Assembly: GCA_963674825.1 (NCBI GenBank)
Contig: OY771587.1
Coordinates: 3,424,001-3,488,000 of the forward strand
Source: Candidatus Cloacimonadales bacterium
GTDB taxonomy: Bacteria; Cloacimonadota; Cloacimonadia; Cloacimonadales; JAIOQZ01
DNA: 64,000 nucleotides
Reading direction: 5' to 3'
Shown here piece by piece: positions 1-64,000 of this stretch; the stretch's first letter is position 1; each line of letters begins with the position of its first letter. A program made the translations under genes and the position numbers. Under the pieces are notes generated by a model. The model was not told the origin of the DNA. It worked only from the letters and a program-made list of their open reading frames with translations, and made no database searches.

Positions 1-68
1 CTCCCGGCTACAAACGATACACAGAAATGATACTGAAAAAAGCCGGGATGTCAAACGCAGACAGGTGA
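1..68 (+). CDS. 3' end of a gene entering from the left edge (…PGYKRYTEMILKKAGMSNADR*), product unknown
   Basis: Open frame from position 3 to TGA at 66-68, converging on the hairpin at 95-126. Too short to identify. Confidence 0.35.
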   Translation, partial: PGYKRYTEMILKKAGMSNADR

Positions 69-85
69 TTACGTGTGTGTTTTTT

Positions 86-126
86 GTAAAGAAAGCGGGG
101 AACATTTTTATATCTATGTTCCCCGC
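86..126 (-). terminator. Intrinsic terminator downstream of the PEP carboxykinase gene, possibly bidirectional
   Basis: Perfect 11-bp stem GCGGGGAACAT/ATGTTCCCCGC (95-126), followed on the minus strand by TTTCTTTAC. Confidence 0.7.
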
Positions 127-176
127 AGCAATTTACTCTAGTAGATTAAAATCGGACTTTTGTAAATGAATCAAAT

Positions 177-1913
177 TCATTTGTCGAAAGTCGTTTGAAG
201 TACACGCTCGAGATTGCTCAGAAGATACGGTTTCTGCGTGAGATCGGAGGCTACCAGGAACTGACGTCTCTGTGCAAAACGGTCGCGAATCAGATGATTG
301 TAATCATCGATATTTTCGCGTGTGCGTGGGTTATAGCGATCATAATATCCCGGAAGCGCTTTCTCGATCGATTCCCTTGTCGGAATCATGATTCCAGGGA
401 TCGCTCCCCATTCTTCCCACTCGAGCTGATCGGTGAGGATCAGCGTCTGGAGCATGAGAGAGGTCTTGAGCGGAATGGATTCCAGAACTTCTTCTGAAGT
501 CTTCCAGTAACCTCGGGAGTTGAACGCATATACATCAGCACCGGCATCGATTACGTTCAGGAAAGCTTCAACGTCTTTATAGAGTTCATAAACGCGGAAC
601 GGATTTGCGAAAGGCTCGAAGACCAGTTTCTTGAGTTCTTCTTCGGTAACGTTCTCGGCGCGGTTACGCTTGGTGATGAGCGAAGCACCCATCGCGACAG
701 CGAGATGACGGTCGCTGAACTTAACAACCGGCGGCAGGATGACGTCTTTCATCAGCCAACAGAGCGCTTGCGGGAAAGAGCAGCGGTTGACGTAGTCACC
801 GAGGAGGTCGCGGTCGAGCAGCGCTCTTCCATTACCCTGGCGAAGGTCAAGACCGACGGGAACGTTCTTGCCATTGATATTGATGACGGCGTGGTTCATG
901 AGGCTGATAGCGTATTTCCAGTCCGGGTGATCAGGCGGACGACTATCGGTTTTGTCGAAGAGAGAGGGTTCCCATACACGGCAGACTTTTTCTTCGGTAT
1001 CAATCTGGAAAGCGTCGTCGTGAAGCACCACTTTTTTAAAGCCTTCAGGAAGGGTTCCGCCGTTGTCGTGGCTATTGGTGTGCGATGACTTTCCGGTTCC
1101 TGAGAGCCCGTAGAAAGCGATAGAACGTTTACCGAGTTTGTGGTATTGCTCTTCGACGCAATTCGTAAAATCGATTTCCTTTATACCACCATGGCAGGCA
1201 GCCATTCCGAGACGCATACCGGAAGTCCATGCCAGGGTGAGAGTACCTTTCTTGCGTTCGCCAAAATAGCGCATGCCGAGGTTGAAGATCACATTGTGTT
1301 TCTCATCGACAAGTGCGAGCTGCGGTGCACCTACATTGTGATAGTAAGAATCGTTGCATGTCCATTCGTTGAATGAAACAAGGATGATGTCCTGAATGGG
1401 GAGAACCCTGCTGTTTTCGTACTTCTCAGCGATTTCGGTATAGGGCTGGAAATTAACGAGCCAGTTGAACACATTCATGGCATCGGATTCGGTTGTGATA
1501 AAATGAGCTTTAATCATCAGGTCGCCATCCAGGCCGAGAACACCCTCGGCGCGGATGAGTTTCTGTTGTTCGAGCTGGAACATTGCTTCGCGAAGATCGC
1601 CTTCGACCTTGTTGCGCTCCACTTCGTCCATGCGGTTGTAAAAGCGGCGTGCTTTCGCCGTACGTCCGATGATCTTTCCGTGGCAGTCATCGAGAACTTT
1701 CGCGCCCTTGGGCAGGCCGAGAACTTCTGCTGCCTGCGGATATATTTCAAGATCCGTCTCGAAAACCCCAGGCTGCTTGAGTGCGAGTTCATACGCTTCC
1801 GCGGTTGTTACTTTTCGCACTTTAGGGTTCCATAAAACTGTCTCGGCAATTGCTCTTACTCGTGAAATTTGTGATAGTTCGGTGTAGAACTCAAAACTTG
1901 ACTTGCTGGCCAT
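177..1913 (-). CDS. pckA: Phosphoenolpyruvate carboxykinase (ATP) family protein
   Basis: YFGERKKG, CHGG, P-loop FYGLSGTGKS and metal motif LHDDAF. Start moved to ATG 1913 (or 1916) after a GGAGG RBS. Confidence 0.8.
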   Translation of the reverse strand: MASKSSFEFYTELSQISRVRAIAETVLWNPKVRKVTTAEAYELALKQPGVFETDLEIYPQAAEVLGLPKGAKVLDDCHGKIIGRTAKARRFYNRMDEVERNKVEGDLREAMFQLEQQKLIRAEGVLGLDGDLMIKAHFITTESDAMNVFNWLVNFQPYTEIAEKYENSRVLPIQDIILVSFNEWTCNDSYYHNVGAPQLALVDEKHNVIFNLGMRYFGERKKGTLTLAWTSGMRLGMAACHGGIKEIDFTNCVEEQYHKLGKRSIAFYGLSGTGKSSHTNSHDNGGTLPEGFKKVVLHDDAFQIDTEEKVCRVWEPSLFDKTDSRPPDHPDWKYAISLMNHAVININGKNVPVGLDLRQGNGRALLDRDLLGDYVNRCSFPQALCWLMKDVILPPVVKFSDRHLAVAMGASLITKRNRAENVTEEELKKLVFEPFANPFRVYELYKDVEAFLNVIDAGADVYAFNSRGYWKTSEEVLESIPLKTSLMLQTLILTDQLEWEEWGAIPGIMIPTRESIEKALPGYYDRYNPRTRENIDDYNHLIRDRFAQRRQFLVASDLTQKPYLLSNLERVLQTTFDK

Positions 1914-2196
1914 CATTCCTCCGATTTTGAATAATGAAAGGTGCAATAGATTGAACTCCAATCGATTTAGTCAATAGATTTCATTCCAGCACAAAGCTTC
2001 TCAATATGGTCAACATTGTGTGGTGCTTGGAAATGATCAGGAGGTTATCGGGAGATCTTATTGTAATTTATGTTATAACAGCAATTTCCATTCAGATTAG
2101 TATTCACTATTTCGACACAAACCGTCTACCGCATACTGCAAGAATGACTTACCGGGTCGAGATTTTTTTTCCGCAAGGAAAAGCAGTTTGTCTGAA

Positions 2197-3453
2197 CTAC
2201 TCGGAAAGGTATTGTTTTACGAACTCGATCTCGTCCTGTTTCGTAACAATTTCTCCATCGATACGCTTCGCGTAGAGTAAATCGAGCAGCCTTCCCAGTT
2301 CAGGTCCGAGCTCAATACCAAGCTCCAGCAGGTCACCGCCGTTTAGCTGCACCATGATGTTCCGATTCGTTTGGATATAGTCCAGAATCACTTCGAAGCC
2401 ATGCCGGCTGAAGAGGTAAAGGAGTGTTTCGGGTTCGAGAGTGCGTAATTGGAGCGAAATATCGCCTTCGGTGCGGTCATCCCAGGCGTCGGGATAGAGC
2501 AGGCAGGAGGCTTCCAGCTTACGGGTTTCCCGCGCAAATATGCCCGGCATGCGGAGTTTGCTGGAGATTCTATCTCGTGATTTCTCCGGCAAATCTGCTG
2601 TGAGGGCGATCATATAGGGCAGCCAGTTTTTCCACTCCCTATCTGCGAACTCTTTCCTGAAGCTGTCTTCGAATACCGATACATCCTCGAGATTCTCTTC
2701 GGTTTCTTCGTCCATATCCAGATCACGATCGATGTGACGTAAGATATCATGTTCCTGTAGGCCAATGAAGTACAAGAACGGCGCGGTCTCTTTGCAGCCT
2801 TTCTGGATATCCTGGAAGATGCGCTCGCCGGACACTGTGTTGAGGGCGTTACCCTGAACAGCCTGATCGAGGAGATGAATAGTCTCATTTTCGATGTCGA
2901 AGTCGAATCGCTGTGCAAAGCGGATACAGCGCAGCACGCGGGTGGGGTCGTCGAGAAAGCTTCTGTCGTGCAGGATGCGAATGATCCCCTGTTGCAGGTC
3001 AAACAATCCCTCGAAGGGATCCAGGAGTTTGCCGAAATCCTCCGCGTTGAGCGACATCGCCATGGAGTTGATGGTGAAATCGCGGCGATGGAGATCGTTT
3101 CGCAGGGTTGAGTTTTTTACCATGGGCAACGAGCCTGGAACCGGATAGGCCTCAGTTCGTGCAGTGGCGACGTCGATTCGGATCTGGTCGGTTGTGATCA
3201 TGGTAGCGGTTCCGAACTTTGGGAAGCTGTAGTAAGTTCCGCCAAACTCATTCACGTAGCTCTTGGCAAAATCGATGCCGATGCCTTCTACGGTTATATC
3301 GATATCAGAGAGATCGCGCTGAAGTATGAGGTCGCGTACGATACCACCAACAGCGTAGGTTCGCATATCGATGCTGGCTCCGTGAGAGCCGAGTTTCTCA
3401 AGCAATTCCAGCGTTTTTTCCGGGATCAGATCAAGCAGGTATCCTCTATGCAT
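2197..3453 (-). CDS. cca: Class II tRNA nucleotidyltransferase (CCA/A-adding, poly(A) polymerase family)
   Basis: AVGGIVRD, DIDI, DLHRRDFTINSMA and DDPTRVLR motifs; C-terminal GGDLLELG…GPELG. Confidence 0.85.
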   Translation of the reverse strand: MHRGYLLDLIPEKTLELLEKLGSHGASIDMRTYAVGGIVRDLILQRDLSDIDITVEGIGIDFAKSYVNEFGGTYYSFPKFGTATMITTDQIRIDVATARTEAYPVPGSLPMVKNSTLRNDLHRRDFTINSMAMSLNAEDFGKLLDPFEGLFDLQQGIIRILHDRSFLDDPTRVLRCIRFAQRFDFDIENETIHLLDQAVQGNALNTVSGERIFQDIQKGCKETAPFLYFIGLQEHDILRHIDRDLDMDEETEENLEDVSVFEDSFRKEFADREWKNWLPYMIALTADLPEKSRDRISSKLRMPGIFARETRKLEASCLLYPDAWDDRTEGDISLQLRTLEPETLLYLFSRHGFEVILDYIQTNRNIMVQLNGGDLLELGIELGPELGRLLDLLYAKRIDGEIVTKQDEIEFVKQYLSE

Positions 3454-4216
3454 AATACAACATCTTTTCGAGTATCTCCAGCGATTTCAGGTTAAAATGC
3501 GTGTGTATATTCTCTTCCGCATGCAAACGCAGAATACGATTCATTGTGCGAAAAACGTTAGCCGGTATCTCCAGTTCGTCAAGGAATTTACCGATAACCG
3601 GCATTTTCTGCAACAAATGTGCGGTATCTGTATCGATCCGGATGATGTAATCCTCCATTGCGGGATTTTGGCATGATACGCAGACCAGGCCGTGACGTCG
3701 CGGGAAATACGCGGCCGCTTCGATATTCTCGCGATCACAGAGCACACATTGTTCCAGATCGAGAGGAATTCCCAGTAAACGATAAGCAGCCAACATGAAG
3801 CGCCAGTAAATGAGGACTGCGCCTTCTCGATGCTCCACAATATAGCTCAGGAACCGTGTGAGAAGCTCGTAGAAGTCCTCCGAATCCACTTCGTGAATCA
3901 GGATTTGCAGGATCGATTCGAACGCTGCCTGGATCACCGTATTGGTAACCGGGTCGGCGTGGTAATTGGCGATGAAAGCGCCGGAACGGAAATACCACCA
4001 CTTCGAATCCGGCGTTTTATAGAGCGTCAGTTCGAGTTGGTTATTCGGTTCCAGCAATCCGATGAGCTTGCTCTGATTTTTGCGCGCGCCTTTGGCGATA
4101 ATGGGAATCAGTCCAAGATTCTTCGTCAGGACATCCATCATCACGCTGGTTTCGCGTAATGGCATCCTGCGAAGGATAACGCCTTCGGTTACATACAGCC
4201 GGTTCCGATCGTCCAT
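3446..4216 (-). CDS. recO: DNA repair protein RecO
   Basis: N-terminal OB-fold EGVILRR…AKGARK and zinc module CVLC…CVSC. Confidence 0.9.
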   Translation of the reverse strand: MDDRNRLYVTEGVILRRMPLRETSVMMDVLTKNLGLIPIIAKGARKNQSKLIGLLEPNNQLELTLYKTPDSKWWYFRSGAFIANYHADPVTNTVIQAAFESILQILIHEVDSEDFYELLTRFLSYIVEHREGAVLIYWRFMLAAYRLLGIPLDLEQCVLCDRENIEAAAYFPRRHGLVCVSCQNPAMEDYIIRIDTDTAHLLQKMPVIGKFLDELEIPANVFRTMNRILRLHAEENIHTHFNLKSLEILEKMLYYA

Positions 4217-4217
4217 C

Positions 4218-6056
4218 CTATTCGACGGTGACGCTTTTCGCCAGGTTTCGCGGCTGATCTACGTCCAAGCCTCGTTCACGAGCTACGTGATATGCGAGAA
4301 GCTGCATGGGGATCACCGAAAGCAGCGGTTGCAGGACGGGGATCGTAGTCGGAATACGAATCACACCCTCGGAAATCTTCTCCATATTGGTATCATTCTC
4401 GCTGACGATGGTGAAGAGCCGTCCGTTGCGCGCCTTTACTTCCTGCAGGTTGGAATAAATCTTGTCGTAGAGGAAGTCGTTCATGGCGATGGCGATAACG
4501 GGCATGTTATCGTCTATGAGTGCGATAGGGCCGTGTTTCATCTCGGCTGCGGGATAGCCTTCGGCGTGGATGTAGCTGATTTCTTTAAGCTTCAGCGCAC
4601 CTTCGAGCGCGACCGGGTAGTGAACACCGCGTCCGAGGTAGAGGGCGTTAGTGGTGTCCTTGATGGAGCAGGCGATCTGCCGTATATGTTCATCCATATC
4701 GAGGATTTGCTGAATCTTCTCGGGGATTTTCTTGAGTTCGGTGATGATCTCGGAACCGTCACCCGGTGAGAGGTGGTGCATTCTTCCGAGGAGCAGACCG
4801 AGTAGGGTTAAAACGGTTACCTGAGAGGTGAACGCCTTGGTCGAGGCTACGCCAATCTCTGTTCCGGCGTGGATATAGACGCCGCCGTCCGATTCGCGAG
4901 CGATGGTGCTGCCAACGGTGTTGGTAATGCCGAGTACACGTGCACCGCGCGCCTTTGCTTCACGCATAGCTGCGAGCGTGTCGGCGGTCTCGCCAGACTG
5001 GCTGATCACGAAGACAAGCGTTCTTTCCGGGATGATCGGGTTGCGATAGCGGTATTCGCCGGCATATTCCACCCAACAGGGGATGCGTGCCAGATCTTCG
5101 ATCACATAACTTCCGATGAGCCCTGCATGCCAGGATGTACCGCAGGCGATGAGATGTAATTGCCGTATGTTTTTAAGCTCGTCCGGACGCATGGCAAGTC
5201 CACCCAAGCGTGCGCTGGACAGGCTCTCGACAAGCCGACCGCGGAATGCGTTGGCAACCGATGTGGGCTGCTCGTGGATCTCCTTGAGCATGAAGTGCTC
5301 GTATTCGCCCTTCTCAATGGAGGAGAGATCCCATTCGACTTCCGAGACTTCCGCGGTTACAGGTTCTAGATCCATTGTGGTGATCTCGAAGCGATCCCGG
5401 TTGATCGTGACAATCTCGTTATCCTGCAGGTAGATAACTTTCTTCGTGTGGATGATGATCGCGCTGACGTCCGATGACACGAAAAATTCATCACTGCCGA
5501 TTCCGAGGATCAGCGGACTGCCCTTACGGGCAGCGATGATTTTGTCCGGGTAGTCGCGATGCAGCACAGCGATACCGTAGGTACCTTCCACAAGCTTCAG
5601 AGTGCGGCGCACTGCTTCGGTGAGGTTCTGGGTTTTCTTGCAGAAATGTGCGATGAGGTGTGCGAGGACTTCCGTATCGGTCTCTGAGATGAACTCGCAG
5701 CCTTTCTTGCCCAAAAAGGTGCGCAAATTTTTGTAGTTTTCGATGATGCCATTGTGCACCACCGCAATTTTCTTTTCCATGTCCCAGTGCGGATGGGCGT
5801 TGACTTCGTTGGGTTCGCCGTGGGTCGCCCAGCGGGTGTGGGCGATACCGATGCTGCCGATCGTCTCGGTGGGAGCGGGAAGCGAGCGTTCCAGCTCGAT
5901 GATCTTGCCCTGTTTTTTAAAAATCTTCAGCTCGTTCTGTGGACTGATAATCGCAGCGCCTGAGCTGTCGTAGCCACGGTATTCGAGCCGCTTGATTCCT
6001 TCTATAATGATCGGCATGGCCGTTCTGTTACCGATGTAACCAACAATACCACACAT
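4218..6056 (-). CDS. glmS: Glutamine--fructose-6-phosphate aminotransferase (isomerizing)
   Basis: Starts MCGIVGYIG at 6056; EYRGYDS, HTRWATHG, SQSGETAD and C-terminal PRNLAKSVTVE. Confidence 0.98.
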   Translation of the reverse strand: MCGIVGYIGNRTAMPIIIEGIKRLEYRGYDSSGAAIISPQNELKIFKKQGKIIELERSLPAPTETIGSIGIAHTRWATHGEPNEVNAHPHWDMEKKIAVVHNGIIENYKNLRTFLGKKGCEFISETDTEVLAHLIAHFCKKTQNLTEAVRRTLKLVEGTYGIAVLHRDYPDKIIAARKGSPLILGIGSDEFFVSSDVSAIIIHTKKVIYLQDNEIVTINRDRFEITTMDLEPVTAEVSEVEWDLSSIEKGEYEHFMLKEIHEQPTSVANAFRGRLVESLSSARLGGLAMRPDELKNIRQLHLIACGTSWHAGLIGSYVIEDLARIPCWVEYAGEYRYRNPIIPERTLVFVISQSGETADTLAAMREAKARGARVLGITNTVGSTIARESDGGVYIHAGTEIGVASTKAFTSQVTVLTLLGLLLGRMHHLSPGDGSEIITELKKIPEKIQQILDMDEHIRQIACSIKDTTNALYLGRGVHYPVALEGALKLKEISYIHAEGYPAAEMKHGPIALIDDNMPVIAIAMNDFLYDKIYSNLQEVKARNGRLFTIVSENDTNMEKISEGVIRIPTTIPVLQPLLSVIPMQLLAYHVARERGLDVDQPRNLAKSVTVE

Positions 6057-6058
6057 AG

Positions 6059-8137
6059 TTATTCTCCTTCTGTGATGTTCTTGAATGCAGGTGCAATGCC
6101 CGGATTGACTTTCAGGAAGCCAAAGAGCAATCCTGCGAATGCTGCTGCCATGACCATGAGCGCAACCCATGAAATCTGGTCATTCTGGAATACAAAATGA
6201 TATCCCGGGAATGCTTCGCCGTATTGCAGCAGCAAGACCACAATGAGATTATTCATAAAGTGCGCAAACATGGCAATATAAAAACTTCCCGTGCGGACCA
6301 TCAAAAACGCGATCCACATACCTAATAGCGAAGCGGGAAGAAGCCTGAAGGGATCGAGGTGCATGACACCGAACATGACTGACGAGATGACAATCGCTGC
6401 CGGGATGCCAAACTTGCGGAATACGCGGAACATATAGCCACGATAAACGGTCTCTTCACAGATGCCCGGTAGTACCGCGACGATCAGGATTTTCATCCAC
6501 AGCGAGGCGTCGTTCATGCCCATCATTTCCGAAAATCTTGCAATGTATTCCTGCGGAATGGGGAAGAGCATGTTTATGAATTCGATCAACTTACTGGCAA
6601 AGAGGTATGTCGGGAGCGACATCAGCATGACCAGCAGAAAGTTGAGCGGCTTGGTACCGTTAAGCCTGAAGGTCTTACGGATATCGACTTTGCCGATACG
6701 CATGATGATCAGTATCGGAATCAGGAAGAGGATTACCAGGGTCTTGATCAGCCCCATTGCGGGATCTTTCGCCTGCCAGCTTCCCCCGATGTAGAATAGC
6801 GCGACGAGCTGTGCACCGAAGATTAGAAACGCCAGCCCGGGCTGGAAGACGTTCTTACTGTTCTTACCCCAGAATTTCAGAGTCTTCTCTTCTTCCACGC
6901 GGAATAGTACGCCTTCGCGGTTGAAGAGCCGCACGGTAACAGCGATCATGATGATATCCAGCACCAGCGTAGAGCCGATGGTAACCAGGAAATTGACCAT
7001 GTTGAACTGATCGAGCATGATCTCTTTGAACAATAGCGCGATATTGATGACCGGGATCATGGAGAATCCGACGTTGAGTTCCACCCCCGGAAGCATGCTG
7101 ACAAAGGACATCATGATGGTGATCATGATGACAGGTGAGAGGTAGGTGTTGGCTTCCCGCATATTACGCGAATAGGTACTGATCGAGAGCAAGATGCCCG
7201 AGATCAATGTAATCAGCGGGATCATCGCCAGGAAGACCAGCGAGAAGCTCGATATTGGCATATGCATGTCCGCGAGGTCGAGCCCGGCCTGCGTCATCAG
7301 ATGCTTGATGGATAGGAACATGCTGAAAAGGTTCATAATGACCGACACGAATTGGAAGGTCATGACGGTGAGATACTTGCCGATCACGATTTCGTTTCGA
7401 TTGGCAGCACTGACAAGAAGCGTCTCCAGCGTACCGCGTTCCTTTTCGCCGGCGATAATATCCGTTGCGATCACTGCACCGCTACTGACGGTCAGGATAA
7501 TCAGCAGATATGGGAGGAGTCTTCCGACCACAAGTCCCAGCATACGCTGCGACGAGGCTATGTTGTCAGACTCCACGGTGACGGCGTTGAGAATCTCCGG
7601 TGAGACCTCGATAGCCTCAAGACGCTTACCGATTAATTGTTCCTCGGCATCGACCAGCATGCCCGTGATGGTATCATATCCGCGTGAACTGCGGTCGTCA
7701 GCCTTGTCGTAGATAAGCTGAATCGCGTAGATCGGGTATTTACGTTCATTCCCGAGCGAATCGGTGCTCTCCTTCTTGATGATCATCACCGACTGGAAGA
7801 AACGGTCGTTCAACCTGGCACGGAAATCCTCTTCAGTAAGCAGGTTCGGGTTGTCCTCGTTGGGCACGTCTTTGGGGTAAATATCAAAGAGGCTATCGGC
7901 TTCGAAGACCGACGAGATATGCTCGGAAAGGCTGTCTTTCACAGTGTCGTGGATATACATGCGAATGGTTTCAGTATCGAGCTTCTTCTCCTGTCGCATC
8001 ATGAGTGAAGAGAAGAGGATCATGATGATCGGATAGAAAATGATAGGCAGGAGCATCGAGGTAATGATGGTTCGGCGATCCCGAAGCAGGTCCTTGATCT
8101 CCTTCTTATAGATTGTGAAGATTTTACTCGCATTCAT
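6059..8137 (-). CDS. ABC-2/NatB-like permease fused to a C-terminal CPBP (CAAX) intramembrane metalloprotease domain
   Basis: KKEIKDLLRDRRT start and AGEKERGTLETLL motif; C-terminal GICEETVYRG, FGVMH and AHFMNN motifs. Start taken at MNASK. Confidence 0.85.
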   Translation of the reverse strand: MNASKIFTIYKKEIKDLLRDRRTIITSMLLPIIFYPIIMILFSSLMMRQEKKLDTETIRMYIHDTVKDSLSEHISSVFEADSLFDIYPKDVPNEDNPNLLTEEDFRARLNDRFFQSVMIIKKESTDSLGNERKYPIYAIQLIYDKADDRSSRGYDTITGMLVDAEEQLIGKRLEAIEVSPEILNAVTVESDNIASSQRMLGLVVGRLLPYLLIILTVSSGAVIATDIIAGEKERGTLETLLVSAANRNEIVIGKYLTVMTFQFVSVIMNLFSMFLSIKHLMTQAGLDLADMHMPISSFSLVFLAMIPLITLISGILLSISTYSRNMREANTYLSPVIMITIMMSFVSMLPGVELNVGFSMIPVINIALLFKEIMLDQFNMVNFLVTIGSTLVLDIIMIAVTVRLFNREGVLFRVEEEKTLKFWGKNSKNVFQPGLAFLIFGAQLVALFYIGGSWQAKDPAMGLIKTLVILFLIPILIIMRIGKVDIRKTFRLNGTKPLNFLLVMLMSLPTYLFASKLIEFINMLFPIPQEYIARFSEMMGMNDASLWMKILIVAVLPGICEETVYRGYMFRVFRKFGIPAAIVISSVMFGVMHLDPFRLLPASLLGMWIAFLMVRTGSFYIAMFAHFMNNLIVVLLLQYGEAFPGYHFVFQNDQISWVALMVMAAAFAGLLFGFLKVNPGIAPAFKNITEGE

Positions 8138-8891
8138 CTTCAACCCCCTCGTCACACTTACTCACTTTAACATAGTGGATGAAGATGTCGTCCAGATCCT
8201 GCTTTCCGCTATCTTCCTTGAGCTTGTCCCAAGTTCCTTCGGCGAGCAGCGTTCCTTTGTGGATCATCACGATTCTATCGGCGATGCGTTCCGCTTCCCG
8301 CATGATGTGGGTGGAGAATAGCACGCATTTGCCATCGTCCCGGCACTTGCGGATAAAGGATACGATGTTTGACGCGGTAAGGATGTCCAGCCCGGATGTA
8401 GGTTCGTCGAAGATCATCACCGGAGGATCGTGGATGATGGATCTCGCGATGGATACTTTCTGCTTCATACCGGTGGAGAGGAAGTCGATGCGGCGGTCTA
8501 GGAACTCACGCATATCCAGGAAATCGGCCATGGATTCAATGCGCTCGTTGATGACGCTATCTGGCACATCGTAGAGTTTTCCGAAATAGGCGATCATCTC
8601 ACGGGCGGTCAGCCTTGCGTAAAGCCCGGTATCGCCAGAAAGGAAGCCGAGATTGCGGCGCACATCCCTTGGATGGGTGTGGGTGTCGAATCCCTCGATG
8701 CTGGCCGAGCCGGATGTCGGTTGCAGGATGGTAGAGAGCATGCGCATGGTGGTTGTCTTACCTGCACCGTTCACGCCTACAAGAGTGACGATCTCGCCCG
8801 TATTGACGTGGAAACTGAGATTGTTCACCGCGTTGAAGCTCTCGCCCTTCTGTTTCTTGAATTCTTTGGTAAGGTTCGAAACTTGGATCAT
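8124..8891 (-). CDS. ABC transporter ATP-binding protein (NatA-like)
   Basis: Walker A GVNGAGKTT, signature LSTGMKQK, Walker B IFDEPTSGLD, switch STH. Confidence 0.92.
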   Translation of the reverse strand: MIQVSNLTKEFKKQKGESFNAVNNLSFHVNTGEIVTLVGVNGAGKTTTMRMLSTILQPTSGSASIEGFDTHTHPRDVRRNLGFLSGDTGLYARLTAREMIAYFGKLYDVPDSVINERIESMADFLDMREFLDRRIDFLSTGMKQKVSIARSIIHDPPVMIFDEPTSGLDILTASNIVSFIRKCRDDGKCVLFSTHIMREAERIADRIVMIHKGTLLAEGTWDKLKEDSGKQDLDDIFIHYVKVSKCDEGVEDECE

Positions 8892-9024
8892 GTAGTTTCC
8901 TTTGTTATCATCGTTTGCGTCATAACAGCGAAGATGTAAACACCGTTTCTAATCCATCTTCACGGAATTCGCGCAAACATATCATTTTTTTATTGACGTA
9001 ATTCTATTCTTCTGTGCAATATAA

Positions 9025-9103
9025 AGTTGCGAGTGACATGAATTCCTTTGGAATTCGGCGGATTCCCATCGACGGGTGGGAATCCGTTTTCATTATCGCA
9101 ACT
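9025..9103 (+). ncRNA. Candidate structured small RNA (three-way junction); alternatively an elaborate terminator
   Basis: Outer stem AGTTGCGA/TCGCAACT encloses hairpins GAATTCC-TTT-GGAATTC and CGGATTCCCATC-GACG-GGTGGGAATCCG. The mismatches read as G-U pairs only on the + strand. TTGACG lies at 8993-8998. Confidence 0.35.
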
Positions 9104-9116
9104 GCTTATAAACATA

Positions 9117-9722
9117 TCAATCGGACGCTTCACTGTCGTCATCTTCATCATCAACGTAGTAGAAGCCCTCAACGTTCCATTTTATACCCAACGGGTAGTA
9201 AATTCTTTCCGCAACCATCATTGCCAGGCTGAATCCGAGGTAAAGGAACAGGCCAAACTCGAGATAACCAACAAGCACCATCGCTTTGGGCGTCTCTCCG
9301 GCAATCACATGTCCGATCAGGTAGGTCAGTGAATAGGCCACCGCGCCCATAATCGCGAACGGAATGCTCTTGATCTTAATACCGTTGGGTCTCATCCAGA
9401 AGAGATCGATAATCAATCCCGTGAGAATCATCAAAACGATATAAGTAGGATACAGAGACATGGCGTTACCCTGAGCTCGCATCAGGAAATAACTGACACC
9501 TGCACCCAGGATGGCTGATACGACAAGGATGATCGTGCGTGGATAAAACCGTGCCGTAGCGTAAACCACCGACATGGCGATTCCCATGAGAAACAGCTCG
9601 AATCCGCGCGCAGTTCCGGAGAAGATATTCAGGTGAATCAAGAGCCCCACAAGATAGCAGACTATCATGGTAACCGCGCTGGTTATCAGGAGCACGAACA
9701 GGCGAAAAGGAACGGCTTTCAT
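9117..9722 (-). CDS. Hypothetical multi-pass membrane protein
   Basis: About six hydrophobic segments and an acidic tail; GGAGG RBS upstream. Confidence 0.75.
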   Translation of the reverse strand: MKAVPFRLFVLLITSAVTMIVCYLVGLLIHLNIFSGTARGFELFLMGIAMSVVYATARFYPRTIILVVSAILGAGVSYFLMRAQGNAMSLYPTYIVLMILTGLIIDLFWMRPNGIKIKSIPFAIMGAVAYSLTYLIGHVIAGETPKAMVLVGYLEFGLFLYLGFSLAMMVAERIYYPLGIKWNVEGFYYVDDEDDDSEASD

Positions 9723-9744
9723 CGGGACCTCCGGGTTATGGCTA

Positions 9745-11619
9745 TCAATTTACGAACTGCCAGTAAACAGTAAAATTATAGTGTACGCCGTGGGCTTCAC
9801 GGTCGAACAGGTTATCCTCAGATGTAAGGTTGTATGCTTCCAGGTTGATCTGGAATTTACGGGTTATCTGAATGCCAAACCAGCCGTCGAGGACGCGAGT
9901 GTACTCCACCGGCAGTCCACGCCAGTCAGTGTATTCGGAGACTTGAAGCTGTCTTACACCGAGCTTTAGCAGATTGTTATGTCCCACATCATACATCAGC
10001 TCCAGTGCGCTGGAAAGCTTCCATTCGGGCAGCTCGATCACTTCATCGGTATCGCGATAATCCACCTTCGATGTAACATTGAACGAGAATTTTCGCCATC
10101 TGGTCTGCATTCGCGTGATGAGTGCGGCTCCGTAGATATCCTTTTCCTTCTGGTCGATAATAATATTGACCGCAGGTCTCGAATATGCCTCGTACTCCGA
10201 GCGGAGAAGAGACCAGTCGAGATCGAGGTGAAGCCAACCCAATTCATGTTGCATCCGAAATCCTGCATGCATAGCGCTTTCGCGGAACTCGTAGCGGCGA
10301 TCCAGGTATGCCTCGCGCTCGCCTTCGATCTTGTAGCCGACAGCTATAGCGATTGAATCGCCCCAGGCGATATCCATCGATTTTCTGAGATCGTAACCGT
10401 ACTCGCGCAAGAAATCTGCATGGGTGTGTAGATGTCCAATATCCAGCCGGTGTTCAGCCAGCCAGGAGTCATGCTCGAAGTCGCGCGATTGCACCGTCAC
10501 GTCAATCTGCTGATAGAAGAGGCTGTCACCAGCGTGCAGCAGGTAGTAGGCGTCGAATTCGTCGATGTCGAGGTCGAGATTCTGGTATGATCTGCGTTGA
10601 TATTTATAGCCGACATCCAGCCAATGGTTGTCCCAGAAAATGCTGTGATCCCACAGACGTTCCCGCACGTACTCTTGCTGCGTCGGTTGATAGACTTTCT
10701 TGAGCTTGCCAGGATCGATGTTATGGTTGATAATATCGTTATCGAGATAGATGTCTCCCAGGCCCGTGTGCCAGGTTACGTGGGAGAGGAAATCACCGGC
10801 TTCTTCATTTTCAGTGAACTGCTCGCCTTCGTAAGCCAGATATTTGACATCGAGATCGACATCGTTCACCCCGAAGACATCTCCTTTCATAAAATGTATA
10901 TAGGCGTGATTCATTACGTAATCACCCAGCCCGAGTTGTGCTTCGGTAACGGGAACCGGGTTGCTGTAGCTCTCGTTTCGGAGATTGTAAACCCTGTCTT
11001 CCTGCGGAATAGCGTAGAGCTCTTTCATCCATTGTAGGGTGTGAGTCCCGTCAATGGGAAGCTCTGTCTGGATGAAGCCGTTGCGCGTAAAGTGGAAAGT
11101 TGTCTGATAAGGTGCGTACAGATGGAAATTCTCCTGTGAATAGATGAACCTCGTATCGCTAAAATGGTTGTTATAGCGCTCCCTCAAGTCGTCGAGCTTC
11201 TCTTCGAGTCTTGCTTTCATGTACCTGAGTGTGCGCGTTGTGTCGGACACAACTTCATCTTCGTCGGTCATGATGCTGCCAACGAACACCACGTTGATCA
11301 GCAATGTGGCAGTCACAGGCTTGCCTTTGGCGGTTGCGGGCGCGAATTTCCACTCGTTCAGGCTCTCGATAACAAGGCTGTCCAGCTTGCCTTCGCCGGG
11401 GATGCTTATGGGAATGACTTCGCCCAGCGTGCTATCCGGTAGAATTTCTATTTTAAAGATCGCGACTCTACCGTCGTAAATCATGTCCTCTGCTTCTGTG
11501 ATATGAAAAGGTTCCTGCTTGATCGCCTGCGCTCCGAAATAGGTGGAATCAGGCGTTTGTCCTGCCAGGCTGCAAGCGAGTAGCAGGAGAATCAAAGCCA
11601 GTTGTGATCTTGATACCAT
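9745..11619 (-). CDS. Secreted protein with an N-terminal TonB C-terminal-like domain and a putative outer-membrane beta-barrel
   Basis: Signal peptide; TonB_C-like segment KIEILPDSTLGEV…LDSLVIESLNEWKFAPATAKGKPV; amphipathic strands ending YNFTVYWQFVN. Confidence 0.7.
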   Translation of the reverse strand: MVSRSQLALILLLLACSLAGQTPDSTYFGAQAIKQEPFHITEAEDMIYDGRVAIFKIEILPDSTLGEVIPISIPGEGKLDSLVIESLNEWKFAPATAKGKPVTATLLINVVFVGSIMTDEDEVVSDTTRTLRYMKARLEEKLDDLRERYNNHFSDTRFIYSQENFHLYAPYQTTFHFTRNGFIQTELPIDGTHTLQWMKELYAIPQEDRVYNLRNESYSNPVPVTEAQLGLGDYVMNHAYIHFMKGDVFGVNDVDLDVKYLAYEGEQFTENEEAGDFLSHVTWHTGLGDIYLDNDIINHNIDPGKLKKVYQPTQQEYVRERLWDHSIFWDNHWLDVGYKYQRRSYQNLDLDIDEFDAYYLLHAGDSLFYQQIDVTVQSRDFEHDSWLAEHRLDIGHLHTHADFLREYGYDLRKSMDIAWGDSIAIAVGYKIEGEREAYLDRRYEFRESAMHAGFRMQHELGWLHLDLDWSLLRSEYEAYSRPAVNIIIDQKEKDIYGAALITRMQTRWRKFSFNVTSKVDYRDTDEVIELPEWKLSSALELMYDVGHNNLLKLGVRQLQVSEYTDWRGLPVEYTRVLDGWFGIQITRKFQINLEAYNLTSEDNLFDREAHGVHYNFTVYWQFVN

Positions 11620-12572
11620 TTATACGTCTCCATAAGGGCGTCACGTGGGTCGTAATCCGGTTCCCAGCCGATAAGCCTTTTCGCCTTTTCCGATGAACAG
11701 AGCCAGCGCTTTCCAGCGAAATCGGGTACACGCTGGAAATTCAGAATCGGAACCTTGCGAACGATCCTGCCGAAGATCTCCGAGAGCAGCGCTGCAGGGT
11801 AGATCAACGGCACGGGCAGGTGAATCCTGATTGCGAAGGTCGCGATCGCTTCCTCCAGATAATCGATGAACTGATCGAACGAATAGTCGATACCGTCCGA
11901 TACGAAAAACGTCTGTCGGAACGTCTTTTCCTGCATGGGAAGCATAGACAGAAAGCGAACCAGATCCTTGCTGTAAATCGCGCTGAACTTGCGTTTTCCA
12001 GCAAGCAGAACAATCAGATGCATTTTCGCCATCCTGAAGTAGCTGAGGAAATCACGATCGCCAGGACCGAACACCGATGCCGGCCTAACGATGGTCCAGT
12101 CTATGTCTTCACAGTGGTGAAGAAGCTTTTCCGCTTCCAGCTTGCTCTTTCCGTAGCCGGACACCGGTTTGCATGCGTCACTCTCAAGCTTGCACTGACC
12201 CTCTGAAGCTGCCTGACCAGCCGCTGCCTGCGAGCTGAGGAATACGAAATGCTGCACCGATTCGTTGTCGATCGCGGCCTTCAAGAGGTGCCGCGTCACA
12301 TCGACGTTTGCGCGCATGAGCTCAGATCTCTTGAATGCTTTGGTCATGCCGGCCAGATGATAAACGATTTCATAGCCACTCAGTGCATCGTAGAGTTGCT
12401 CCGGCTTGAAGTAATCCACATGGTGCAAATGAGGGTGAAGCTCCTCGGGGATGAGGCTGATGTCCGAACTCTCGCGGATCAAGCCACGGGCTTCGAAACC
12501 CATCCTGTGGAGCTGCGTCATTAACTGGCTTCCGATAAAGCCATTCGCGCCGGTGACAATTACTTTTTGCAT
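11592..12572 (-). CDS. NAD-dependent epimerase/dehydratase (extended SDR)
   Basis: TGANGFIG, HLAG, catalytic YGKSK, RPASVFGPGD. Start taken at MQKVIV. Confidence 0.9.
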   Translation of the reverse strand: MQKVIVTGANGFIGSQLMTQLHRMGFEARGLIRESSDISLIPEELHPHLHHVDYFKPEQLYDALSGYEIVYHLAGMTKAFKRSELMRANVDVTRHLLKAAIDNESVQHFVFLSSQAAAGQAASEGQCKLESDACKPVSGYGKSKLEAEKLLHHCEDIDWTIVRPASVFGPGDRDFLSYFRMAKMHLIVLLAGKRKFSAIYSKDLVRFLSMLPMQEKTFRQTFFVSDGIDYSFDQFIDYLEEAIATFAIRIHLPVPLIYPAALLSEIFGRIVRKVPILNFQRVPDFAGKRWLCSSEKAKRLIGWEPDYDPRDALMETYKWYQDHNWL

Positions 12573-12665
12573 GCAGTTGAAATTCCTGACCAATTGCGAT
12601 TCAGTCAATTGATTTTATGTGATAGGTTGAATTTGCCGTGATGAATTGCAACCCACATCGCTGTT

Positions 12666-12730
12666 TCCCTAATCCTCGCCCTTTTCTCAGGGAGAGAGTC
12701 GGTTCGACGAAGGAGAACCGGGATGAGGGA
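12666..12730. repeat. REP-like composite palindromic element
   Basis: Outer arms TCCCTAATCC/GGATGAGGGA enclose TCTC-AGG-GAGA and CGGTTC…GAACCG hairpins; GC-rich within an AT-rich intergenic gap. Confidence 0.5.
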
Positions 12731-12777
12731 GAAAAATCAAAATGATTCCGCTAACATGAATTCGCTACGCAAATGGT

Positions 12778-12851
12778 TTTCGTTTTCACTTTGTGAAAGC
12801 CGAAAAGGGCTTTCGTTCGATCATTTCGTTTTAACTACGTCAAAGCCGAAA
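12778..12851. repeat. Two 28-bp imperfect-palindromic direct repeats separated by 18 bp
   Basis: TTTCGTTTTCACTTTGTGAAAGCCGAAA (12778-12805) and TTTCGTTTTAACTACGTCAAAGCCGAAA (12824-12851), 24/28 identical. Confidence 0.65.
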
Positions 12852-14480
12852 TTACTTCATCAGCGTCACCTTCTGCGTTTGGAGCGTCCTATCTCCTGCA
12901 TTCAGTTTACAGAAATAGACCCCACTGGCGAAATCTCCGGCATTCCAGGTCATGGATGAGGGAAACCCCCTTTTATTCCCCCTTATCAGGGGGATAGGGA
13001 CTGAGTCCACTTTTTGCCCTCGTATATTATAGATTTCTATCGTCAAATCGTGGTATTCGGTATCCGTCTTGATCTCGAACGACACCTCCGGATTAAACGG
13101 ATTGGGGTACGCATTGAAGGTGATATCCGCCGGCGGCACGGTCTCGTCATCCACCGGTTCCGGATCCTGTTCAACTAATCCGGCATGGCCTGCATACACA
13201 TAGACATCGCCATAGTTAGACGGGTAGGTGGTGCTTTCCCCGTAAGCGCCAACGGCAATATCATCGAATCCATCGTTATCAAAATCACCGACCGCATATC
13301 CCCCGCCGTACCCGTAATGCCCATCGAAATCGTAATAATCTTCTGTTCCGTTTTGGTTGCCGAGATAGAAATAAAGGCATCCCCCATATTCCGATGGATT
13401 CGTATCAATGTAATCATTTTTTTGGTCTCCGTTAATATCTCCTATAGCCGGCATGAAGAAATTGGATGTCTCAATATACGTATATCGATCCCAGTCAATG
13501 GTCTCGCCACCTCGCCATAAGCGTGTACCAACTGCTTCGAAATCTTCATTAAGATCATAGGATTTAAATGCAAAATCATCGTATCCATCGTTATCCCAAT
13601 CGCCTGCGGGCATAAGTTCATATAGTAGTGAATACGAATAGGTATGTCTTTGATAGTGTAGCAACGCGTCCGGAATGGTATCCTGCACAGCTCCACCCCA
13701 GAAAAAACGGAAGAAGTAATTATATGTAAAAGTCTCATCGGGATTATGAACATTTTCGCCCTCATAACAGAAACTGAAATCGTCATAGCCGTCGTTGTTT
13801 ACATCGCCCAGACCACGGAAACCACGGTTAGTGCTCATGCGCGTATAGATGCTGTCAATAAACACCACCTTTTCGAAGCTGCCGCCGTAGATGATCGAGT
13901 AGGTCAGATAATTATGGTCTTCCTCCGTTACCCCCGCGTCGTCGTACCCGTCGCCGTTGATATCGCCAAGGGGGTGTATTTCTGCACTGGAGGAGTTAAC
14001 TTCGTATTCATAATCAGGAATAGTGTCGTTGACGGAACTACCTAAGAGGATTCTGCAATAATGATGAAATGAATATTCACCATCGTACATTCCATAACTG
14101 TAACGGTAACCGATATCATCAAATCCATCACCGTTCATATCACCGAGGTTTTGTGGTAGCCACCAATTATCGATATATGTTTTCGTTGTATCAACAAGTG
14201 TGGATGCTATGAAGTCTGGAGACTCAGGTAAACCGTCTTCTGAACCATAATAGACATATAATTTTCCTTTCTGGTTGGTGTGTTCTTCATCAATATAATA
14301 CCGATAAGCATTCACAGCCAGATCGTCAATATTGTCGCCATTGAAGTCCAATGAGACAACATTTTTCCCGAAACTGTCGTTTGCTTGTTCACCGTGTTGC
14401 TGCCATACCACTTCGAGCTGGTTGTTGGCAATTAAAAGAACGCTAATAGCGAGTAAGATGGCTATATATAGGTATCGCAT
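12852..14480 (-). CDS. FG-GAP repeat (integrin-alpha-like beta-propeller) secreted protein with a T9SS type-A-like sorting domain
   Basis: Signal peptide MRYLYIAILL…; seven D-x-[ND]-x-D-[GNQ]-x-x-D-type repeats; tail AYPNPFNP…IYNIRGQKV…ASGVYFCKL…KVTLMK. Confidence 0.88.
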   Translation of the reverse strand: MRYLYIAILLAISVLLIANNQLEVVWQQHGEQANDSFGKNVVSLDFNGDNIDDLAVNAYRYYIDEEHTNQKGKLYVYYGSEDGLPESPDFIASTLVDTTKTYIDNWWLPQNLGDMNGDGFDDIGYRYSYGMYDGEYSFHHYCRILLGSSVNDTIPDYEYEVNSSSAEIHPLGDINGDGYDDAGVTEEDHNYLTYSIIYGGSFEKVVFIDSIYTRMSTNRGFRGLGDVNNDGYDDFSFCYEGENVHNPDETFTYNYFFRFFWGGAVQDTIPDALLHYQRHTYSYSLLYELMPAGDWDNDGYDDFAFKSYDLNEDFEAVGTRLWRGGETIDWDRYTYIETSNFFMPAIGDINGDQKNDYIDTNPSEYGGCLYFYLGNQNGTEDYYDFDGHYGYGGGYAVGDFDNDGFDDIAVGAYGESTTYPSNYGDVYVYAGHAGLVEQDPEPVDDETVPPADITFNAYPNPFNPEVSFEIKTDTEYHDLTIEIYNIRGQKVDSVPIPLIRGNKRGFPSSMTWNAGDFASGVYFCKLNAGDRTLQTQKVTLMK

Positions 14481-14595
14481 GGTACCCTCCCATATAAGCG
14501 CTATGATCAACAATTTTTCATGATTCGTCAAGTGATATTGTGGGAGCGGAGGCGTGTTGTTTTGGAAATTGGGTATTAGATGTTATATCAGGGAA

Positions 14596-15108
14596 TTATA
14601 CCAAATCTTTCAGGTAGGGTTTGAAGAAGTGATGGATAAAGGCAAGGATAAGAACACTTACGACGATAGCAATCGCGACATTCAGGGAGAATCCATCCAC
14701 TGCCATACCCAGGGCGGTACCAGACGCGGGAGGATGCTCCATATCGATAACTACCATGATGAAAATGGAGATTCCCACTGCCAGTGCATACACGGCCACA
14801 TGCAGGAGCAAGCTTTCCGGAAGTGCGGTGGAGAGCAAGCCCATGAGCGAACCGACGGTAAGCCCGGTGAGGTGACCACCAATGAGGTTGCGTGAACGGG
14901 CCGCGATGTTTTTTGGCATCGCGAAGATGATAAAAGCAGATGCGCCCAGCGCGGCGACGTTCGCCAGACGTGAGGTCTGCAATACCAATAGTACAATGAA
15001 GAGTGCTGCGGATGCAGCCGCGCTCTGGAAAATGTAATTTTTCCAGTGGTGCTTGAATTCGTCGATTTGCTTCTTGAATGTTCGATGTACAAAATGTTGT
15101 TGTTCCAT
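14596..15108 (-). CDS. HPP family membrane protein
   Basis: LGASAFIIFAMP, RNLIGGH and EHPPASGTAL motifs; hydrophobic. Confidence 0.88.
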   Translation of the reverse strand: MEQQHFVHRTFKKQIDEFKHHWKNYIFQSAAASAALFIVLLVLQTSRLANVAALGASAFIIFAMPKNIAARSRNLIGGHLTGLTVGSLMGLLSTALPESLLLHVAVYALAVGISIFIMVVIDMEHPPASGTALGMAVDGFSLNVAIAIVVSVLILAFIHHFFKPYLKDLV

Positions 15109-15311
15109 ATTCGCAAATATGGCCAGACGGATATTCCTGTGTCAAGTAAAAAGCTGTGACAGATAACGTGGAAAAGCGAAAGAAGTTGATGCTAACAATC
15201 GAGTATGCTCGATTGATCGAATGCTGTTCAGAAACATGGCTTGACAAGATTATTAGGAAATATTTGATTTAACACGCAAGTGATTAACAGCTCTGGATGG
15301 GAAACGAGAGG

Positions 15312-16214
15312 ATGAAAGAAGATTTCAGGCGACTTGGGCCAGAGCACAAAGAAATTGTGCTGAAAATGGTCGAGCAGATATGGGACGGCGAGGATTATAC
15401 CAAGATCGTATATGACGACTGGGTACAGAACCAGCGAAGTCCATTTTACGGCCTGTGGATCGACGATAACCTCGTAGGAATCGGGAAACTGACTCGGCTT
15501 ACTGACCACGATATTTGGCTGGAAGGCCTCAAGAAAAATCCCGAGTGCACCATACCCGGAATAGGAAAACGCTTCGTGAAGTTTTTCTTCGACATGCTGA
15601 AAGACGAGTCCGGGCTGCATTCAATCCGTTTTTCTACATATTATGCCAATACGGAATCGATCCGGCTCAATACGCAAATCGGATTCGAAAAAACGCATAC
15701 ATTTTCAAATCTGACATACGAAATCGACGTATTCAAGCAACCGGTCGAGGGTGTGGAAATCTTTAATGGTAGTATCGAAGACTTGGTGGGGTTATTCTCA
15801 GAGTCCGAATTTTTCCACGCTATGGATGGCTTTATTACCCAGGGATGGGTTTTCTATCCATCGACAGAAGACATTCTGCGGAAATTTATTCGTAATGGGA
15901 TTGTTCTTGTGACACGTTCCGAGAATGGCATCGAAGGAGCTATCCTGCTTACCGATTCCCCAAAGGAGCGTTCGGTCAGCCTTGTTTCGATCGCAGCCGA
16001 AGACGAAGCTACCAGGAAGAAGCTTCTCGATGGTGCGGTGTATCTGACACAGCAGCGAGGCGTGGAGCGGATCACGATGATGTGTCCGGAACACCCTGCA
16101 TACCTGCAATGGCTCAAGGATTTCGGTTTTGAGAGCTGGGAGCAGGATCACGACGTTTTTCTTTTCACTTATCCTATGGAGACACTGAAGGTGTTTGACT
16201 CGTCCAGGTTATGA
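15312..16214 (+). CDS. GNAT-family N-acetyltransferase (probably tandem GNAT folds)
   Basis: WLEGLK…GIGKR, NTESIRLNTQIGF and a second …LKDFGF end. TTGACA at 15241. Start may be 15297. Confidence 0.75.
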   Translation: MKEDFRRLGPEHKEIVLKMVEQIWDGEDYTKIVYDDWVQNQRSPFYGLWIDDNLVGIGKLTRLTDHDIWLEGLKKNPECTIPGIGKRFVKFFFDMLKDESGLHSIRFSTYYANTESIRLNTQIGFEKTHTFSNLTYEIDVFKQPVEGVEIFNGSIEDLVGLFSESEFFHAMDGFITQGWVFYPSTEDILRKFIRNGIVLVTRSENGIEGAILLTDSPKERSVSLVSIAAEDEATRKKLLDGAVYLTQQRGVERITMMCPEHPAYLQWLKDFGFESWEQDHDVFLFTYPMETLKVFDSSRL

Positions 16215-16292
16215 CCCCTGAACCCGACAATGACTGATTTTCTTGACATCGGATCGACGATGTTGTGGATTTCAACCTGAAGAGGAGGAGGA

Positions 16293-16685
16293 ATGCGAAC
16301 AGTTGCTGTTTTATTTGTTATGTTTTCAATTCTAACCGCGTGTAGCGCCGCCAAATCGCTCGAAGAACGTGAGCTGGCTTCCAATCGTTATCAGGCCGGT
16401 GTACTGAAGAAAAGCTGCTCCGAGCAGAACATTCAAAATGCCCTTACCCACGAGGCCGATTCGCTGTATGTGGTTGCTACTGAATACGAGAGAACCAAGC
16501 GCCCCGAGAAGGCGATCAACGCGCTGGACCGCGCGGTTGTGATCTACAGCCTTGCGCTCGCACAGCGGGATCTGGACGAGAGCAAGAAACGGCACGAAAG
16601 CCAGATCGAATCGTTGGAAATGACCAAGAAGCAACTGGAATATGCACAACGACTGCTCGAAGAGGTTAAGGGAGGCCAGGAATGA
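16293..16685 (+). CDS. Helical/coiled-coil lipoprotein (DUF4398-like)
   Basis: Lipobox LTA-C; GGAGGAGG RBS; overlaps the start of the OmpA gene. Confidence 0.7.
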   Translation: MRTVAVLFVMFSILTACSAAKSLEERELASNRYQAGVLKKSCSEQNIQNALTHEADSLYVVATEYERTKRPEKAINALDRAVVIYSLALAQRDLDESKKRHESQIESLEMTKKQLEYAQRLLEEVKGGQE

Positions 16686-17554
16686 TTCGCAAGCTGACCC
16701 TCCTGATCCTCATGTTACCAGCGCTGATTTTTGCTTCAGGTAATGGCGACGAAGTTATGTCTTCCCTCGTTAAAACCAAGAGCGAATTGCACCAGCGATA
16801 TAAAAATTACCTCGATTCAGGCATTGTCCGCGAAGTCTATCTCTATCCACTCGCACTGGCGCGTATCGACGACGCACTGTACATGTATGAGAAATCGCCC
16901 CGCAGCGATGAAACCAAAGAGCAGATCGAGCTAGCCAATATGTTGGCGGAAGCCGCGATGAATCAGATGACTGCGGCTATGAACTATGCCATGACCTTGC
17001 GCCTGCAGGATGAAACTGAACAGAATCTCAAGGAAATCGCGCGCATCAGAGACGAAGTTAGCCAGATCCAGCAGGATACGGCCTTCCAAACCGCGCAGCA
17101 ATTGCAGCATCAGATCATGCGGCAACAGCAGGAGCTTGAAATCCAGCGTCGTGAAGCACAGCAGCGTTTCGATCAGCTTAGAAGCGAACTGATTAGTGTC
17201 AAGCAGGACGCTCGCGGAACCATCATCAGCATGTCGGATATCCTCTTCGATGTCGGACAGGCAAGCCTTACGTCCGATCTGCAGATCAACCTGGCCAAAA
17301 TTGCCGGGATTCTGCTGGTATATAAAGATTTGAATATCACCATCGAAGGTCATACCGACAACACCGGCAGTAGAGAATTCAATCAGACGCTGTCTGAAAA
17401 CCGCGCCGAAAACGTCCTTAATTTTCTCATCGAACAGGGTGTGAATCCAACGAGGTTATCCTCGATGGGGTATGGTTTCGATAAACCGGTAGCAAATAAC
17501 GATACCGTCGAAGGAAGGGCAAAGAATCGTCGAGTCGACCTCGTGATTCGCTGA
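16682..17554 (+). CDS. OmpA C-terminal (peptidoglycan-binding) domain protein with an N-terminal coiled coil
   Basis: ILFDVGQASL, IEGHTDNTG, NQTLSENRA, GRAKNRRVD; signal peptide. Confidence 0.92.
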   Translation: MIRKLTLLILMLPALIFASGNGDEVMSSLVKTKSELHQRYKNYLDSGIVREVYLYPLALARIDDALYMYEKSPRSDETKEQIELANMLAEAAMNQMTAAMNYAMTLRLQDETEQNLKEIARIRDEVSQIQQDTAFQTAQQLQHQIMRQQQELEIQRREAQQRFDQLRSELISVKQDARGTIISMSDILFDVGQASLTSDLQINLAKIAGILLVYKDLNITIEGHTDNTGSREFNQTLSENRAENVLNFLIEQGVNPTRLSSMGYGFDKPVANNDTVEGRAKNRRVDLVIR

Positions 17555-17556
17555 GT

Positions 17557-18768
17557 ATGACACCGAAAATTCTGGTATTTGACGAAGACCGTGATAACCT
17601 TCTGACGCTTAAGTCGAGATATCACCCGCTTGAATCGAACTATTCGATTGAGTATCTGGACGACCCGACCAGGCTGAGGCTGATGCTGAAGAATCAATAT
17701 GACGTCTTTGCCTGTAAGACATCGCTGTACGACCACATGGCACTCGATGTCCTCGATACGCTCAAAGAACACCATCCCAATACAATCCGCATCATCATTG
17801 CCGATTCGGATCAGCAACTTCAGCGACTTCAATCCACAGGAAGCGCGCATCGTTATCTCGGGCAGGATCACGGCGTGGAAGACATTAAGCTCGCTCTGGA
17901 TAACATTTTTGGGCTGAATGAGATCGTCTCGAATCCGAAGCTCAAGAGCTTTGTGCACAATATGCATTCGTTGCCGACGCTGCCATATATTTATACAGAG
18001 ATCATGCGCAAGCTGAAGAATCCCGACATCACAGCGCGTGAGATCGGAGCTCTTATTGAAAAGGATATCAGCCTGACCGCCGAGATCCTTCGCATCGTCA
18101 ATTCGTCCTATTACGCCATCCGAAATAAAATATCCGAGCCATCACAGGCGGTGGTCATGCTTGGCTTAACCGCAGTGCGAGACATTGTGTTATCGCTTTT
18201 CCTATACAATCACTTCAAGGTACGTAATTTCAAGGGTATTTCGTTTAAAAGTGTCTGGAATCATTCGCTTGCCACAGCCGGATTCGCTCGTAAGATCGCC
18301 CAGCTTAATAGCCTCAATGATTGCAATCTTGGCGAGGTTTTTGTGGCTGGACTCTTGAATTGCGTCGGAATGTTGTTCATGGCGCAGGAATATCCGGAAG
18401 ATTACTTCCAGGTTGTGCTGAGAGCGGAACGTGACCGCATCCTTCTGTTGGACGCTGAAGAGAGTGTGTTTGAGTTTAACCACAATGAAATGGGCGCATA
18501 CCTCATGGGATTATGGGGTCTGTCCGATTCGATTGTGAGGGCGATCGCATTCAGCGATACCATCGAAAAAGTGATGGAACCAAAGATCAACCATCCGTTG
18601 ATCATCTATCTTGCGAAAAGGATCGATTTCCAAAAACATCCCCACTGGTGTAAGGGTGAAATTCCGGTGATCGATCTTGAACGGCTGGAAGGGCTTCCTT
18701 ATTTTGGGGAAATTCAAATATGGCTTGCAGAGTTGCTGGAGATGACTTTTGATAAGGATGTAGAATGA
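17557..18768 (+). CDS. Receiver-like + HDOD domain signal-transduction protein
   Basis: ILVFDED receiver-like start; LPTLP…IEKDISLTAEILRIVNSSYY…AVVMLG…WNHS…HNEMGAYLMGLWGL. Confidence 0.88.
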   Translation: MTPKILVFDEDRDNLLTLKSRYHPLESNYSIEYLDDPTRLRLMLKNQYDVFACKTSLYDHMALDVLDTLKEHHPNTIRIIIADSDQQLQRLQSTGSAHRYLGQDHGVEDIKLALDNIFGLNEIVSNPKLKSFVHNMHSLPTLPYIYTEIMRKLKNPDITAREIGALIEKDISLTAEILRIVNSSYYAIRNKISEPSQAVVMLGLTAVRDIVLSLFLYNHFKVRNFKGISFKSVWNHSLATAGFARKIAQLNSLNDCNLGEVFVAGLLNCVGMLFMAQEYPEDYFQVVLRAERDRILLLDAEESVFEFNHNEMGAYLMGLWGLSDSIVRAIAFSDTIEKVMEPKINHPLIIYLAKRIDFQKHPHWCKGEIPVIDLERLEGLPYFGEIQIWLAELLEMTFDKDVE

Positions 18769-20156
18769 AGAAGTTGAGAATCAAGATCGTCGATGCGGAT
18801 CAGGACGCTGCAGATTACGCGAAATACCTGCTGGATAACCTCGGCTACCAGCCCATCGTTGGAACCTCGACCGAACGCAAAGAGATGCTCAAAGAGAATC
18901 CCGACGTAATTCTTATGAATCTCGATGTTGAGGGCGGTTACGACTTCATCTTCGACGCCGAATCGCTCCGTTCAGAATTCAATATTCCGCTGATTTACAT
19001 GCTCGATTATCTTGCTGACGATGACATCATCCGGGCTACGGAGACCTGTCCCTACGGCTTTCTGATGAAGCCTTTCGAAAAGCTCGAGCTGCACATCGCC
19101 ATCCAGGCGGCTATTCAGAATTTCCGCAACGAACAGGCTTTACGCGCCAGTGAAGAACGCTATCGTATGTTGACCATGAACTCATCCGATATCACCGAGA
19201 TCCTCAGTCCGGACGGTATTATTCTGTTCGAAAGCGCGGCGGTGGAGCATATTCTTGGTTACAAACCCGGTAAGAGGCTTGGCCAGAAGCTTGTAGAATA
19301 CGTGCATCCTGACGATCAGTACATGATTCACAAGATGTTCATGGATCTTCTCAGCATGCAATCGAAGAAGGTAAAAGAAGAATTCCGCATCAGGCATCAA
19401 GACGGCCATTGGCTGATCTTCGAAAGCATTGGCTGCAATTTGGTTCACGATCCCACGATTCGCGGAATTGTTCTAAACACGCGCGACATTACAGATCGCA
19501 AGAAAGCAGAGGAAGAAATTCGCCGCATCGAGAAAGCGGTAGATGGTTCCAGCGACGCGATCTGCATTCTTGAGCCAACAGGAAAATCCATTTATCAGAA
19601 TCAGGCATTTGAAAAGCTATTCGGTTACACGTTTGAAGAAATCAATGAGCCCGGCAGGCTTGAAGGGTTGTACGAAAATCCAGATACGATCCAGGATATC
19701 CTCGGTTCCCTCAAGTTGAAACAGTCGTGGGTGTCAGAAGCAGATATGGTAAACCGAAACGGTGAAAAACTGATTGTATCGGTTCGGGCAGACGTAATTC
19801 GTTCGGAAAGTGATCAGGTTGAGGGCGTTGTTTTCATTCACACGAACACGACGGATCAGCGGACGATCGAGCGCGAGATTGCCGAATTGGAGAAGCGCAA
19901 TTCTATCCTGGCGATGGCGGTGACAGCCAATCACGAGATCAATCAGCCACTTATGGTACTCAATGCCAATCTGGAGATGCTCCACACAAATCTATCGGAT
20001 GAAGTTCGGAAAGAAAACCGGCGTTATTTCGATCGTTCAACCATCGCCATCGAGCGAATCCGCAATATTCTGGACAGCTATAAGCAATTGCATCACATCG
20101 AGTTCGATGACTATACGGATGGAACGCAAATGGTGACCTACGACGAAGAGGATTAG
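18765..20156 (+). CDS. Receiver-like/PAS/PAS/HisKA signalling protein with no ATPase domain
   Basis: PYGFLMKPF, ASEERYR, VHPDD…DITDRKKAE, H-box ANHEINQPL; the protein ends shortly after the H-box helices. Confidence 0.85.
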   Translation: MKKLRIKIVDADQDAADYAKYLLDNLGYQPIVGTSTERKEMLKENPDVILMNLDVEGGYDFIFDAESLRSEFNIPLIYMLDYLADDDIIRATETCPYGFLMKPFEKLELHIAIQAAIQNFRNEQALRASEERYRMLTMNSSDITEILSPDGIILFESAAVEHILGYKPGKRLGQKLVEYVHPDDQYMIHKMFMDLLSMQSKKVKEEFRIRHQDGHWLIFESIGCNLVHDPTIRGIVLNTRDITDRKKAEEEIRRIEKAVDGSSDAICILEPTGKSIYQNQAFEKLFGYTFEEINEPGRLEGLYENPDTIQDILGSLKLKQSWVSEADMVNRNGEKLIVSVRADVIRSESDQVEGVVFIHTNTTDQRTIEREIAELEKRNSILAMAVTANHEINQPLMVLNANLEMLHTNLSDEVRKENRRYFDRSTIAIERIRNILDSYKQLHHIEFDDYTDGTQMVTYDEED

Positions 20157-20572
20157 AACTTCAAGCGTTTAACGCCATCCATCCCGACCGGCATATATTC
20201 GATTTCATCCAGTACCAGTTCGATCAACGCGTAATTGGGATCTTTCGCGTTCTTGAAGTAGTTAGAGAACGGCGGAACCATCTTTAAAACCGTGTCCTTC
20301 AACGCGGTGTCATCGACAAATCTTGCTGATCCACGGCCACGGATGTAGCCATTCTTTCTGTTTTCTCGTATAAGTTTGCAGAACTCAATATTAGGGTTTT
20401 CCTGCAATTGCTTCGACTTGGCGTCGCTGTAAAATGTGCAGACAAAAAGACGCGCGTCCAGATGGATCATGATCATCGGGCGGACGCGAGGGCGGTCACC
20501 ATCGATAGTAGCGAGTTCTATCTCCTGAAGTGTCTGAATATGACCCCAAATTTCATCGCGTAGTGCTTTCAT
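20153..20572 (-). CDS. Pyridoxamine 5'-phosphate oxidase-like FMN-binding protein
   Basis: LATIDGDRPRVRPM…KSKQLQENPNIEF…IRGRGSA. Confidence 0.85.
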   Translation of the reverse strand: MKALRDEIWGHIQTLQEIELATIDGDRPRVRPMIMIHLDARLFVCTFYSDAKSKQLQENPNIEFCKLIRENRKNGYIRGRGSARFVDDTALKDTVLKMVPPFSNYFKNAKDPNYALIELVLDEIEYMPVGMDGVKRLKF

Positions 20573-20585
20573 AGTACCTCTTCTA

Positions 20586-21317
20586 TCAGTCTTTCCAGCC
20601 GATCTTCCACTTTAGCAGCTTACTCTGGCATTCACGGTTACCAAGCCTGGCTGCTTCTTTCATATGTTCAATCGATTTCTCCGATTCTCCCATACGAGCA
20701 AGGATCTGGCTGAGTTTGTGATGAGCGTTAGCATGGCGTGGGTACATCTGGACAGCCTTGTTTAGCTGTTCGAAGGCGTCGTCGTACTTAGCCATCTCCA
20801 GCAGAAGTTCGCCCAGTTCGTAATATGCCATGGCGGTCATGGTAGGTTGAAACTGGCGCTTGATTTTATTCACGGACTGAAGCGATTTCTTGAGGAAATC
20901 TGCCGCGGCGTTATCCCGCTCAAGGCGACGGATTTCTCGCGCTACAGCAACGGTGCGTTCTGGATTTGGCTCGATCTCGATTTCGCGCTTGTAGGCTTCT
21001 ATCGCCTTCTTGACGTTCTTTTCGCGCATGTAGATATTACCCAACTCATAAAATGCCAGGTAGTACTGCTTATCAATTTCTGTTGCGGCAAGGAAGTGCT
21101 TTTTCGCCTCGTCATCTTCTTTGAGCGAAAGGTAGATCTTACCTAAGACGTATTCTGCCTCTGCGTATTTAGGATAGATACGAAGCCCTTTCTTGAGCGT
21201 GTCAATCGCATCGCTCATCTCTTTTCTTCTGAACTGCTCTTTGCCTTCTTCAAATAGTTTTGAAGCTTCTTCAGGCATTTCTTCGTCACTTCCGAAAAAC
21301 TTCTTCAAAAAGCCCAT
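20586..21317 (-). CDS. Tetratricopeptide repeat protein
   Basis: Repeated AxYxLGxIY/AFYELG/AYYELG units; EAARLGN end. Start taken at MGFLKK. Confidence 0.85.
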   Translation of the reverse strand: MGFLKKFFGSDEEMPEEASKLFEEGKEQFRRKEMSDAIDTLKKGLRIYPKYAEAEYVLGKIYLSLKEDDEAKKHFLAATEIDKQYYLAFYELGNIYMREKNVKKAIEAYKREIEIEPNPERTVAVAREIRRLERDNAAADFLKKSLQSVNKIKRQFQPTMTAMAYYELGELLLEMAKYDDAFEQLNKAVQMYPRHANAHHKLSQILARMGESEKSIEHMKEAARLGNRECQSKLLKWKIGWKD

Positions 21318-21387
21318 GGTAACCCCGACTGTTTCATTATGATACACAAATAGTATAGATAAATTCTGAATGTTACCAAGTTTTTAC

Positions 21388-22275
21388 TCATGATATCCTG
21401 CTTACTTCGATAATCTGCTGAGCCCGGTTCCTGAAGGTGTAATCATTACAAAGCATCTGGCTGATTTTTGCTGCTCGTGCGGCATGAGCATGGTCTTCAA
21501 GGTAATCGGTAAGTAATTGATCGAGCTCGCTTACTGTGCGATAGAACGGCACGCCGATCTTCTCCAAGCCTTGCACGGCATCACTGATTTGAAGGCATCC
21601 CAGTGCAGCGAGATCATAGGTGCGGTTGTTGATGAATCCATATTTAAGCATGGTGGCGTGGTGGTCGTTCAGGTTGATCCGCGCAGAGCCATAAACCTTT
21701 GGCAGATCGCTATAGGGAACGAAATTCGCGAGAATCCGGTCAACCGGCAGCACGCCTTTCCAGCCGTCGCCGATCACCTTGAAGCGGTTGGCGAAGCTTG
21801 TTTGCAGGATGTCTTCGATGATTTTGCGATAGCGGAAATTATCGTAGTAGTTATTGCCTATGAAAAGGATATCGTGCTCGATCTTACGTTCAATAGGATG
21901 GAAAAGGTCTGGATCGCTGGCCTGCGGGAGGAAGTCCACCGGCACCTTGAGGTCTTTCTTCACGGTGGCGGCAAAGGGCTCGGATGCGATGAATACGTGA
22001 TCGAATGCGCTAAGCTCGTCCGGCGTGCGAATCTCGGGATGGCTTATGCACCAGATGAGATTACGGTGATAGCGGCGTGGCTTGTATTGAAACAGTCCGG
22101 TGATGACCAGACAGGTATCGAAGGCGCGGTCGTCGCTATACCACTCGGTGTAGAAACGAACTTCCGCCCGATGGCCCAGTTTGCGGAATTCTTTGGCAAG
22201 GCTTTCGGCAAAGCAGGTGTCTCCCCAGCCAACTTCCTGCCGGGTTGGTGTGCATATCTTGATAACGATGTTCAT
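21388..22275 (-). CDS. Glycosyltransferase (CgeB/Glyco_trans_1_2-like)
   Basis: WGD…FAESL, ILFIGNN, YGSARINLNDH, NNRTYD, TFRNRA. Confidence 0.82.
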   Translation of the reverse strand: MNIVIKICTPTRQEVGWGDTCFAESLAKEFRKLGHRAEVRFYTEWYSDDRAFDTCLVITGLFQYKPRRYHRNLIWCISHPEIRTPDELSAFDHVFIASEPFAATVKKDLKVPVDFLPQASDPDLFHPIERKIEHDILFIGNNYYDNFRYRKIIEDILQTSFANRFKVIGDGWKGVLPVDRILANFVPYSDLPKVYGSARINLNDHHATMLKYGFINNRTYDLAALGCLQISDAVQGLEKIGVPFYRTVSELDQLLTDYLEDHAHAARAAKISQMLCNDYTFRNRAQQIIEVSRIS

Positions 22276-22278
22276 CGG

Positions 22279-23871
22279 TTAAAACCTCTGTTTGGGCCAG
22301 ATAAAACAGTCCAATGCTATGGCTTGTCTGTTGTCATGCAAAGAATTTATCTTCGCGATGAAGCAGTGCTGGAGTGGATTTTCGATCGGTCTGCATTCAC
22401 CCGGAGAGTAATAGGTGAGAGGCCCATTGATGCGCTCGTCCGGAAGCCGAAGCGTCTGCGGAAAGTAGTGTCCGATGCGCTGTTCGGGTGCATCGATCTG
22501 ATTGCTGACCATCGGTACGAACATCCCGAAATCAGGATTCGTGAGCATTTGCCCAATGAGCATGATGGGAAGCAGACTGGAGGCATTCCAGCTGGAATCG
22601 AGATAGATTACATGCTCGGTGCGTACATGCGGAAGTGCGGTGTGGACTTGCCGCCAGGGATCGCGGTCGTCGCGGAAATCGGGTACGATGAGTGCTTTGA
22701 TGTCTTGGTCGTCGAAAGTGGGCAGTGAGGGATAGTAGGCTGCTGTGAAGATGAGCGCGAAGCGGTTTGCATATCGCTTGATGTAGAACTCCATCTCATC
22801 CGGGTGCGCGTTGCCGATTACGATCGTCGCCTGCTTCTGATCCGGTAATTGCGCTATCGCCTGAAAGACTCTACTGGTAGCGCTGCCGTCGGTGACACTG
22901 ATAAATTTTTTCGCGATCTCAAGCGATGTGGGAAGTTCTGGTTTTTCCAGCAATACAGGTAAGTCGTGCGGATCGGTGAATCGGAGACCGACATCGCGGA
23001 AGCGATTCTCCAAGTCGTTCGGATCGTGCTTCTCCATCCGGTAGGGACCATCGAACAACAGCACCGGCTTGCCAGTCGCGGCGAATTCGTAGATTACAGA
23101 GGAGATGTCGGAGATCAGAACATCGGCTGCTGAAAGTGCGGGTGTGATATCCGAGTCATCGAGGAAGATGGCCCGTGGATGTTTCTGCGCGTACTGGATG
23201 AACGGCTCGCGCCATTCTTCCGGCGTGATAGCGTGCAGCTTGATTAGCAAATTGAAATTCTGCGGGAAATATTGCTCCAGCTCCATCTCCAGATGGGGTA
23301 TGAGGCTGTATTCGTGATTGAATGTTGGCGCGAAGAGAATCGTCTTGAAACTTGGATCCAGTGACCACCCGCGCAGTAGTGCGTCACGCTCGAGGCTACC
23401 GTCGAAGAGGGGATCGAGCTTGGGCATGCCGGTCACCGCAATAGGACGATAGACCTGGTGGAAGAGCTCGTTTCTGTGGATCGCCCCCGGTACGCAGATC
23501 AGGTCGGCCGCGTTTTCCCGGCGGCTGACTGGCTTACGGGTGTAAAAGCTGCCCTTGCAGATGGTTCCATGCCCGATGTTTATCAGCTTCCCACATCCCT
23601 CAACCCATTCATAGCTCGAATCGGCGAGGAAGGTATAGTGCGGATCGAACATATACGGATTCTGCACGACTGTAAAAGGCGTGTCCAGTGCTGCCTGGAT
23701 CATCTCAAGGCGCGCTCCCCTGCCACGATGTCCGCTCTTGCTTGGCTGCCAGGCAAACGAGTAGATTCCGACCTCGCCCAGTCCGTTCTCGTGGATGTGG
23801 TCGATCAGTCTTTTATACAGACCGATGTGGAATTCCCGTTCAACAAAGAAAAGCCAACGCGTTTCAGCCAT
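22279..23871 (-). CDS. CDP-glycerol glycerophosphotransferase (TagB/TagF-fold) family protein with an extra C-terminal domain
   Basis: IGHG, TGMPKLD, ILFAPTF, IKLH, ADVLISDISSVIYEF…KPV. Start at MAETRW after GGAG. Confidence 0.78.
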   Translation of the reverse strand: MAETRWLFFVEREFHIGLYKRLIDHIHENGLGEVGIYSFAWQPSKSGHRGRGARLEMIQAALDTPFTVVQNPYMFDPHYTFLADSSYEWVEGCGKLINIGHGTICKGSFYTRKPVSRRENAADLICVPGAIHRNELFHQVYRPIAVTGMPKLDPLFDGSLERDALLRGWSLDPSFKTILFAPTFNHEYSLIPHLEMELEQYFPQNFNLLIKLHAITPEEWREPFIQYAQKHPRAIFLDDSDITPALSAADVLISDISSVIYEFAATGKPVLLFDGPYRMEKHDPNDLENRFRDVGLRFTDPHDLPVLLEKPELPTSLEIAKKFISVTDGSATSRVFQAIAQLPDQKQATIVIGNAHPDEMEFYIKRYANRFALIFTAAYYPSLPTFDDQDIKALIVPDFRDDRDPWRQVHTALPHVRTEHVIYLDSSWNASSLLPIMLIGQMLTNPDFGMFVPMVSNQIDAPEQRIGHYFPQTLRLPDERINGPLTYYSPGECRPIENPLQHCFIAKINSLHDNRQAIALDCFIWPKQRF

Positions 23872-23999
23872 AAAATTCTCCATGATGCAAGGATTACGCA
23901 TCGTGGGCGGTTCCTGTCAAAGGAAACTTCGTTTTTCGTTGACATATTTGCTTCGAGTCTCAGGTTTACCATTAAAATGACGTGAATGAAAGGAATGAT

Positions 24000-24986
24000 A
24001 TGATAATCAGCCGAACCCCGTTTCGCATATCGTTTTTCGGTGGCGGTACCGATTACCCTGTGTGGTACGAGAAGCATGGCGGTGCCGTGCTTTCCACTAC
24101 TATCGACAAGTATTGCTACATAACCTGCCGTTGGCTACCGCCGTTCTTCCCGCACAAGCATCGTATCGTCTATTCCCGCATGGAAAACGTGCGTGAGCTC
24201 AGCGAGATCGAGCATCCTTCAGTGCGCGAAGTTCTCCGCTACCTGAAGATCGAACGTGGCTTGGAGATTCACCACGACGGCGATCTCCCGGCACGCTCGG
24301 GTCTTGGATCCAGCTCCGCTTTCACGGTGGGACTGCTCCACACCATCTACGCGCTCGAAGGCAAGATGATGTCCAAGCAACAGCTCGCGCATCAGGCGAT
24401 TCACGTCGAGCAGAAATTGATCGGAGAGAACGTTGGCTCGCAGGATCAGGTTGCTGCAGCGTATGGTGGTTTGAACCACGTCCGTTTCCAACCCGGTGGC
24501 GATATCGATGTGCAGCCGGTGATCCTGAGCGAGAAGCGCAAGAACGATCTTCAGGATCGCGTGATGTTCTTCTTTACCGGATTCTCGAGGATGGCTTCCG
24601 AGATTGCGGCAAAGCAGATCAAGAACACCCCGAAGAAAGAAAAAGAGCTACACCGTATGCGCGAAATGGTGGATGAAGCGCTGGAAATTCTGACTTGCGA
24701 CGGAACGTCGATCGAAGAATTCGGCAAGTTGCTGCACAAGAACTGGGAGCTCAAGCGCTCACTGTCCGACAGCATCACCAATCCGGCCATCGATGAATTC
24801 TACCAAAAGGCAATGCAGGCCGGTGCGTCCGGCGGCAAGCTGATAGGAGCCGGAGGCGGTGGATTCATGCTGTTCATGGTCGAGCCTGAGCGACAGAACG
24901 CAGTCAGAGAAGCGCTTTCCGATCTGCTCTATGTTCCGATTAAATTCGAAACTGGTGGCAGCAGGATTATTGTGTACGAACCATAA
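24000..24986 (+). CDS. hddA: GHMP kinase, D-glycero-alpha-D-manno-heptose-7-phosphate kinase-like
   Basis: RTPFRISFFGGGTD, PARSGLGSSS, GSQDQ, GKLIGAGGGGF; adjacent to gmhA and hddC. Confidence 0.85.
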   Translation: MIISRTPFRISFFGGGTDYPVWYEKHGGAVLSTTIDKYCYITCRWLPPFFPHKHRIVYSRMENVRELSEIEHPSVREVLRYLKIERGLEIHHDGDLPARSGLGSSSAFTVGLLHTIYALEGKMMSKQQLAHQAIHVEQKLIGENVGSQDQVAAAYGGLNHVRFQPGGDIDVQPVILSEKRKNDLQDRVMFFFTGFSRMASEIAAKQIKNTPKKEKELHRMREMVDEALEILTCDGTSIEEFGKLLHKNWELKRSLSDSITNPAIDEFYQKAMQAGASGGKLIGAGGGGFMLFMVEPERQNAVREALSDLLYVPIKFETGGSRIIVYEP

Positions 24987-25014
24987 AATTAATTACAACT
25001 ATAAAGAGGATACC

Positions 25015-25596
25015 ATGGAAAAAATGATCACTCAAGCGATCCATGATTCGATCGAGACCAAACGCAAGATTTTTGAAGATACTGAGCTGTGCAAAGACAT
25101 TGCAAAGGCTGCGGAGCTCTGCATCGAAAGCCTGAAAAACGGCGGCAGAGTGCTCTTCTGTGGAAACGGTGGAAGCGCGGCTGATGCCCAGCACCTTGCG
25201 GCTGAACTCTCCGGCAGATTCTACTATGACAGACCGCCGCTGGATGGCGAAGCTCTGCATGTGAATACATCCTATCTCACAGCCGTAGCCAACGATTATT
25301 CCTACGACGAGATCTACGCACGCCTGGTGCAGGCAAAGGGAAGAAAGGGCGATGTCCTGGTCGGGCTCTCCACGTCCGGTAATTCCCCAAACGTCATTCG
25401 GGCGTTCGAGCGTGCCCACGAGATCGGTATGACCACCATCAGCATGACCGGCAAGGGTGGCGGCAAGATGAAAGAAATGTGCACGGTTAATCTCATCGCG
25501 CCATCCGATATCACGCCTCGTATTCAGGAAGCACATATCCTTATCGGCCACATTCTTTGCGAGTTGATCGAGGCCGTCATTTTCCCTAAAAAATGA
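25015..25596 (+). CDS. gmhA: Phosphoheptose (sedoheptulose-7-phosphate) isomerase
   Basis: CGNGGSAADAQH, STSGNS, RIQEAH; GAGG RBS before MEKM. Confidence 0.95.
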   Translation: MEKMITQAIHDSIETKRKIFEDTELCKDIAKAAELCIESLKNGGRVLFCGNGGSAADAQHLAAELSGRFYYDRPPLDGEALHVNTSYLTAVANDYSYDEIYARLVQAKGRKGDVLVGLSTSGNSPNVIRAFERAHEIGMTTISMTGKGGGKMKEMCTVNLIAPSDITPRIQEAHILIGHILCELIEAVIFPKK

Positions 25597-26300
25597 CATT
25601 CGAAGCAATTGTCCTCTGCGGAGGTATGGGGACGCGGCTAAAATCGGTTACCGGCGATCTGCCCAAGCCGATGGTCGATATAGCCGGCCGTCCTTTCCTG
25701 GATTACCATCTCGCGATGCTGGCTCAAGAAGGATTCAGGCATGTGGTGCTGGCTGCTGGTTATGGCGCGGACTCGATTCAACGCTACTTCGGAGATTCCC
25801 GCTTCGGGATGAAGCTGAGCTACGCCATCGAGCAGGAACCGCTGGGAACCGGAGGAGCGGTCTGCAACGCCCTATCGAATTGTGAGCAGGAGTTTGTGTT
25901 CGTGCTGAATGGCGATACATTTGCGCAGGTGGATTTCCCCAATATGATGCGCCAGCATGAAACTACGGGGTCCGATATCACCATCTGCGGTAAATGGATG
26001 GATGACTGCGATCGCTATGGAGCGCTGGAGATTGATAAAGAGATGCGCATAACCTTGTTCCGGGAAAAAGAATCGGGACGATCGGGCTACATAAATGCGG
26101 GAATTTACCTGATGAAGCGTACCGTTTTGCCTTGCGAGAGAATGAAGTTTTCCCTGGAGAAGGATATGCTGGAAGTTAATACAGAACATATTCTTATGAA
26201 GATGCACATTATAAAGGGATTCTTCATTGATATCGGTGTACCGCATGATTATAGCCGGGCTATCGAGCTACTGCCCAAATGGACTGAAGCATATTTTTAG
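25593..26300 (+). CDS. hddC: Sugar-phosphate nucleotidyltransferase, probably heptose-1-phosphate guanylyltransferase
   Basis: LCGGMGTRL…PKPM, EPLGTGG, NGDT, FIDIGVP; context after hddA-gmhA. Confidence 0.8.
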   Translation: MTFEAIVLCGGMGTRLKSVTGDLPKPMVDIAGRPFLDYHLAMLAQEGFRHVVLAAGYGADSIQRYFGDSRFGMKLSYAIEQEPLGTGGAVCNALSNCEQEFVFVLNGDTFAQVDFPNMMRQHETTGSDITICGKWMDDCDRYGALEIDKEMRITLFREKESGRSGYINAGIYLMKRTVLPCERMKFSLEKDMLEVNTEHILMKMHIIKGFFIDIGVPHDYSRAIELLPKWTEAYF

Positions 26301-26383
26301 TGGACAGATCTATACGCTATTAAAAGAATTGCAGTTGGTGTAAAACCACGTTATGTATTTAATGAACAATGTCGGGAAGTGCT

Positions 26384-26938
26384 ATGTATGCTGAGAAAGT
26401 GAATATCGATGGCCTTCTGGTAATACAACCAGAGGTGTTTCGAGATGCTCGCGGCTATTTCTTCGAAGTTTACCACAAGGAGAAATTTAGCCGGATGGGT
26501 CTTGACGTCGAATTTATTCAGGATAATGAGTCGAAATCGCTCAAGAATACGATTCGGGGACTGCATTATCAGATTGATCCTCATGCTCAGGGCAAATTGA
26601 TCCGTGTTCTGGAAGGAACAATCCGTGATGTCGCTGTGGATATCCGCAAGGGATCGCCGACCTTTGGCCAGCACTTTTCCATCGATATCACCGCAGAGAG
26701 CCATACTCATGTTTGGATTCCAGCTGGGTTCGCGCATGGCTTCTCCGTGCTCTCCGAAACAGCGGTTATCCTTTATAAATGCACGTCACTCTATTCTAAA
26801 GAGCACGAACGCGGAATTCACTACAACGATCCGTCCCTCTCCATCGATTGGGGCGTCCAATCACCTATCGTTTCCGAAAAAGACTTGGCGTTGCCCTGCA
26901 TTAGCGATGCCGAGATGAACTTCCTGTATAGAAAATGA
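26384..26938 (+). CDS. rfbC: dTDP-4-dehydrorhamnose 3,5-epimerase
   Basis: DARGYFFE, QDNES…RGLHYQ, WIPAGFAHGF, SEKD. Start may be 26369. Confidence 0.93.
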   Translation: MYAEKVNIDGLLVIQPEVFRDARGYFFEVYHKEKFSRMGLDVEFIQDNESKSLKNTIRGLHYQIDPHAQGKLIRVLEGTIRDVAVDIRKGSPTFGQHFSIDITAESHTHVWIPAGFAHGFSVLSETAVILYKCTSLYSKEHERGIHYNDPSLSIDWGVQSPIVSEKDLALPCISDAEMNFLYRK

Positions 26939-27798
26939 AAACCATTATCCTGCTGGGATCCGAAGGTCAGCTTGGCACAGCGCTACAACATGAGATGGCA
27001 CTTCAGGGGATCGATTTTATCGCGTTGGATCGCCCTGAATTCGACATACTGAACCTTGATTCGTTTGAACGGATCATGCAGGAGCGCAAGGTGGAAGCGG
27101 TGATCAACTGCGCCGCTTACACGAATGTTCCCAAGGCAGAGACAGAAGTCGAAGCTGCGATGCAGATTAATGGAAGTGCGCTCAAGCCTCTATCCGAACT
27201 TTGTGACGTCAATGGAGTCTATCTGATTCACATCAGCACCGACTACGTGTTCGACGGCAGGAAGGGCTCCGCGTATATCGAAGATGACCTGCCTAATCCT
27301 GTGAGCATATATGGGATGTCGAAGCTGATGGGGGAGATGATGGTTCGTCGATACGCCGGACAGTACGCGATTGTACGCACGGCGGGAGTCTATGGCCATA
27401 GCAACCTGAACAGCGACAACATCGTGGAGAAGCTGATCCGGTTCGGCCAGAGCAATCCGACCTTGAAGATGGTAACGGACGAAGTGACATCACCGACATG
27501 GTCCGTCGACCTTGCGCGGCAAATTCTGGTGATCCTTGAGAAGAGAATACAAGGGATCATCCACGCGACCAGCAATGGCGAATGTAACTGGTTGGAGTTC
27601 GGCAGATGCATTTTCGAGACACTCGGAATGAACGTAGAACTGGAGCCGGTTCCGTCATCGTTCTTTAATAAAAACTTGCATAAACCCTTATACTCAGTTC
27701 TGCAAAATGCAGTATTGAAAGATTTATTCTGTGACCAGATGCCAGATTGGCGTTCATCGTTGATCTTGTATCTCAAGTCCAGGCAGAAGTCGGAGTAA
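26935..27798 (+). CDS. rfbD: dTDP-4-dehydrorhamnose reductase
   Basis: GSEGQLG, NCAAYT, HISTDYVFDG, YGMSK, SPT. Confidence 0.93.
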   Translation: MKTIILLGSEGQLGTALQHEMALQGIDFIALDRPEFDILNLDSFERIMQERKVEAVINCAAYTNVPKAETEVEAAMQINGSALKPLSELCDVNGVYLIHISTDYVFDGRKGSAYIEDDLPNPVSIYGMSKLMGEMMVRRYAGQYAIVRTAGVYGHSNLNSDNIVEKLIRFGQSNPTLKMVTDEVTSPTWSVDLARQILVILEKRIQGIIHATSNGECNWLEFGRCIFETLGMNVELEPVPSSFFNKNLHKPLYSVLQNAVLKDLFCDQMPDWRSSLILYLKSRQKSE

Positions 27799-27805
27799 CG
27801 TAGTT

Positions 27806-29908
27806 TTGAAACGGAAAATCAGATATCTTGTATCTTCACTTATCAACTTCGTGATTGTAATGGGGTCTTTTCTTGTTGTAGCCTGGCTCAGGCCAGCAAC
27901 AGTGAATTACGTGTTACCACATTACTGGAAACCCGTTTTACTATATTCGTTGATATGGATTGTGGTTTCGGCACTTGGAGGTAAATACAGCAGCAGGTAT
28001 CGATCATCATTTCGAAAAGTATTTTCAACACTGTTCTTCAGCGATTTCTTTGTGCTGGCAATTATATCGATTATAATGGTTGTTTTTACCAAAATTGGAC
28101 TATCCAGAATCATCATTTTCGGTACAACGGTACTGGCTTTCCTTATTGAATTAATCTTGTACGGAATACACTGGAGAATAACCAAAAAGAAAATAGCCAC
28201 AATAGCTGTTCAAAAGGTATCAAAGAAGAATATAATTCAGGATGTGACGCTTCCAGATGAGATCGATACGGATACCGATGAAGGATTGAACCAGCTGCGC
28301 CAGCAGAAGAAGCCTAAGATCACGTATAACCTGATACAGCTTATCATTCTTGATTTGATCCTGTTCATTGCGGCATTTTTGTTTGTCACATGGCTGAAGG
28401 ATGCGACACGTCGTGTCGTTATTCCTACATATTGGCAGCCAATGGTGATCTGTTCGGTAATCTGGCTGTTCATCTCGTTCTTCAGTGAGAAATACTTTCT
28501 GAAGCAACGTAAGAAAATATCAACGATGTTCTCGGTCATCCTTATGACCAACCTCATTATCATTTCTTTTATCGCAATCCTTGTTCTTGCAGTAAAAGCA
28601 TTCCATTATTCACGGCTGGTCGTGTTCGGGACGATGGTTGTTACGACTGTGCTGGAAATGTTTCTTGCATGGGTCTATTTCTTCACCTCGGAGTTCCAGA
28701 AAACCAATCCTGAATACGCAAAGAGTTCGCTGGTCACTGATTCTGACGCATTGGAAGAAGACGCTGAAACACTGTTACAAGATGAACATCGTACCGCATG
28801 GAAGCCGATGCGATACGATCCTAAGTTTGCATCTAGTGAGAAGCTCGAAGATTCCATCCTGATGCGGCTGATGAACAAGTACCTCAAAGACGATGAGCAG
28901 CTATTCGAATTTATTAACGACAGCGTTGCACTTGAAAACGTGCATAAAGACAACTCGCAAGTACTGAATACAACGACGCTTTACAACATCGAGATCGAAG
29001 ACGACGATTCGCTCGAGTTCTTCCTTAACCTGCATCGCGTCAACGATATGCGTCGCTTGAACAAATACTTCATAAAGGTCAACAGCAAGCTGAAGGAAGG
29101 CGCGATTTTTATCGGGGTCGGAATGACCTTGAAAGAACGTAGGAGGAAGATTCGTGAGCGCTTCCCGCGTATGATCGCGATGCCGATTCTTGCACTGGAT
29201 TTCATTCTGAATCGTGTGTTCCCGAAACTCACATTTTTCAAAGGTATCTATTTTGCTTGCACCAAAGGTAGTAACAGACCTCTCTCCAAGTGCGAAATAC
29301 TTGGCAGGCTCAATTACTGCGGTTTCGAGATCATCGACGAGCGTGAGATCGACAACCTTCTCTACTTCGTGGTCAAGAAGGTATCCAAGCCCAGCCGGGA
29401 TACAAATCCATCCTATGGACCACTTTTCCGCATGAAACGTCGAGGCAAGCACGGGAAGTTTATCTATGTTTATAAGTTCCGTACCATGCACCCTTACTCA
29501 GAGTACCTTCAACACTATATGGTAGAGCGTTATGGCTATGGTGATAAGGGAAAGATTGATGACGATTTCCGTGTGACTGAATGGGGCAGAATAATCCGCA
29601 AGCTCTGGCTGGACGAACTACCGCAGCTTCTAAATTGGTTCAAGGGCGATCTTGCTTTGGTAGGGGTTCGTCCTTTGAGCGAACGTTTCTTGAAAGAATA
29701 CCCTGAGGAACTCCGTGAGGAGCGCTTTAAGTATAAACCAGGCTGCATTCCGCCTTATGTAGCGCTTAGAATGCAACGCGTCGAAGATTACCTGATTTCG
29801 GAAAAGATTTATTTGCAGGATAAACGGAAGCATCCGTTCTTTACCGACATCAAATATTTCTTCTGGGCAGTGTACAATATTTTGACAAATCGGATTCGTA
29901 GTGAATAA
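27806..29908 (+). CDS. Priming sugar (phosphoglycosyl) transferase with a duplicated N-terminal membrane domain
   Basis: C-terminal Bac_transf motifs YKFRTM, DDFRVTEWG…WLDELPQ…GDLALVGVRP, KPG; two similar hydrophobic blocks. TTG start is uncertain. Confidence 0.85.
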   Translation: MKRKIRYLVSSLINFVIVMGSFLVVAWLRPATVNYVLPHYWKPVLLYSLIWIVVSALGGKYSSRYRSSFRKVFSTLFFSDFFVLAIISIIMVVFTKIGLSRIIIFGTTVLAFLIELILYGIHWRITKKKIATIAVQKVSKKNIIQDVTLPDEIDTDTDEGLNQLRQQKKPKITYNLIQLIILDLILFIAAFLFVTWLKDATRRVVIPTYWQPMVICSVIWLFISFFSEKYFLKQRKKISTMFSVILMTNLIIISFIAILVLAVKAFHYSRLVVFGTMVVTTVLEMFLAWVYFFTSEFQKTNPEYAKSSLVTDSDALEEDAETLLQDEHRTAWKPMRYDPKFASSEKLEDSILMRLMNKYLKDDEQLFEFINDSVALENVHKDNSQVLNTTTLYNIEIEDDDSLEFFLNLHRVNDMRRLNKYFIKVNSKLKEGAIFIGVGMTLKERRRKIRERFPRMIAMPILALDFILNRVFPKLTFFKGIYFACTKGSNRPLSKCEILGRLNYCGFEIIDEREIDNLLYFVVKKVSKPSRDTNPSYGPLFRMKRRGKHGKFIYVYKFRTMHPYSEYLQHYMVERYGYGDKGKIDDDFRVTEWGRIIRKLWLDELPQLLNWFKGDLALVGVRPLSERFLKEYPEELREERFKYKPGCIPPYVALRMQRVEDYLISEKIYLQDKRKHPFFTDIKYFFWAVYNILTNRIRSE

Positions 29909-29971
29909 GTGACTCGAATAAAAACGTAGATTCGCAGTGAATCTTGAGCCAATATATGAAATGAGGATACT

Positions 29972-31060
29972 ATGGATAAATTGAGATTCGGCATCGTTGG
30001 ATGCGGAAGGATTTTCAAAAAACACGCACAGACACTAACAAGTTATTTATCGGACAAGGCAGAACTGGTCGCAGTATGCGATACCAAGTTCGATCGAGCC
30101 CAAAAAGCGGGTGAAGAGTACGGCGTTCCGTATTACTCGAACTACAACGAAATGCTTTCACGTCACCCAGAAATCGACGTGGTGAACATCCTTACCGAGA
30201 GCGGTAATCACGCGCACCACACCATCGATATAGCACGGAACTACAAGAAGCATATCGTGGTGGAAAAGCCGATGGCACTTACGCTGGAAGACGCGGATGA
30301 AATGATTCGCGTATGCGATGAGCATCGGGTTAAACTCTTCGTGGTGAAGCAGAACCGTTACAACGTCCCGGTAATGAAGCTCCGCGAAGCGCTGGATAAC
30401 GGTCGCTTCGGAAAGCTTGTTATGGGTACAGTTCGCGTACGCTGGTGCAGGCCGCAAGCCTATTACGATCAGGACGCGTGGCGTGGAACCTGGAGCATGG
30501 ATGGTGGTGTTTTTACCAATCAGGCGTCACATCACATTGACTTGCTCGAATGGATGCTCGGCGAGCCGATCTCCGTCTTTGCCAAGAGTCGCACCGCGCT
30601 GGTGGATATTGAAACCGAAGATACCGGCGTCGCGATCATCCAGTTCCGCAATGGCATTCTTGGCGTGGTGGAAGCCACTACTGCGACACGCCCTAAGGAC
30701 CTCGAAGGCTCCCTGACCATCATGGGTGAACACGGAACAGTTGAGATCGGCGGATTCGCGGTAAACGAGATGAAAATCTGGAATTTCAACGACAGCAACG
30801 ACGACTCCCAGGAAGTTCTCTCCGAATTCAAGGAGATGCCCCCAAACGTTTACGGTTACGGACACAACATGTATCTGGACAACGTCTGCGAATCAATATT
30901 GAACGATAAGCGCGCACTGGTGGACGGCCTCGAAGGACGAAAGTCTCTCGAGCTGATCAACGCCATCTATGAATCAATCGAGACCGGACGCGAAGTACAA
31001 CTGCGGTTCCGTCCGGAGAAATGCCGCCTCGGCAGAAAGAACGGAAACCATGACAAATAA
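29972..31060 (+). CDS. Gfo/Idh/MocA oxidoreductase (WlbA/WbpB-like NDP-sugar 3-dehydrogenase)
   Basis: GIVGCGRI, VEKPMA, QNRYN, DGGVFTNQASHHID. Confidence 0.88.
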   Translation: MDKLRFGIVGCGRIFKKHAQTLTSYLSDKAELVAVCDTKFDRAQKAGEEYGVPYYSNYNEMLSRHPEIDVVNILTESGNHAHHTIDIARNYKKHIVVEKPMALTLEDADEMIRVCDEHRVKLFVVKQNRYNVPVMKLREALDNGRFGKLVMGTVRVRWCRPQAYYDQDAWRGTWSMDGGVFTNQASHHIDLLEWMLGEPISVFAKSRTALVDIETEDTGVAIIQFRNGILGVVEATTATRPKDLEGSLTIMGEHGTVEIGGFAVNEMKIWNFNDSNDDSQEVLSEFKEMPPNVYGYGHNMYLDNVCESILNDKRALVDGLEGRKSLELINAIYESIETGREVQLRFRPEKCRLGRKNGNHDK

Positions 31061-31520
31061 GCCGGCGAAAGTTTATCAGGCGCACATTAAGGATGACGTG
31101 AAGTTCGGCGAGAACGTCACCGTGGTCGAGCCGGTCAATCTATACGGCTGCGAGATTGGCGACGATAGCTTTATCGGGCCGTTTGTCGAGATCCAGAAGG
31201 ATGTCACCATTGGCAAGCGAACCCGCGTGCAGTCTCACACATTTGTCTGTGAGCTGGTTTACATCGGTGATGACTGCTTTATCGCGCATGGCGTGATGTT
31301 TATTAACGACCTTTTCGCCAAGGGTGGGCCGGCGCAAGGAGAAAAAGCGCTCTGGAAATCCACGCGTATCGGCAACCATGTTTCGATTGGTTCAAACGCG
31401 ACTATATTGCCGGTGGATATCTGCGACAATGTCGTGATCGGTGCCGGTGCAGTTGTGACCAAAAATATTACCGAGCCGGGGATTTACATTGGAAACCCGG
31501 CAAGAAAACTGAACAAATAG
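31050..31520 (+). CDS. Hexapeptide-repeat N-acetyltransferase (WlbB/WbpD-like)
   Basis: Left-handed beta-helix repeats, GVMFIND, IGAGAVVTKNI…GNPAR. Confidence 0.88.
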   Translation: MTNKPAKVYQAHIKDDVKFGENVTVVEPVNLYGCEIGDDSFIGPFVEIQKDVTIGKRTRVQSHTFVCELVYIGDDCFIAHGVMFINDLFAKGGPAQGEKALWKSTRIGNHVSIGSNATILPVDICDNVVIGAGAVVTKNITEPGIYIGNPARKLNK

Positions 31521-31560
31521 GTTCCCGACATATGTGTCAGGAATTTGAAATGAGGTAGAA

Positions 31561-32667
31561 ATGAACGTACCTTTTGTAGATCTGAAAGCTCAATACAAGA
31601 GCATCAAACAGGAGATGGATGCAGCCATTCAGGACGTGATCGATAACACTGCCTTTATCGGCGGTCCTGCTATGAATCGATTCAATGACGAATACGCGCA
31701 GTATATCGGCGTGAAGCACTGCATTGGCGTTGGCAACGGAACCGACGCGATCGTGCTGCTGATCAAGGCGATGGGTATCGGTCCCGGCGACGAGGTGATC
31801 GCTCCCGCGTTTACGTTTGTCGCCACCACAGAAGCAATCACCGCAACCGGTGCACGAGTCGTGCTCGTCGACGTTCATCCCGATTACTACAACATTGATC
31901 CAGCGCTCATCGAAGCAAAGATCACGGACAAGACCAAGGCGATTGTGGCTGTTCATCTCTATGGACAGGTTGCCGATATGAATCCGATCCGCGACATTGC
32001 GGAAAAGCATAACCTCAAGGTGATCGAAGATTCAGCTCAGGCACATGGCTCACTCTATGACGGCAAGAAAGCGGGAAATCATGGCGACGGGGCAACCTTC
32101 AGCTTCTATCCCGGGAAGAATCTCGGCGCATATGGCGATGCAGGTGCAATCGTAACCGGCGATGATGAAATCGCGCGGATCAGCAAGATGTATGCGAATC
32201 ATGGCCGTATCAGTAAATACGATCATGAATTCGAGGGGTACAACTCGCGTCTGGACGGACTCCAGGCTGCGGTTCTCCTCGTAAAGATGAAATACATTGA
32301 TGGCTGGAACAACCTGCGGAAGCAGCACGCCAAGCTGTATGACGAGCTTCTCGCAGATATTCCCGAGATAACCATTCCCAAAGTGCATCCGCTCTGCGAT
32401 CCTGTCTATCACCTGTATGTGATTCAGGTCGATAATCGCGAAGTACTTAAGGCCTACCTGAAGGAGAAGGGCGTCAATACAGGCATCCATTATCCGATCG
32501 GTATTCCGTTCCTGGGTGCATACGACTACCTGGGACATAAACCGGAAGATTTCCCGGTGACGCACAGCCTGCAGAACCGAGTTTTGAGCCTGCCGATGTT
32601 CCCGGAAATGACTGAAGAGATGATTCGTTACACGGTTCAGTGTTTGAAGGAATACTTTAAGAAGTAA
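31561..32667 (+). CDS. DegT/DnrJ/EryC1/StrS aminotransferase (WlbC/WbpE-like)
   Basis: [36 protein letters not shown]. Confidence 0.93.
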
Positions 32668-32698
32668 GCTGTTATCTATTTGATCACAATAAGTTATA

Positions 32699-32722
32699 AG
32701 CGGATGGAAACATCCGTTTTTT
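32699..32722 (+). terminator. Intrinsic terminator ending the glycan operon
   Basis: CGGATG-GAAA-CATCCG followed by TTTTTT. Confidence 0.8.
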
Positions 32723-32746
32723 CTGATTACGTTTCAATACGCCGGG

Positions 32747-35038
32747 CTACATCTCACTTCCGATCAGGACATACCAGGACATCTTGCCACGCTTCGAGGT
32801 GCTGTCCATCATAATCACTTCCACAGGACCAATAGGGGTTCGTGCTCCAGCGCTGATTCCATATCCAACGATGTAATCGTCGGTACTGGTAATTAAATGC
32901 ATATACTCACCACAGACTTTCCCTGCTCCTGCACGACCCGACAGGAACACGTTGCGGAATATCTCGTACCGTATGCCAAGATCGTATGACAAAGCGCTTC
33001 TGCCGCTGCGATGCATCCATTCGAGGCCAAGCATGGGTATAAAACGGGATTTGTCCATATGCTGTCCACCCATGAAGAAATGAAACTCGTCCGGGATTTT
33101 ATCGCCCACAACGCCACCACTGTATCCGTTAATCGTAAGTGCCCATTTCTTGGCCAATGGCACTACATTGCGCGTCTCGCCGTAGTATCGCTTGAAATGG
33201 TATGTCTGTTCAATATCTGCATCGCCTGTGTATTGGGGAACACCGTTGTAAGAGGTCATACCGTAATATCCACGTGCTTCGATATAGAAATCGATACCCT
33301 GATTCGGATATATGGATCGATCGTAAGTATCGACTGTGAGGAATCCAATGTAATCAACGAATGTCGAGTTGATCTCATGGGGAAAATAGGAAACAGTCTG
33401 AGCCTTCAAGTCCATATCGGAAGTAAAGAGTTCGACCCCGAGTCCGGCAGAAATCCTGTTATCGGATACGGTCTGCACGGTTATTTGTTGGCCCTCCATT
33501 TCGTAGTCGTAAAAGGCGTACCGGGTACCGTCGTCACCGTAGAGCCAGATATCCATCTTCTCGCCGTTCACGGCGGCTTTAAGGCCCAGGCCGGGTTTCC
33601 AACCGGGATAGTAAAAGTACTCGGTTTTCCAGGCGTAGTTTTCGCTGAGCTTGAGATCGAGCGATAGCCGAGCGCCATCCAGCCATAAGTTCTTGAAAGT
33701 CATGTTGAGCATGAGCGCAGCCTTGAGATCGCTGTTGTAGTTCACACCGACTCTCAGCTGTCCGACCTTTCGTTCCACGGCCTTGATGATGAGCTCCACA
33801 CCGTCTTCAGCGGGAGCAAGGCGATAGTTCACCAGATCGAAATCGCCCGTACCATAGAGGCGGTCAATTGCGCTTTCAAGGTCTTGCGTCGTAACCCATG
33901 TACCTGGTTCGACTTGCAGGTAGGCCAGCAGAACCCTGCCGGAGGTACGTTCAAGGCCTTCGGTACGGATGGAGGATATATAGATCGCATCCGGTGTAAC
34001 CAGCTTCTCCGGTTCCGGAGGAGTGGGGTATTGCCGCTGTTGTTTTGCGATTGCTTTGAGCTCGTTATAATGCTCCAGCGTGGCAGAAATGCCGTGGGAT
34101 ATAAGCGAATCGGCCTTCATGAAGTCGAGGAAATCGTAGCCATGCAGTTTTGGCGCGACATATACATCGATGAAGTTTCGCTCTTCATCCACGCATTTGA
34201 CGCTGTGAAACGCGATCGTTTGAGCGAGGATCTTGAAGAGCGAATTCAAGTCTTCCTCATCGGAGAGATTACCACCCACATCGATTGCGATGATGATATC
34301 AGCTCCCATCGCATCCGCGTATGAAGCCGGAAGATTGCAGGAAAGTCCGCCATCGACAAGCGTCTGGCCCTTCAGCTTGATCGGGATAAACATGGATGGA
34401 ATGGACATGCTGGCACGAAGAGCGTCAGGCAGGTAACCGTCGTCGAGTATTACTGGCTCGCCTGTTTCAATATTTGTCGCAATACAGAGGAATGGAATGG
34501 GTAGCTGATTGAAGTCGTTGATGTGGTGTGCAGAAACAGTAAGCCGGGTAAGTAGCTCATAGAGCTTCTGCCCGGATAGCAACCCCTGCGGCAGGCTGAT
34601 ATCGAAGCCTTCGATAGGGAAGGAGAGCGGATAGATTCTATCGCTTTCTTTCTCTTCGAAGGGAATACTGGAGCGCGGAATCTCGTCGGAAAGCGCTTTT
34701 TCCCAGTCGATATCGTAGGCAAGTTGCTCGAGTTGGTATGGATCATAGCCTATAGCATAGAGACCGCCGATGATCGCCCCCATACTGGTACCAGTAACGT
34801 AGTCGGGCTTGATTCCTATTTCTTCAAGCGCTTGCAATGCGCCGATGTGTGCGAGGCCAAGTGCTCCACCACCGCTGAGAACGACAGCGATTCTTGGACG
34901 ATGGTCGTCGATCTGGGGTTTCTTCGGCTCGCGAAAGCGTCTCAAGAGCCTGATCGCATCGTCTTCCGATTGCGCGGACAATATTCCGCACATCAGCAAG
35001 AAAAGTAAGAGAATGATTATTTGCGGTTTTTTAGTCAT
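32747..35038 (-). CDS. Patatin-like phospholipase + POTRA + beta-barrel (PlpD/type Vd-like), copy 2
   Basis: Signal peptide; SGGGALG, GTSMG and DGG motifs; POTRA-like …IDRLYGTGDF; barrel end TPIGPVE. Confidence 0.88.
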   Translation of the reverse strand: MTKKPQIIILLLFLLMCGILSAQSEDDAIRLLRRFREPKKPQIDDHRPRIAVVLSGGGALGLAHIGALQALEEIGIKPDYVTGTSMGAIIGGLYAIGYDPYQLEQLAYDIDWEKALSDEIPRSSIPFEEKESDRIYPLSFPIEGFDISLPQGLLSGQKLYELLTRLTVSAHHINDFNQLPIPFLCIATNIETGEPVILDDGYLPDALRASMSIPSMFIPIKLKGQTLVDGGLSCNLPASYADAMGADIIIAIDVGGNLSDEEDLNSLFKILAQTIAFHSVKCVDEERNFIDVYVAPKLHGYDFLDFMKADSLISHGISATLEHYNELKAIAKQQRQYPTPPEPEKLVTPDAIYISSIRTEGLERTSGRVLLAYLQVEPGTWVTTQDLESAIDRLYGTGDFDLVNYRLAPAEDGVELIIKAVERKVGQLRVGVNYNSDLKAALMLNMTFKNLWLDGARLSLDLKLSENYAWKTEYFYYPGWKPGLGLKAAVNGEKMDIWLYGDDGTRYAFYDYEMEGQQITVQTVSDNRISAGLGVELFTSDMDLKAQTVSYFPHEINSTFVDYIGFLTVDTYDRSIYPNQGIDFYIEARGYYGMTSYNGVPQYTGDADIEQTYHFKRYYGETRNVVPLAKKWALTINGYSGGVVGDKIPDEFHFFMGGQHMDKSRFIPMLGLEWMHRSGRSALSYDLGIRYEIFRNVFLSGRAGAGKVCGEYMHLITSTDDYIVGYGISAGARTPIGPVEVIMMDSTSKRGKMSWYVLIGSEM

Positions 35039-37341
35039 CAGAACTTATACCCGATTGTCACGTACGAGATTCCATTTCTATTCACATTGCCTGACGACCA
35101 TGAGTATTCAATGGGACCGAAGGGGGTATCGATACCGAATGTCAGGCCGTAACCCCAAACATAATGCTTCTTGTACCAAAGATCATTGTATTCGTTCGCT
35201 GCTTTACCAAGGCCAAATGTCACGATACTGAAGAAAGAATCGTAGAACTCGTACTGGTAATTGAACATAGCCGATAGTACATTATTTCCCGATTTCTGCA
35301 TCTCATGCAGACCAACAAGCGGAACGAAACGGGTGTCACGATAAAGCTTCATACCGCCCATATGGAACTGGTATTCGGGAAATACACTGTTGTAATTTGT
35401 CATGAATCCGTAATATCCGCGGAACTGAAACGCCATTTTTTCCCAGAGCGGGAAGGCTCTAAAATAGCGGAAGAAGTATCGCTGAAAATTATCGTCTTGC
35501 TTGACGACAAATCCGTTCGTAACAGTGATCTCGGAGGTACCCGAACAAGCCCTGAAATCCGCATAGAAGTTTTTACCTCTGCGCGGATAATTGAGATCTT
35601 CCAGGGTGTCCATTTCAATTTTCGCGAAGTAATCAAACAATACACCTTCGGTTCTTTCTGCTTCAATTGCAGTAGAGGTATTGCGCAGCTCAAGTCTGCT
35701 TGCGCGTAACTCGACTCCAGCACCAAGAGAGTATGTGTTATCCAGCAGTGTTTCCGCCATTAGAGAGAGACCGCCCTGATAATAATCCCAATACGATTCT
35801 CTGCTATTGTTATTCACACCATAAGTCCACAAATCCATCTTGTCTTCCCAGTATCCGACTTCGAAACCGACACCCGGGTGGCGCCCTGTCAGGAGGTAAT
35901 AACGAACATCCCAACCATATTGATCACCCAACTTTATATTGGCCGATAGCTTGCTGCCCTCAAGCATGATGTTGCGGAATGTCCCATTGAACAGTAGCGC
36001 TGATTTGCTGACATTATCGTAATGCAAGCCAACTTTGAATAAATTCGAACTGCGTTCTTTTACTCGAACGATCAGCCTAACTCCGCCAGCGACCGGCTCC
36101 AGACGGTACATCGCAAGGTCGAAATATTGACTTCCATAAAGACGCTGGATAGCGAACTCTATCTCGGAAGGCTTGATCCACCTTCCGGGCTCGATCGTGA
36201 GTTTGCTGTAGACCAGGTCACGCGAGACGTTTTTCAATCCCTCGATGCCAATTGAAACCACATATAACGAATCGATCGTTGTTTTAGGTTCGGGTGGATC
36301 AACCTGTTGGAATTGGCTCATGTATTCGCTGAGCGCGATAAGCTCATCGCCACGTTTCTTTGCAGCCTCGTATCCGCAGGCAATTAATGTATCTGCCGCA
36401 TTGAAATCCAGGATGTTATAATCACCTGTATCGGGTGCAATGTATATATCTACCAGCTTCTTTTGTTCAGAGGTACTTCTATATCCACTGAAGCTTATCG
36501 CTTGACTGAGGATGTTGATAATACCGTTAAGCTTGTCTCGCTTGGAGGGAGTTCCTGCTACGTTAACACCGATGATGATATCAGCGCCCATATCGAGCGC
36601 GTCAGAGACCGGGAAATTACGTACCAATCCGCCATCGACGAGCAGCCTGCCATCGATTTCGAATGGGATGAACATGGACGGAATGGACATGCTGGCTCGT
36701 ATGGCGTCTGGTAGATAGCCGTGGTCGAGCACAACTGGTTCTCCTGTTTCAATATCGGTTGCAATACAGCGGAACGGTATGGGGAGTTTATTGAAATCGT
36801 GAATATGATGAATCGACATGGTCAGACGCGAGAGATAGGAGTAAAAATTCTGGCCAGCGACCAGCCCCGATGGTAACGAAATATCCATACCGCGTATCGG
36901 GAACGACAATGGATAGCGATCGGCATCCTGCTTTTCTTCGAGGGCGATCTGGTTTCGTGGCGTTTTATCGCTGAGCATGACAGCCCAGTCCTGATGCGCA
37001 ACCATGTCTTCGATCTGGCTGGAACTATATCCGACGGAGTAGAGGCATCCCATGATGCTGCCCATGCTGGTGCCCGTGATGTAATCAACTTTGATGCCAT
37101 ATTCTTCCAGCACCTTCAGTGCGCCGATGTGTGTAAGTCCGAGCGCACCGCCACCGCTTAGAACCAGTCCGATGCGTGGACGGCGTCCGAGTGTATCGAG
37201 CCTGGTGTGCTTGAGGTGTTCGAGGATTTTGTCGCCATAGTCCGGAAACATCAGGCTATCTGGCGTTTCATCAATTGCATGCAGGAGTGTAGAGGAGATA
37301 AGTACGATGATCGATAGTGCAAGGATCTTCGTCAATTTCAT
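35038..37341 (-). CDS. Patatin-like phospholipase + POTRA + beta-barrel (PlpD/type Vd-like), copy 1
   Basis: Same motifs (SGGGALG, GTSMG, DGG; IQRLYGSQYF; TPFGPIE…IGYKF). Confidence 0.9.
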   Translation of the reverse strand: MKLTKILALSIIVLISSTLLHAIDETPDSLMFPDYGDKILEHLKHTRLDTLGRRPRIGLVLSGGGALGLTHIGALKVLEEYGIKVDYITGTSMGSIMGCLYSVGYSSSQIEDMVAHQDWAVMLSDKTPRNQIALEEKQDADRYPLSFPIRGMDISLPSGLVAGQNFYSYLSRLTMSIHHIHDFNKLPIPFRCIATDIETGEPVVLDHGYLPDAIRASMSIPSMFIPFEIDGRLLVDGGLVRNFPVSDALDMGADIIIGVNVAGTPSKRDKLNGIINILSQAISFSGYRSTSEQKKLVDIYIAPDTGDYNILDFNAADTLIACGYEAAKKRGDELIALSEYMSQFQQVDPPEPKTTIDSLYVVSIGIEGLKNVSRDLVYSKLTIEPGRWIKPSEIEFAIQRLYGSQYFDLAMYRLEPVAGGVRLIVRVKERSSNLFKVGLHYDNVSKSALLFNGTFRNIMLEGSKLSANIKLGDQYGWDVRYYLLTGRHPGVGFEVGYWEDKMDLWTYGVNNNSRESYWDYYQGGLSLMAETLLDNTYSLGAGVELRASRLELRNTSTAIEAERTEGVLFDYFAKIEMDTLEDLNYPRRGKNFYADFRACSGTSEITVTNGFVVKQDDNFQRYFFRYFRAFPLWEKMAFQFRGYYGFMTNYNSVFPEYQFHMGGMKLYRDTRFVPLVGLHEMQKSGNNVLSAMFNYQYEFYDSFFSIVTFGLGKAANEYNDLWYKKHYVWGYGLTFGIDTPFGPIEYSWSSGNVNRNGISYVTIGYKF

Positions 37342-37356
37342 CCTTTCATGTCCCGG

Positions 37357-38013
37357 TTATTCGGTTGAAGTCTCTTTGGGGTAACGTTCGAGGAAGTCGA
37401 GGGCTTCCCGTAGTCCCAAGTTGGCGGCTTGTTCCACCATTTCATAGCCTTCGTCTTTTCGCCCGAGCTGAATATAGACGACGCCGAGTGCAGCCAGGGC
37501 CTGAACATGCGATTCGTCTAATGAGAGGGCTTTCTCTAGCATCGACTGCGCACTGGAGAAATTGCTTTGCTCCATTTCGATAAGGCCCATGCTGTAATAA
37601 GCTTCAACGTTGACAGAATCGAGTTCAGTTGTGCGTTTGAATGATCGCATAGCGCTGCCGAGATCGCGATTGTAGTAATAGGTAACCCCAAGGTCGTACC
37701 AGCTTTGCGCATCTTTTGGCGTCAGCTCGATCTGGTTCTTGAAGTGAACCAGCGCTTGATCGTAATCGCCCAATTTCTGATAGCACAGCCCGATATTGAA
37801 CTGGATCCCCGGATGCTCGGGATTGAGCTCCAACACCTTTTCGAAGGCTTTGATCGAACCCTGGTAATTACCATTCTGGAAGAGTTCGACAGCATCGGCG
37901 AATTGCTGTTTTGCCTGCGCAAGTTCCGGATCTTCCTCACGATGGTAGGTCTCCTTCGCGATGAGCAATCCACATAGAGAGAGCAGAGCGATCAAGATGT
38001 ATAGCTGTTTCAT
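37357..38013 (-). CDS. Secreted TPR protein
   Basis: Signal peptide followed by about five TPR units. Confidence 0.85.
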   Translation of the reverse strand: MKQLYILIALLSLCGLLIAKETYHREEDPELAQAKQQFADAVELFQNGNYQGSIKAFEKVLELNPEHPGIQFNIGLCYQKLGDYDQALVHFKNQIELTPKDAQSWYDLGVTYYYNRDLGSAMRSFKRTTELDSVNVEAYYSMGLIEMEQSNFSSAQSMLEKALSLDESHVQALAALGVVYIQLGRKDEGYEMVEQAANLGLREALDFLERYPKETSTE

Positions 38014-38127
38014 GACAGATCCTTATCATTTTACAATCCATATTTGAGGAGGCTTCAAGTTTGTCAATGAATGTGATTTCACTTGACAGGAAAAAGCGAA
38101 ATGGGATGGATGTTTCGGAACTTACGT

Positions 38128-38203
38128 GGGGCTATAGCTCAGTTGGGAGAGCGCATCGTTCGCAATGATGAGGCCAGGGGTTCGAATCCCCTTAGCTCCA
38201 CCA
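38128..38203 (+). tRNA. tRNA-Ala (anticodon CGC)
   Basis: GGGGCTA/TAGCTCC acceptor stem with G3:U70; anticodon arm CATCG-TTCGCAA-TGATG; GGTTCGAATCC T-arm; encoded CCA; TTGACA at 38083. Confidence 0.97.
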
Positions 38204-38308
38204 TTTCATTTTTGACCTGCTGATGCATATTATCATTTGACAATCCGATGAATCTTCCCATACTATTGAAAAGGCTTTGTATAGCCAAATTCTGACCATG
38301 GAGCATTT

Positions 38309-39043
38309 ATGTATTGTCGACACTGCGGCAAAGAGATAGGAGATAATCAGGCAGTATGTCATAACTGCCATCGGGAGCAATTCGAGCGAAACACGATGCG
38401 GGATGCTCAGTATCATAACGAGCTGCCATCGGACGATCACGAACTGCACATCGTCGAGCCGGAACCGCGTGAAGAAAAACCCTGGATACCACCTCAACCA
38501 AAGCGCGAACGACGACTACCGACCTTTCGCCGCGTGATGGTCAATCTGCTTATCGCGGTGCTGGCGATCGTTGGCTTGGTTGGTGTATTCATGCCATTCT
38601 ACAACATGCCGGCGGTGATGTCACCGGGCGAAATCTCGTTACCGGAGATCATCCAGAGTGGTATGTCGTATTTCCGCGGGGAGGAAACCCTAAGCGGAAC
38701 AAGCATCTTCGAATCATTCAGATACCTCGTCGGAATGTATGCGCAGAAGCCTGTGTTATGGTATACAGGTGGCCTTTTCATGGCGTTGGTTCCCGCGTTT
38801 CTGGGGCTGATCCTGGCTGGAATCCTGCTGCACGCGCTTAGCATGCGATACCACAAGCACGCCGGACTGCGCTGTATGCTGATCTATTCGTTCATTGGCT
38901 GGGGACTCTTCTACCTTGCTGGTCGAAGCATGGGAGTGTGGCTCGATTTCTTCGCGAATGTAGGTCCCGGCTACTGGCAGATCTTCATCGCGTTAGCAGC
39001 AATTCAATTGGTGCGGGTTCTCGATCACCCGGAAGAACGATGA
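38309..39043 (+). CDS. Zinc-ribbon membrane protein
   Basis: MYCRHCG…CHNC N-terminus followed by about four transmembrane segments. Confidence 0.78.
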   Translation: MYCRHCGKEIGDNQAVCHNCHREQFERNTMRDAQYHNELPSDDHELHIVEPEPREEKPWIPPQPKRERRLPTFRRVMVNLLIAVLAIVGLVGVFMPFYNMPAVMSPGEISLPEIIQSGMSYFRGEETLSGTSIFESFRYLVGMYAQKPVLWYTGGLFMALVPAFLGLILAGILLHALSMRYHKHAGLRCMLIYSFIGWGLFYLAGRSMGVWLDFFANVGPGYWQIFIALAAIQLVRVLDHPEER

Positions 39044-41058
39044 AGCCTTATCTCATCGCATTGACGATCTTGCTGATTCTACCTCTGAGTGCTGTCGAGT
39101 ACCGGCACTATCATCGATCACCTTCTGACGAAAACGTCCCGCGAGATTTCATCAGGCGTGGCGAGGAATTCGCCGGAAACAGCATTTCCGACACCAACGT
39201 ATTCCATATTATGATGTATCTGGAATCAAGGCTGTTCACTCAGACGGAAATCGACAACGGCTACAAGCTTATGGGCAATATCATGAAGCACGTACAGCTT
39301 AAAGTAACGCCGAACATGTCACCCGAAGCAAAGCTCAAGACAGTTTACGATATCATCTCCTCCGAGATGGGCTATAAGTACGAAGCAGGAGTAAACACCC
39401 TCTGCGGGAGTTTGGGGAACAGGAGGCTTGACTGCGATATCGGCGGCTATCTCTTTCTTGCAGTAGCCATGGAGATGGATTGGCCGCTGTATGCAGTTGA
39501 AGCACCCCAACACCTCTTCGTGCGTTGGGATGACGGAAAGACAACCTTGAATTTCGAGACTACGACTGGAACCACCAGCTCCAATATCACCTATATGCGC
39601 GAAATGAAGCTCGATTCCAAGCAACTGGCCTCGGGACTTTACCTCAAGAATCTGACCTGGGAGCAGCTTATTTCCAATTTCTACCAGAACGTTGGCAACG
39701 AGCTGTCCATGATCAAGCGCTATCCAGAAGCGCTCGATATGCTGAGCCGGGCCGTCGAGTTGAATCCCGACGATCCCGATGGTTTTGTGAATCGAAGCAA
39801 CGTTCTCACCGCGTTGGGCTACTATCAACAGGCGATTGACGATTGTACACGTGCCGTGAAGCTTAATCCGAAAGAGACCAGCGCGTATATCAATCGTGGT
39901 ACTGCCAAAGATCAGATGGGCGATCATCAGGGTGCGATCGAGGATGCTCGGCAAGCATTGAAGCTGGAGCCTGATAATGCCAGTATATGGTTCAACATGG
40001 GGCTGTTTCATAAGAACATGGGGGAGACCCGTAAAGCGCTGGAGGATTATACCAAAGCGCTAGAGCTTAATCCGTCATACAGCCGGGCCTATATCAGCCG
40101 TGGATTCGTCTTTTTAGACCGTGAAGAATACAAACTTGCAGAGCGTGACTTCCGTGCAGCGTTGGAGATCGATCCGCAGAATCCCGATCCATATATTTAT
40201 CTTGGCAATCTCTACTACAAGCGTGGAGAATACGCGGCTGCGCTGAGCTACTTCGACCAGGCGCTTACCTACGCTCCTACCGATGTCACGACTCGATACA
40301 ATCGCGCGGTGGTACGGTCGCAACTGGAGGATATCAACGGAGCGCTTCAGGATTACGACCGGGTTCTTGCCGATAATCCTCAGAACGCCAACGCACGTTA
40401 TAACCGGGGGCTTCTACACAGCCAGATGGGGAATGACCGGGCTGCAATTGACGACTTCGATAGCGCTCTTGCAATGGGTTCCGACAACATGGGCGACCTC
40501 TATTCAAGCAGGGGAATGTCCAATCAGGCCCTGGGCAACTTAAAGGAAGCGATCGAGGACTATACGCGCGCGATAGCCTATGACAAGAAAGACGCGACAC
40601 TTTACTATTACCGCGGCAGTTCGCGATATGAGGCAGAAGATTACGAGGGTGCGCTGCGCGATTACTCTTCGGCGATTGATCTCGGGTTTCTGGAAGTTTC
40701 AGTCTATTACAATCGGGCGATCGTTTATCGCAAACTGAGCGATTTCAAGAAGGCTATCAAGGATGCAGGCTGGGCTGTGCAATCTGATCCCAAGTATGGC
40801 GATGCATGGCTGCTGCTTGCAATGCTGAAGCAAGAGACAGAAGATTTCAAGGGAGCGCTAAAGGATGTTGAACGTGCGATTCTCCTGAAGCCTGACAACG
40901 CTTTCGGATATATCAATCGCGCGAATATCAAATACAGGCTCAATAATTACACTGGCGCGTTAAACGACGTCAACAAAGCCCTGACGATGGATCCATCACT
41001 ACTGAAGGATTACAAGGAATTCCAGAATCACCTGATCAATCTTGTTGAACGTCACTGA
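39040..41058 (+). CDS. Secreted transglutaminase-like (SirB1-like) domain protein with a long TPR array
   Basis: Signal peptide MKPYLIAL…; RRLDC…APQHLFVRW…NFETT; more than ten A[YF]xNRG-type TPRs; ATGA overlap with the upstream gene. Confidence 0.82.
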   Translation: MKPYLIALTILLILPLSAVEYRHYHRSPSDENVPRDFIRRGEEFAGNSISDTNVFHIMMYLESRLFTQTEIDNGYKLMGNIMKHVQLKVTPNMSPEAKLKTVYDIISSEMGYKYEAGVNTLCGSLGNRRLDCDIGGYLFLAVAMEMDWPLYAVEAPQHLFVRWDDGKTTLNFETTTGTTSSNITYMREMKLDSKQLASGLYLKNLTWEQLISNFYQNVGNELSMIKRYPEALDMLSRAVELNPDDPDGFVNRSNVLTALGYYQQAIDDCTRAVKLNPKETSAYINRGTAKDQMGDHQGAIEDARQALKLEPDNASIWFNMGLFHKNMGETRKALEDYTKALELNPSYSRAYISRGFVFLDREEYKLAERDFRAALEIDPQNPDPYIYLGNLYYKRGEYAAALSYFDQALTYAPTDVTTRYNRAVVRSQLEDINGALQDYDRVLADNPQNANARYNRGLLHSQMGNDRAAIDDFDSALAMGSDNMGDLYSSRGMSNQALGNLKEAIEDYTRAIAYDKKDATLYYYRGSSRYEAEDYEGALRDYSSAIDLGFLEVSVYYNRAIVYRKLSDFKKAIKDAGWAVQSDPKYGDAWLLLAMLKQETEDFKGALKDVERAILLKPDNAFGYINRANIKYRLNNYTGALNDVNKALTMDPSLLKDYKEFQNHLINLVERH

Positions 41059-41374
41059 GTTCCAATTGTTCGAGATCGGTGAGTAGATTGTTGTATTCGA
41101 TCGTGATCTTCTCCAGTACCCGCTGCCTGATCTGCGGAGCCAGCTCGATCAGGACTTGAAGCATGGCATCACGGGTCACCTGGTGATGTGGAATGAATGG
41201 TTTGATGATGGGGTCTTTTTCTGGGCTCAGTTCGGATAGCACTGTTTTACCGATCCATAGATCCCGGCCATCAACGGAGGCTTCGTAGGGATCTCGAATG
41301 AACGATTTGAGCTCCACGATATCCTCGAGCAGGAGCATCATCTTGTGATGCTTCGATTTCGGGTTGAATTGCAT
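41036..41374 (-). CDS. Hypothetical protein
   Basis: 112-aa ORF with an AAGGAG RBS, filling an otherwise empty gap. Confidence 0.6.
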   Translation of the reverse strand: MQFNPKSKHHKMMLLLEDIVELKSFIRDPYEASVDGRDLWIGKTVLSELSPEKDPIIKPFIPHHQVTRDAMLQVLIELAPQIRQRVLEKITIEYNNLLTDLEQLELSDVQQD

Positions 41375-41576
41375 GTCTTACTCCTTGTACTATATTTAGT
41401 AACGCTATCGCAACAGGGAATTGTATAAGCGTTCGGATCGGATTCGTCAAGAACTTCTTTGCGTTGTCCTTTATGGCAAGCATTCAGACAAAAAACTTTA
41501 CAATATATACCGCGATGGATTTGTTTGCGTGTGGCCGATTCGCACGGTCGATAACGAAGAAGGAACAGGATAGTCT

Positions 41577-44123
41577 ATGAGACGATTCATATTGCTTACA
41601 TTATTATTGGTCATTCTGTCTGCTCTTGCTGCGGAGAAGATTGATTTGAACACTGCAACGCTCAACGAGATTTTAACCCTTCCCATCACGGAGCAACAAG
41701 CTCAGGATATCTACAATTACAGGGAATATATCGCCTTCTTCGAAAGCGTTTACGAGCTTCGCAAGATCGAATCGATCGATCAGGAAACACTGCTCAAGCT
41801 GAAACCGCTCGTACGGATTTCTCACTATACCGATCTGGACGACGCCGAGCTTCGTCGTGAGGAGATCGCTTACCTGCTTGAACGCCTTGGAAGCAATGAA
41901 GGAAGCCAGGAAGGTACTTCCGACGTTTGGGAAGACTACCTCATTACCCCGCGTAACGTCAATCGCATGTTTTTCTCGGATCTGCTGAATTTCCCGAACG
42001 TTTCGCCACAGGACGCGGCTGCCGTTCGCAACCGTATTGCTAATCAGGATACCATCACCAGTTGGCGCGATCTTCGCACAACGGATGGAGCTTCCTATTA
42101 CGGCATGCGGAATCTGAGAAACTACGTTTATTATACGGAGCCTCCCGTAAGCGATCAGCTGTTCTTCGACTACCAGTTCAAGTACAGCGACGCTCCACCG
42201 GAAGAGGCTGAGGAGGAAGCCGAATTGACACAGGAGGCTTCTTCGATGGATAACCGCCTTCAGGACGATTATGAACCGGAGATTATGAATAAACTCCGTA
42301 TTCGTTACGGAAGCGCGTGGAAAGCTGGTATGATGGTCTTCAACCGTAAGGGCGAAGAACAGCTCTACGACCGCACCGCACAAGAAATGTGGGAAGACGG
42401 TAAGTTCTTCGTAGGCTACGAAGACTACCAGCCTTGGCTTTTCGACAGTTATCTCAAGGTCTATGTTGGTAATTACCGCGCTACCTACGGCGAAGGCCTT
42501 GTGATGGAGAACACAGACTTCTACAGCTCACGTAAAACGGGTATGGGATTTAGCAAGCGCATCACCGGTATAATTGGCGATCTTTCCCGCTCCCGTGAAT
42601 ATGCTCTTCGCGGCGGTGCGTTCGAATGGAAGACCGACAAGTTCAATGTAACCGGTTTTATCTCATACGATAAAAAAGATGCTGTGGTCTACGATAGCAA
42701 CGGCGATGGCATGTTTGGCGGCGACGAAGATGAATCGATGGACAACCGCGATATGGTATTTTCATACATCACCGTTAACCAGCGTCCCGATGGCGATTCC
42801 GTTGAAAAACTTGGCAGCGAGAATCTGGCTGTTGTCCGCGACGCGCTGGAAGAGACGGTCATCGGCACACACCTCGAGTATTCTCCGTTCATCGGTACTC
42901 ATGTTGGTTTCACTGCCTATGAAGCACGCTACAACCGCTACTTCTATGTTCCTTCAACCCTTGAAGAACTGGAAGAGGTTGTCTTGGGCGATCCGGAAGC
43001 TGATGCAGAAAAGGTTAAAATCCCGGACAGCGAAATTTTGGGTCTTTATTCTTCTTATACTGACGATTACAAGCGCGATTATCGCCGTGTTTACGGTATC
43101 GATTACGGCACGACGCTCGATTTCCTCTCTATTCAGGGTGAATATGCCGAGCTCGAGACCGACGGAAGCTTTACAAAGATCGGCGACGACCCGCATGCAA
43201 TGCTGACCAGCGCTTATACACAGTTCGATAACCTCAACTTCATGGCGCTTTATCGCAACTACGATCTCGATTTCGATAATCCCTACGGACGCGGTTTCTC
43301 CGAACACGAGAAGTTCGATGATACCATGTTCGACAAATACGATTATATCTTGACTAACACCGATCTGGTTTATATGTACCTCAATTCGGCGCAGGCTCAG
43401 GCTGAAGAAGGCGTCTATCTGGAGACGCGTTACCAGTTCAACAAGTACCTGACCATCACCCGCGCTTATCTGGACATCTGGGAAAGAAAGTGCGACGCGC
43501 GCCGTTCGGTGAGGTTCCAGGGCGAGCTTGAATTCAAGCCGTTCCACCAGCTTCGTATCCGTCCGAAGTTCAAGCACCAGGTCAACCGCTACGACGACTA
43601 TTTGGATCGCGCGGTTTCGACCACCGACGAATACACCATCCAGATAAGGACATTCCTTTCCAAGCGTGACTTTTTCCAGCTCGAATATCGATATAATCAG
43701 GTTGAGATGCCATCTTATCCGTATCTGACCAACGATCCGACACCGAACGAAGACAGCATCATCGAAGGAACGACGTTGATCCACGGCGACTTCATCAATG
43801 TGGATTACACGCACTATTTCACCGATGATTTCAAGGTGAAGGGCGCGTTCATGTTCTGGGATGGCCATGGTATCAGCCATTGGGACTGGGAAGATATGGA
43901 GATCGATTTCATGGGCGAACGCGGTTACAAATACTGGTTCGCAATCCAGGATCGCATCTCGAAAAACATCTGGCTTTCTCTGAAATACAAATATAAAAAG
44001 TATAAAGCGAAAGTGCTTGATGTCCGTGAATGGGACAACACCGAGTATGACGCGGAAGTCGATAACGCAACGGTCGAGAACGATGTTCAGGCGATCAGGC
44101 TGCAACTCGACTGGAAGTTTTAG
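41577..44123 (+). CDS. Outer-membrane protein with two ComEA-like helix-hairpin-helix domains and a large C-terminal beta-barrel
   Basis: Signal peptide; KIDLNTAT…QAQDIYNYRE…FESVYELRKI and RNVNRM…DLLNFPNVSP…WRDL; GNYRATYGEGLV; ends IRLQLDWKF. Confidence 0.82.
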   Translation: MRRFILLTLLLVILSALAAEKIDLNTATLNEILTLPITEQQAQDIYNYREYIAFFESVYELRKIESIDQETLLKLKPLVRISHYTDLDDAELRREEIAYLLERLGSNEGSQEGTSDVWEDYLITPRNVNRMFFSDLLNFPNVSPQDAAAVRNRIANQDTITSWRDLRTTDGASYYGMRNLRNYVYYTEPPVSDQLFFDYQFKYSDAPPEEAEEEAELTQEASSMDNRLQDDYEPEIMNKLRIRYGSAWKAGMMVFNRKGEEQLYDRTAQEMWEDGKFFVGYEDYQPWLFDSYLKVYVGNYRATYGEGLVMENTDFYSSRKTGMGFSKRITGIIGDLSRSREYALRGGAFEWKTDKFNVTGFISYDKKDAVVYDSNGDGMFGGDEDESMDNRDMVFSYITVNQRPDGDSVEKLGSENLAVVRDALEETVIGTHLEYSPFIGTHVGFTAYEARYNRYFYVPSTLEELEEVVLGDPEADAEKVKIPDSEILGLYSSYTDDYKRDYRRVYGIDYGTTLDFLSIQGEYAELETDGSFTKIGDDPHAMLTSAYTQFDNLNFMALYRNYDLDFDNPYGRGFSEHEKFDDTMFDKYDYILTNTDLVYMYLNSAQAQAEEGVYLETRYQFNKYLTITRAYLDIWERKCDARRSVRFQGELEFKPFHQLRIRPKFKHQVNRYDDYLDRAVSTTDEYTIQIRTFLSKRDFFQLEYRYNQVEMPSYPYLTNDPTPNEDSIIEGTTLIHGDFINVDYTHYFTDDFKVKGAFMFWDGHGISHWDWEDMEIDFMGERGYKYWFAIQDRISKNIWLSLKYKYKKYKAKVLDVREWDNTEYDAEVDNATVENDVQAIRLQLDWKF

Positions 44124-44170
44124 TGAGATAGAATATGAAGTTAGAAATTTTAAAACCTCGTGGAGGATCA

Positions 44171-45535
44171 ATGTATAGACGGCTTTCATTACAGATCATC
44201 AGTTTGGCATTACTGATCGTTTTTGCATCATCACTCGCAGCATACTCGCTGCTCGAAGCGGGATACGAACCCTATATCGAAACCTATGGTCTGGGTAACT
44301 ACGTCGGAACGACCGACGCCCGTAGCTCAGCGATGGGTGGAGCGAATACTTCGGGTGGACTTCGTGCTCTCGATGCGATCAACAACCCTGCCAATCTCGC
44401 GAACCTTGAAACAGGTTTCGGCGCACAGCTCAACTTCGGTATCATGCGCGATAACGATCGTCGCAGCATGCCGCTCTATAGTTTTTTCGACGAATATGTC
44501 GATGAAACAACCTATGCTAACAACAGCAATTGGTATGATGAAGCGACTGTAGGTGCGTATTACCGTATGCAGCTATCCAGGCTTGGCTTTGCTGTGAGCT
44601 TGAACTATACTCCGCGCGTTAACTTCGACGCGAACTACGAAGAGGATGTCCGCAACAAAGAAGGCTCGGATAACAACGGTTACCCGAAGATCCTCGCGTT
44701 CAACTCGATCGAAAGCGAAGGCGCAATCCGCGCCACCAGTCTTATGCTGGCCGGTAACATCAATGATGTCAGCGTGTTCGATCAGATCGCGCTTGGTATT
44801 GAAATCGCCATGTATGAAGGCGAGCACAACCGCACAAAGAAGATCGTGTGGTCAGACGATGCACGCCTTGCGGTGCAGAACTTCGAACTGCCGGATTATT
44901 ATGAAAAGATGGAACGTGAATTCAGCGGCACCGGCTTCAAGCTGGGTCTGAACGCCAACTTCGCAGAACGCTATAGCGTCGGATTCGCTTTTACACCCAA
45001 GACAGAACTGTCGGTTGACTACAAGTTCGATGGCGTGGAATACGACGTGGATGACTACGTGATGCCATCCAGAATCCGATTCGGTGTCCAATACAGACCG
45101 CAGAACATTATGGAAACCTACTTCAATGTGGATATGGAAATCGTGAATTGGTCGGATGTGGAAGATAACTACGACGACGTATTCAACTTCTATATTGGCG
45201 TTGAGCACAAGATTTTCATGACCATGCCGATCCGCCTTGGTTTCCGTTACGAAACCAACCCGATCGACAATATCGCAATGCCGACCTACACCTGTGGTAC
45301 CGGCTTCCAGGTCTACGGACCTGTCTGGTTCGACTTCTCGATGGAATACTCGCATCGCAAGTACCAGGCACAGGATCTTTTCCCGAACTCCTATTATAAC
45401 GATGAAAACTACGCAGAGAGCGCATCCTACTCATCGCAGCTTTGGGAATACGATGTTCCCGAAGATCGTGATGAATCGGACAAGGTTGACGAGACTTTCC
45501 TGAAGTTCCAGACAGCGCTGAGCGTAACATTCTGA
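44171..45535 (+). CDS. FadL/PorV-like outer-membrane beta-barrel protein
   Basis: Signal peptide; DARSSAMGGA…NNPANL signature; C-terminal Phe; GGAGG RBS before MYRR. Confidence 0.72.
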   Translation: MYRRLSLQIISLALLIVFASSLAAYSLLEAGYEPYIETYGLGNYVGTTDARSSAMGGANTSGGLRALDAINNPANLANLETGFGAQLNFGIMRDNDRRSMPLYSFFDEYVDETTYANNSNWYDEATVGAYYRMQLSRLGFAVSLNYTPRVNFDANYEEDVRNKEGSDNNGYPKILAFNSIESEGAIRATSLMLAGNINDVSVFDQIALGIEIAMYEGEHNRTKKIVWSDDARLAVQNFELPDYYEKMEREFSGTGFKLGLNANFAERYSVGFAFTPKTELSVDYKFDGVEYDVDDYVMPSRIRFGVQYRPQNIMETYFNVDMEIVNWSDVEDNYDDVFNFYIGVEHKIFMTMPIRLGFRYETNPIDNIAMPTYTCGTGFQVYGPVWFDFSMEYSHRKYQAQDLFPNSYYNDENYAESASYSSQLWEYDVPEDRDESDKVDETFLKFQTALSVTF

Positions 45536-45548
45536 TAGAGGACATACA

Positions 45549-47210
45549 ATGTACCGCGTGATCACACTTGTTTCCCTGTTGCTGTTCTCGCAATTGTTTT
45601 GTGAGAATCTCAAACTCGATATCATGTTTACCAACGATGTCCACGGCGGCATCGACCGATATGAAGCTACCTTTATGAATCCCGACTTCCCGCCGGTTCT
45701 TGGCGGTGGAGCTTCAGCCGCGACCTATATCAAACAGGTTCGCGCTATGACGGACGGTACAGAACGCGACAACCTGCTTGTCGACGCGGGTGACTTCTTT
45801 CAGGGACATCCGGTAGGCAGCGTTGACAAGGGTAAATCGGTCATCCGCTTCATGAATCAGGTGGGATACGATCTGATGGTCATTGGTAACCACGAGTACG
45901 ACATTGGCGAAGAAGAGCTGGTCAAGACGCTCCAGTATGCCGAATTCCCAATCCTGTCGTGCAATATCATCGACAAGAGAACCGGCGAACTGGTCGATTA
46001 CGCGATTCCTTACATCATCGTCGAAAAGCTTGGCTTACGAATCGGTATTGTGGGTGTAACCACTACAGATACCGAACTGATGAGCTTTCCCGATCATATC
46101 AAGAATATCGATTTTACCAACGCCAAAGAAGCGCTTGAGAAGTACGTCCCCATCGTTCGCGAACAGGGCGTCGATCTTCTGATCGTCGTAGGACACATGG
46201 GATTGCCTTATGAACCAGAGCCTGCTTATAAAGCACGCTACATAGACAATAAATACGCTGGTAAAGAACGCTATTGGGGCTACGATTCACAAGAACTCGC
46301 CCATGAAGTGGAAGGCATTGATCTTATCATCGGTGGTCACATGCACAAAGGCTTCTACGAACCGTGGGAAGACCCCGACACACATACGCTTGCAATCCAG
46401 GGCTATGCATACGGCAGCAATGTTGGGCATATTACGCTGTTGATCGATAAAGATACCAAGACCCTCGCAGGCTGGGAACCACCGGCATACGACGGTATAT
46501 TGGTCACCCTCTTTGAGGACGAACTGATTCCCGATCCCGAGATGTCGGACACGGTTCTTGCCATGACCGCGGCAGCCGAAAGAGGCATGGACGACGTGAT
46601 TGGCGAATCGAGCATCCATCTCACGCGCATTGGCTCTGGAGCACAGAACCTCATCGGTAATCTCGTGGTGGAAGCGATGCAGAGCGAAATGGATTGCGAC
46701 TTCGCGTTCATGAATCTCGGTGGTATCCGTGCTGATATTGCAATGGGGCCGATCACCTACCGTGACGTTTTCAATGTGCTTCCGTTCGATAGCCAGATCG
46801 TGGTGTTCGAATGCGACGGTAAATTCCTCAAATGGATCATCGAGAAGCGTGTGGAAGGTTCGCGTCACGGGCTTAGAACTGCCGGTATCAAAGTGAAGAT
46901 CGATCGTGACAGAGACGACTTCGATCGCGTTGTCGACCTATGGGTCGGAGACGAATACTGGGATCCAAACAAAACTTATCGCGTCGCCACCAGCGATTTC
47001 CTCATGCAAGGTAACGCCGGGCTAACCAAGCTCACGACCATTCCAGAAGACAAAATCACCCGCAAAGAGACGATTATTCGCGATGTGGTGGTAAACTATA
47101 TCAAGAAGAACTCTCCTGTCAGCACTCAGATCGACGACCGATGGCAGAGAACCGACGGAAGTGGTTACTCCGATCAGATGAAAGCAGCGCTGAATGAAAC
47201 AAATCAATAA
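45549..47210 (+). CDS. Secreted 5'-nucleotidase/UDP-sugar hydrolase family metallophosphoesterase
   Basis: FTNDVHG, DAGDFFQG, GNHEYD, GGHMH; C-domain NLGGIRA…VLPF…YRVATSDF. Confidence 0.93.
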   Translation: MYRVITLVSLLLFSQLFCENLKLDIMFTNDVHGGIDRYEATFMNPDFPPVLGGGASAATYIKQVRAMTDGTERDNLLVDAGDFFQGHPVGSVDKGKSVIRFMNQVGYDLMVIGNHEYDIGEEELVKTLQYAEFPILSCNIIDKRTGELVDYAIPYIIVEKLGLRIGIVGVTTTDTELMSFPDHIKNIDFTNAKEALEKYVPIVREQGVDLLIVVGHMGLPYEPEPAYKARYIDNKYAGKERYWGYDSQELAHEVEGIDLIIGGHMHKGFYEPWEDPDTHTLAIQGYAYGSNVGHITLLIDKDTKTLAGWEPPAYDGILVTLFEDELIPDPEMSDTVLAMTAAAERGMDDVIGESSIHLTRIGSGAQNLIGNLVVEAMQSEMDCDFAFMNLGGIRADIAMGPITYRDVFNVLPFDSQIVVFECDGKFLKWIIEKRVEGSRHGLRTAGIKVKIDRDRDDFDRVVDLWVGDEYWDPNKTYRVATSDFLMQGNAGLTKLTTIPEDKITRKETIIRDVVVNYIKKNSPVSTQIDDRWQRTDGSGYSDQMKAALNETNQ

Positions 47211-47216
47211 AAAGAG

Positions 47217-47244
47217 TTGACAAGCGCGCCGATACAGGTATTTT
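47217..47244 (+). promoter_or_regulatory. Putative sigma70-type promoter with a long leader before the HEAT-repeat gene
   Basis: TTGACA-N16-TATTTT. Confidence 0.4.
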
Positions 47245-47522
47245 GTTTACTGAAGATTGAGTAACGACAGATATTTAACTGATTTCGATTCAGGTGGCAT
47301 CTTACAAGAACTCAAGCCAGGATTTTAATATTTATCCAAGAGAATCACTATATCTATGTGATCCGAAAATATCGTAACAAGTTGTGTGCAGACTCGTTAC
47401 AACATTGAAGACCGCAATATACGATAATAAGATCGTGCGATCATCCCAACCATCTTCCTTACTTACTGGAAGAAAATAACTTACTATGAAATCATTCGAA
47501 TAGGATACATACGGAGAATACT

Positions 47523-48410
47523 ATGCTGAAGGACATTGGACGGCTCGATCCCGACATGACGAAAGAGATCGACGCAAGAACTGAAGAAATTTTTGAATTA
47601 CTCGATAAAAATACTGCCAAATCAAAGACCGATGCCGTGAAAAAGCTGAACGCGATGGCAAAATCACCGAACTACTTCATTCGCGAATACCTCGGCAAGC
47701 AGATGGTCAGCTATAAAAACCGCGACGCGATGTGCGAGATTGCACGCAAGATGCTCAAACACAAGTTTTACGGCATCCGTGCAACCGCGCTGTTCTACTT
47801 TGTGACCGTTTACGAAAAGGATCCCGAGAAGGTTCTGGAAATCCTCGAAGACCTCTTTGAAAGCGTTCCTTGGGAAGTGGAAAGCGTGATCAACGATCTC
47901 TGGCGCAATTATCCGGACGTGATGAAGAAAAACATGCTGATCTGGCTGAAGGCTGAGAATGAGACCAAGCGTGCACTCTCCTTCCACGGAATGGAGAATA
48001 TCGCGAATCAAGATCCGGTTTACATCATGGATTTCATCAACCGTGCGATCGACGACGAGAGCATGGAAGTGCAGAAGAAGATCACACACATCCTGACACA
48101 GGTTGCACGCTCACGCCCGGCTGAGTGTTATCCTTACATTCACGAATGGCTTCTGGACGCGGATGAAAAGCGGATGAAGACGTTGTGGGTATCGATGAAG
48201 AAGCTTGCGAATATCGTGATTCAGAAAAGTCGGAGAGACAAGTCGCAGGAATTTATCATGCTCACCCACCGCACCATTCAAGACTGGCGTCACGACGACA
48301 ATCCGAATGTTGCGGAGATGGGCGGCAAATTATCCGGTATTTTAAAGAACAATAACAACAACAACAACAACAACAACAACCACAACAACCACAATAATAA
48401 CCGGCACTAA
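47523..48410 (+). CDS. HEAT-repeat protein (DNA alkylation repair enzyme-like) with a poly-Asn tail
   Basis: Helical repeats (W…ENETKRAL; IDDESMEVQKKI; WRHDDNPNV); GGAG RBS. The specific function is weakly supported. Confidence 0.65.
   Translation: MLKDIGRLDPDMTKEIDARTEEIFELLDKNTAKSKTDAVKKLNAMAKSPNYFIREYLGKQMVSYKNRDAMCEIARKMLKHKFYGIRATALFYFVTVYEKDPEKVLEILEDLFESVPWEVESVINDLWRNYPDVMKKNMLIWLKAENETKRALSFHGMENIANQDPVYIMDFINRAIDDESMEVQKKITHILTQVARSRPAECYPYIHEWLLDADEKRMKTLWVSMKKLANIVIQKSRRDKSQEFIMLTHRTIQDWRHDDNPNVAEMGGKLSGILKNNNNNNNNNNNHNNHNNNRH
48348..48401 (+). repeat. In-frame AAC microsatellite encoding poly-Asn/His
   Basis: AAC AAT (AAC)9 CAC AAC AAC CAC AAT AAT AAC, just before the stop codon. 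Confidence 0.95.
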
Positions 48411-49402
48411 TTACAGTTTTCTTGATAGTCTCGAAGGGAATCGATGATTTCTTCCGGGTGAATGGGATGAATCCCAACCTTACCACAGACCTTGCCGGCG
48501 GCGTGGTTCGCGATCAGAGCTGCACTTGCAACATCGCATCCTGCCGCCATGCACAGGGTTAATGTGCTGATAACCGTATCGCCTGCACCCGACACATCAT
48601 AGACTTCCATCGCGAATGTGGGAATACTCACAGGCTTTACGCCTTTGGTGAATACTGTTAGGCCTTTCTCTCCTCGGGTGATGACCACATGCTCGGCTTG
48701 TAGTTCGTCCAGGAGGCGATTTGCCGCTTTCACGAAATCCTCTTCCGATTTCACTTCAATGCCCAGGTTCTTTTCGAGTTCCTTGATATTCGGTTTGAAG
48801 ACAGTCACCTTCTCGTATGCGAAGAAGTTACGGAATTTAGGATCAACCGTGACGATCTTGCCGTGTTTGTTGCAATTCTCGATCATCGTACGAATAACTC
48901 GTTCGGTGAGGAATCCCTTATTATAGTCTTCTATCAGAACCGCATCGATATCAGGCAGGAGTGCGTTGAAGCGCTCCAGGATCATATCTTCCACACTGCT
49001 ATCGACATCGTCGGTCTTTTCGCGATCGACACGCACCACGTGCTGGTTATGCGCGATTACACGCGTCTTGACGGTTGTATTGCGGTTTTCATCGATGATC
49101 AGTTCGAGGTTCTCGATACCATTCTGTTTGAAGAGGTCGCGCATGCGATCGCCGTTGAGATCATTACCGATAAGCCCGAGAACATAGGGGATACCGCCGA
49201 GGGTGTGTATGTTGTTAACCACGTTCGCTGCCCCGCCCAGGTGGAAGTCCTCATGACTCACTTCGACAACTGGCACTGGCGCTTCTGGCGAGATTCGATC
49301 GATTTTACCCCACAGATAGTGATCAATCATCAGGTCGCCTGCAACGAGTACCTTTTTTCCTCTTACGTCGTTGAGTATCTTCTTTACTTTGTCGATCTGC
49401 AT
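48407..49402 (-). CDS. rfaE1: D-glycero-beta-D-manno-heptose-7-phosphate kinase (stand-alone RfaE domain I/HldA)
   Basis: GDLMID, RISPEAPVPV, GGAANV, DYNKG, DVSGAGDTV; no adenylyltransferase domain. Confidence 0.92.
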   Translation of the reverse strand: MQIDKVKKILNDVRGKKVLVAGDLMIDHYLWGKIDRISPEAPVPVVEVSHEDFHLGGAANVVNNIHTLGGIPYVLGLIGNDLNGDRMRDLFKQNGIENLELIIDENRNTTVKTRVIAHNQHVVRVDREKTDDVDSSVEDMILERFNALLPDIDAVLIEDYNKGFLTERVIRTMIENCNKHGKIVTVDPKFRNFFAYEKVTVFKPNIKELEKNLGIEVKSEEDFVKAANRLLDELQAEHVVITRGEKGLTVFTKGVKPVSIPTFAMEVYDVSGAGDTVISTLTLCMAAGCDVASAALIANHAAGKVCGKVGIHPIHPEEIIDSLRDYQENCN

Positions 49403-49413
49403 ACATCAACCTC

Positions 49414-50778
49414 CTATTTGATCGGGTATTGGCCGTTGAAACAGGCGTAGCAGTACGAATCGGGATCCGTGACGGTCTCTCGTAATTCGTCAATAGTTAT
49501 ATAGCGCAAGCTATCGACGTTAAGGTATTTCTCAATCTCTTTCGTTGATTTCAAGTTGGCGATCAGCTCTTCTTTGGTCGGCGTATCGATGCCATAAAAG
49601 CATGAGTTCTTTACCGGTGGCGAACCGATCCTGAGGTGAACTTCCTTCGCGCCCTGGCTCTGGATCAGATTGACGATCTTGCGGATCGTGGTGCCGCGCA
49701 CGATGGAATCGTCCACCATGACAACGCGCTTGCCCTTGAAAAAATTAGGTAGTGGATTAAATTTCTGTGAGACGCTCTCGTCACGAACAGTCTGCTGCGG
49801 CTTGATAAAGGTGCGGCCTACGTAGTGGTTACGGATGAGGCCCATCTCGTAGCGAACGCCGCTTTCCTTGGCGTAACCAAGCGCCATGGAGTTTGCGGAA
49901 TCGGGAACCGGGATGACGACATCGGCGTTGAGATCTTTATCGCCTTGAGCCAGCATTGCGCCGATGCGCTCGCGGACTTCATATACGTTCTCGCCGAACT
50001 GGAAACTGTCCGGGCGGGAGAAATAGATGTGTTCGAAAATACAGTGTTGATCGGTACCGATCTTGCGGTAGTCGGCGGGATCGTTGTCGATCTCGCGGAT
50101 ACCGTCTTTGGTGATGTGGATGATACCGGCGGGTTTCATTTCCTTCTTCCATTCGGGTTTGAGGATATCCAGCGCACACGATTCTGATGCAACGATAAAT
50201 GCGCCGTCGTGCGTCTGCCCGTACACCATCGGTCTGAAAGCGTATGGATCACGGAAGACCACCATTTCATCACGGAACGAAAAGACGGTGGAATAGGCTC
50301 CTTTGAAATCGCGCATGAGCAAACGGACTGCATTAAGCCAGTCCAACTTCTCTACTTCCATGAAGTATACAAGATATTTGAGGAGCAGTTCGCCGTCATT
50401 TCCGGAGACGAAATGAACACCCTTTCCTTCGAGGACTTTGCGCAGCTCGTCATAGTTGACGATATCGCCGTTACTTGCCAGCGAGTATATCGGACCGGCG
50501 AGGGTCTCAACAACGTGCGGTTGCGAATTGTATTCTGTGGAGGTTCCACGGGTGGGGTAGCGAACATGTCCGATGGCGATGTTGCCGGGAAGCTTTGCCA
50601 GTGCGTCGGCATTCAGTACGAATTTCACCAGTCCCATTTTCTTACGTAGCTTGAATCCACTTCCGTTCGAGACTGCGATTCCACAGCTTTCCTGCCCACG
50701 ATGTTGTTCCGCGAAGAGCCCGAGCGTTACCAGTTCGGCAGCTCTTTCATGCCCAAAGACTCCAAGAATTCCACACAT
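49414..50778 (-). CDS. purF: Amidophosphoribosyltransferase
   Basis: MCGI start, QHRGQE, GHVRY, VDDSIVRGTT; Fe-S cysteines (CIFE, CFYG, CYAC). Confidence 0.97.
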   Translation of the reverse strand: MCGILGVFGHERAAELVTLGLFAEQHRGQESCGIAVSNGSGFKLRKKMGLVKFVLNADALAKLPGNIAIGHVRYPTRGTSTEYNSQPHVVETLAGPIYSLASNGDIVNYDELRKVLEGKGVHFVSGNDGELLLKYLVYFMEVEKLDWLNAVRLLMRDFKGAYSTVFSFRDEMVVFRDPYAFRPMVYGQTHDGAFIVASESCALDILKPEWKKEMKPAGIIHITKDGIREIDNDPADYRKIGTDQHCIFEHIYFSRPDSFQFGENVYEVRERIGAMLAQGDKDLNADVVIPVPDSANSMALGYAKESGVRYEMGLIRNHYVGRTFIKPQQTVRDESVSQKFNPLPNFFKGKRVVMVDDSIVRGTTIRKIVNLIQSQGAKEVHLRIGSPPVKNSCFYGIDTPTKEELIANLKSTKEIEKYLNVDSLRYITIDELRETVTDPDSYCYACFNGQYPIK

Positions 50779-51405
50779 TTATTTCTTCTCCTTCGATTTG
50801 AATGATAAGCGATTTTCCGTACCAGATAAGAGACGTTTGATGTTGGCTGTGTGCCTGAATATTACCATGGCGGCGACCAGCCCGGTGAGAACGAGATAAA
50901 CGATATCGGAAAATCCATTATGGATATTGATAATCAGATTGCTGATAAATAGCACAGCAGCGGCTAGAATCGATCCCAGCGACACATAGCGCGAGATCCA
51001 GGTCACGATGATGAACGTGATTACCGCAGCGAGAAACGAGATCGGTGTCAGGATGATGAATACACCAGTCGATGTCGCGACACCCTTACCGCCCTTGAAT
51101 TTGAGGAAGATGGTGTAATTATGGCCAAGGATCGCGACCAGCCCAATCACCGACAGCAGGATTGGATTGCCGCCAACCATCAGCTTGCCGATATAGACCG
51201 CGGCAGCCCCCTTGAGGATATCCAACGCTAGTACCGGAAGCCCGAGCTTGAGCCCGAGTACGCGCACTGCGTTCGTAGCACCTACATTGCCGCTGCCGTA
51301 ATCACGGATATCGATCTTGCGAAAGAGCTTTCCGAAGAGGTAGCTGACGGGAATGCTTCCAAGAAGGTATGCAGCGACGATCGATATGATCAATCCTTGT
51401 CCCAT
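50779..51405 (-). CDS. plsY: Glycerol-3-phosphate 1-O-acyltransferase
   Basis: YLLGSIP, GSGNVGATN, KGGKGVAT, RHTANIKRL…GTE. Confidence 0.96.
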   Translation of the reverse strand: MGQGLIISIVAAYLLGSIPVSYLFGKLFRKIDIRDYGSGNVGATNAVRVLGLKLGLPVLALDILKGAAAVYIGKLMVGGNPILLSVIGLVAILGHNYTIFLKFKGGKGVATSTGVFIILTPISFLAAVITFIIVTWISRYVSLGSILAAAVLFISNLIINIHNGFSDIVYLVLTGLVAAMVIFRHTANIKRLLSGTENRLSFKSKEKK

Positions 51406-52787
51406 ATTCCGAGCTCCATCATTTCCTTGCGATCGCGTTCGGAGATGTGATCCTTACCGCGAACAAACATTCGTATGGCGGCCCCGGAGAAATCGAACTC
51501 CTCGCGCAGCCGGTTGTGAAGATAGCGACGATATTGTTCGGAAACCATTTTAGCGTTGTTCACAAAGAAAACGATGGTAGGCGGATGCACCATCACCTGT
51601 GTGCAATAGTAGAACTTGATCTGCTTTCCGGTGGGGTGTGATGGTGGGTATTTCGCGATAGCCGACTTGAGGAACTGATTCAGCTTTGAGGTCGGGATGC
51701 GCTGGCTGGAGTGCGAGAACACTTCCAAAATCATTTCGAGAAGCTTGCGAATCCGCTGCCCCGTCAAGGCAGAGCTGAATACGATGGGTGCATGTTCGAG
51801 GAACGGCAGTTCGCGCGCAAATTCCTTGGAGAACTTGTTGACGGTGTTGCTGTCCTTTTCGACCAGATCCCATTTGTTGAACACGACCAGCACATCCTTG
51901 TAGTTGCGATGTGCGTAGGAAGCGATCTTTTTATCCTGGTGTGAGATTTCGGTGGATGCATCAAGGATGAGCAGCACGATGTCCGCGCGATTGATGCTCT
52001 CGATGGTCCGCATAGAGCTGAAATATTCCACGCCTTTTTTGATGCGCGTTTTACGGCGCAGTCCGGCAGTATCGATCAGCACCAATTTCTTGCCAAAGTA
52101 GTTCAACGTGCTATCGATCGAATCACGAGTAGTGCCAGGTACATCGCTGACGATAACGGTATCCTCGCCAATCAGGCGGTTGATAATGGATGATTTTCCG
52201 ACGTTAGGTTTACCTACAATGGCGATATTGATCTGGTTCTCGTCCGTCTCCTGTTTGACTTCTGAACGCTTGCCTGGCTTCATGCGTTTGATGAGCTCAT
52301 CCAGGAAGTTCCCGACGTTGCGACCGTGGGACGCGGAGATGGGGAAGGCGTCGTTGAATCCAAGCTGCAGGAAATCATAGACTTCGAGCTCAAACTTTTC
52401 GTTGTCGGCCTTATTTGCCACCAGCATCACTTTATCGCGATGGGCAGAGAGAATTCTGGCGATTTCGATGTCGATATCGGTTGCTCCGGTATGTGCATCG
52501 ACGACGAAGAGGATGAAATCTGCCTCTTCGATGGAAAGCTCGGCCTGAAATCGCACTTGTTTGTCGATACTGTCGTCCGAATAGGGGATAATCCCGCCGG
52601 TATCGACGATGACAAACACGTGGTCGTCCCAGGTAACTTCTTCATATTTGCGATCACGAGTAATTCCAGATTCGGGATCGACAATGGCTTTCCGCTTGCG
52701 GCACAGTCGATTGAATAGTGTCGATTTACCGACGTTCGGTCTTCCTACGATAGCGACTATTTTCTTTAGCATCTTATCTAACTCCAT
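51390..52787 (-). CDS. der: Ribosome biogenesis GTPase Der (EngA)
   Basis: Two G domains (GRPNVGKS/DTGG/NKAD and GKPNVGKS/DTAG/NKWD) plus a KH-like tail. Start may be 52772. Confidence 0.97.
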   Translation of the reverse strand: MELDKMLKKIVAIVGRPNVGKSTLFNRLCRKRKAIVDPESGITRDRKYEEVTWDDHVFVIVDTGGIIPYSDDSIDKQVRFQAELSIEEADFILFVVDAHTGATDIDIEIARILSAHRDKVMLVANKADNEKFELEVYDFLQLGFNDAFPISASHGRNVGNFLDELIKRMKPGKRSEVKQETDENQINIAIVGKPNVGKSSIINRLIGEDTVIVSDVPGTTRDSIDSTLNYFGKKLVLIDTAGLRRKTRIKKGVEYFSSMRTIESINRADIVLLILDASTEISHQDKKIASYAHRNYKDVLVVFNKWDLVEKDSNTVNKFSKEFARELPFLEHAPIVFSSALTGQRIRKLLEMILEVFSHSSQRIPTSKLNQFLKSAIAKYPPSHPTGKQIKFYYCTQVMVHPPTIVFFVNNAKMVSEQYRRYLHNRLREEFDFSGAAIRMFVRGKDHISERDRKEMMELGIWDKD

Positions 52788-52949
52788 GTTTATAGAGAAA
52801 GTAATCAGTTTTTGTTAGCGGTGATTTCTGTCAACCAGAAACCGTCGGTATATTTTATGTTGCGTCACACACTTATTGACAGTTTTCTCCTTCAGCCCTA
52901 TTTCGTTGACGGCATCCTCAGAATTCAGAATATAGATACGGAGGTACAT

Positions 52950-53702
52950 ATGCTCGAAATCTGCATCGGTGACATCGATTCGGCCATTACAGCGGTTTCA
53001 GGCGGCGCTGACCGTCTGGAAGTTAATTGCGCTCTTGCATTGGGCGGACTCACCCCATCGCAAGTCATGGTCGAAACCATCTTGCAAGTAGTATCGATTC
53101 CCATCATTGTCATGATTCGTCCGCGTGAAGGTGACTTCACCTACTCGGAGCGTGAATTCAAGCTCATGCTGTATGAAGCTGCGAGAATGCTGGAACTCGG
53201 AGCGTCCGGGATTGCCTTCGGCGTGATCGACGATCAAGGCAAAATCGACGTTCGCCGTGTAGAAAGGATAGTAGCATTGACTGGGGCAGCCGAAACCGTT
53301 TTCCATCGCGCCTTCGATCTATTATCCGATCCCGTTGCCAACACCTGCCTGCTGCAAGACCTCGGTGTGACCAGGATTCTCACCAGCGGTTGCCATGCTA
53401 CCGCGTGGGAAGGACGCCACGTCCTGAAAGAGATGATCGACATCCCTGGACGTACCATTCAGATCCTTCCGGCGAGTGGCATTAATGCCCGGAACGCAGA
53501 GCAGCTCGTCAATCACCTCGGGCAAAGAGACTTGCACGCTTCGTGCAGCATGCTGGTCAATTCATCAATGCCACAAAATGATCAGATTCGGTTCAATGCA
53601 CGCGATCTGCCGGAACATGCCCACTTTGCCACGGACGAGCGGAAATTGAAGGAACTTCGGGATATTAACCCATCCTCTTTGAAAAAACCTTTGACAAAAT
53701 AA
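52950..53702 (+). CDS. cutC: Copper homeostasis protein CutC
   Basis: MLEIC, GGLTPS, MIRPREGDF, FHRAFD, RILTSG; GGAGG RBS. Confidence 0.93.
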   Translation: MLEICIGDIDSAITAVSGGADRLEVNCALALGGLTPSQVMVETILQVVSIPIIVMIRPREGDFTYSEREFKLMLYEAARMLELGASGIAFGVIDDQGKIDVRRVERIVALTGAAETVFHRAFDLLSDPVANTCLLQDLGVTRILTSGCHATAWEGRHVLKEMIDIPGRTIQILPASGINARNAEQLVNHLGQRDLHASCSMLVNSSMPQNDQIRFNARDLPEHAHFATDERKLKELRDINPSSLKKPLTK

Positions 53703-53744
53703 ACACGATCGATGTTTTTAGAGAAAACAAATACTGGAGGACGA

Positions 53745-54233
53745 ATGTCGGATCAAAACGAAGCCATGAACAATGTTGGTCAGACTGACGACTTGAGCAT
53801 AAAGCAGGTGAAGAAGTTCTCGCTGATCGAGCTTCTTATGATCATCATGCTGGTGGGAATCGTCGTAACTTTCATTTACCCGCTTCGGCAAATGAAGATC
53901 GATCGCGCCCGTACACAGGAAGCCATCGAGATTATCAAGAAAGCCGCCGCACTTGACGAAGAATTCAAGAAAGACCCGGATAGAGGTTTTGGCGACTACG
54001 CTTTCGATTTCTCTCAGCTGAACTACAAACCCGAAAACGAATATTTTACCTTCCGCGTTGCTGACGTTGAGCTTGAAGATCGCACCATTACCGGCGGTTA
54101 CATAACAGCAACGACAACCGAGAAGTTCGGCCATGAAGGCATCCAGATCAAGTATATGCTGCCTTCCGGTCCTTGGACACTCGACGAACCGGACAAAGCC
54201 AAAGATATTATCCATCGTAACTGGCTGCCGTAA
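53745..54233 (+). CDS. Type IV pilin/pseudopilin-like protein
   Basis: Hydrophilic leader, then FSLIELLMIIMLVGIVVTFIYP…RARTQEA; GGAGG RBS. Confidence 0.75.
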   Translation: MSDQNEAMNNVGQTDDLSIKQVKKFSLIELLMIIMLVGIVVTFIYPLRQMKIDRARTQEAIEIIKKAAALDEEFKKDPDRGFGDYAFDFSQLNYKPENEYFTFRVADVELEDRTITGGYITATTTEKFGHEGIQIKYMLPSGPWTLDEPDKAKDIIHRNWLP

Positions 54234-54253
54234 ACGGGTTACGCACAGTTTTC

Positions 54254-54285
54254 AAACCTTCAGGGTTCGCTCTGGAGGTTTTTTT
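54254..54285 (+). terminator. Intrinsic terminator after the pilin-like gene
   Basis: AACCTTCAGGG-TTCG-CTCTGGAGGTT followed by a T-run. Confidence 0.75.
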
Positions 54286-54287
54286 CT

Positions 54288-55826
54288 ATGATACCAATAC
54301 CGATTTCTTACGCCGAGATACATTATCGGCTGCCCTGGCTTAAGCCGGCCTACTTCAGGAATCTTCCTGAAATCATCACCGATTTGCCCACGCGGTACAT
54401 CGCAAGGGCAGACTATAGCCTGCCAATCGCGCTGATCGTAAAGGATGCCGATAAATTTCCGGTCACCATCAACCGTGTTACAGCCTACATCATACAGAAA
54501 GGACGAACGCGCAAACGTGCCTTCGAGCTTGACCAAACCTTCAGTGCTACCTATCGCTCCATCATCCTGCCTATTGCCAATAACGACCTAATCATGAACA
54601 GCTATTGCAGGATTACGCTGAAGATTGATTGCACGGCTCGCGGCAAGCAATACACCTTTTACAACGATAATTTCCCCGGACTCGACTGGCAGCCATACTG
54701 CTGCTACGTCACGGAAAAACCGCTTCCATACCCACAAGGATGGTTTGCCGGGGATCCACACGTTCACACCAATTATACCAACGACCAGGCAGAGTTCGGA
54801 GCCGACATCGCCCTTACGCGCGCTATGGCGATCGCGATGGGTCTGTCGTGGTTCTTTGTTGCCGATCATTCCTACGATCTCGACGATATGCCCGATAACT
54901 ATCTCGAGAACGATCCGAACTTACCCAAATGGCATCAGATGCGTAAGGAAGTTGCCGAGTTGGATTCATCCGAATGCCGTATCCTGCCAGGCGAAGAGGC
55001 CTCCATCGGCAACGCTCGAGGTGAGAACGTTCACATGCTCTCGATCAACCGCGACGACTTTATCCCCGGTCACGGCGATAGCGCGGAAAACTGGCTGGAG
55101 AACCACCCTCAAGTGAGCTTAAATCAACTCGAACCCGATCAGAATGGGCTTCTTATTGCGGCGCACACATTCGAACAGGTTCCTATCCTGCAGAAGCTCC
55201 TTTTACGACGCGGTAACTGGTCGATACGCGACTTCCATGTCGCCGGTATCCGGCATCTTCAGGCGATCAACTCCGCCCGGAGACAGGATATTGTTGAGAG
55301 CTTGCTGCACTGGCGTGACCTGTTGCTGCTTGGTAATCGATTCGTCATCCTTGCAGGTAACGACGCACATGGTAATTTCAACGTAATGCGCCAGATTAGT
55401 GTCCCCTTTTTGAAGCTGTTCAGCTCGCGCAAGCAAACCTTTGGACGCATGATGACGATTTTCAAGCATCGAACGAACGATCCTATCGCAGGTCTTGATC
55501 ATGGTGAGATTATTGTCTCCAATGGACCTTTTCTGCGGTTCCAGCTTGGTAAAGGTGATCACGCAGTAACGATTGGTCAGTCGATGAAATCGAGGAAAGA
55601 GCGGTTGTTCTTCGAGGCGGAAACAACACCAGAATTCGGAAGGATTACACGCATTGATCTTCTTATTGGTGACATCGATTGCTGCAGCGAGCAGCGTATT
55701 GTCAATCCGGAGAATAAAAAACGGTTGCATTTACCGAGTCGAGGATATGTCCGCATGGAACTGCGCACCCGTAACGGTGGTTTCGCTGCGACGAATCCTA
55801 TATGGGTTGAGCCTTCCGAGCATTGA
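54288..55826 (+). CDS. PHP-domain metallohydrolase (CehA/McbA-like)
   Basis: GDPHVHT, VADHS, PGEE, IAAH, AGNDAH; ends TNPIWV. Confidence 0.8.
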   Translation: MIPIPISYAEIHYRLPWLKPAYFRNLPEIITDLPTRYIARADYSLPIALIVKDADKFPVTINRVTAYIIQKGRTRKRAFELDQTFSATYRSIILPIANNDLIMNSYCRITLKIDCTARGKQYTFYNDNFPGLDWQPYCCYVTEKPLPYPQGWFAGDPHVHTNYTNDQAEFGADIALTRAMAIAMGLSWFFVADHSYDLDDMPDNYLENDPNLPKWHQMRKEVAELDSSECRILPGEEASIGNARGENVHMLSINRDDFIPGHGDSAENWLENHPQVSLNQLEPDQNGLLIAAHTFEQVPILQKLLLRRGNWSIRDFHVAGIRHLQAINSARRQDIVESLLHWRDLLLLGNRFVILAGNDAHGNFNVMRQISVPFLKLFSSRKQTFGRMMTIFKHRTNDPIAGLDHGEIIVSNGPFLRFQLGKGDHAVTIGQSMKSRKERLFFEAETTPEFGRITRIDLLIGDIDCCSEQRIVNPENKKRLHLPSRGYVRMELRTRNGGFAATNPIWVEPSEH

Positions 55827-55867
55827 GAATGAAAAGGGGCATCTTCCGACACCCCTCAAGTAATACA

Positions 55868-57139
55868 TTAACGTACGATTGTTATTTTCCTGACTGATAA
55901 CGTTTTGCTTTCATTCATTGCGGCACAGAAATAGATACCCGATCCAGTCTGTTTGCCATTCACATCGCGTCCGTCCCAGGTGTTTCCGTGAACGTTAGCG
56001 ATGCGTCGTCCGCGCACGTCATAGATAATATAGCGGTCAGCGTTTGTGCCTTCCGGGAGTGAAAAGCTGATACTGCTTCCGTAGCGTGCCGGATTGGGCC
56101 AAGCCTGCAACGCGATAGGAAGGTTCGGCTCTATTCCTTCATCCTGAATTGACGAGGTTTCGACTTTCACAACAACATCTGTTGCACCCACAGCAACCTC
56201 GTAAGTATTTAACAATGAATCGTTTTCCAGTTCATATCGATAGACATCCGAATTGGAAATATAATCGCCAGCATCGACGGATAGCAGCTCACCATTATAG
56301 ATCGTCAGCGCGTTTCCACCAAGAAAGATGCCATCGTTGGGCTCGACAAGCACATCCAGTGTTTCAGCGTTATAAACGTAAACACCTGCTGGCCATGCGT
56401 TTCCCACAAACATCCGGCCATCCTCAAAACAAGCGATCGATTTAGGCGTTCCTCCCAGATTGAGCGTTTCGGTAACAACATTCGTCTGGGGATCGATGAG
56501 ATCGATCTTGCCTGCCACATCGATATAATTTCCGGTACATGATAGGTGGATCATATCGTTATAGACTGCCATACTTTGTGGGTTGAGATCGGTATCGATC
56601 GTAGTAATAAGAGAACAATCCGATGCATCGAAGACCGAAACGGTACCGGGGCTGTACGAATAATTGGATGGATTGAAACCGGTGTTCGAGACGTATATCT
56701 TGCCATCAAAATAAAGGAGACTCTGCGGGTACGTTCCTGTCGCAATAGAGTTGACCACTTCTTCCGATTCCAGATCAATCTGATAGAGGTGGTTGTCGCC
56801 ACTGCCGGTAACCCAAAGATAACCTTCACCGGAGCAGACACCGTACGGCAATACGTTATCACCCAGATAAATGCTGTTCCGTACGCGATTTGACGATAGC
56901 TCGACGACTTCCAGCCTGTTCTCGTAGGTAACTGTCACATAGGCTGTATCGTCCAGGATCGCCATGTAGTTCGGCGCGGCATAGGGGGCATTGCTTAAAA
57001 CCGCAAAGTCGGGATCGATGATACCGGATTCGGTATCGACACTTGAAAGGGTTTGGCTTTCGGAATTCACGACGTAAAAATCGTAACCGAACAGTACCGC
57101 TGAAACAAGCATCAGCAGCGCAATAGAGAATTGTTTCAT
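55868..57139 (-). CDS. YncE/BtuG-like beta-propeller secreted protein with a T9SS/FlgD-type tail, probably cobalamin-binding
   Basis: Signal peptide; YVTN-like blades (YVSNTG, VSVFD, IDLID); tail AWPNP…IYDVRGRRI…WDGRD…GSGIYF…KITIVR; cobalamin riboswitch upstream. Confidence 0.82.
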   Translation of the reverse strand: MKQFSIALLMLVSAVLFGYDFYVVNSESQTLSSVDTESGIIDPDFAVLSNAPYAAPNYMAILDDTAYVTVTYENRLEVVELSSNRVRNSIYLGDNVLPYGVCSGEGYLWVTGSGDNHLYQIDLESEEVVNSIATGTYPQSLLYFDGKIYVSNTGFNPSNYSYSPGTVSVFDASDCSLITTIDTDLNPQSMAVYNDMIHLSCTGNYIDVAGKIDLIDPQTNVVTETLNLGGTPKSIACFEDGRMFVGNAWPAGVYVYNAETLDVLVEPNDGIFLGGNALTIYNGELLSVDAGDYISNSDVYRYELENDSLLNTYEVAVGATDVVVKVETSSIQDEGIEPNLPIALQAWPNPARYGSSISFSLPEGTNADRYIIYDVRGRRIANVHGNTWDGRDVNGKQTGSGIYFCAAMNESKTLSVRKITIVR

Positions 57140-57143
57140 CTTT

Positions 57144-57160
57144 CCTCCTCGATGAGGAGG
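57144..57160 (-). promoter_or_regulatory. SD-sequestering hairpin (riboswitch expression platform)
   Basis: The minus strand reads CCTCCTC-ATC-GAGGAGG-AAAG-ATG, so the RBS forms the 3' arm of a 7-bp stem. Confidence 0.75.
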
Positions 57161-57211
57161 GGTAAGTAAGGGGCCAACCTCGCTCTCCCTCCGAAAGTGA
57201 TTGGGTATAAC

Positions 57212-57378
57212 GATTTCGGCATGTCTCCTGGCTCGAAGCTCAATCCTACTTGCTCAGCCTTCCCAACCATCGGTCAGTGGCTCTTTCCGAGCGTTCGTAA
57301 CTTCTTACAGGAGCGGGGGCTGCTCCCGAATTTCACGGGATTCCATCTTAGCGTCTTGGAAAGACGAACCGGAATCTG
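57212..57378 (-). promoter_or_regulatory. Cobalamin (B12) riboswitch aptamer
   Basis: Minus strand: GGTTC…TAAGATGGAATCCCGTGAAATTCGGGAGCAGCCCCCGCTCCTGTAA…GCCACTG…TGGGAAGG…GAGCCAGGAGACATGCC (B12 box). Confidence 0.92.
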
Positions 57379-57612
57379 ACGTCAGATTTGCGAGCTTGGA
57401 AAATCGGTCAAGCAAATATGGAGATGATAGCAGAGGACTGGCAAAATCACAGCGTATTTTTCCAAAAACGTTCTAGCCCTGCCATGAAAACTGCGGGACT
57501 TTTCTCATATTTCCATTTATTGCGATCAGCCCTTTCATCAGATTTCCTTGACAAATAAGGACGAGCCATTTCAAGCTTACAGAAACTACGCAAAGAAAAA
57601 ACGAAGGAATGA

Positions 57613-59142
57613 ATGATGACGAAACGATTTTTGTTTTTTTTGATTCTCGCGCTGCCATTACTGCTTGTTGCGCAGGATATTGATTCCACTTCAGTAACTG
57701 CGACCGCCAGCACCGGATTCGGCTTTGGCGGAGCGTTTGGAAGCATGACCATGGGCGGTAAGACCTACGCTCAGATCCGCCTGATGCCGGAACTGGTCTT
57801 CGGAAAATTCGGAATCGGTCTCGACGCGGATATCCTGATCGACGAAGAGGGTAACATCCGCGAAGAGGATTGGGACGAATGGGAAGACTACATCAACAAG
57901 ATCTATTACATCCGTTGGAGCCAGCGCGGCGATACCTTCTACGGTAAAGTCGGCGGATTCAAGAGCTACACGCTTGGTCATGGCCTGATCATGAGCAATT
58001 ACACCAATATGCTGCTCTATCCCGAGCATCGCCAGATCGGCCTTCAGCTTGGCGGCACCTTTCCGGGTGACCTCTTTGATCTGGAAGTGTTCACCTCCAA
58101 CGTCCTCGAGAATGACATCCTCGCAGGCCGCGTAGGAACCAAGCCACTCAGTATGATGCCAATCCCGATCCTTAACGGGCTCAAGATCGGCGTTTCTGCC
58201 GCTACCGATCGCGATCAGTACAAGGGCCTTCTGGATGACGATGACGACAACTATGCAAACGAATTCGACGACTTCCCCTACAACGAAGACAAGCACAACC
58301 TCGTCGACGAACCGGACGAAGTGGCGTATCAGATGGAAATCTATCAGGAAATCCACGGCGATACCACCGGCTTCCATAACTGGTTCTGGAATGATTCTGC
58401 CGCGATCGACAGTCGCCGCAACCCGTCGCTCGACGAGTTCGAGAAAGACGATGTGACTGTCGTGGGCGTCGATTACGAATTACCCCTGATTCAGCTCGAA
58501 CAATTCTATCTCAGCAACTATGCTGAATACGCCAACATCCTCGATCATCAGTGGGGCTTGATTTTCCCAGGTTTCTACATGAAATTTCTCATCTTTAACA
58601 TGAACCTCGAATATCGATATTACCACGAGGATTTCGAGCCATCGTTCTTCGACAACCTCTATGAGGAAAATCGCGTGAGCGTTTATACGGTTAATGATTC
58701 CGCAGTTGCCTATACCAAGGAAGAGACACTTCCGCTGAATCCCGAGATGCAGGGTTGGTATGGCAGCGTCACCGCCAACCTCTTCAACACGCTCTATCTG
58801 ACCGTTGCATACGAAGATATGTACACCAGCGCGAATGAAGACGAAGGCTGGAGCGACCGCAATAAGTCGATCTGGGGTAAGCTTGCCCTGGCGCAGTCGG
58901 TAATTCCGCAGCTCAAGGAACTCTCCATCGCTTACCAGCAAACGCGCGTCAAACACGTACTCAAAGAATGGAAGACACCGTCCTCGCTTATTACCGGAAC
59001 CGTTGTCTATGGCATGTCCAGCAACACCAATCTGGTTGCGAAATATCAGGAACGCTATGTTGACTACAACAACGACGGCGAGATCAAGAGTGAAGACGAG
59101 ACCATCAAGACGATGGCCTTCGGCGTCGAATTCCACTTCTGA
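57613..59142 (+). CDS. Putative outer-membrane beta-barrel protein with acidic Ca-binding-like loops
   Basis: Signal peptide; amphipathic strands; DDDDDNYANEFDDFPYNED and DYNNDGE loops; ends FGVEFHF; TTGACA at 57548. Confidence 0.72.
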   Translation: MMTKRFLFFLILALPLLLVAQDIDSTSVTATASTGFGFGGAFGSMTMGGKTYAQIRLMPELVFGKFGIGLDADILIDEEGNIREEDWDEWEDYINKIYYIRWSQRGDTFYGKVGGFKSYTLGHGLIMSNYTNMLLYPEHRQIGLQLGGTFPGDLFDLEVFTSNVLENDILAGRVGTKPLSMMPIPILNGLKIGVSAATDRDQYKGLLDDDDDNYANEFDDFPYNEDKHNLVDEPDEVAYQMEIYQEIHGDTTGFHNWFWNDSAAIDSRRNPSLDEFEKDDVTVVGVDYELPLIQLEQFYLSNYAEYANILDHQWGLIFPGFYMKFLIFNMNLEYRYYHEDFEPSFFDNLYEENRVSVYTVNDSAVAYTKEETLPLNPEMQGWYGSVTANLFNTLYLTVAYEDMYTSANEDEGWSDRNKSIWGKLALAQSVIPQLKELSIAYQQTRVKHVLKEWKTPSSLITGTVVYGMSSNTNLVAKYQERYVDYNNDGEIKSEDETIKTMAFGVEFHF

Positions 59143-59165
59143 TCATAATCGATACAGTTTTCTGC

Positions 59166-59190
59166 AAGCCGGCTCCGTGCCGGCTTTTTT
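59166..59190 (+). terminator. Intrinsic terminator
   Basis: AAGCCGGC-TCCGT-GCCGGCTT followed by a T-run. Confidence 0.85.
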
Positions 59191-59261
59191 CTTATAGTAC
59201 GCCTGTAAGGGTGCAAGTCCAAAATAATAAGTAGTCTGCTATCCTTCGGGAAAAAACCTAC

Positions 59262-59290
59262 TTGACAAGCGTTAAATGCACGAGTAAAAT
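59262..59290 (+). promoter_or_regulatory. Sigma70-type promoter of the 59.3-64 kb operon
   Basis: TTGACA-N17-TAAAAT, ending 27 bp before the ATG at 59318. Confidence 0.75.
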
Positions 59291-59317
59291 TTATTTATAC
59301 GCAACAAAGCAGGTAAT

Positions 59318-59845
59318 ATGAAAAAACAAATTCTCCTTTGCGCCTTGGTTATCATGTTCGGGTGCATCTATGCCGCTGACGAACTGGATCCGCTTGGCGA
59401 TCTGGGTAATCTCTATTGGGGCATTTCAGCCGATACGGTCAGCCATCGTTATGAAGCGTCCGTGGTTGATTTCAACGAATTTGCCATCGTCTGTAACGGC
59501 GAGTACCTCGGCCATCCGGCCTACGTCATGTATATATTCAGTGATGACGGCCTGAGCATGATCACGCACAACCTGCTTGTGGAAAGCGAAGAGGCTGAAC
59601 CGTTTTTTGCCATGTATGATGAAATCCGTACTCATCTGATGAATTCTTACGGCAAGCCAACGGAAGATCAAGAAATCGGAACAGATATTGCAAAAGAAGA
59701 GTTGTTTAACGAAATCAGCAGTGGACAGAAGCAGCTCAATACGTTTTGGGTTGTGGGCGATACTCGTTTGGTCTTGAGTTTGAAGAAGAGCCGGGTGTCC
59801 GAATATCCGGTCTCGATCGTTGTCCTCTATTCGCACAACCAATAG
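59318..59845 (+). CDS. Hypothetical secreted protein
   Basis: Signal peptide; LYWGIS…YIFSDDGL…SYGKP alpha/beta pattern. Confidence 0.75.
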   Translation: MKKQILLCALVIMFGCIYAADELDPLGDLGNLYWGISADTVSHRYEASVVDFNEFAIVCNGEYLGHPAYVMYIFSDDGLSMITHNLLVESEEAEPFFAMYDEIRTHLMNSYGKPTEDQEIGTDIAKEELFNEISSGQKQLNTFWVVGDTRLVLSLKKSRVSEYPVSIVVLYSHNQ

Positions 59846-59861
59846 CAAAGGAGTGTTCCTT

Positions 59862-60401
59862 ATGAAGCGGTGGATCACAGGCATACTGTGCCTATTTTTT
59901 GCAATTCAACTAGCGGCTGAATCGATGATTGTGCATACCCATGAGCAAGATTACTCGTTTGATGTTGAAGACGTTAGCGTCATGCTGGTTTATACCGATA
60001 CCAACATCATCAGCATTCAGACAACAGCAGGTAACTACGATTTCCACATGCTCGACGACATCATTTCAATCGAGTTTGACACCGTCGGTATCGAGCCGGA
60101 TCTGGAGGAGATCGGAGAGCGTGTACCGGTTAAATTCCTAAAAAACTACCCCAATCCGTTCAATCCCGAGACCTCGATCAGCTTCGACACAGGCTATGAC
60201 GCGAAGGTGAACCTGACGATCTACAATGTCAAAGGGCAGAAGGTTAAAACGCTCGTTGACAGCATGATGAAACAGGGTTCGCACAGCGTAAAATGGCAGG
60301 GCACCGACAGCCACGGCAAGAAGGTTGGCGGAGGCGTTTACTTCTATCGTATCGAAGTTGGTAACAAAGTAATCACCCGTAAAATGCTGCTCCTTAAATA
60401 G
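59862..60401 (+). CDS. Small secreted protein: ~55-aa passenger with two motif copies + T9SS type-A/FlgD-like tail
   Basis: Signal peptide MKRW…QLAA; tail NYPNPFNPET…IYNVKGQKVKTL…GGVYFYR…KMLLLK; AGGAG RBS. Confidence 0.88.
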   Translation: MKRWITGILCLFFAIQLAAESMIVHTHEQDYSFDVEDVSVMLVYTDTNIISIQTTAGNYDFHMLDDIISIEFDTVGIEPDLEEIGERVPVKFLKNYPNPFNPETSISFDTGYDAKVNLTIYNVKGQKVKTLVDSMMKQGSHSVKWQGTDSHGKKVGGGVYFYRIEVGNKVITRKMLLLK

Positions 60402-60411
60402 GGAGGATGTC

Positions 60412-61614
60412 ATGAAATATGCATCCATCCTTATAATGCTCATATTGTGCCTGAATCTGGCTGCCACGAGCATGGTTATCGAACGCCAGGATCAGGCAAG
60501 AATCATCATCCCCGTCGATACCATCGACAGCCTATATTTCTCGAATGATACCGTAGGTGAGGTCGCGCAGTTGCAGTTTGTGATGCAGGAACCGCCGGAA
60601 TATCCCAACGATCCCGTGATCATCTATATCGAGCTGGTGGATATCAATGGTAACCTCGTACTCGAATCGCATCCTGTCACACTGTCGTTTGCGACCGTTC
60701 CACCGGATATGGTAAATATCAACGACATGGTCTATACGATCTACGATTCAACGGCGGTCAATTCCGTGGACGGCGTTGTTACAGCCTCGTTAAACCCGGG
60801 CAACGTAGAAGGCGTTGTAACCATCCGCGCAACCGTTGAGGTCAACGGAAACACCATCACTGCTACCTGTCAGTATGCGATCCATATGATGGCGATCGAA
60901 GGCTTTTACCTTTGGATCGGCGACGCCGGATACAATATTGGCGGTGGTAACTGGGCTTTACCTGTAGCGGCTGTTCTGACGACAGCGGACGGAGTGCTGG
61001 TTCCAGATGGTATCCCGGTATCGTTCAGCATAGGCGATTACGGCAATGATTGGGCAAACATCGAAGAATCTGCTTACACTGGGAATTCCTGCTCCTACGC
61101 AGGCCCAACACCTGGGTATGCTTACACGATCCTGACGTATGACGGTTCGTACTCCATGTTGCCTTTGACTATCAATATCAGTGCAGGGGGATTGACGGCA
61201 CCAATAATTTCCTACTTGCCTATCAATCAGCCCCAAATGGAAGCAATACCCATGCCTGGGCATCCGGATTTTGTCTTCGACGAAGATACGCACTACTTTT
61301 CCTGCGATTTTCTGATGAATGTTACCGATGGACAGGGGAATCCGATACGAAATGCCATCATCCAGATGACTTCCACTCACGGTACCTTCCAGGAGCCGGA
61401 CGAAGAATATCAGGTTCCGAATGGCGACTGGTCGCGGCTACTAACAAACGAAGAAGGCGTGGCGATCGGAACGATCCTATTCACTGAGGAGGATTGCCCT
61501 CCGGTGGATGATCCCCCCAATGAAGTTCCCGTCGAGATGACTTTCAATCTGTACGGGACTGATGTAACCGAATCTGTGACCTTCACGCTACGAAACTACA
61601 ACGAGCTCGAATAA
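60412..61614 (+). CDS. Secreted acidic protein with about three Ig-like (Big-1/invasin-like) domains, paralog 1
   Basis: Signal peptide; ELVDINGN, VTDGQGNPI, TNEEGVA; GGAGG RBS. Confidence 0.75.
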   Translation: MKYASILIMLILCLNLAATSMVIERQDQARIIIPVDTIDSLYFSNDTVGEVAQLQFVMQEPPEYPNDPVIIYIELVDINGNLVLESHPVTLSFATVPPDMVNINDMVYTIYDSTAVNSVDGVVTASLNPGNVEGVVTIRATVEVNGNTITATCQYAIHMMAIEGFYLWIGDAGYNIGGGNWALPVAAVLTTADGVLVPDGIPVSFSIGDYGNDWANIEESAYTGNSCSYAGPTPGYAYTILTYDGSYSMLPLTINISAGGLTAPIISYLPINQPQMEAIPMPGHPDFVFDEDTHYFSCDFLMNVTDGQGNPIRNAIIQMTSTHGTFQEPDEEYQVPNGDWSRLLTNEEGVAIGTILFTEEDCPPVDDPPNEVPVEMTFNLYGTDVTESVTFTLRNYNELE

Positions 61615-61625
61615 AGAGGTGGCCC

Positions 61626-62825
61626 ATGCGGAATCTATACATCATACTGTTAAGCGTTTTTGTGGTAACATTATCTGCCACCAGCCTGATCATCGATCGG
61701 GGAGAAGACGCAAGGATCGTCGTTGAAACCGACACAATTGACAGCCTCTATTTTTCGGATACGGTTTACAGTGAAGAGGTGGCGCAGATACATTTCGTCG
61801 TGGACGATACGGATCCATACCATGGTGACGAACTGATCATGGTAGAGCTAATGGATGCCAATGGAAATCTCGTGCTCGATTCACCACCGGTGACCTTATC
61901 CTTTGCATATACACCTCCCGGCGGAGCCAACATCAACAATGAAGTATATACCATCGAAGACTCGATTACGGTCGCGACATATAATGGAATTGCCCTTGCT
62001 GTCCTCCACTGGGGTTATGAAGCCGGCTACGCGGTGATTCGTGCATCCGTGGAAAGCAATGGGCAGATGATTTCGAACACTCAAGGGTATGTCGTCTATG
62101 CATCAGAGGTAGAAAGTATTGATATTCAAATGGGAACCTCTGCGATTGACTGTGGTAATGGCTTCTGGTCAGTTCCTATCGCAGCCATGTGTTTGACTGT
62201 GGACGGCAATACACCTCCGTATGGTACCGCGGTCTGGTTTACGATCGATGACGAAACTATTGAATGGTGCAATGTTGTTGCCGAAAGCTATACTGGGAAT
62301 CATAATGTCTATGGCGATTCGACTCAGGGCGTAGCCAATACGCTCCTGACATATGATGGTTCTCACAGTTTGGAGGAAGTACCGGTCCATGTTGAATGCG
62401 GAAATCTCTCTGTAGTGGAATACATCCAGTTACCGATACAGTTGCCTCAACTTGAAATATACCCCATGCCTGGTCACTTGGACTGGACAAACAATAACTT
62501 CCCAAGCCCACTTGTTGGCGAGATATTTGCACAAGTGTCCGATGCGCAAGGGAACCCGATTGCGAATGCAGTAATTATTTTTTACTCAGAGCGCGGTGAA
62601 TTCATCGAGCCGGACGAACAATATCAAGTTCCCGGAGAGGATTGGTATGTGCTGCAAACAAACGAATGGGGTAATGCGAGAGCTCTTATACAATACCAAA
62701 CCTACGAATGCCCACCGGTCATTCCGCCACCCAATGAGATACCAGTTGATATTCATGCAACCATCCTGGGCACCGAGGTAACTGACCAAACAACGGTGAT
62801 CCTGTTGAACTACTATACTGATTAG
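61626..62825 (+). CDS. Secreted Ig-like (Big-1/invasin-like) protein, paralog 2
   Basis: Colinear with paralog 1 (DTIDSLYFS, ELMDANGNLVL, LTYDGS, PMPGH, CPPV). Confidence 0.75.
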   Translation: MRNLYIILLSVFVVTLSATSLIIDRGEDARIVVETDTIDSLYFSDTVYSEEVAQIHFVVDDTDPYHGDELIMVELMDANGNLVLDSPPVTLSFAYTPPGGANINNEVYTIEDSITVATYNGIALAVLHWGYEAGYAVIRASVESNGQMISNTQGYVVYASEVESIDIQMGTSAIDCGNGFWSVPIAAMCLTVDGNTPPYGTAVWFTIDDETIEWCNVVAESYTGNHNVYGDSTQGVANTLLTYDGSHSLEEVPVHVECGNLSVVEYIQLPIQLPQLEIYPMPGHLDWTNNNFPSPLVGEIFAQVSDAQGNPIANAVIIFYSERGEFIEPDEQYQVPGEDWYVLQTNEWGNARALIQYQTYECPPVIPPPNEIPVDIHATILGTEVTDQTTVILLNYYTD

Positions 62826-62834
62826 GAGTGAACA

Positions 62835-64000
62835 ATGCGAAACCTCTTCATGATTCTGTTTTTAAATGCCGTAGCCGCACTGACGGCAGCAAGCCTCGTC
62901 ATCGACCGCACAGAAGGCCCTGACCTTGCATGCGATACCGCCGATATCCAGGAATTGACCTTCACTGATTCGACAGTGGGCGTAAACATCGCTTCAATCG
63001 AATATTTCGAGAGCGAATTTCAGCTTCTTTCCAACTCCTCGACGACGCTTAAGGCGGCGGTGCTGGATCAATTCGGCAATCTTGTCGATACCGATCAGGA
63101 CGTGATCTTTCTTTTCGTGTGGGATCCCACAAACGGGACCAACATCAACGGCGAGATCGACGAACAATTCGAGACACTTACCGTAACGCCAGTGAACGGC
63201 ATTGCTTCAGCTACACTGAACACTGGTGACCCCGGCCTGACAAGCATTAGCGTGCGCACGACGGACTATCTCGGAAGCACTATTGAGGAAAACCGCATCG
63301 TGACCATCTTCTCGACGCCAATATCCACAGTTGGACTCGTGGACGCTCCATTCAGCGGAACAAACGCCGGTGCTGGAAACTGGCGCGTAACGATCAGTGC
63401 CATTTGCAGCAACGACCTCGGTATGGCATCACCCAAAGACATGCCATGTGTGTTTTCACTGGTTGATCCGACGATCGACTGGGCAAACATTACCGGTGAA
63501 GGTTACATCGGTAATACGAATGTAGAGGGACAATCCTATACAGGCGTGGCGTTCACGGATCTGGTGTATCATGGCTCGCACTCCCTGGAACAGATCGGTA
63601 TTCAGTTTGTAGCTGATGGGACAACGGATGTCGAATATGTGGAACTCCCGCTGAATGAGCCGGCGATCTCGATATCGCTCAATCCTGCCAACCTTGTCTG
63701 GAGCAGTGGTACTGGTGAGGACGATCTCATCGGCGAGGTGCTCGTACATGTGCAGGACAGCCAGGGGAATCCGGTTACAGGCGCTGTGATCAACCTGATG
63801 AGCTCTCGGGGAGAGTTTATCGAAGCGGGTGAACCGTACCAGATTGAAGGTGAGCCGGATAATGTGATCCAGAGTGTTGAAGGTGTGGCGATTGGGTTAA
63901 TCTGCATGCACTGGTACGAATGCCCTCCTGTGGATAATCCTCCGAATCAGCTCAACGTCGATATAACAGCGGTTTTGGGATCACATCAGCTTACCGCGAC
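62835..64000 (+). CDS. Secreted Ig-like protein, paralog 3; truncated by the window edge and absent from the ORF track
   Basis: Hand translation is open from ATG 62835 (AGGAG RBS) to the end: MRNLFMILFLNAVAALTAASLVIDRTEGP…VLDQFGNLV…LVYHGSHSLE…VQDSQGNPV…ECPPVDNPPNQ. Confidence 0.85.
   Translation, partial: MRNLFMILFLNAVAALTAASLVIDRTEGPDLACDTADIQELTFTDSTVGVNIASIEYFESEFQLLSNSSTTLKAAVLDQFGNLVDTDQDVIFLFVWDPTNGTNINGEIDEQFETLTVTPVNGIASATLNTGDPGLTSISVRTTDYLGSTIEENRIVTIFSTPISTVGLVDAPFSGTNAGAGNWRVTISAICSNDLGMASPKDMPCVFSLVDPTIDWANITGEGYIGNTNVEGQSYTGVAFTDLVYHGSHSLEQIGIQFVADGTTDVEYVELPLNEPAISISLNPANLVWSSGTGEDDLIGEVLVHVQDSQGNPVTGAVINLMSSRGEFIEAGEPYQIEGEPDNVIQSVEGVAIGLICMHWYECPPVDNPPNQLNVDITAVLGSHQLTA

Follow-up and report, generated by a model that had tools for sequence, protein, structure and literature searches.

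Towards its end, a 64,000-nucleotide stretch of DNA from a member of the Cloacimonadota (the window) contains a row of genes whose arrangement raises the question of whether a small secreted protein equipped with a type IX secretion system (T9SS) sorting tail could carry its tail-less neighbours to the cell surface. This protein (A) and the three proteins encoded downstream (B, C and D) contain similar units of 25 residues, and an initial reading of the sequence alone (the sequence-only reading) had interpreted these units as docking modules that attach tail-less cargo to a tailed carrier in the manner of a scaffold/dockerin system.

Organization of the gene row

All genes of the row are located on the forward strand. 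The row is preceded by a promoter-like sequence (TTGACA-17-TAAAAT, positions 59262–59290), which matches 11 of the 12 positions of a sigma-70-like consensus. Since the nine promoter-like sites found do not exceed the number obtained in shuffles (8.4 ± 2.9), the near-consensus promoter of the sequence-only reading is retained as a consensus match only. Behind this site, the row opens with ORF0 (59318–59845), a gene unmentioned in that reading, which encodes a secreted protein of 175 residues with a signal-peptide-like start that contains neither the motif nor any family of Pfam or NCBIfam. The row is conserved in all four genomes of the genus, with ORF0 in first position in each case.

The candidate carrier A (59862–60401, 179 residues) consists of a signal peptide, assigned by eye, two units of 25 residues (59919–59993 and 60003–60077) and a type-A T9SS tail encompassing residues 96–179 (60147–60398), and thus contains in its mature form hardly any passenger besides the two units. 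Its tail scores above the cut-off in the Pfam families Por_Secre_tail (PF18962, 33.8 bits, cut-off 27) and FlgD_ig (36.6 bits) and in TIGR04183 (39.4 bits, cut-off 23). Downstream of A follow B (60412–61614, 400 residues), which contains a Big_1/invasin-like Ig body, and its paralogs C (61626–62825, 399 residues) and D (62835–64000), the last of which runs past the window and is complete in the genome with 398 residues and a stop 31 bases beyond the border, at genome position 3488031. Each of the three carries a single unit directly behind the signal peptide (60466–60540 in B, defined by unit comparison, profiles and the complex model described below; 61680–61754 in C; 62889–62963 in D, defined by unit comparison and profiles). 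Scans against Pfam and NCBIfam revealed no match to a tail up to an E-value of 1 in any of them, with the scan of D covering its first 388 residues, and inspection of the last residues of D did not reveal a tail either. The gaps between consecutive genes from ORF0 to D are 16, 10, 11 and 9 bp. The sequence-only description of A, of its tail-less neighbours and of their tight spacing is thus borne out, now including the complete D. Elsewhere in the genome, a lipoprotein encoded in a type IV pilus-like cluster is in its C-terminal part 49% identical to the body of C over 330 residues.

Relationship between carrier and cargo units

Pairwise comparisons of the units of A with those of B, C and D within the window did not reveal significant similarity (six pairs, shuffle p of 0.03–0.79), and all our statements on homology thus rest on profiles. 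HHalign relates a profile of cargo units to a profile of two-unit carriers with a probability of 95% and an E-value of 4e-8, which substantiates the proposed kinship of the units. When used to rank 5056 ORFs, a profile built from 26 cargo units of other genera placed B first, D third, C eighth and A 32nd, and a profile built from 11 carrier units of other genera placed A first, D fifth, B 37th and C 134th. Units of carriers and cargo are therefore distinguishable subtypes.

Look-ups in Pfam, NCBIfam, PDB sequences and the ESM Atlas did not assign the motif to a family, and its profile found no match among the sequences of solved structures. Among the motif members scanned (0 of 16 and 0 of 47), no match to PF06004 or PF06289 was obtained. 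A single member matched NF047433 at an E-value of 0.006, which we have set aside. Cohesin and dockerin domains of Pfam were detected neither in A–D nor in 63 motif rows; three dockerin matches are found elsewhere in the genome.

Predicted structures and a model of the complex

In the AlphaFold prediction of C as lone chain, residues 1–28 show a pLDDT of 42–51 and the remainder folds as Ig domains, which the motif does not join. The N-terminus would thus not form part of the first Ig domain of the protein itself, in agreement with the sequence-only reading. A fold search with full-length C identified only generic multi-Ig proteins. In A, which does not adopt an Ig fold in its predicted passenger, the two units fold together with a pLDDT of 88 into a small closed barrel of six strands resembling Sm and DUF903 proteins. 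From these predictions, a single unit would be built of a hairpin followed by a short helix and a strand, and a lone unit would probably remain unfolded until it meets its partners. Comparisons of the barrel with Foldseek yielded TM-scores of 0.6–0.69 at E-values of 0.07 or worse, and VIA yielded Z-scores of at most 5.4, amounting to 5.4 for 3bdu (rmsd 2.6, 49 aligned residues) and 5.0 for Hfq. These fold matches are modest, with scores such as a common arrangement may give.

A three-chain model combining the barrel of A with two motifs of B reached a score of 0.48, compared to 0.13 in the best control, and the score dropped to 0.01 once the motif of B was replaced. Runs agreed in at least 92% of contacts, with a pLDDT of the partner of at least 79. 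This score passes the mark applied to such models, albeit weakly: of 157 solved pairs, 116 attained the mark, as did 2 of 215 mismatched pairs, but only 18 of the solved pairs and both mismatches did so at 0.60 or under. Since Sm-like rings have been solved, the score may also mirror a likeness to these assemblies. The complex model weakly supports a docking of B to A, and, as the two units of A close the predicted barrel on their own, any docking geometry would be tentative. With the same kind of unit on both partners and a closed barrel in A, the predictions favour a co-assembly in the manner of Sm and DUF903 proteins over two open cohesin-like sockets, and the likeness to a scaffold/dockerin system suggested in the sequence-only reading has to be revised accordingly.

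Recurrence of carrier–cargo pairs in two phyla

Profile searches for the module were positive in 43 of the 232 Cloacimonadota genomes; four rows of that search (L111, L114, L115 and L116) were later dropped as internal chance matches, as they were not N-terminal and in three cases resided within unrelated membrane proteins, and two loci truncated at the end of a contig (L113 and L117) were left unclassified. We find 41 carriers directly 5' of a motif-headed tail-less gene and one more with a single gene in between, a tally that was read by eye from script output and that is inflated because many carriers were noticed for flanking a cargo match. A second pair in the genome of the window, in which the gene of a three-unit carrier is immediately followed by that of a tail-less FGE-sulfatase protein with one unit, surfaced independently of adjacency, from a listing of 8 short tailed ORFs among 208. 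The cargo of this phylum belongs to at least nine families, including by Pfam assignment DUF5050/PD40 propellers, DOMON, FGE-sulfatase, CpeT, Laminin_G_3, Big_1 and Cthe_2159, and one genome (G101) contains five cassettes, each with its own carrier. The number of units varies from one to three in carriers and from one to two in cargo, so that the rule of two copies with a tail and one copy without, as formulated in the sequence-only reading, has to be abandoned.

Thirteen motif-headed genes of Cloacimonadota are found without adjacent carrier, nine of them in genomes with a carrier elsewhere. Among the matches listed, no carrier was found in G044 (99% complete), nor in G045, G060 and G179 (80–89%), with G045 covered by the profile search only, and a search of 18 regions with short tailed ORFs in G044, G060 and G179 did not retrieve any. 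Motif-headed genes in genomes where no carrier was found, a case that the sequence-only reading had named as refuting, do occur at low frequency, in four Cloacimonadota genomes. A fused protein combining motif, cargo and tail was not encountered among 29 matches of 103–2000 residues, which, with 8000 candidates scored, is weak evidence.

In Bacteroidia, the module was found by profile in 23 of 301 sampled genomes. The set consists of 28 loci, three of them without a carrier call. Using a scoring matrix built from Cloacimonadota units only, the gene downstream of the carrier scores at least 10 bits in 23 of the 25 carrier calls, corresponding to 22 of 24 distinct pairs. This threshold is reached by 6 of 2522 ORFs in the genome of the window, and four of these six encode B, C, D and the cargo of the second pair. 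A match to Por_Secre_tail is present in 15 of 15 carriers compared to 0 of 15 complete downstream genes, a count from which nine downstream genes cut by the end of the locus were left out. The cargo in this class extends to Fib_succ_major, Lcl_C, YceI and GH43. One Bacteroidia genome (G445) contains four motif-headed genes and no carrier within the stretches read. The co-occurrence of carrier and cargo predicted by the sequence-only reading is thus strong in two phyla, across which the carrier gene precedes, in fixed order, cargo genes from more than ten families unrelated to each other. At the level of sequence, our analysis establishes the architecture of the genes, the homology of their units, the recurring order of carrier and cargo and the exchangeable nature of the cargo domains.

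Components of the export machinery

The genome of the window encodes SprA and PorU, both scoring above the cut-offs of their families. Its best match to PorV covers most of the model with 157 bits (cut-off 250), and a search for GldK retrieved weak matches to the FGE domain only. GldM was matched in neither this genome (99.6% complete) nor G115 in a search that a divergent form could escape and that detected the protein above cut-off in three of three carrier-bearing Bacteroidia genomes. Together, these observations suggest that the system of Cloacimonadota may work differently. The organism belongs to the Cloacimonadota and not to the Bacteroidota, for which the sequence-only reading cites the function of type-A tails as established. 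With SprA and PorU present and GldM not found in the genome, we infer rather than observe tail-driven export in this organism.

Discussion

The recurrence of carrier and cargo with many partners in two phyla suggests a likely role of the small protein in binding the proteins encoded next to it and in providing them with a tag for export and anchoring. On the basis of sequences and models, we consider it fairly probable that the unit motifs co-assemble and that A carries and anchors the tail-less B, C and D at the cell surface, which partly supports the docking interpretation from which we started. With slightly less assurance, although still leaning in its favour, we propose a split type IX secretion signal, where dedicated small carriers would make their sorting tail available in trans to any protein with a half-barrel tag of 25 residues, and where mixed Sm-like assemblies would be exported and displayed. 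In such a mechanism, every chain would enter the periplasm via Sec. Units of the cargo would then pair and join the barrel of the carrier edge to edge or by strand swap, following the example of the rings of DUF903, SwrD and Sm proteins, a mode of assembly that would tolerate any mixture of one-, two- and three-unit chains. The tail of the carrier would direct the complex, already folded, to the PorV/SprA translocon, and PorU would cut off the tail and fix the carrier to the surface, with the cargo remaining bound non-covalently. The cargo of the operon in the window would be the end of an adhesin-like stalk of three Ig domains derived from a lipoprotein, and the motif would in this case stand in for the lipid anchor.

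The proposed arrangement shares features with several known systems. Like type-A cargo of the T9SS, A bears a signal peptide and a tail above cut-offs in a genome encoding SprA and PorU. Unlike this cargo, which has tail and function on one chain, the functional domains are here found on neighbours without a C-terminal sorting domain of their own, and unlike in the canonical system of Bacteroidota, GldM/PorM was not found in the genome of the window. Type-B cargo is, according to PMC9143113, held at the surface non-covalently by cognate PorP/SprF partners, which resembles the retention by a binding partner proposed here; there, the C-terminal domain (CTD) is part of the cargo, with an outer-membrane barrel serving as partner, whereas here the CTD would reside on the partner and not on the cargo. 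In cohesin–dockerin scaffolds, a tailed non-catalytic protein would equally hold tail-less functional proteins via a modular tag, as predicted for a CTD-bearing scaffoldin with cohesins and dockerin enzymes in Ca. Stygibacter, another member of the Cloacimonadota (PMC8542988). In our case, however, both partners bear one kind of tag, an all-beta element of about 25 residues at the N-terminus, and the carrier is smaller than 25 kDa and encoded beside its cargo. The best matches to the predicted two-unit fold of A are DUF903/YgdR lipoproteins, SwrD/FlbD and Sm/Hfq barrels. Such small barrels, composed of a hairpin, a 3-10 helix and strands, assemble into rings by way of sheets that extend across subunits, and thereby offer a precedent for the co-assembly proposed here (PMC13740483). 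Those proteins are homo-oligomers, whereas here single half-domains head unrelated cargo, and the motif members scanned do not match PF06004 or PF06289 in sequence. Hitchhiker export, exemplified in PMC9251779 by Tat hydrogenases and peroxisomal piggyback import, similarly places the signal on one subunit, with which a signal-less partner would travel in a folded complex. It involves another membrane and machine, and in the cases covered there both subunits belong to one enzyme instead of a dedicated carrier with exchangeable cargo. In the open literature, defined as texts outside subscription papers and supplements, we did not find a description of the motif or the gene pair, and a search by term of PMC10202324 and PMC10994853 returned nothing relevant. 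Finally, in the donor-strand complementation of chaperone-usher and type V pili, an N-terminal strand completes the incomplete Ig fold of a partner; in the predictions obtained here, the motif of C does not join the Ig domains of its own chain and the passenger of A is not of this fold.

Part of the evidence would also be accommodated if the motifs bind and the carrier serves as anchor only, with the cargo either crossing the outer membrane by other means to be captured later, like cellulosomal enzymes by scaffoldin, or with the complex staying in the periplasm. We regard this as unlikely, though deserving serious consideration. It would account for orphan cargo genes, some of them in genomes where no carrier was found, and is in line with the predicted CTD-bearing scaffoldin and dockerin enzymes of the same phylum (PMC8542988) and with the failure to find GldM; moreover, a multi-chain ring with its cargo might exceed a single passage through SprA. 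Yet the cargo carries, by eye, a Sec-type signal peptide and no other export tag, a carrier is repeated in each cassette, five times in G101, and the predicted unfolded state of the lone motif favours assembly soon after Sec export. Less probable still is a role of the motif as self-association module of each protein, in which cargo chains gain avidity by forming dimers or rings of their own, A represents a closed domain, and the shared location of the genes merely reflects a co-regulated cassette that arose from a split or duplicated gene. The autonomous, confidently predicted fold of the units of A, the distinct subtypes, the insignificant pairwise similarity in the window and the cargo genes without carriers would all agree with such a role, which leaves unexplained why a tailed protein has the motif as sole passenger and precedes cargo of so many unrelated families in both phyla, and which is further disfavoured by the collapse of the complex score upon replacement of the B motif and, weakly, by the lack of a fused protein among the matches scored. 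Donor-strand chaperones are known in pili, and a function of A as periplasmic chaperone or cap, which would shield a sticky motif, unfolded in the lone chain by prediction, until polymerization or attachment elsewhere and be disposed of by its tail, appears very improbable, as the cargo includes single catalytic or binding domains without common acceptor groove and none of the tests points to polymerization.

The lending of a sorting tail by a small carrier would thus have consequences for the description of the T9SS, whose cargo is recognized in predictions by a tail carried on its own chain. Should lending of the tail via a short tag be possible, many tail-less proteins, including those with Fib_succ_major, FGE-sulfatase-like, GH43, DOMON and Ig domains, would be overlooked surface cargo, and SprA would pass hetero-complexes. 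The occurrence of the module in sampled Bacteroidia makes this proposal testable in a genetically tractable host of the Bacteroidota. If true, it would provide an example of half-barrel units that assemble between chains and a portable tag for surface display, with a small natural docking pair for the display of enzymes, and the T9SS cargo of Bacteroidota and Cloacimonadota would include a hitherto hidden class without tails.

A short tailed protein precedes motif-bearing paralogs

Behind a promoter-like site at 59262-59290 lie five co-oriented genes separated by gaps of 16, 10, 11 and 9 bp. The first, ORF0 (59318-59845, + strand), lacks the motif discussed below and, despite its lack of a family match, comes first in each of the four genomes of the genus. 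The second, A (59862-60401, + strand), encodes two units of 25 residues between a signal peptide and a tail scoring above the cut-offs of PF18962, PF13860 and TIGR04183. The following genes B, C and D encode paralogs of about 400 residues with a mutual identity of 32-43%, each carrying one unit at its N-terminus followed by weak Big_1/invasin matches; no sorting tail was found in these proteins, of which D is complete in the genome. The window also contains a 509-residue secreted protein (57613-59142, + strand) with no family match, whose C-terminus shows an alternating pattern and a terminal Phe resembling outer-membrane barrels, and a cobalamin riboswitch (57201-57388, - strand; RF00174, 110.7 bits) with a downstream β-propeller protein carrying a T9SS tail (55868-57139, - strand), which probably captures B12 at the cell surface.

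The sequence-only reading had proposed that tail-less cargo docks onto A via a shared motif. Compared pairwise within the window, the units of A do not significantly resemble those of B, C and D (shuffle p 0.03-0.79), and the proposed kinship thus fails on these pairs alone, whereas it holds for profiles built with relatives, where cargo and carrier align with a probability of 95% (E 4e-8). Among 5056 ORFs, a held-out cargo matrix from other genera ranks B, D and C 1st, 3rd and 8th and the corresponding carrier matrix places A first. Cross ranks are weaker, with A being 32nd with the cargo matrix and D, B and C 5th, 37th and 134th with the carrier matrix. Since each type ranks high with its own matrix and lower with the other, carrier and cargo units are, as judged from sequence, related subtypes of one motif. 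Their common pattern consists of alternating hydrophobic strands with the end I-x-x-I-x-F, and it is not covered by any family in Pfam, NCBIfam or PDB.

Carrier and cargo genes are paired in two groups of bacteria

Successive profile searches returned matches in 8, then 32 and then 43 of 232 Cloacimonadota genomes. In 56 loci from these searches, the four operons of the genus and a second site in the genome of the window, we counted by eye 41 carriers (short proteins combining motif and sorting tail) immediately 5' of a motif-headed tail-less gene, one carrier separated from its cargo by one gene and 13 cargo genes without adjacent carrier; two further loci were cut by contig ends and four internal matches were dropped. 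Carriers contain one, two or three units, the cargo families are mutually unrelated, and a single genome (G101) harbours five separate pairs and one orphan cargo. Because many carriers had been noticed through a neighbouring cargo match, which inflates this tally, two tests independent of adjacency were used. In the first, 208 tailed ORFs of the window's genome (G000) include 8 short ones, of which one is a three-unit carrier; the gene after it encodes an FGE-sulfatase-like protein that bears one unit and lacks a tail (both at G000:C1:1625587-1627220, L165, - strand). Two motif-free proteins of the same genome proceed almost directly from signal peptide to sorting tail, with no passenger (G000:C1:1955061-1955465, + strand; 2938764-2939141, - strand), and three short tailed proteins of another Cloacimonadota genome, G044 (L167:502-987, L168:439-1008, L169:155-931), share a different N-terminal motif of about 15 residues, possibly another docking tag.

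In the second test, a mostly-carrier profile was run on 301 genomes sampled from the class to which a Paludibacter genome belongs and matched in 23, and 28 loci of this class yielded 25 carrier calls, 24 of them distinct. With a matrix derived from Cloacimonadota units only, the downstream gene scored at least 10 bits in 23 of the 25 calls, compared to a background of 6 of 2522 ORFs in G000. Of 47 other ORFs in these loci, three scored above 20, which we read as cargo-type genes at loci lacking a carrier call, and the remainder scored at most 2. All 15 Bacteroidia carriers scanned gave a tail match (13 above the Por_Secre_tail and 2 above the FlgD_ig cut-off); the 15 downstream genes that were complete gave none. 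Further pairs exist in Paludibacter and Bacteroidia, some with two cargo units. The anticipated co-occurrence of both gene types across genomes is thus borne out in either group.

Nine of the 13 orphan cargo genes reside in genomes with a carrier elsewhere. Searches of G044 (99% complete) and three other Cloacimonadota genomes (G045, G060, G179) found no carrier, and in the stretches read of a Bacteroidia genome (G445), four genes begin with the motif and no carrier was seen. Cargo devoid of a carrier, which had been named as evidence against docking, does occur at low frequency; carriers may have escaped these searches, or the motif is able to act alone.

The cargo body of C recurs in lipoprotein-like proteins

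The body of C (residues 71-396) shares 49% identity with the C-terminal region of an 894-residue multi-Big_1 protein of the same genome (G000:C1:3021307-3024000, L036, - strand) with a lipoprotein-type start as read by eye. Its gene is flanked by those for secretin and T2SSE within a type IV pilus-like cluster that also includes PilM and T2SSF, and the protein may be an accessory of the pilus or secretin that has escaped recognition. Across the phylum, 183 of 232 genomes contain a match to the C-type body, and at 26 loci read from other genera it is found within longer, motif-free proteins with mostly lipoprotein-like starts. Only the four genomes of the genus showed the 400-residue form headed by the motif, and in each of them ORF0 and A precede it. 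As the body elsewhere is motif-free and mostly part of lipoprotein-like proteins, the motif of B-D appears, from these comparisons, to occupy the place of a lipid-anchored stalk. In another family of the phylum, a cargo of G143 (L094:326-865) combines the motif with a single Big_1-like domain; by eye this looks like the final domain of B-D and may be the same one, captured independently.

Predicted structures and proposed mechanism

AlphaFold2 predicts six strands for the two units of A (pLDDT 88, 4-row alignment), with DUF903/YgdR lipoproteins, Rv3208A and Hfq as closest folds at modest scores. In the model of mature C, residues 1-28 lack a fold (pLDDT 42-51) and Ig domains make up the remainder, so the motif is predicted to lie outside its own Ig domain, contrary to one outcome that the sequence-only reading had named as refuting docking. 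A complex of two B motifs with the A barrel scored 0.48 compared to 0.13 for the best control. The mark was reached by 116 of 157 solved pairs and by 2 of 215 mismatched ones, but scores up to 0.60 account for just 18 of these solved pairs and for both mismatches. With no interface given, at least 92% of contacts agreed between runs at a partner pLDDT of at least 79. This complex model weakly supports a predicted docking, and solved Sm-like rings may have raised the score. PMC13740483 describes SwrD and DUF903 rings whose neighbouring subunits build a common sheet, completed by a hairpin from one and containing strands from the other, which offers a precedent by analogy for the geometry and not evidence for the A-B pair; the motif is not a sequence member of either family.

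In the window's genome, SprA and PorU pass their cut-offs, PorV stays below and GldM has no match, with positive controls working in the same search. PMC11285876, in the part consulted, goes no further than naming a T9SS as a possibility for Cloacimonadota. Given 208 tailed ORFs, SprA and PorU, yet no GldM match, their T9SS may run without the known motor.

The carrier-cargo arrangement would work similarly to scaffold-and-tag systems and hitchhiker export but is not a member of the cohesin-dockerin family. The nearest published case is a cohesin scaffoldin with a CTD, predicted in Ca. Stygibacter (PMC8542988); no description of the motif or the pair was found in the open literature, and the pairing is apparently undescribed in the literature searched.

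We consider a physical association through the motif quite probable, and piggyback export the weaker step. Motifs of both partners would co-assemble in the periplasm, the carrier's tail would take the folded complex out through SprA and PorU would anchor the carrier, a combined mechanism that we favour somewhat. That the carrier serves as anchor only, with the same binding step, appears rather unlikely, and independent self-association of each protein through the motif is more doubtful still, as it leaves the carrier unexplained. The pairing itself is real and widespread and, because a tailed motif-only protein precedes tail-less cargo with a sister motif in more than ten families, the carrier would most simply be an adaptor for tail-less cargo.
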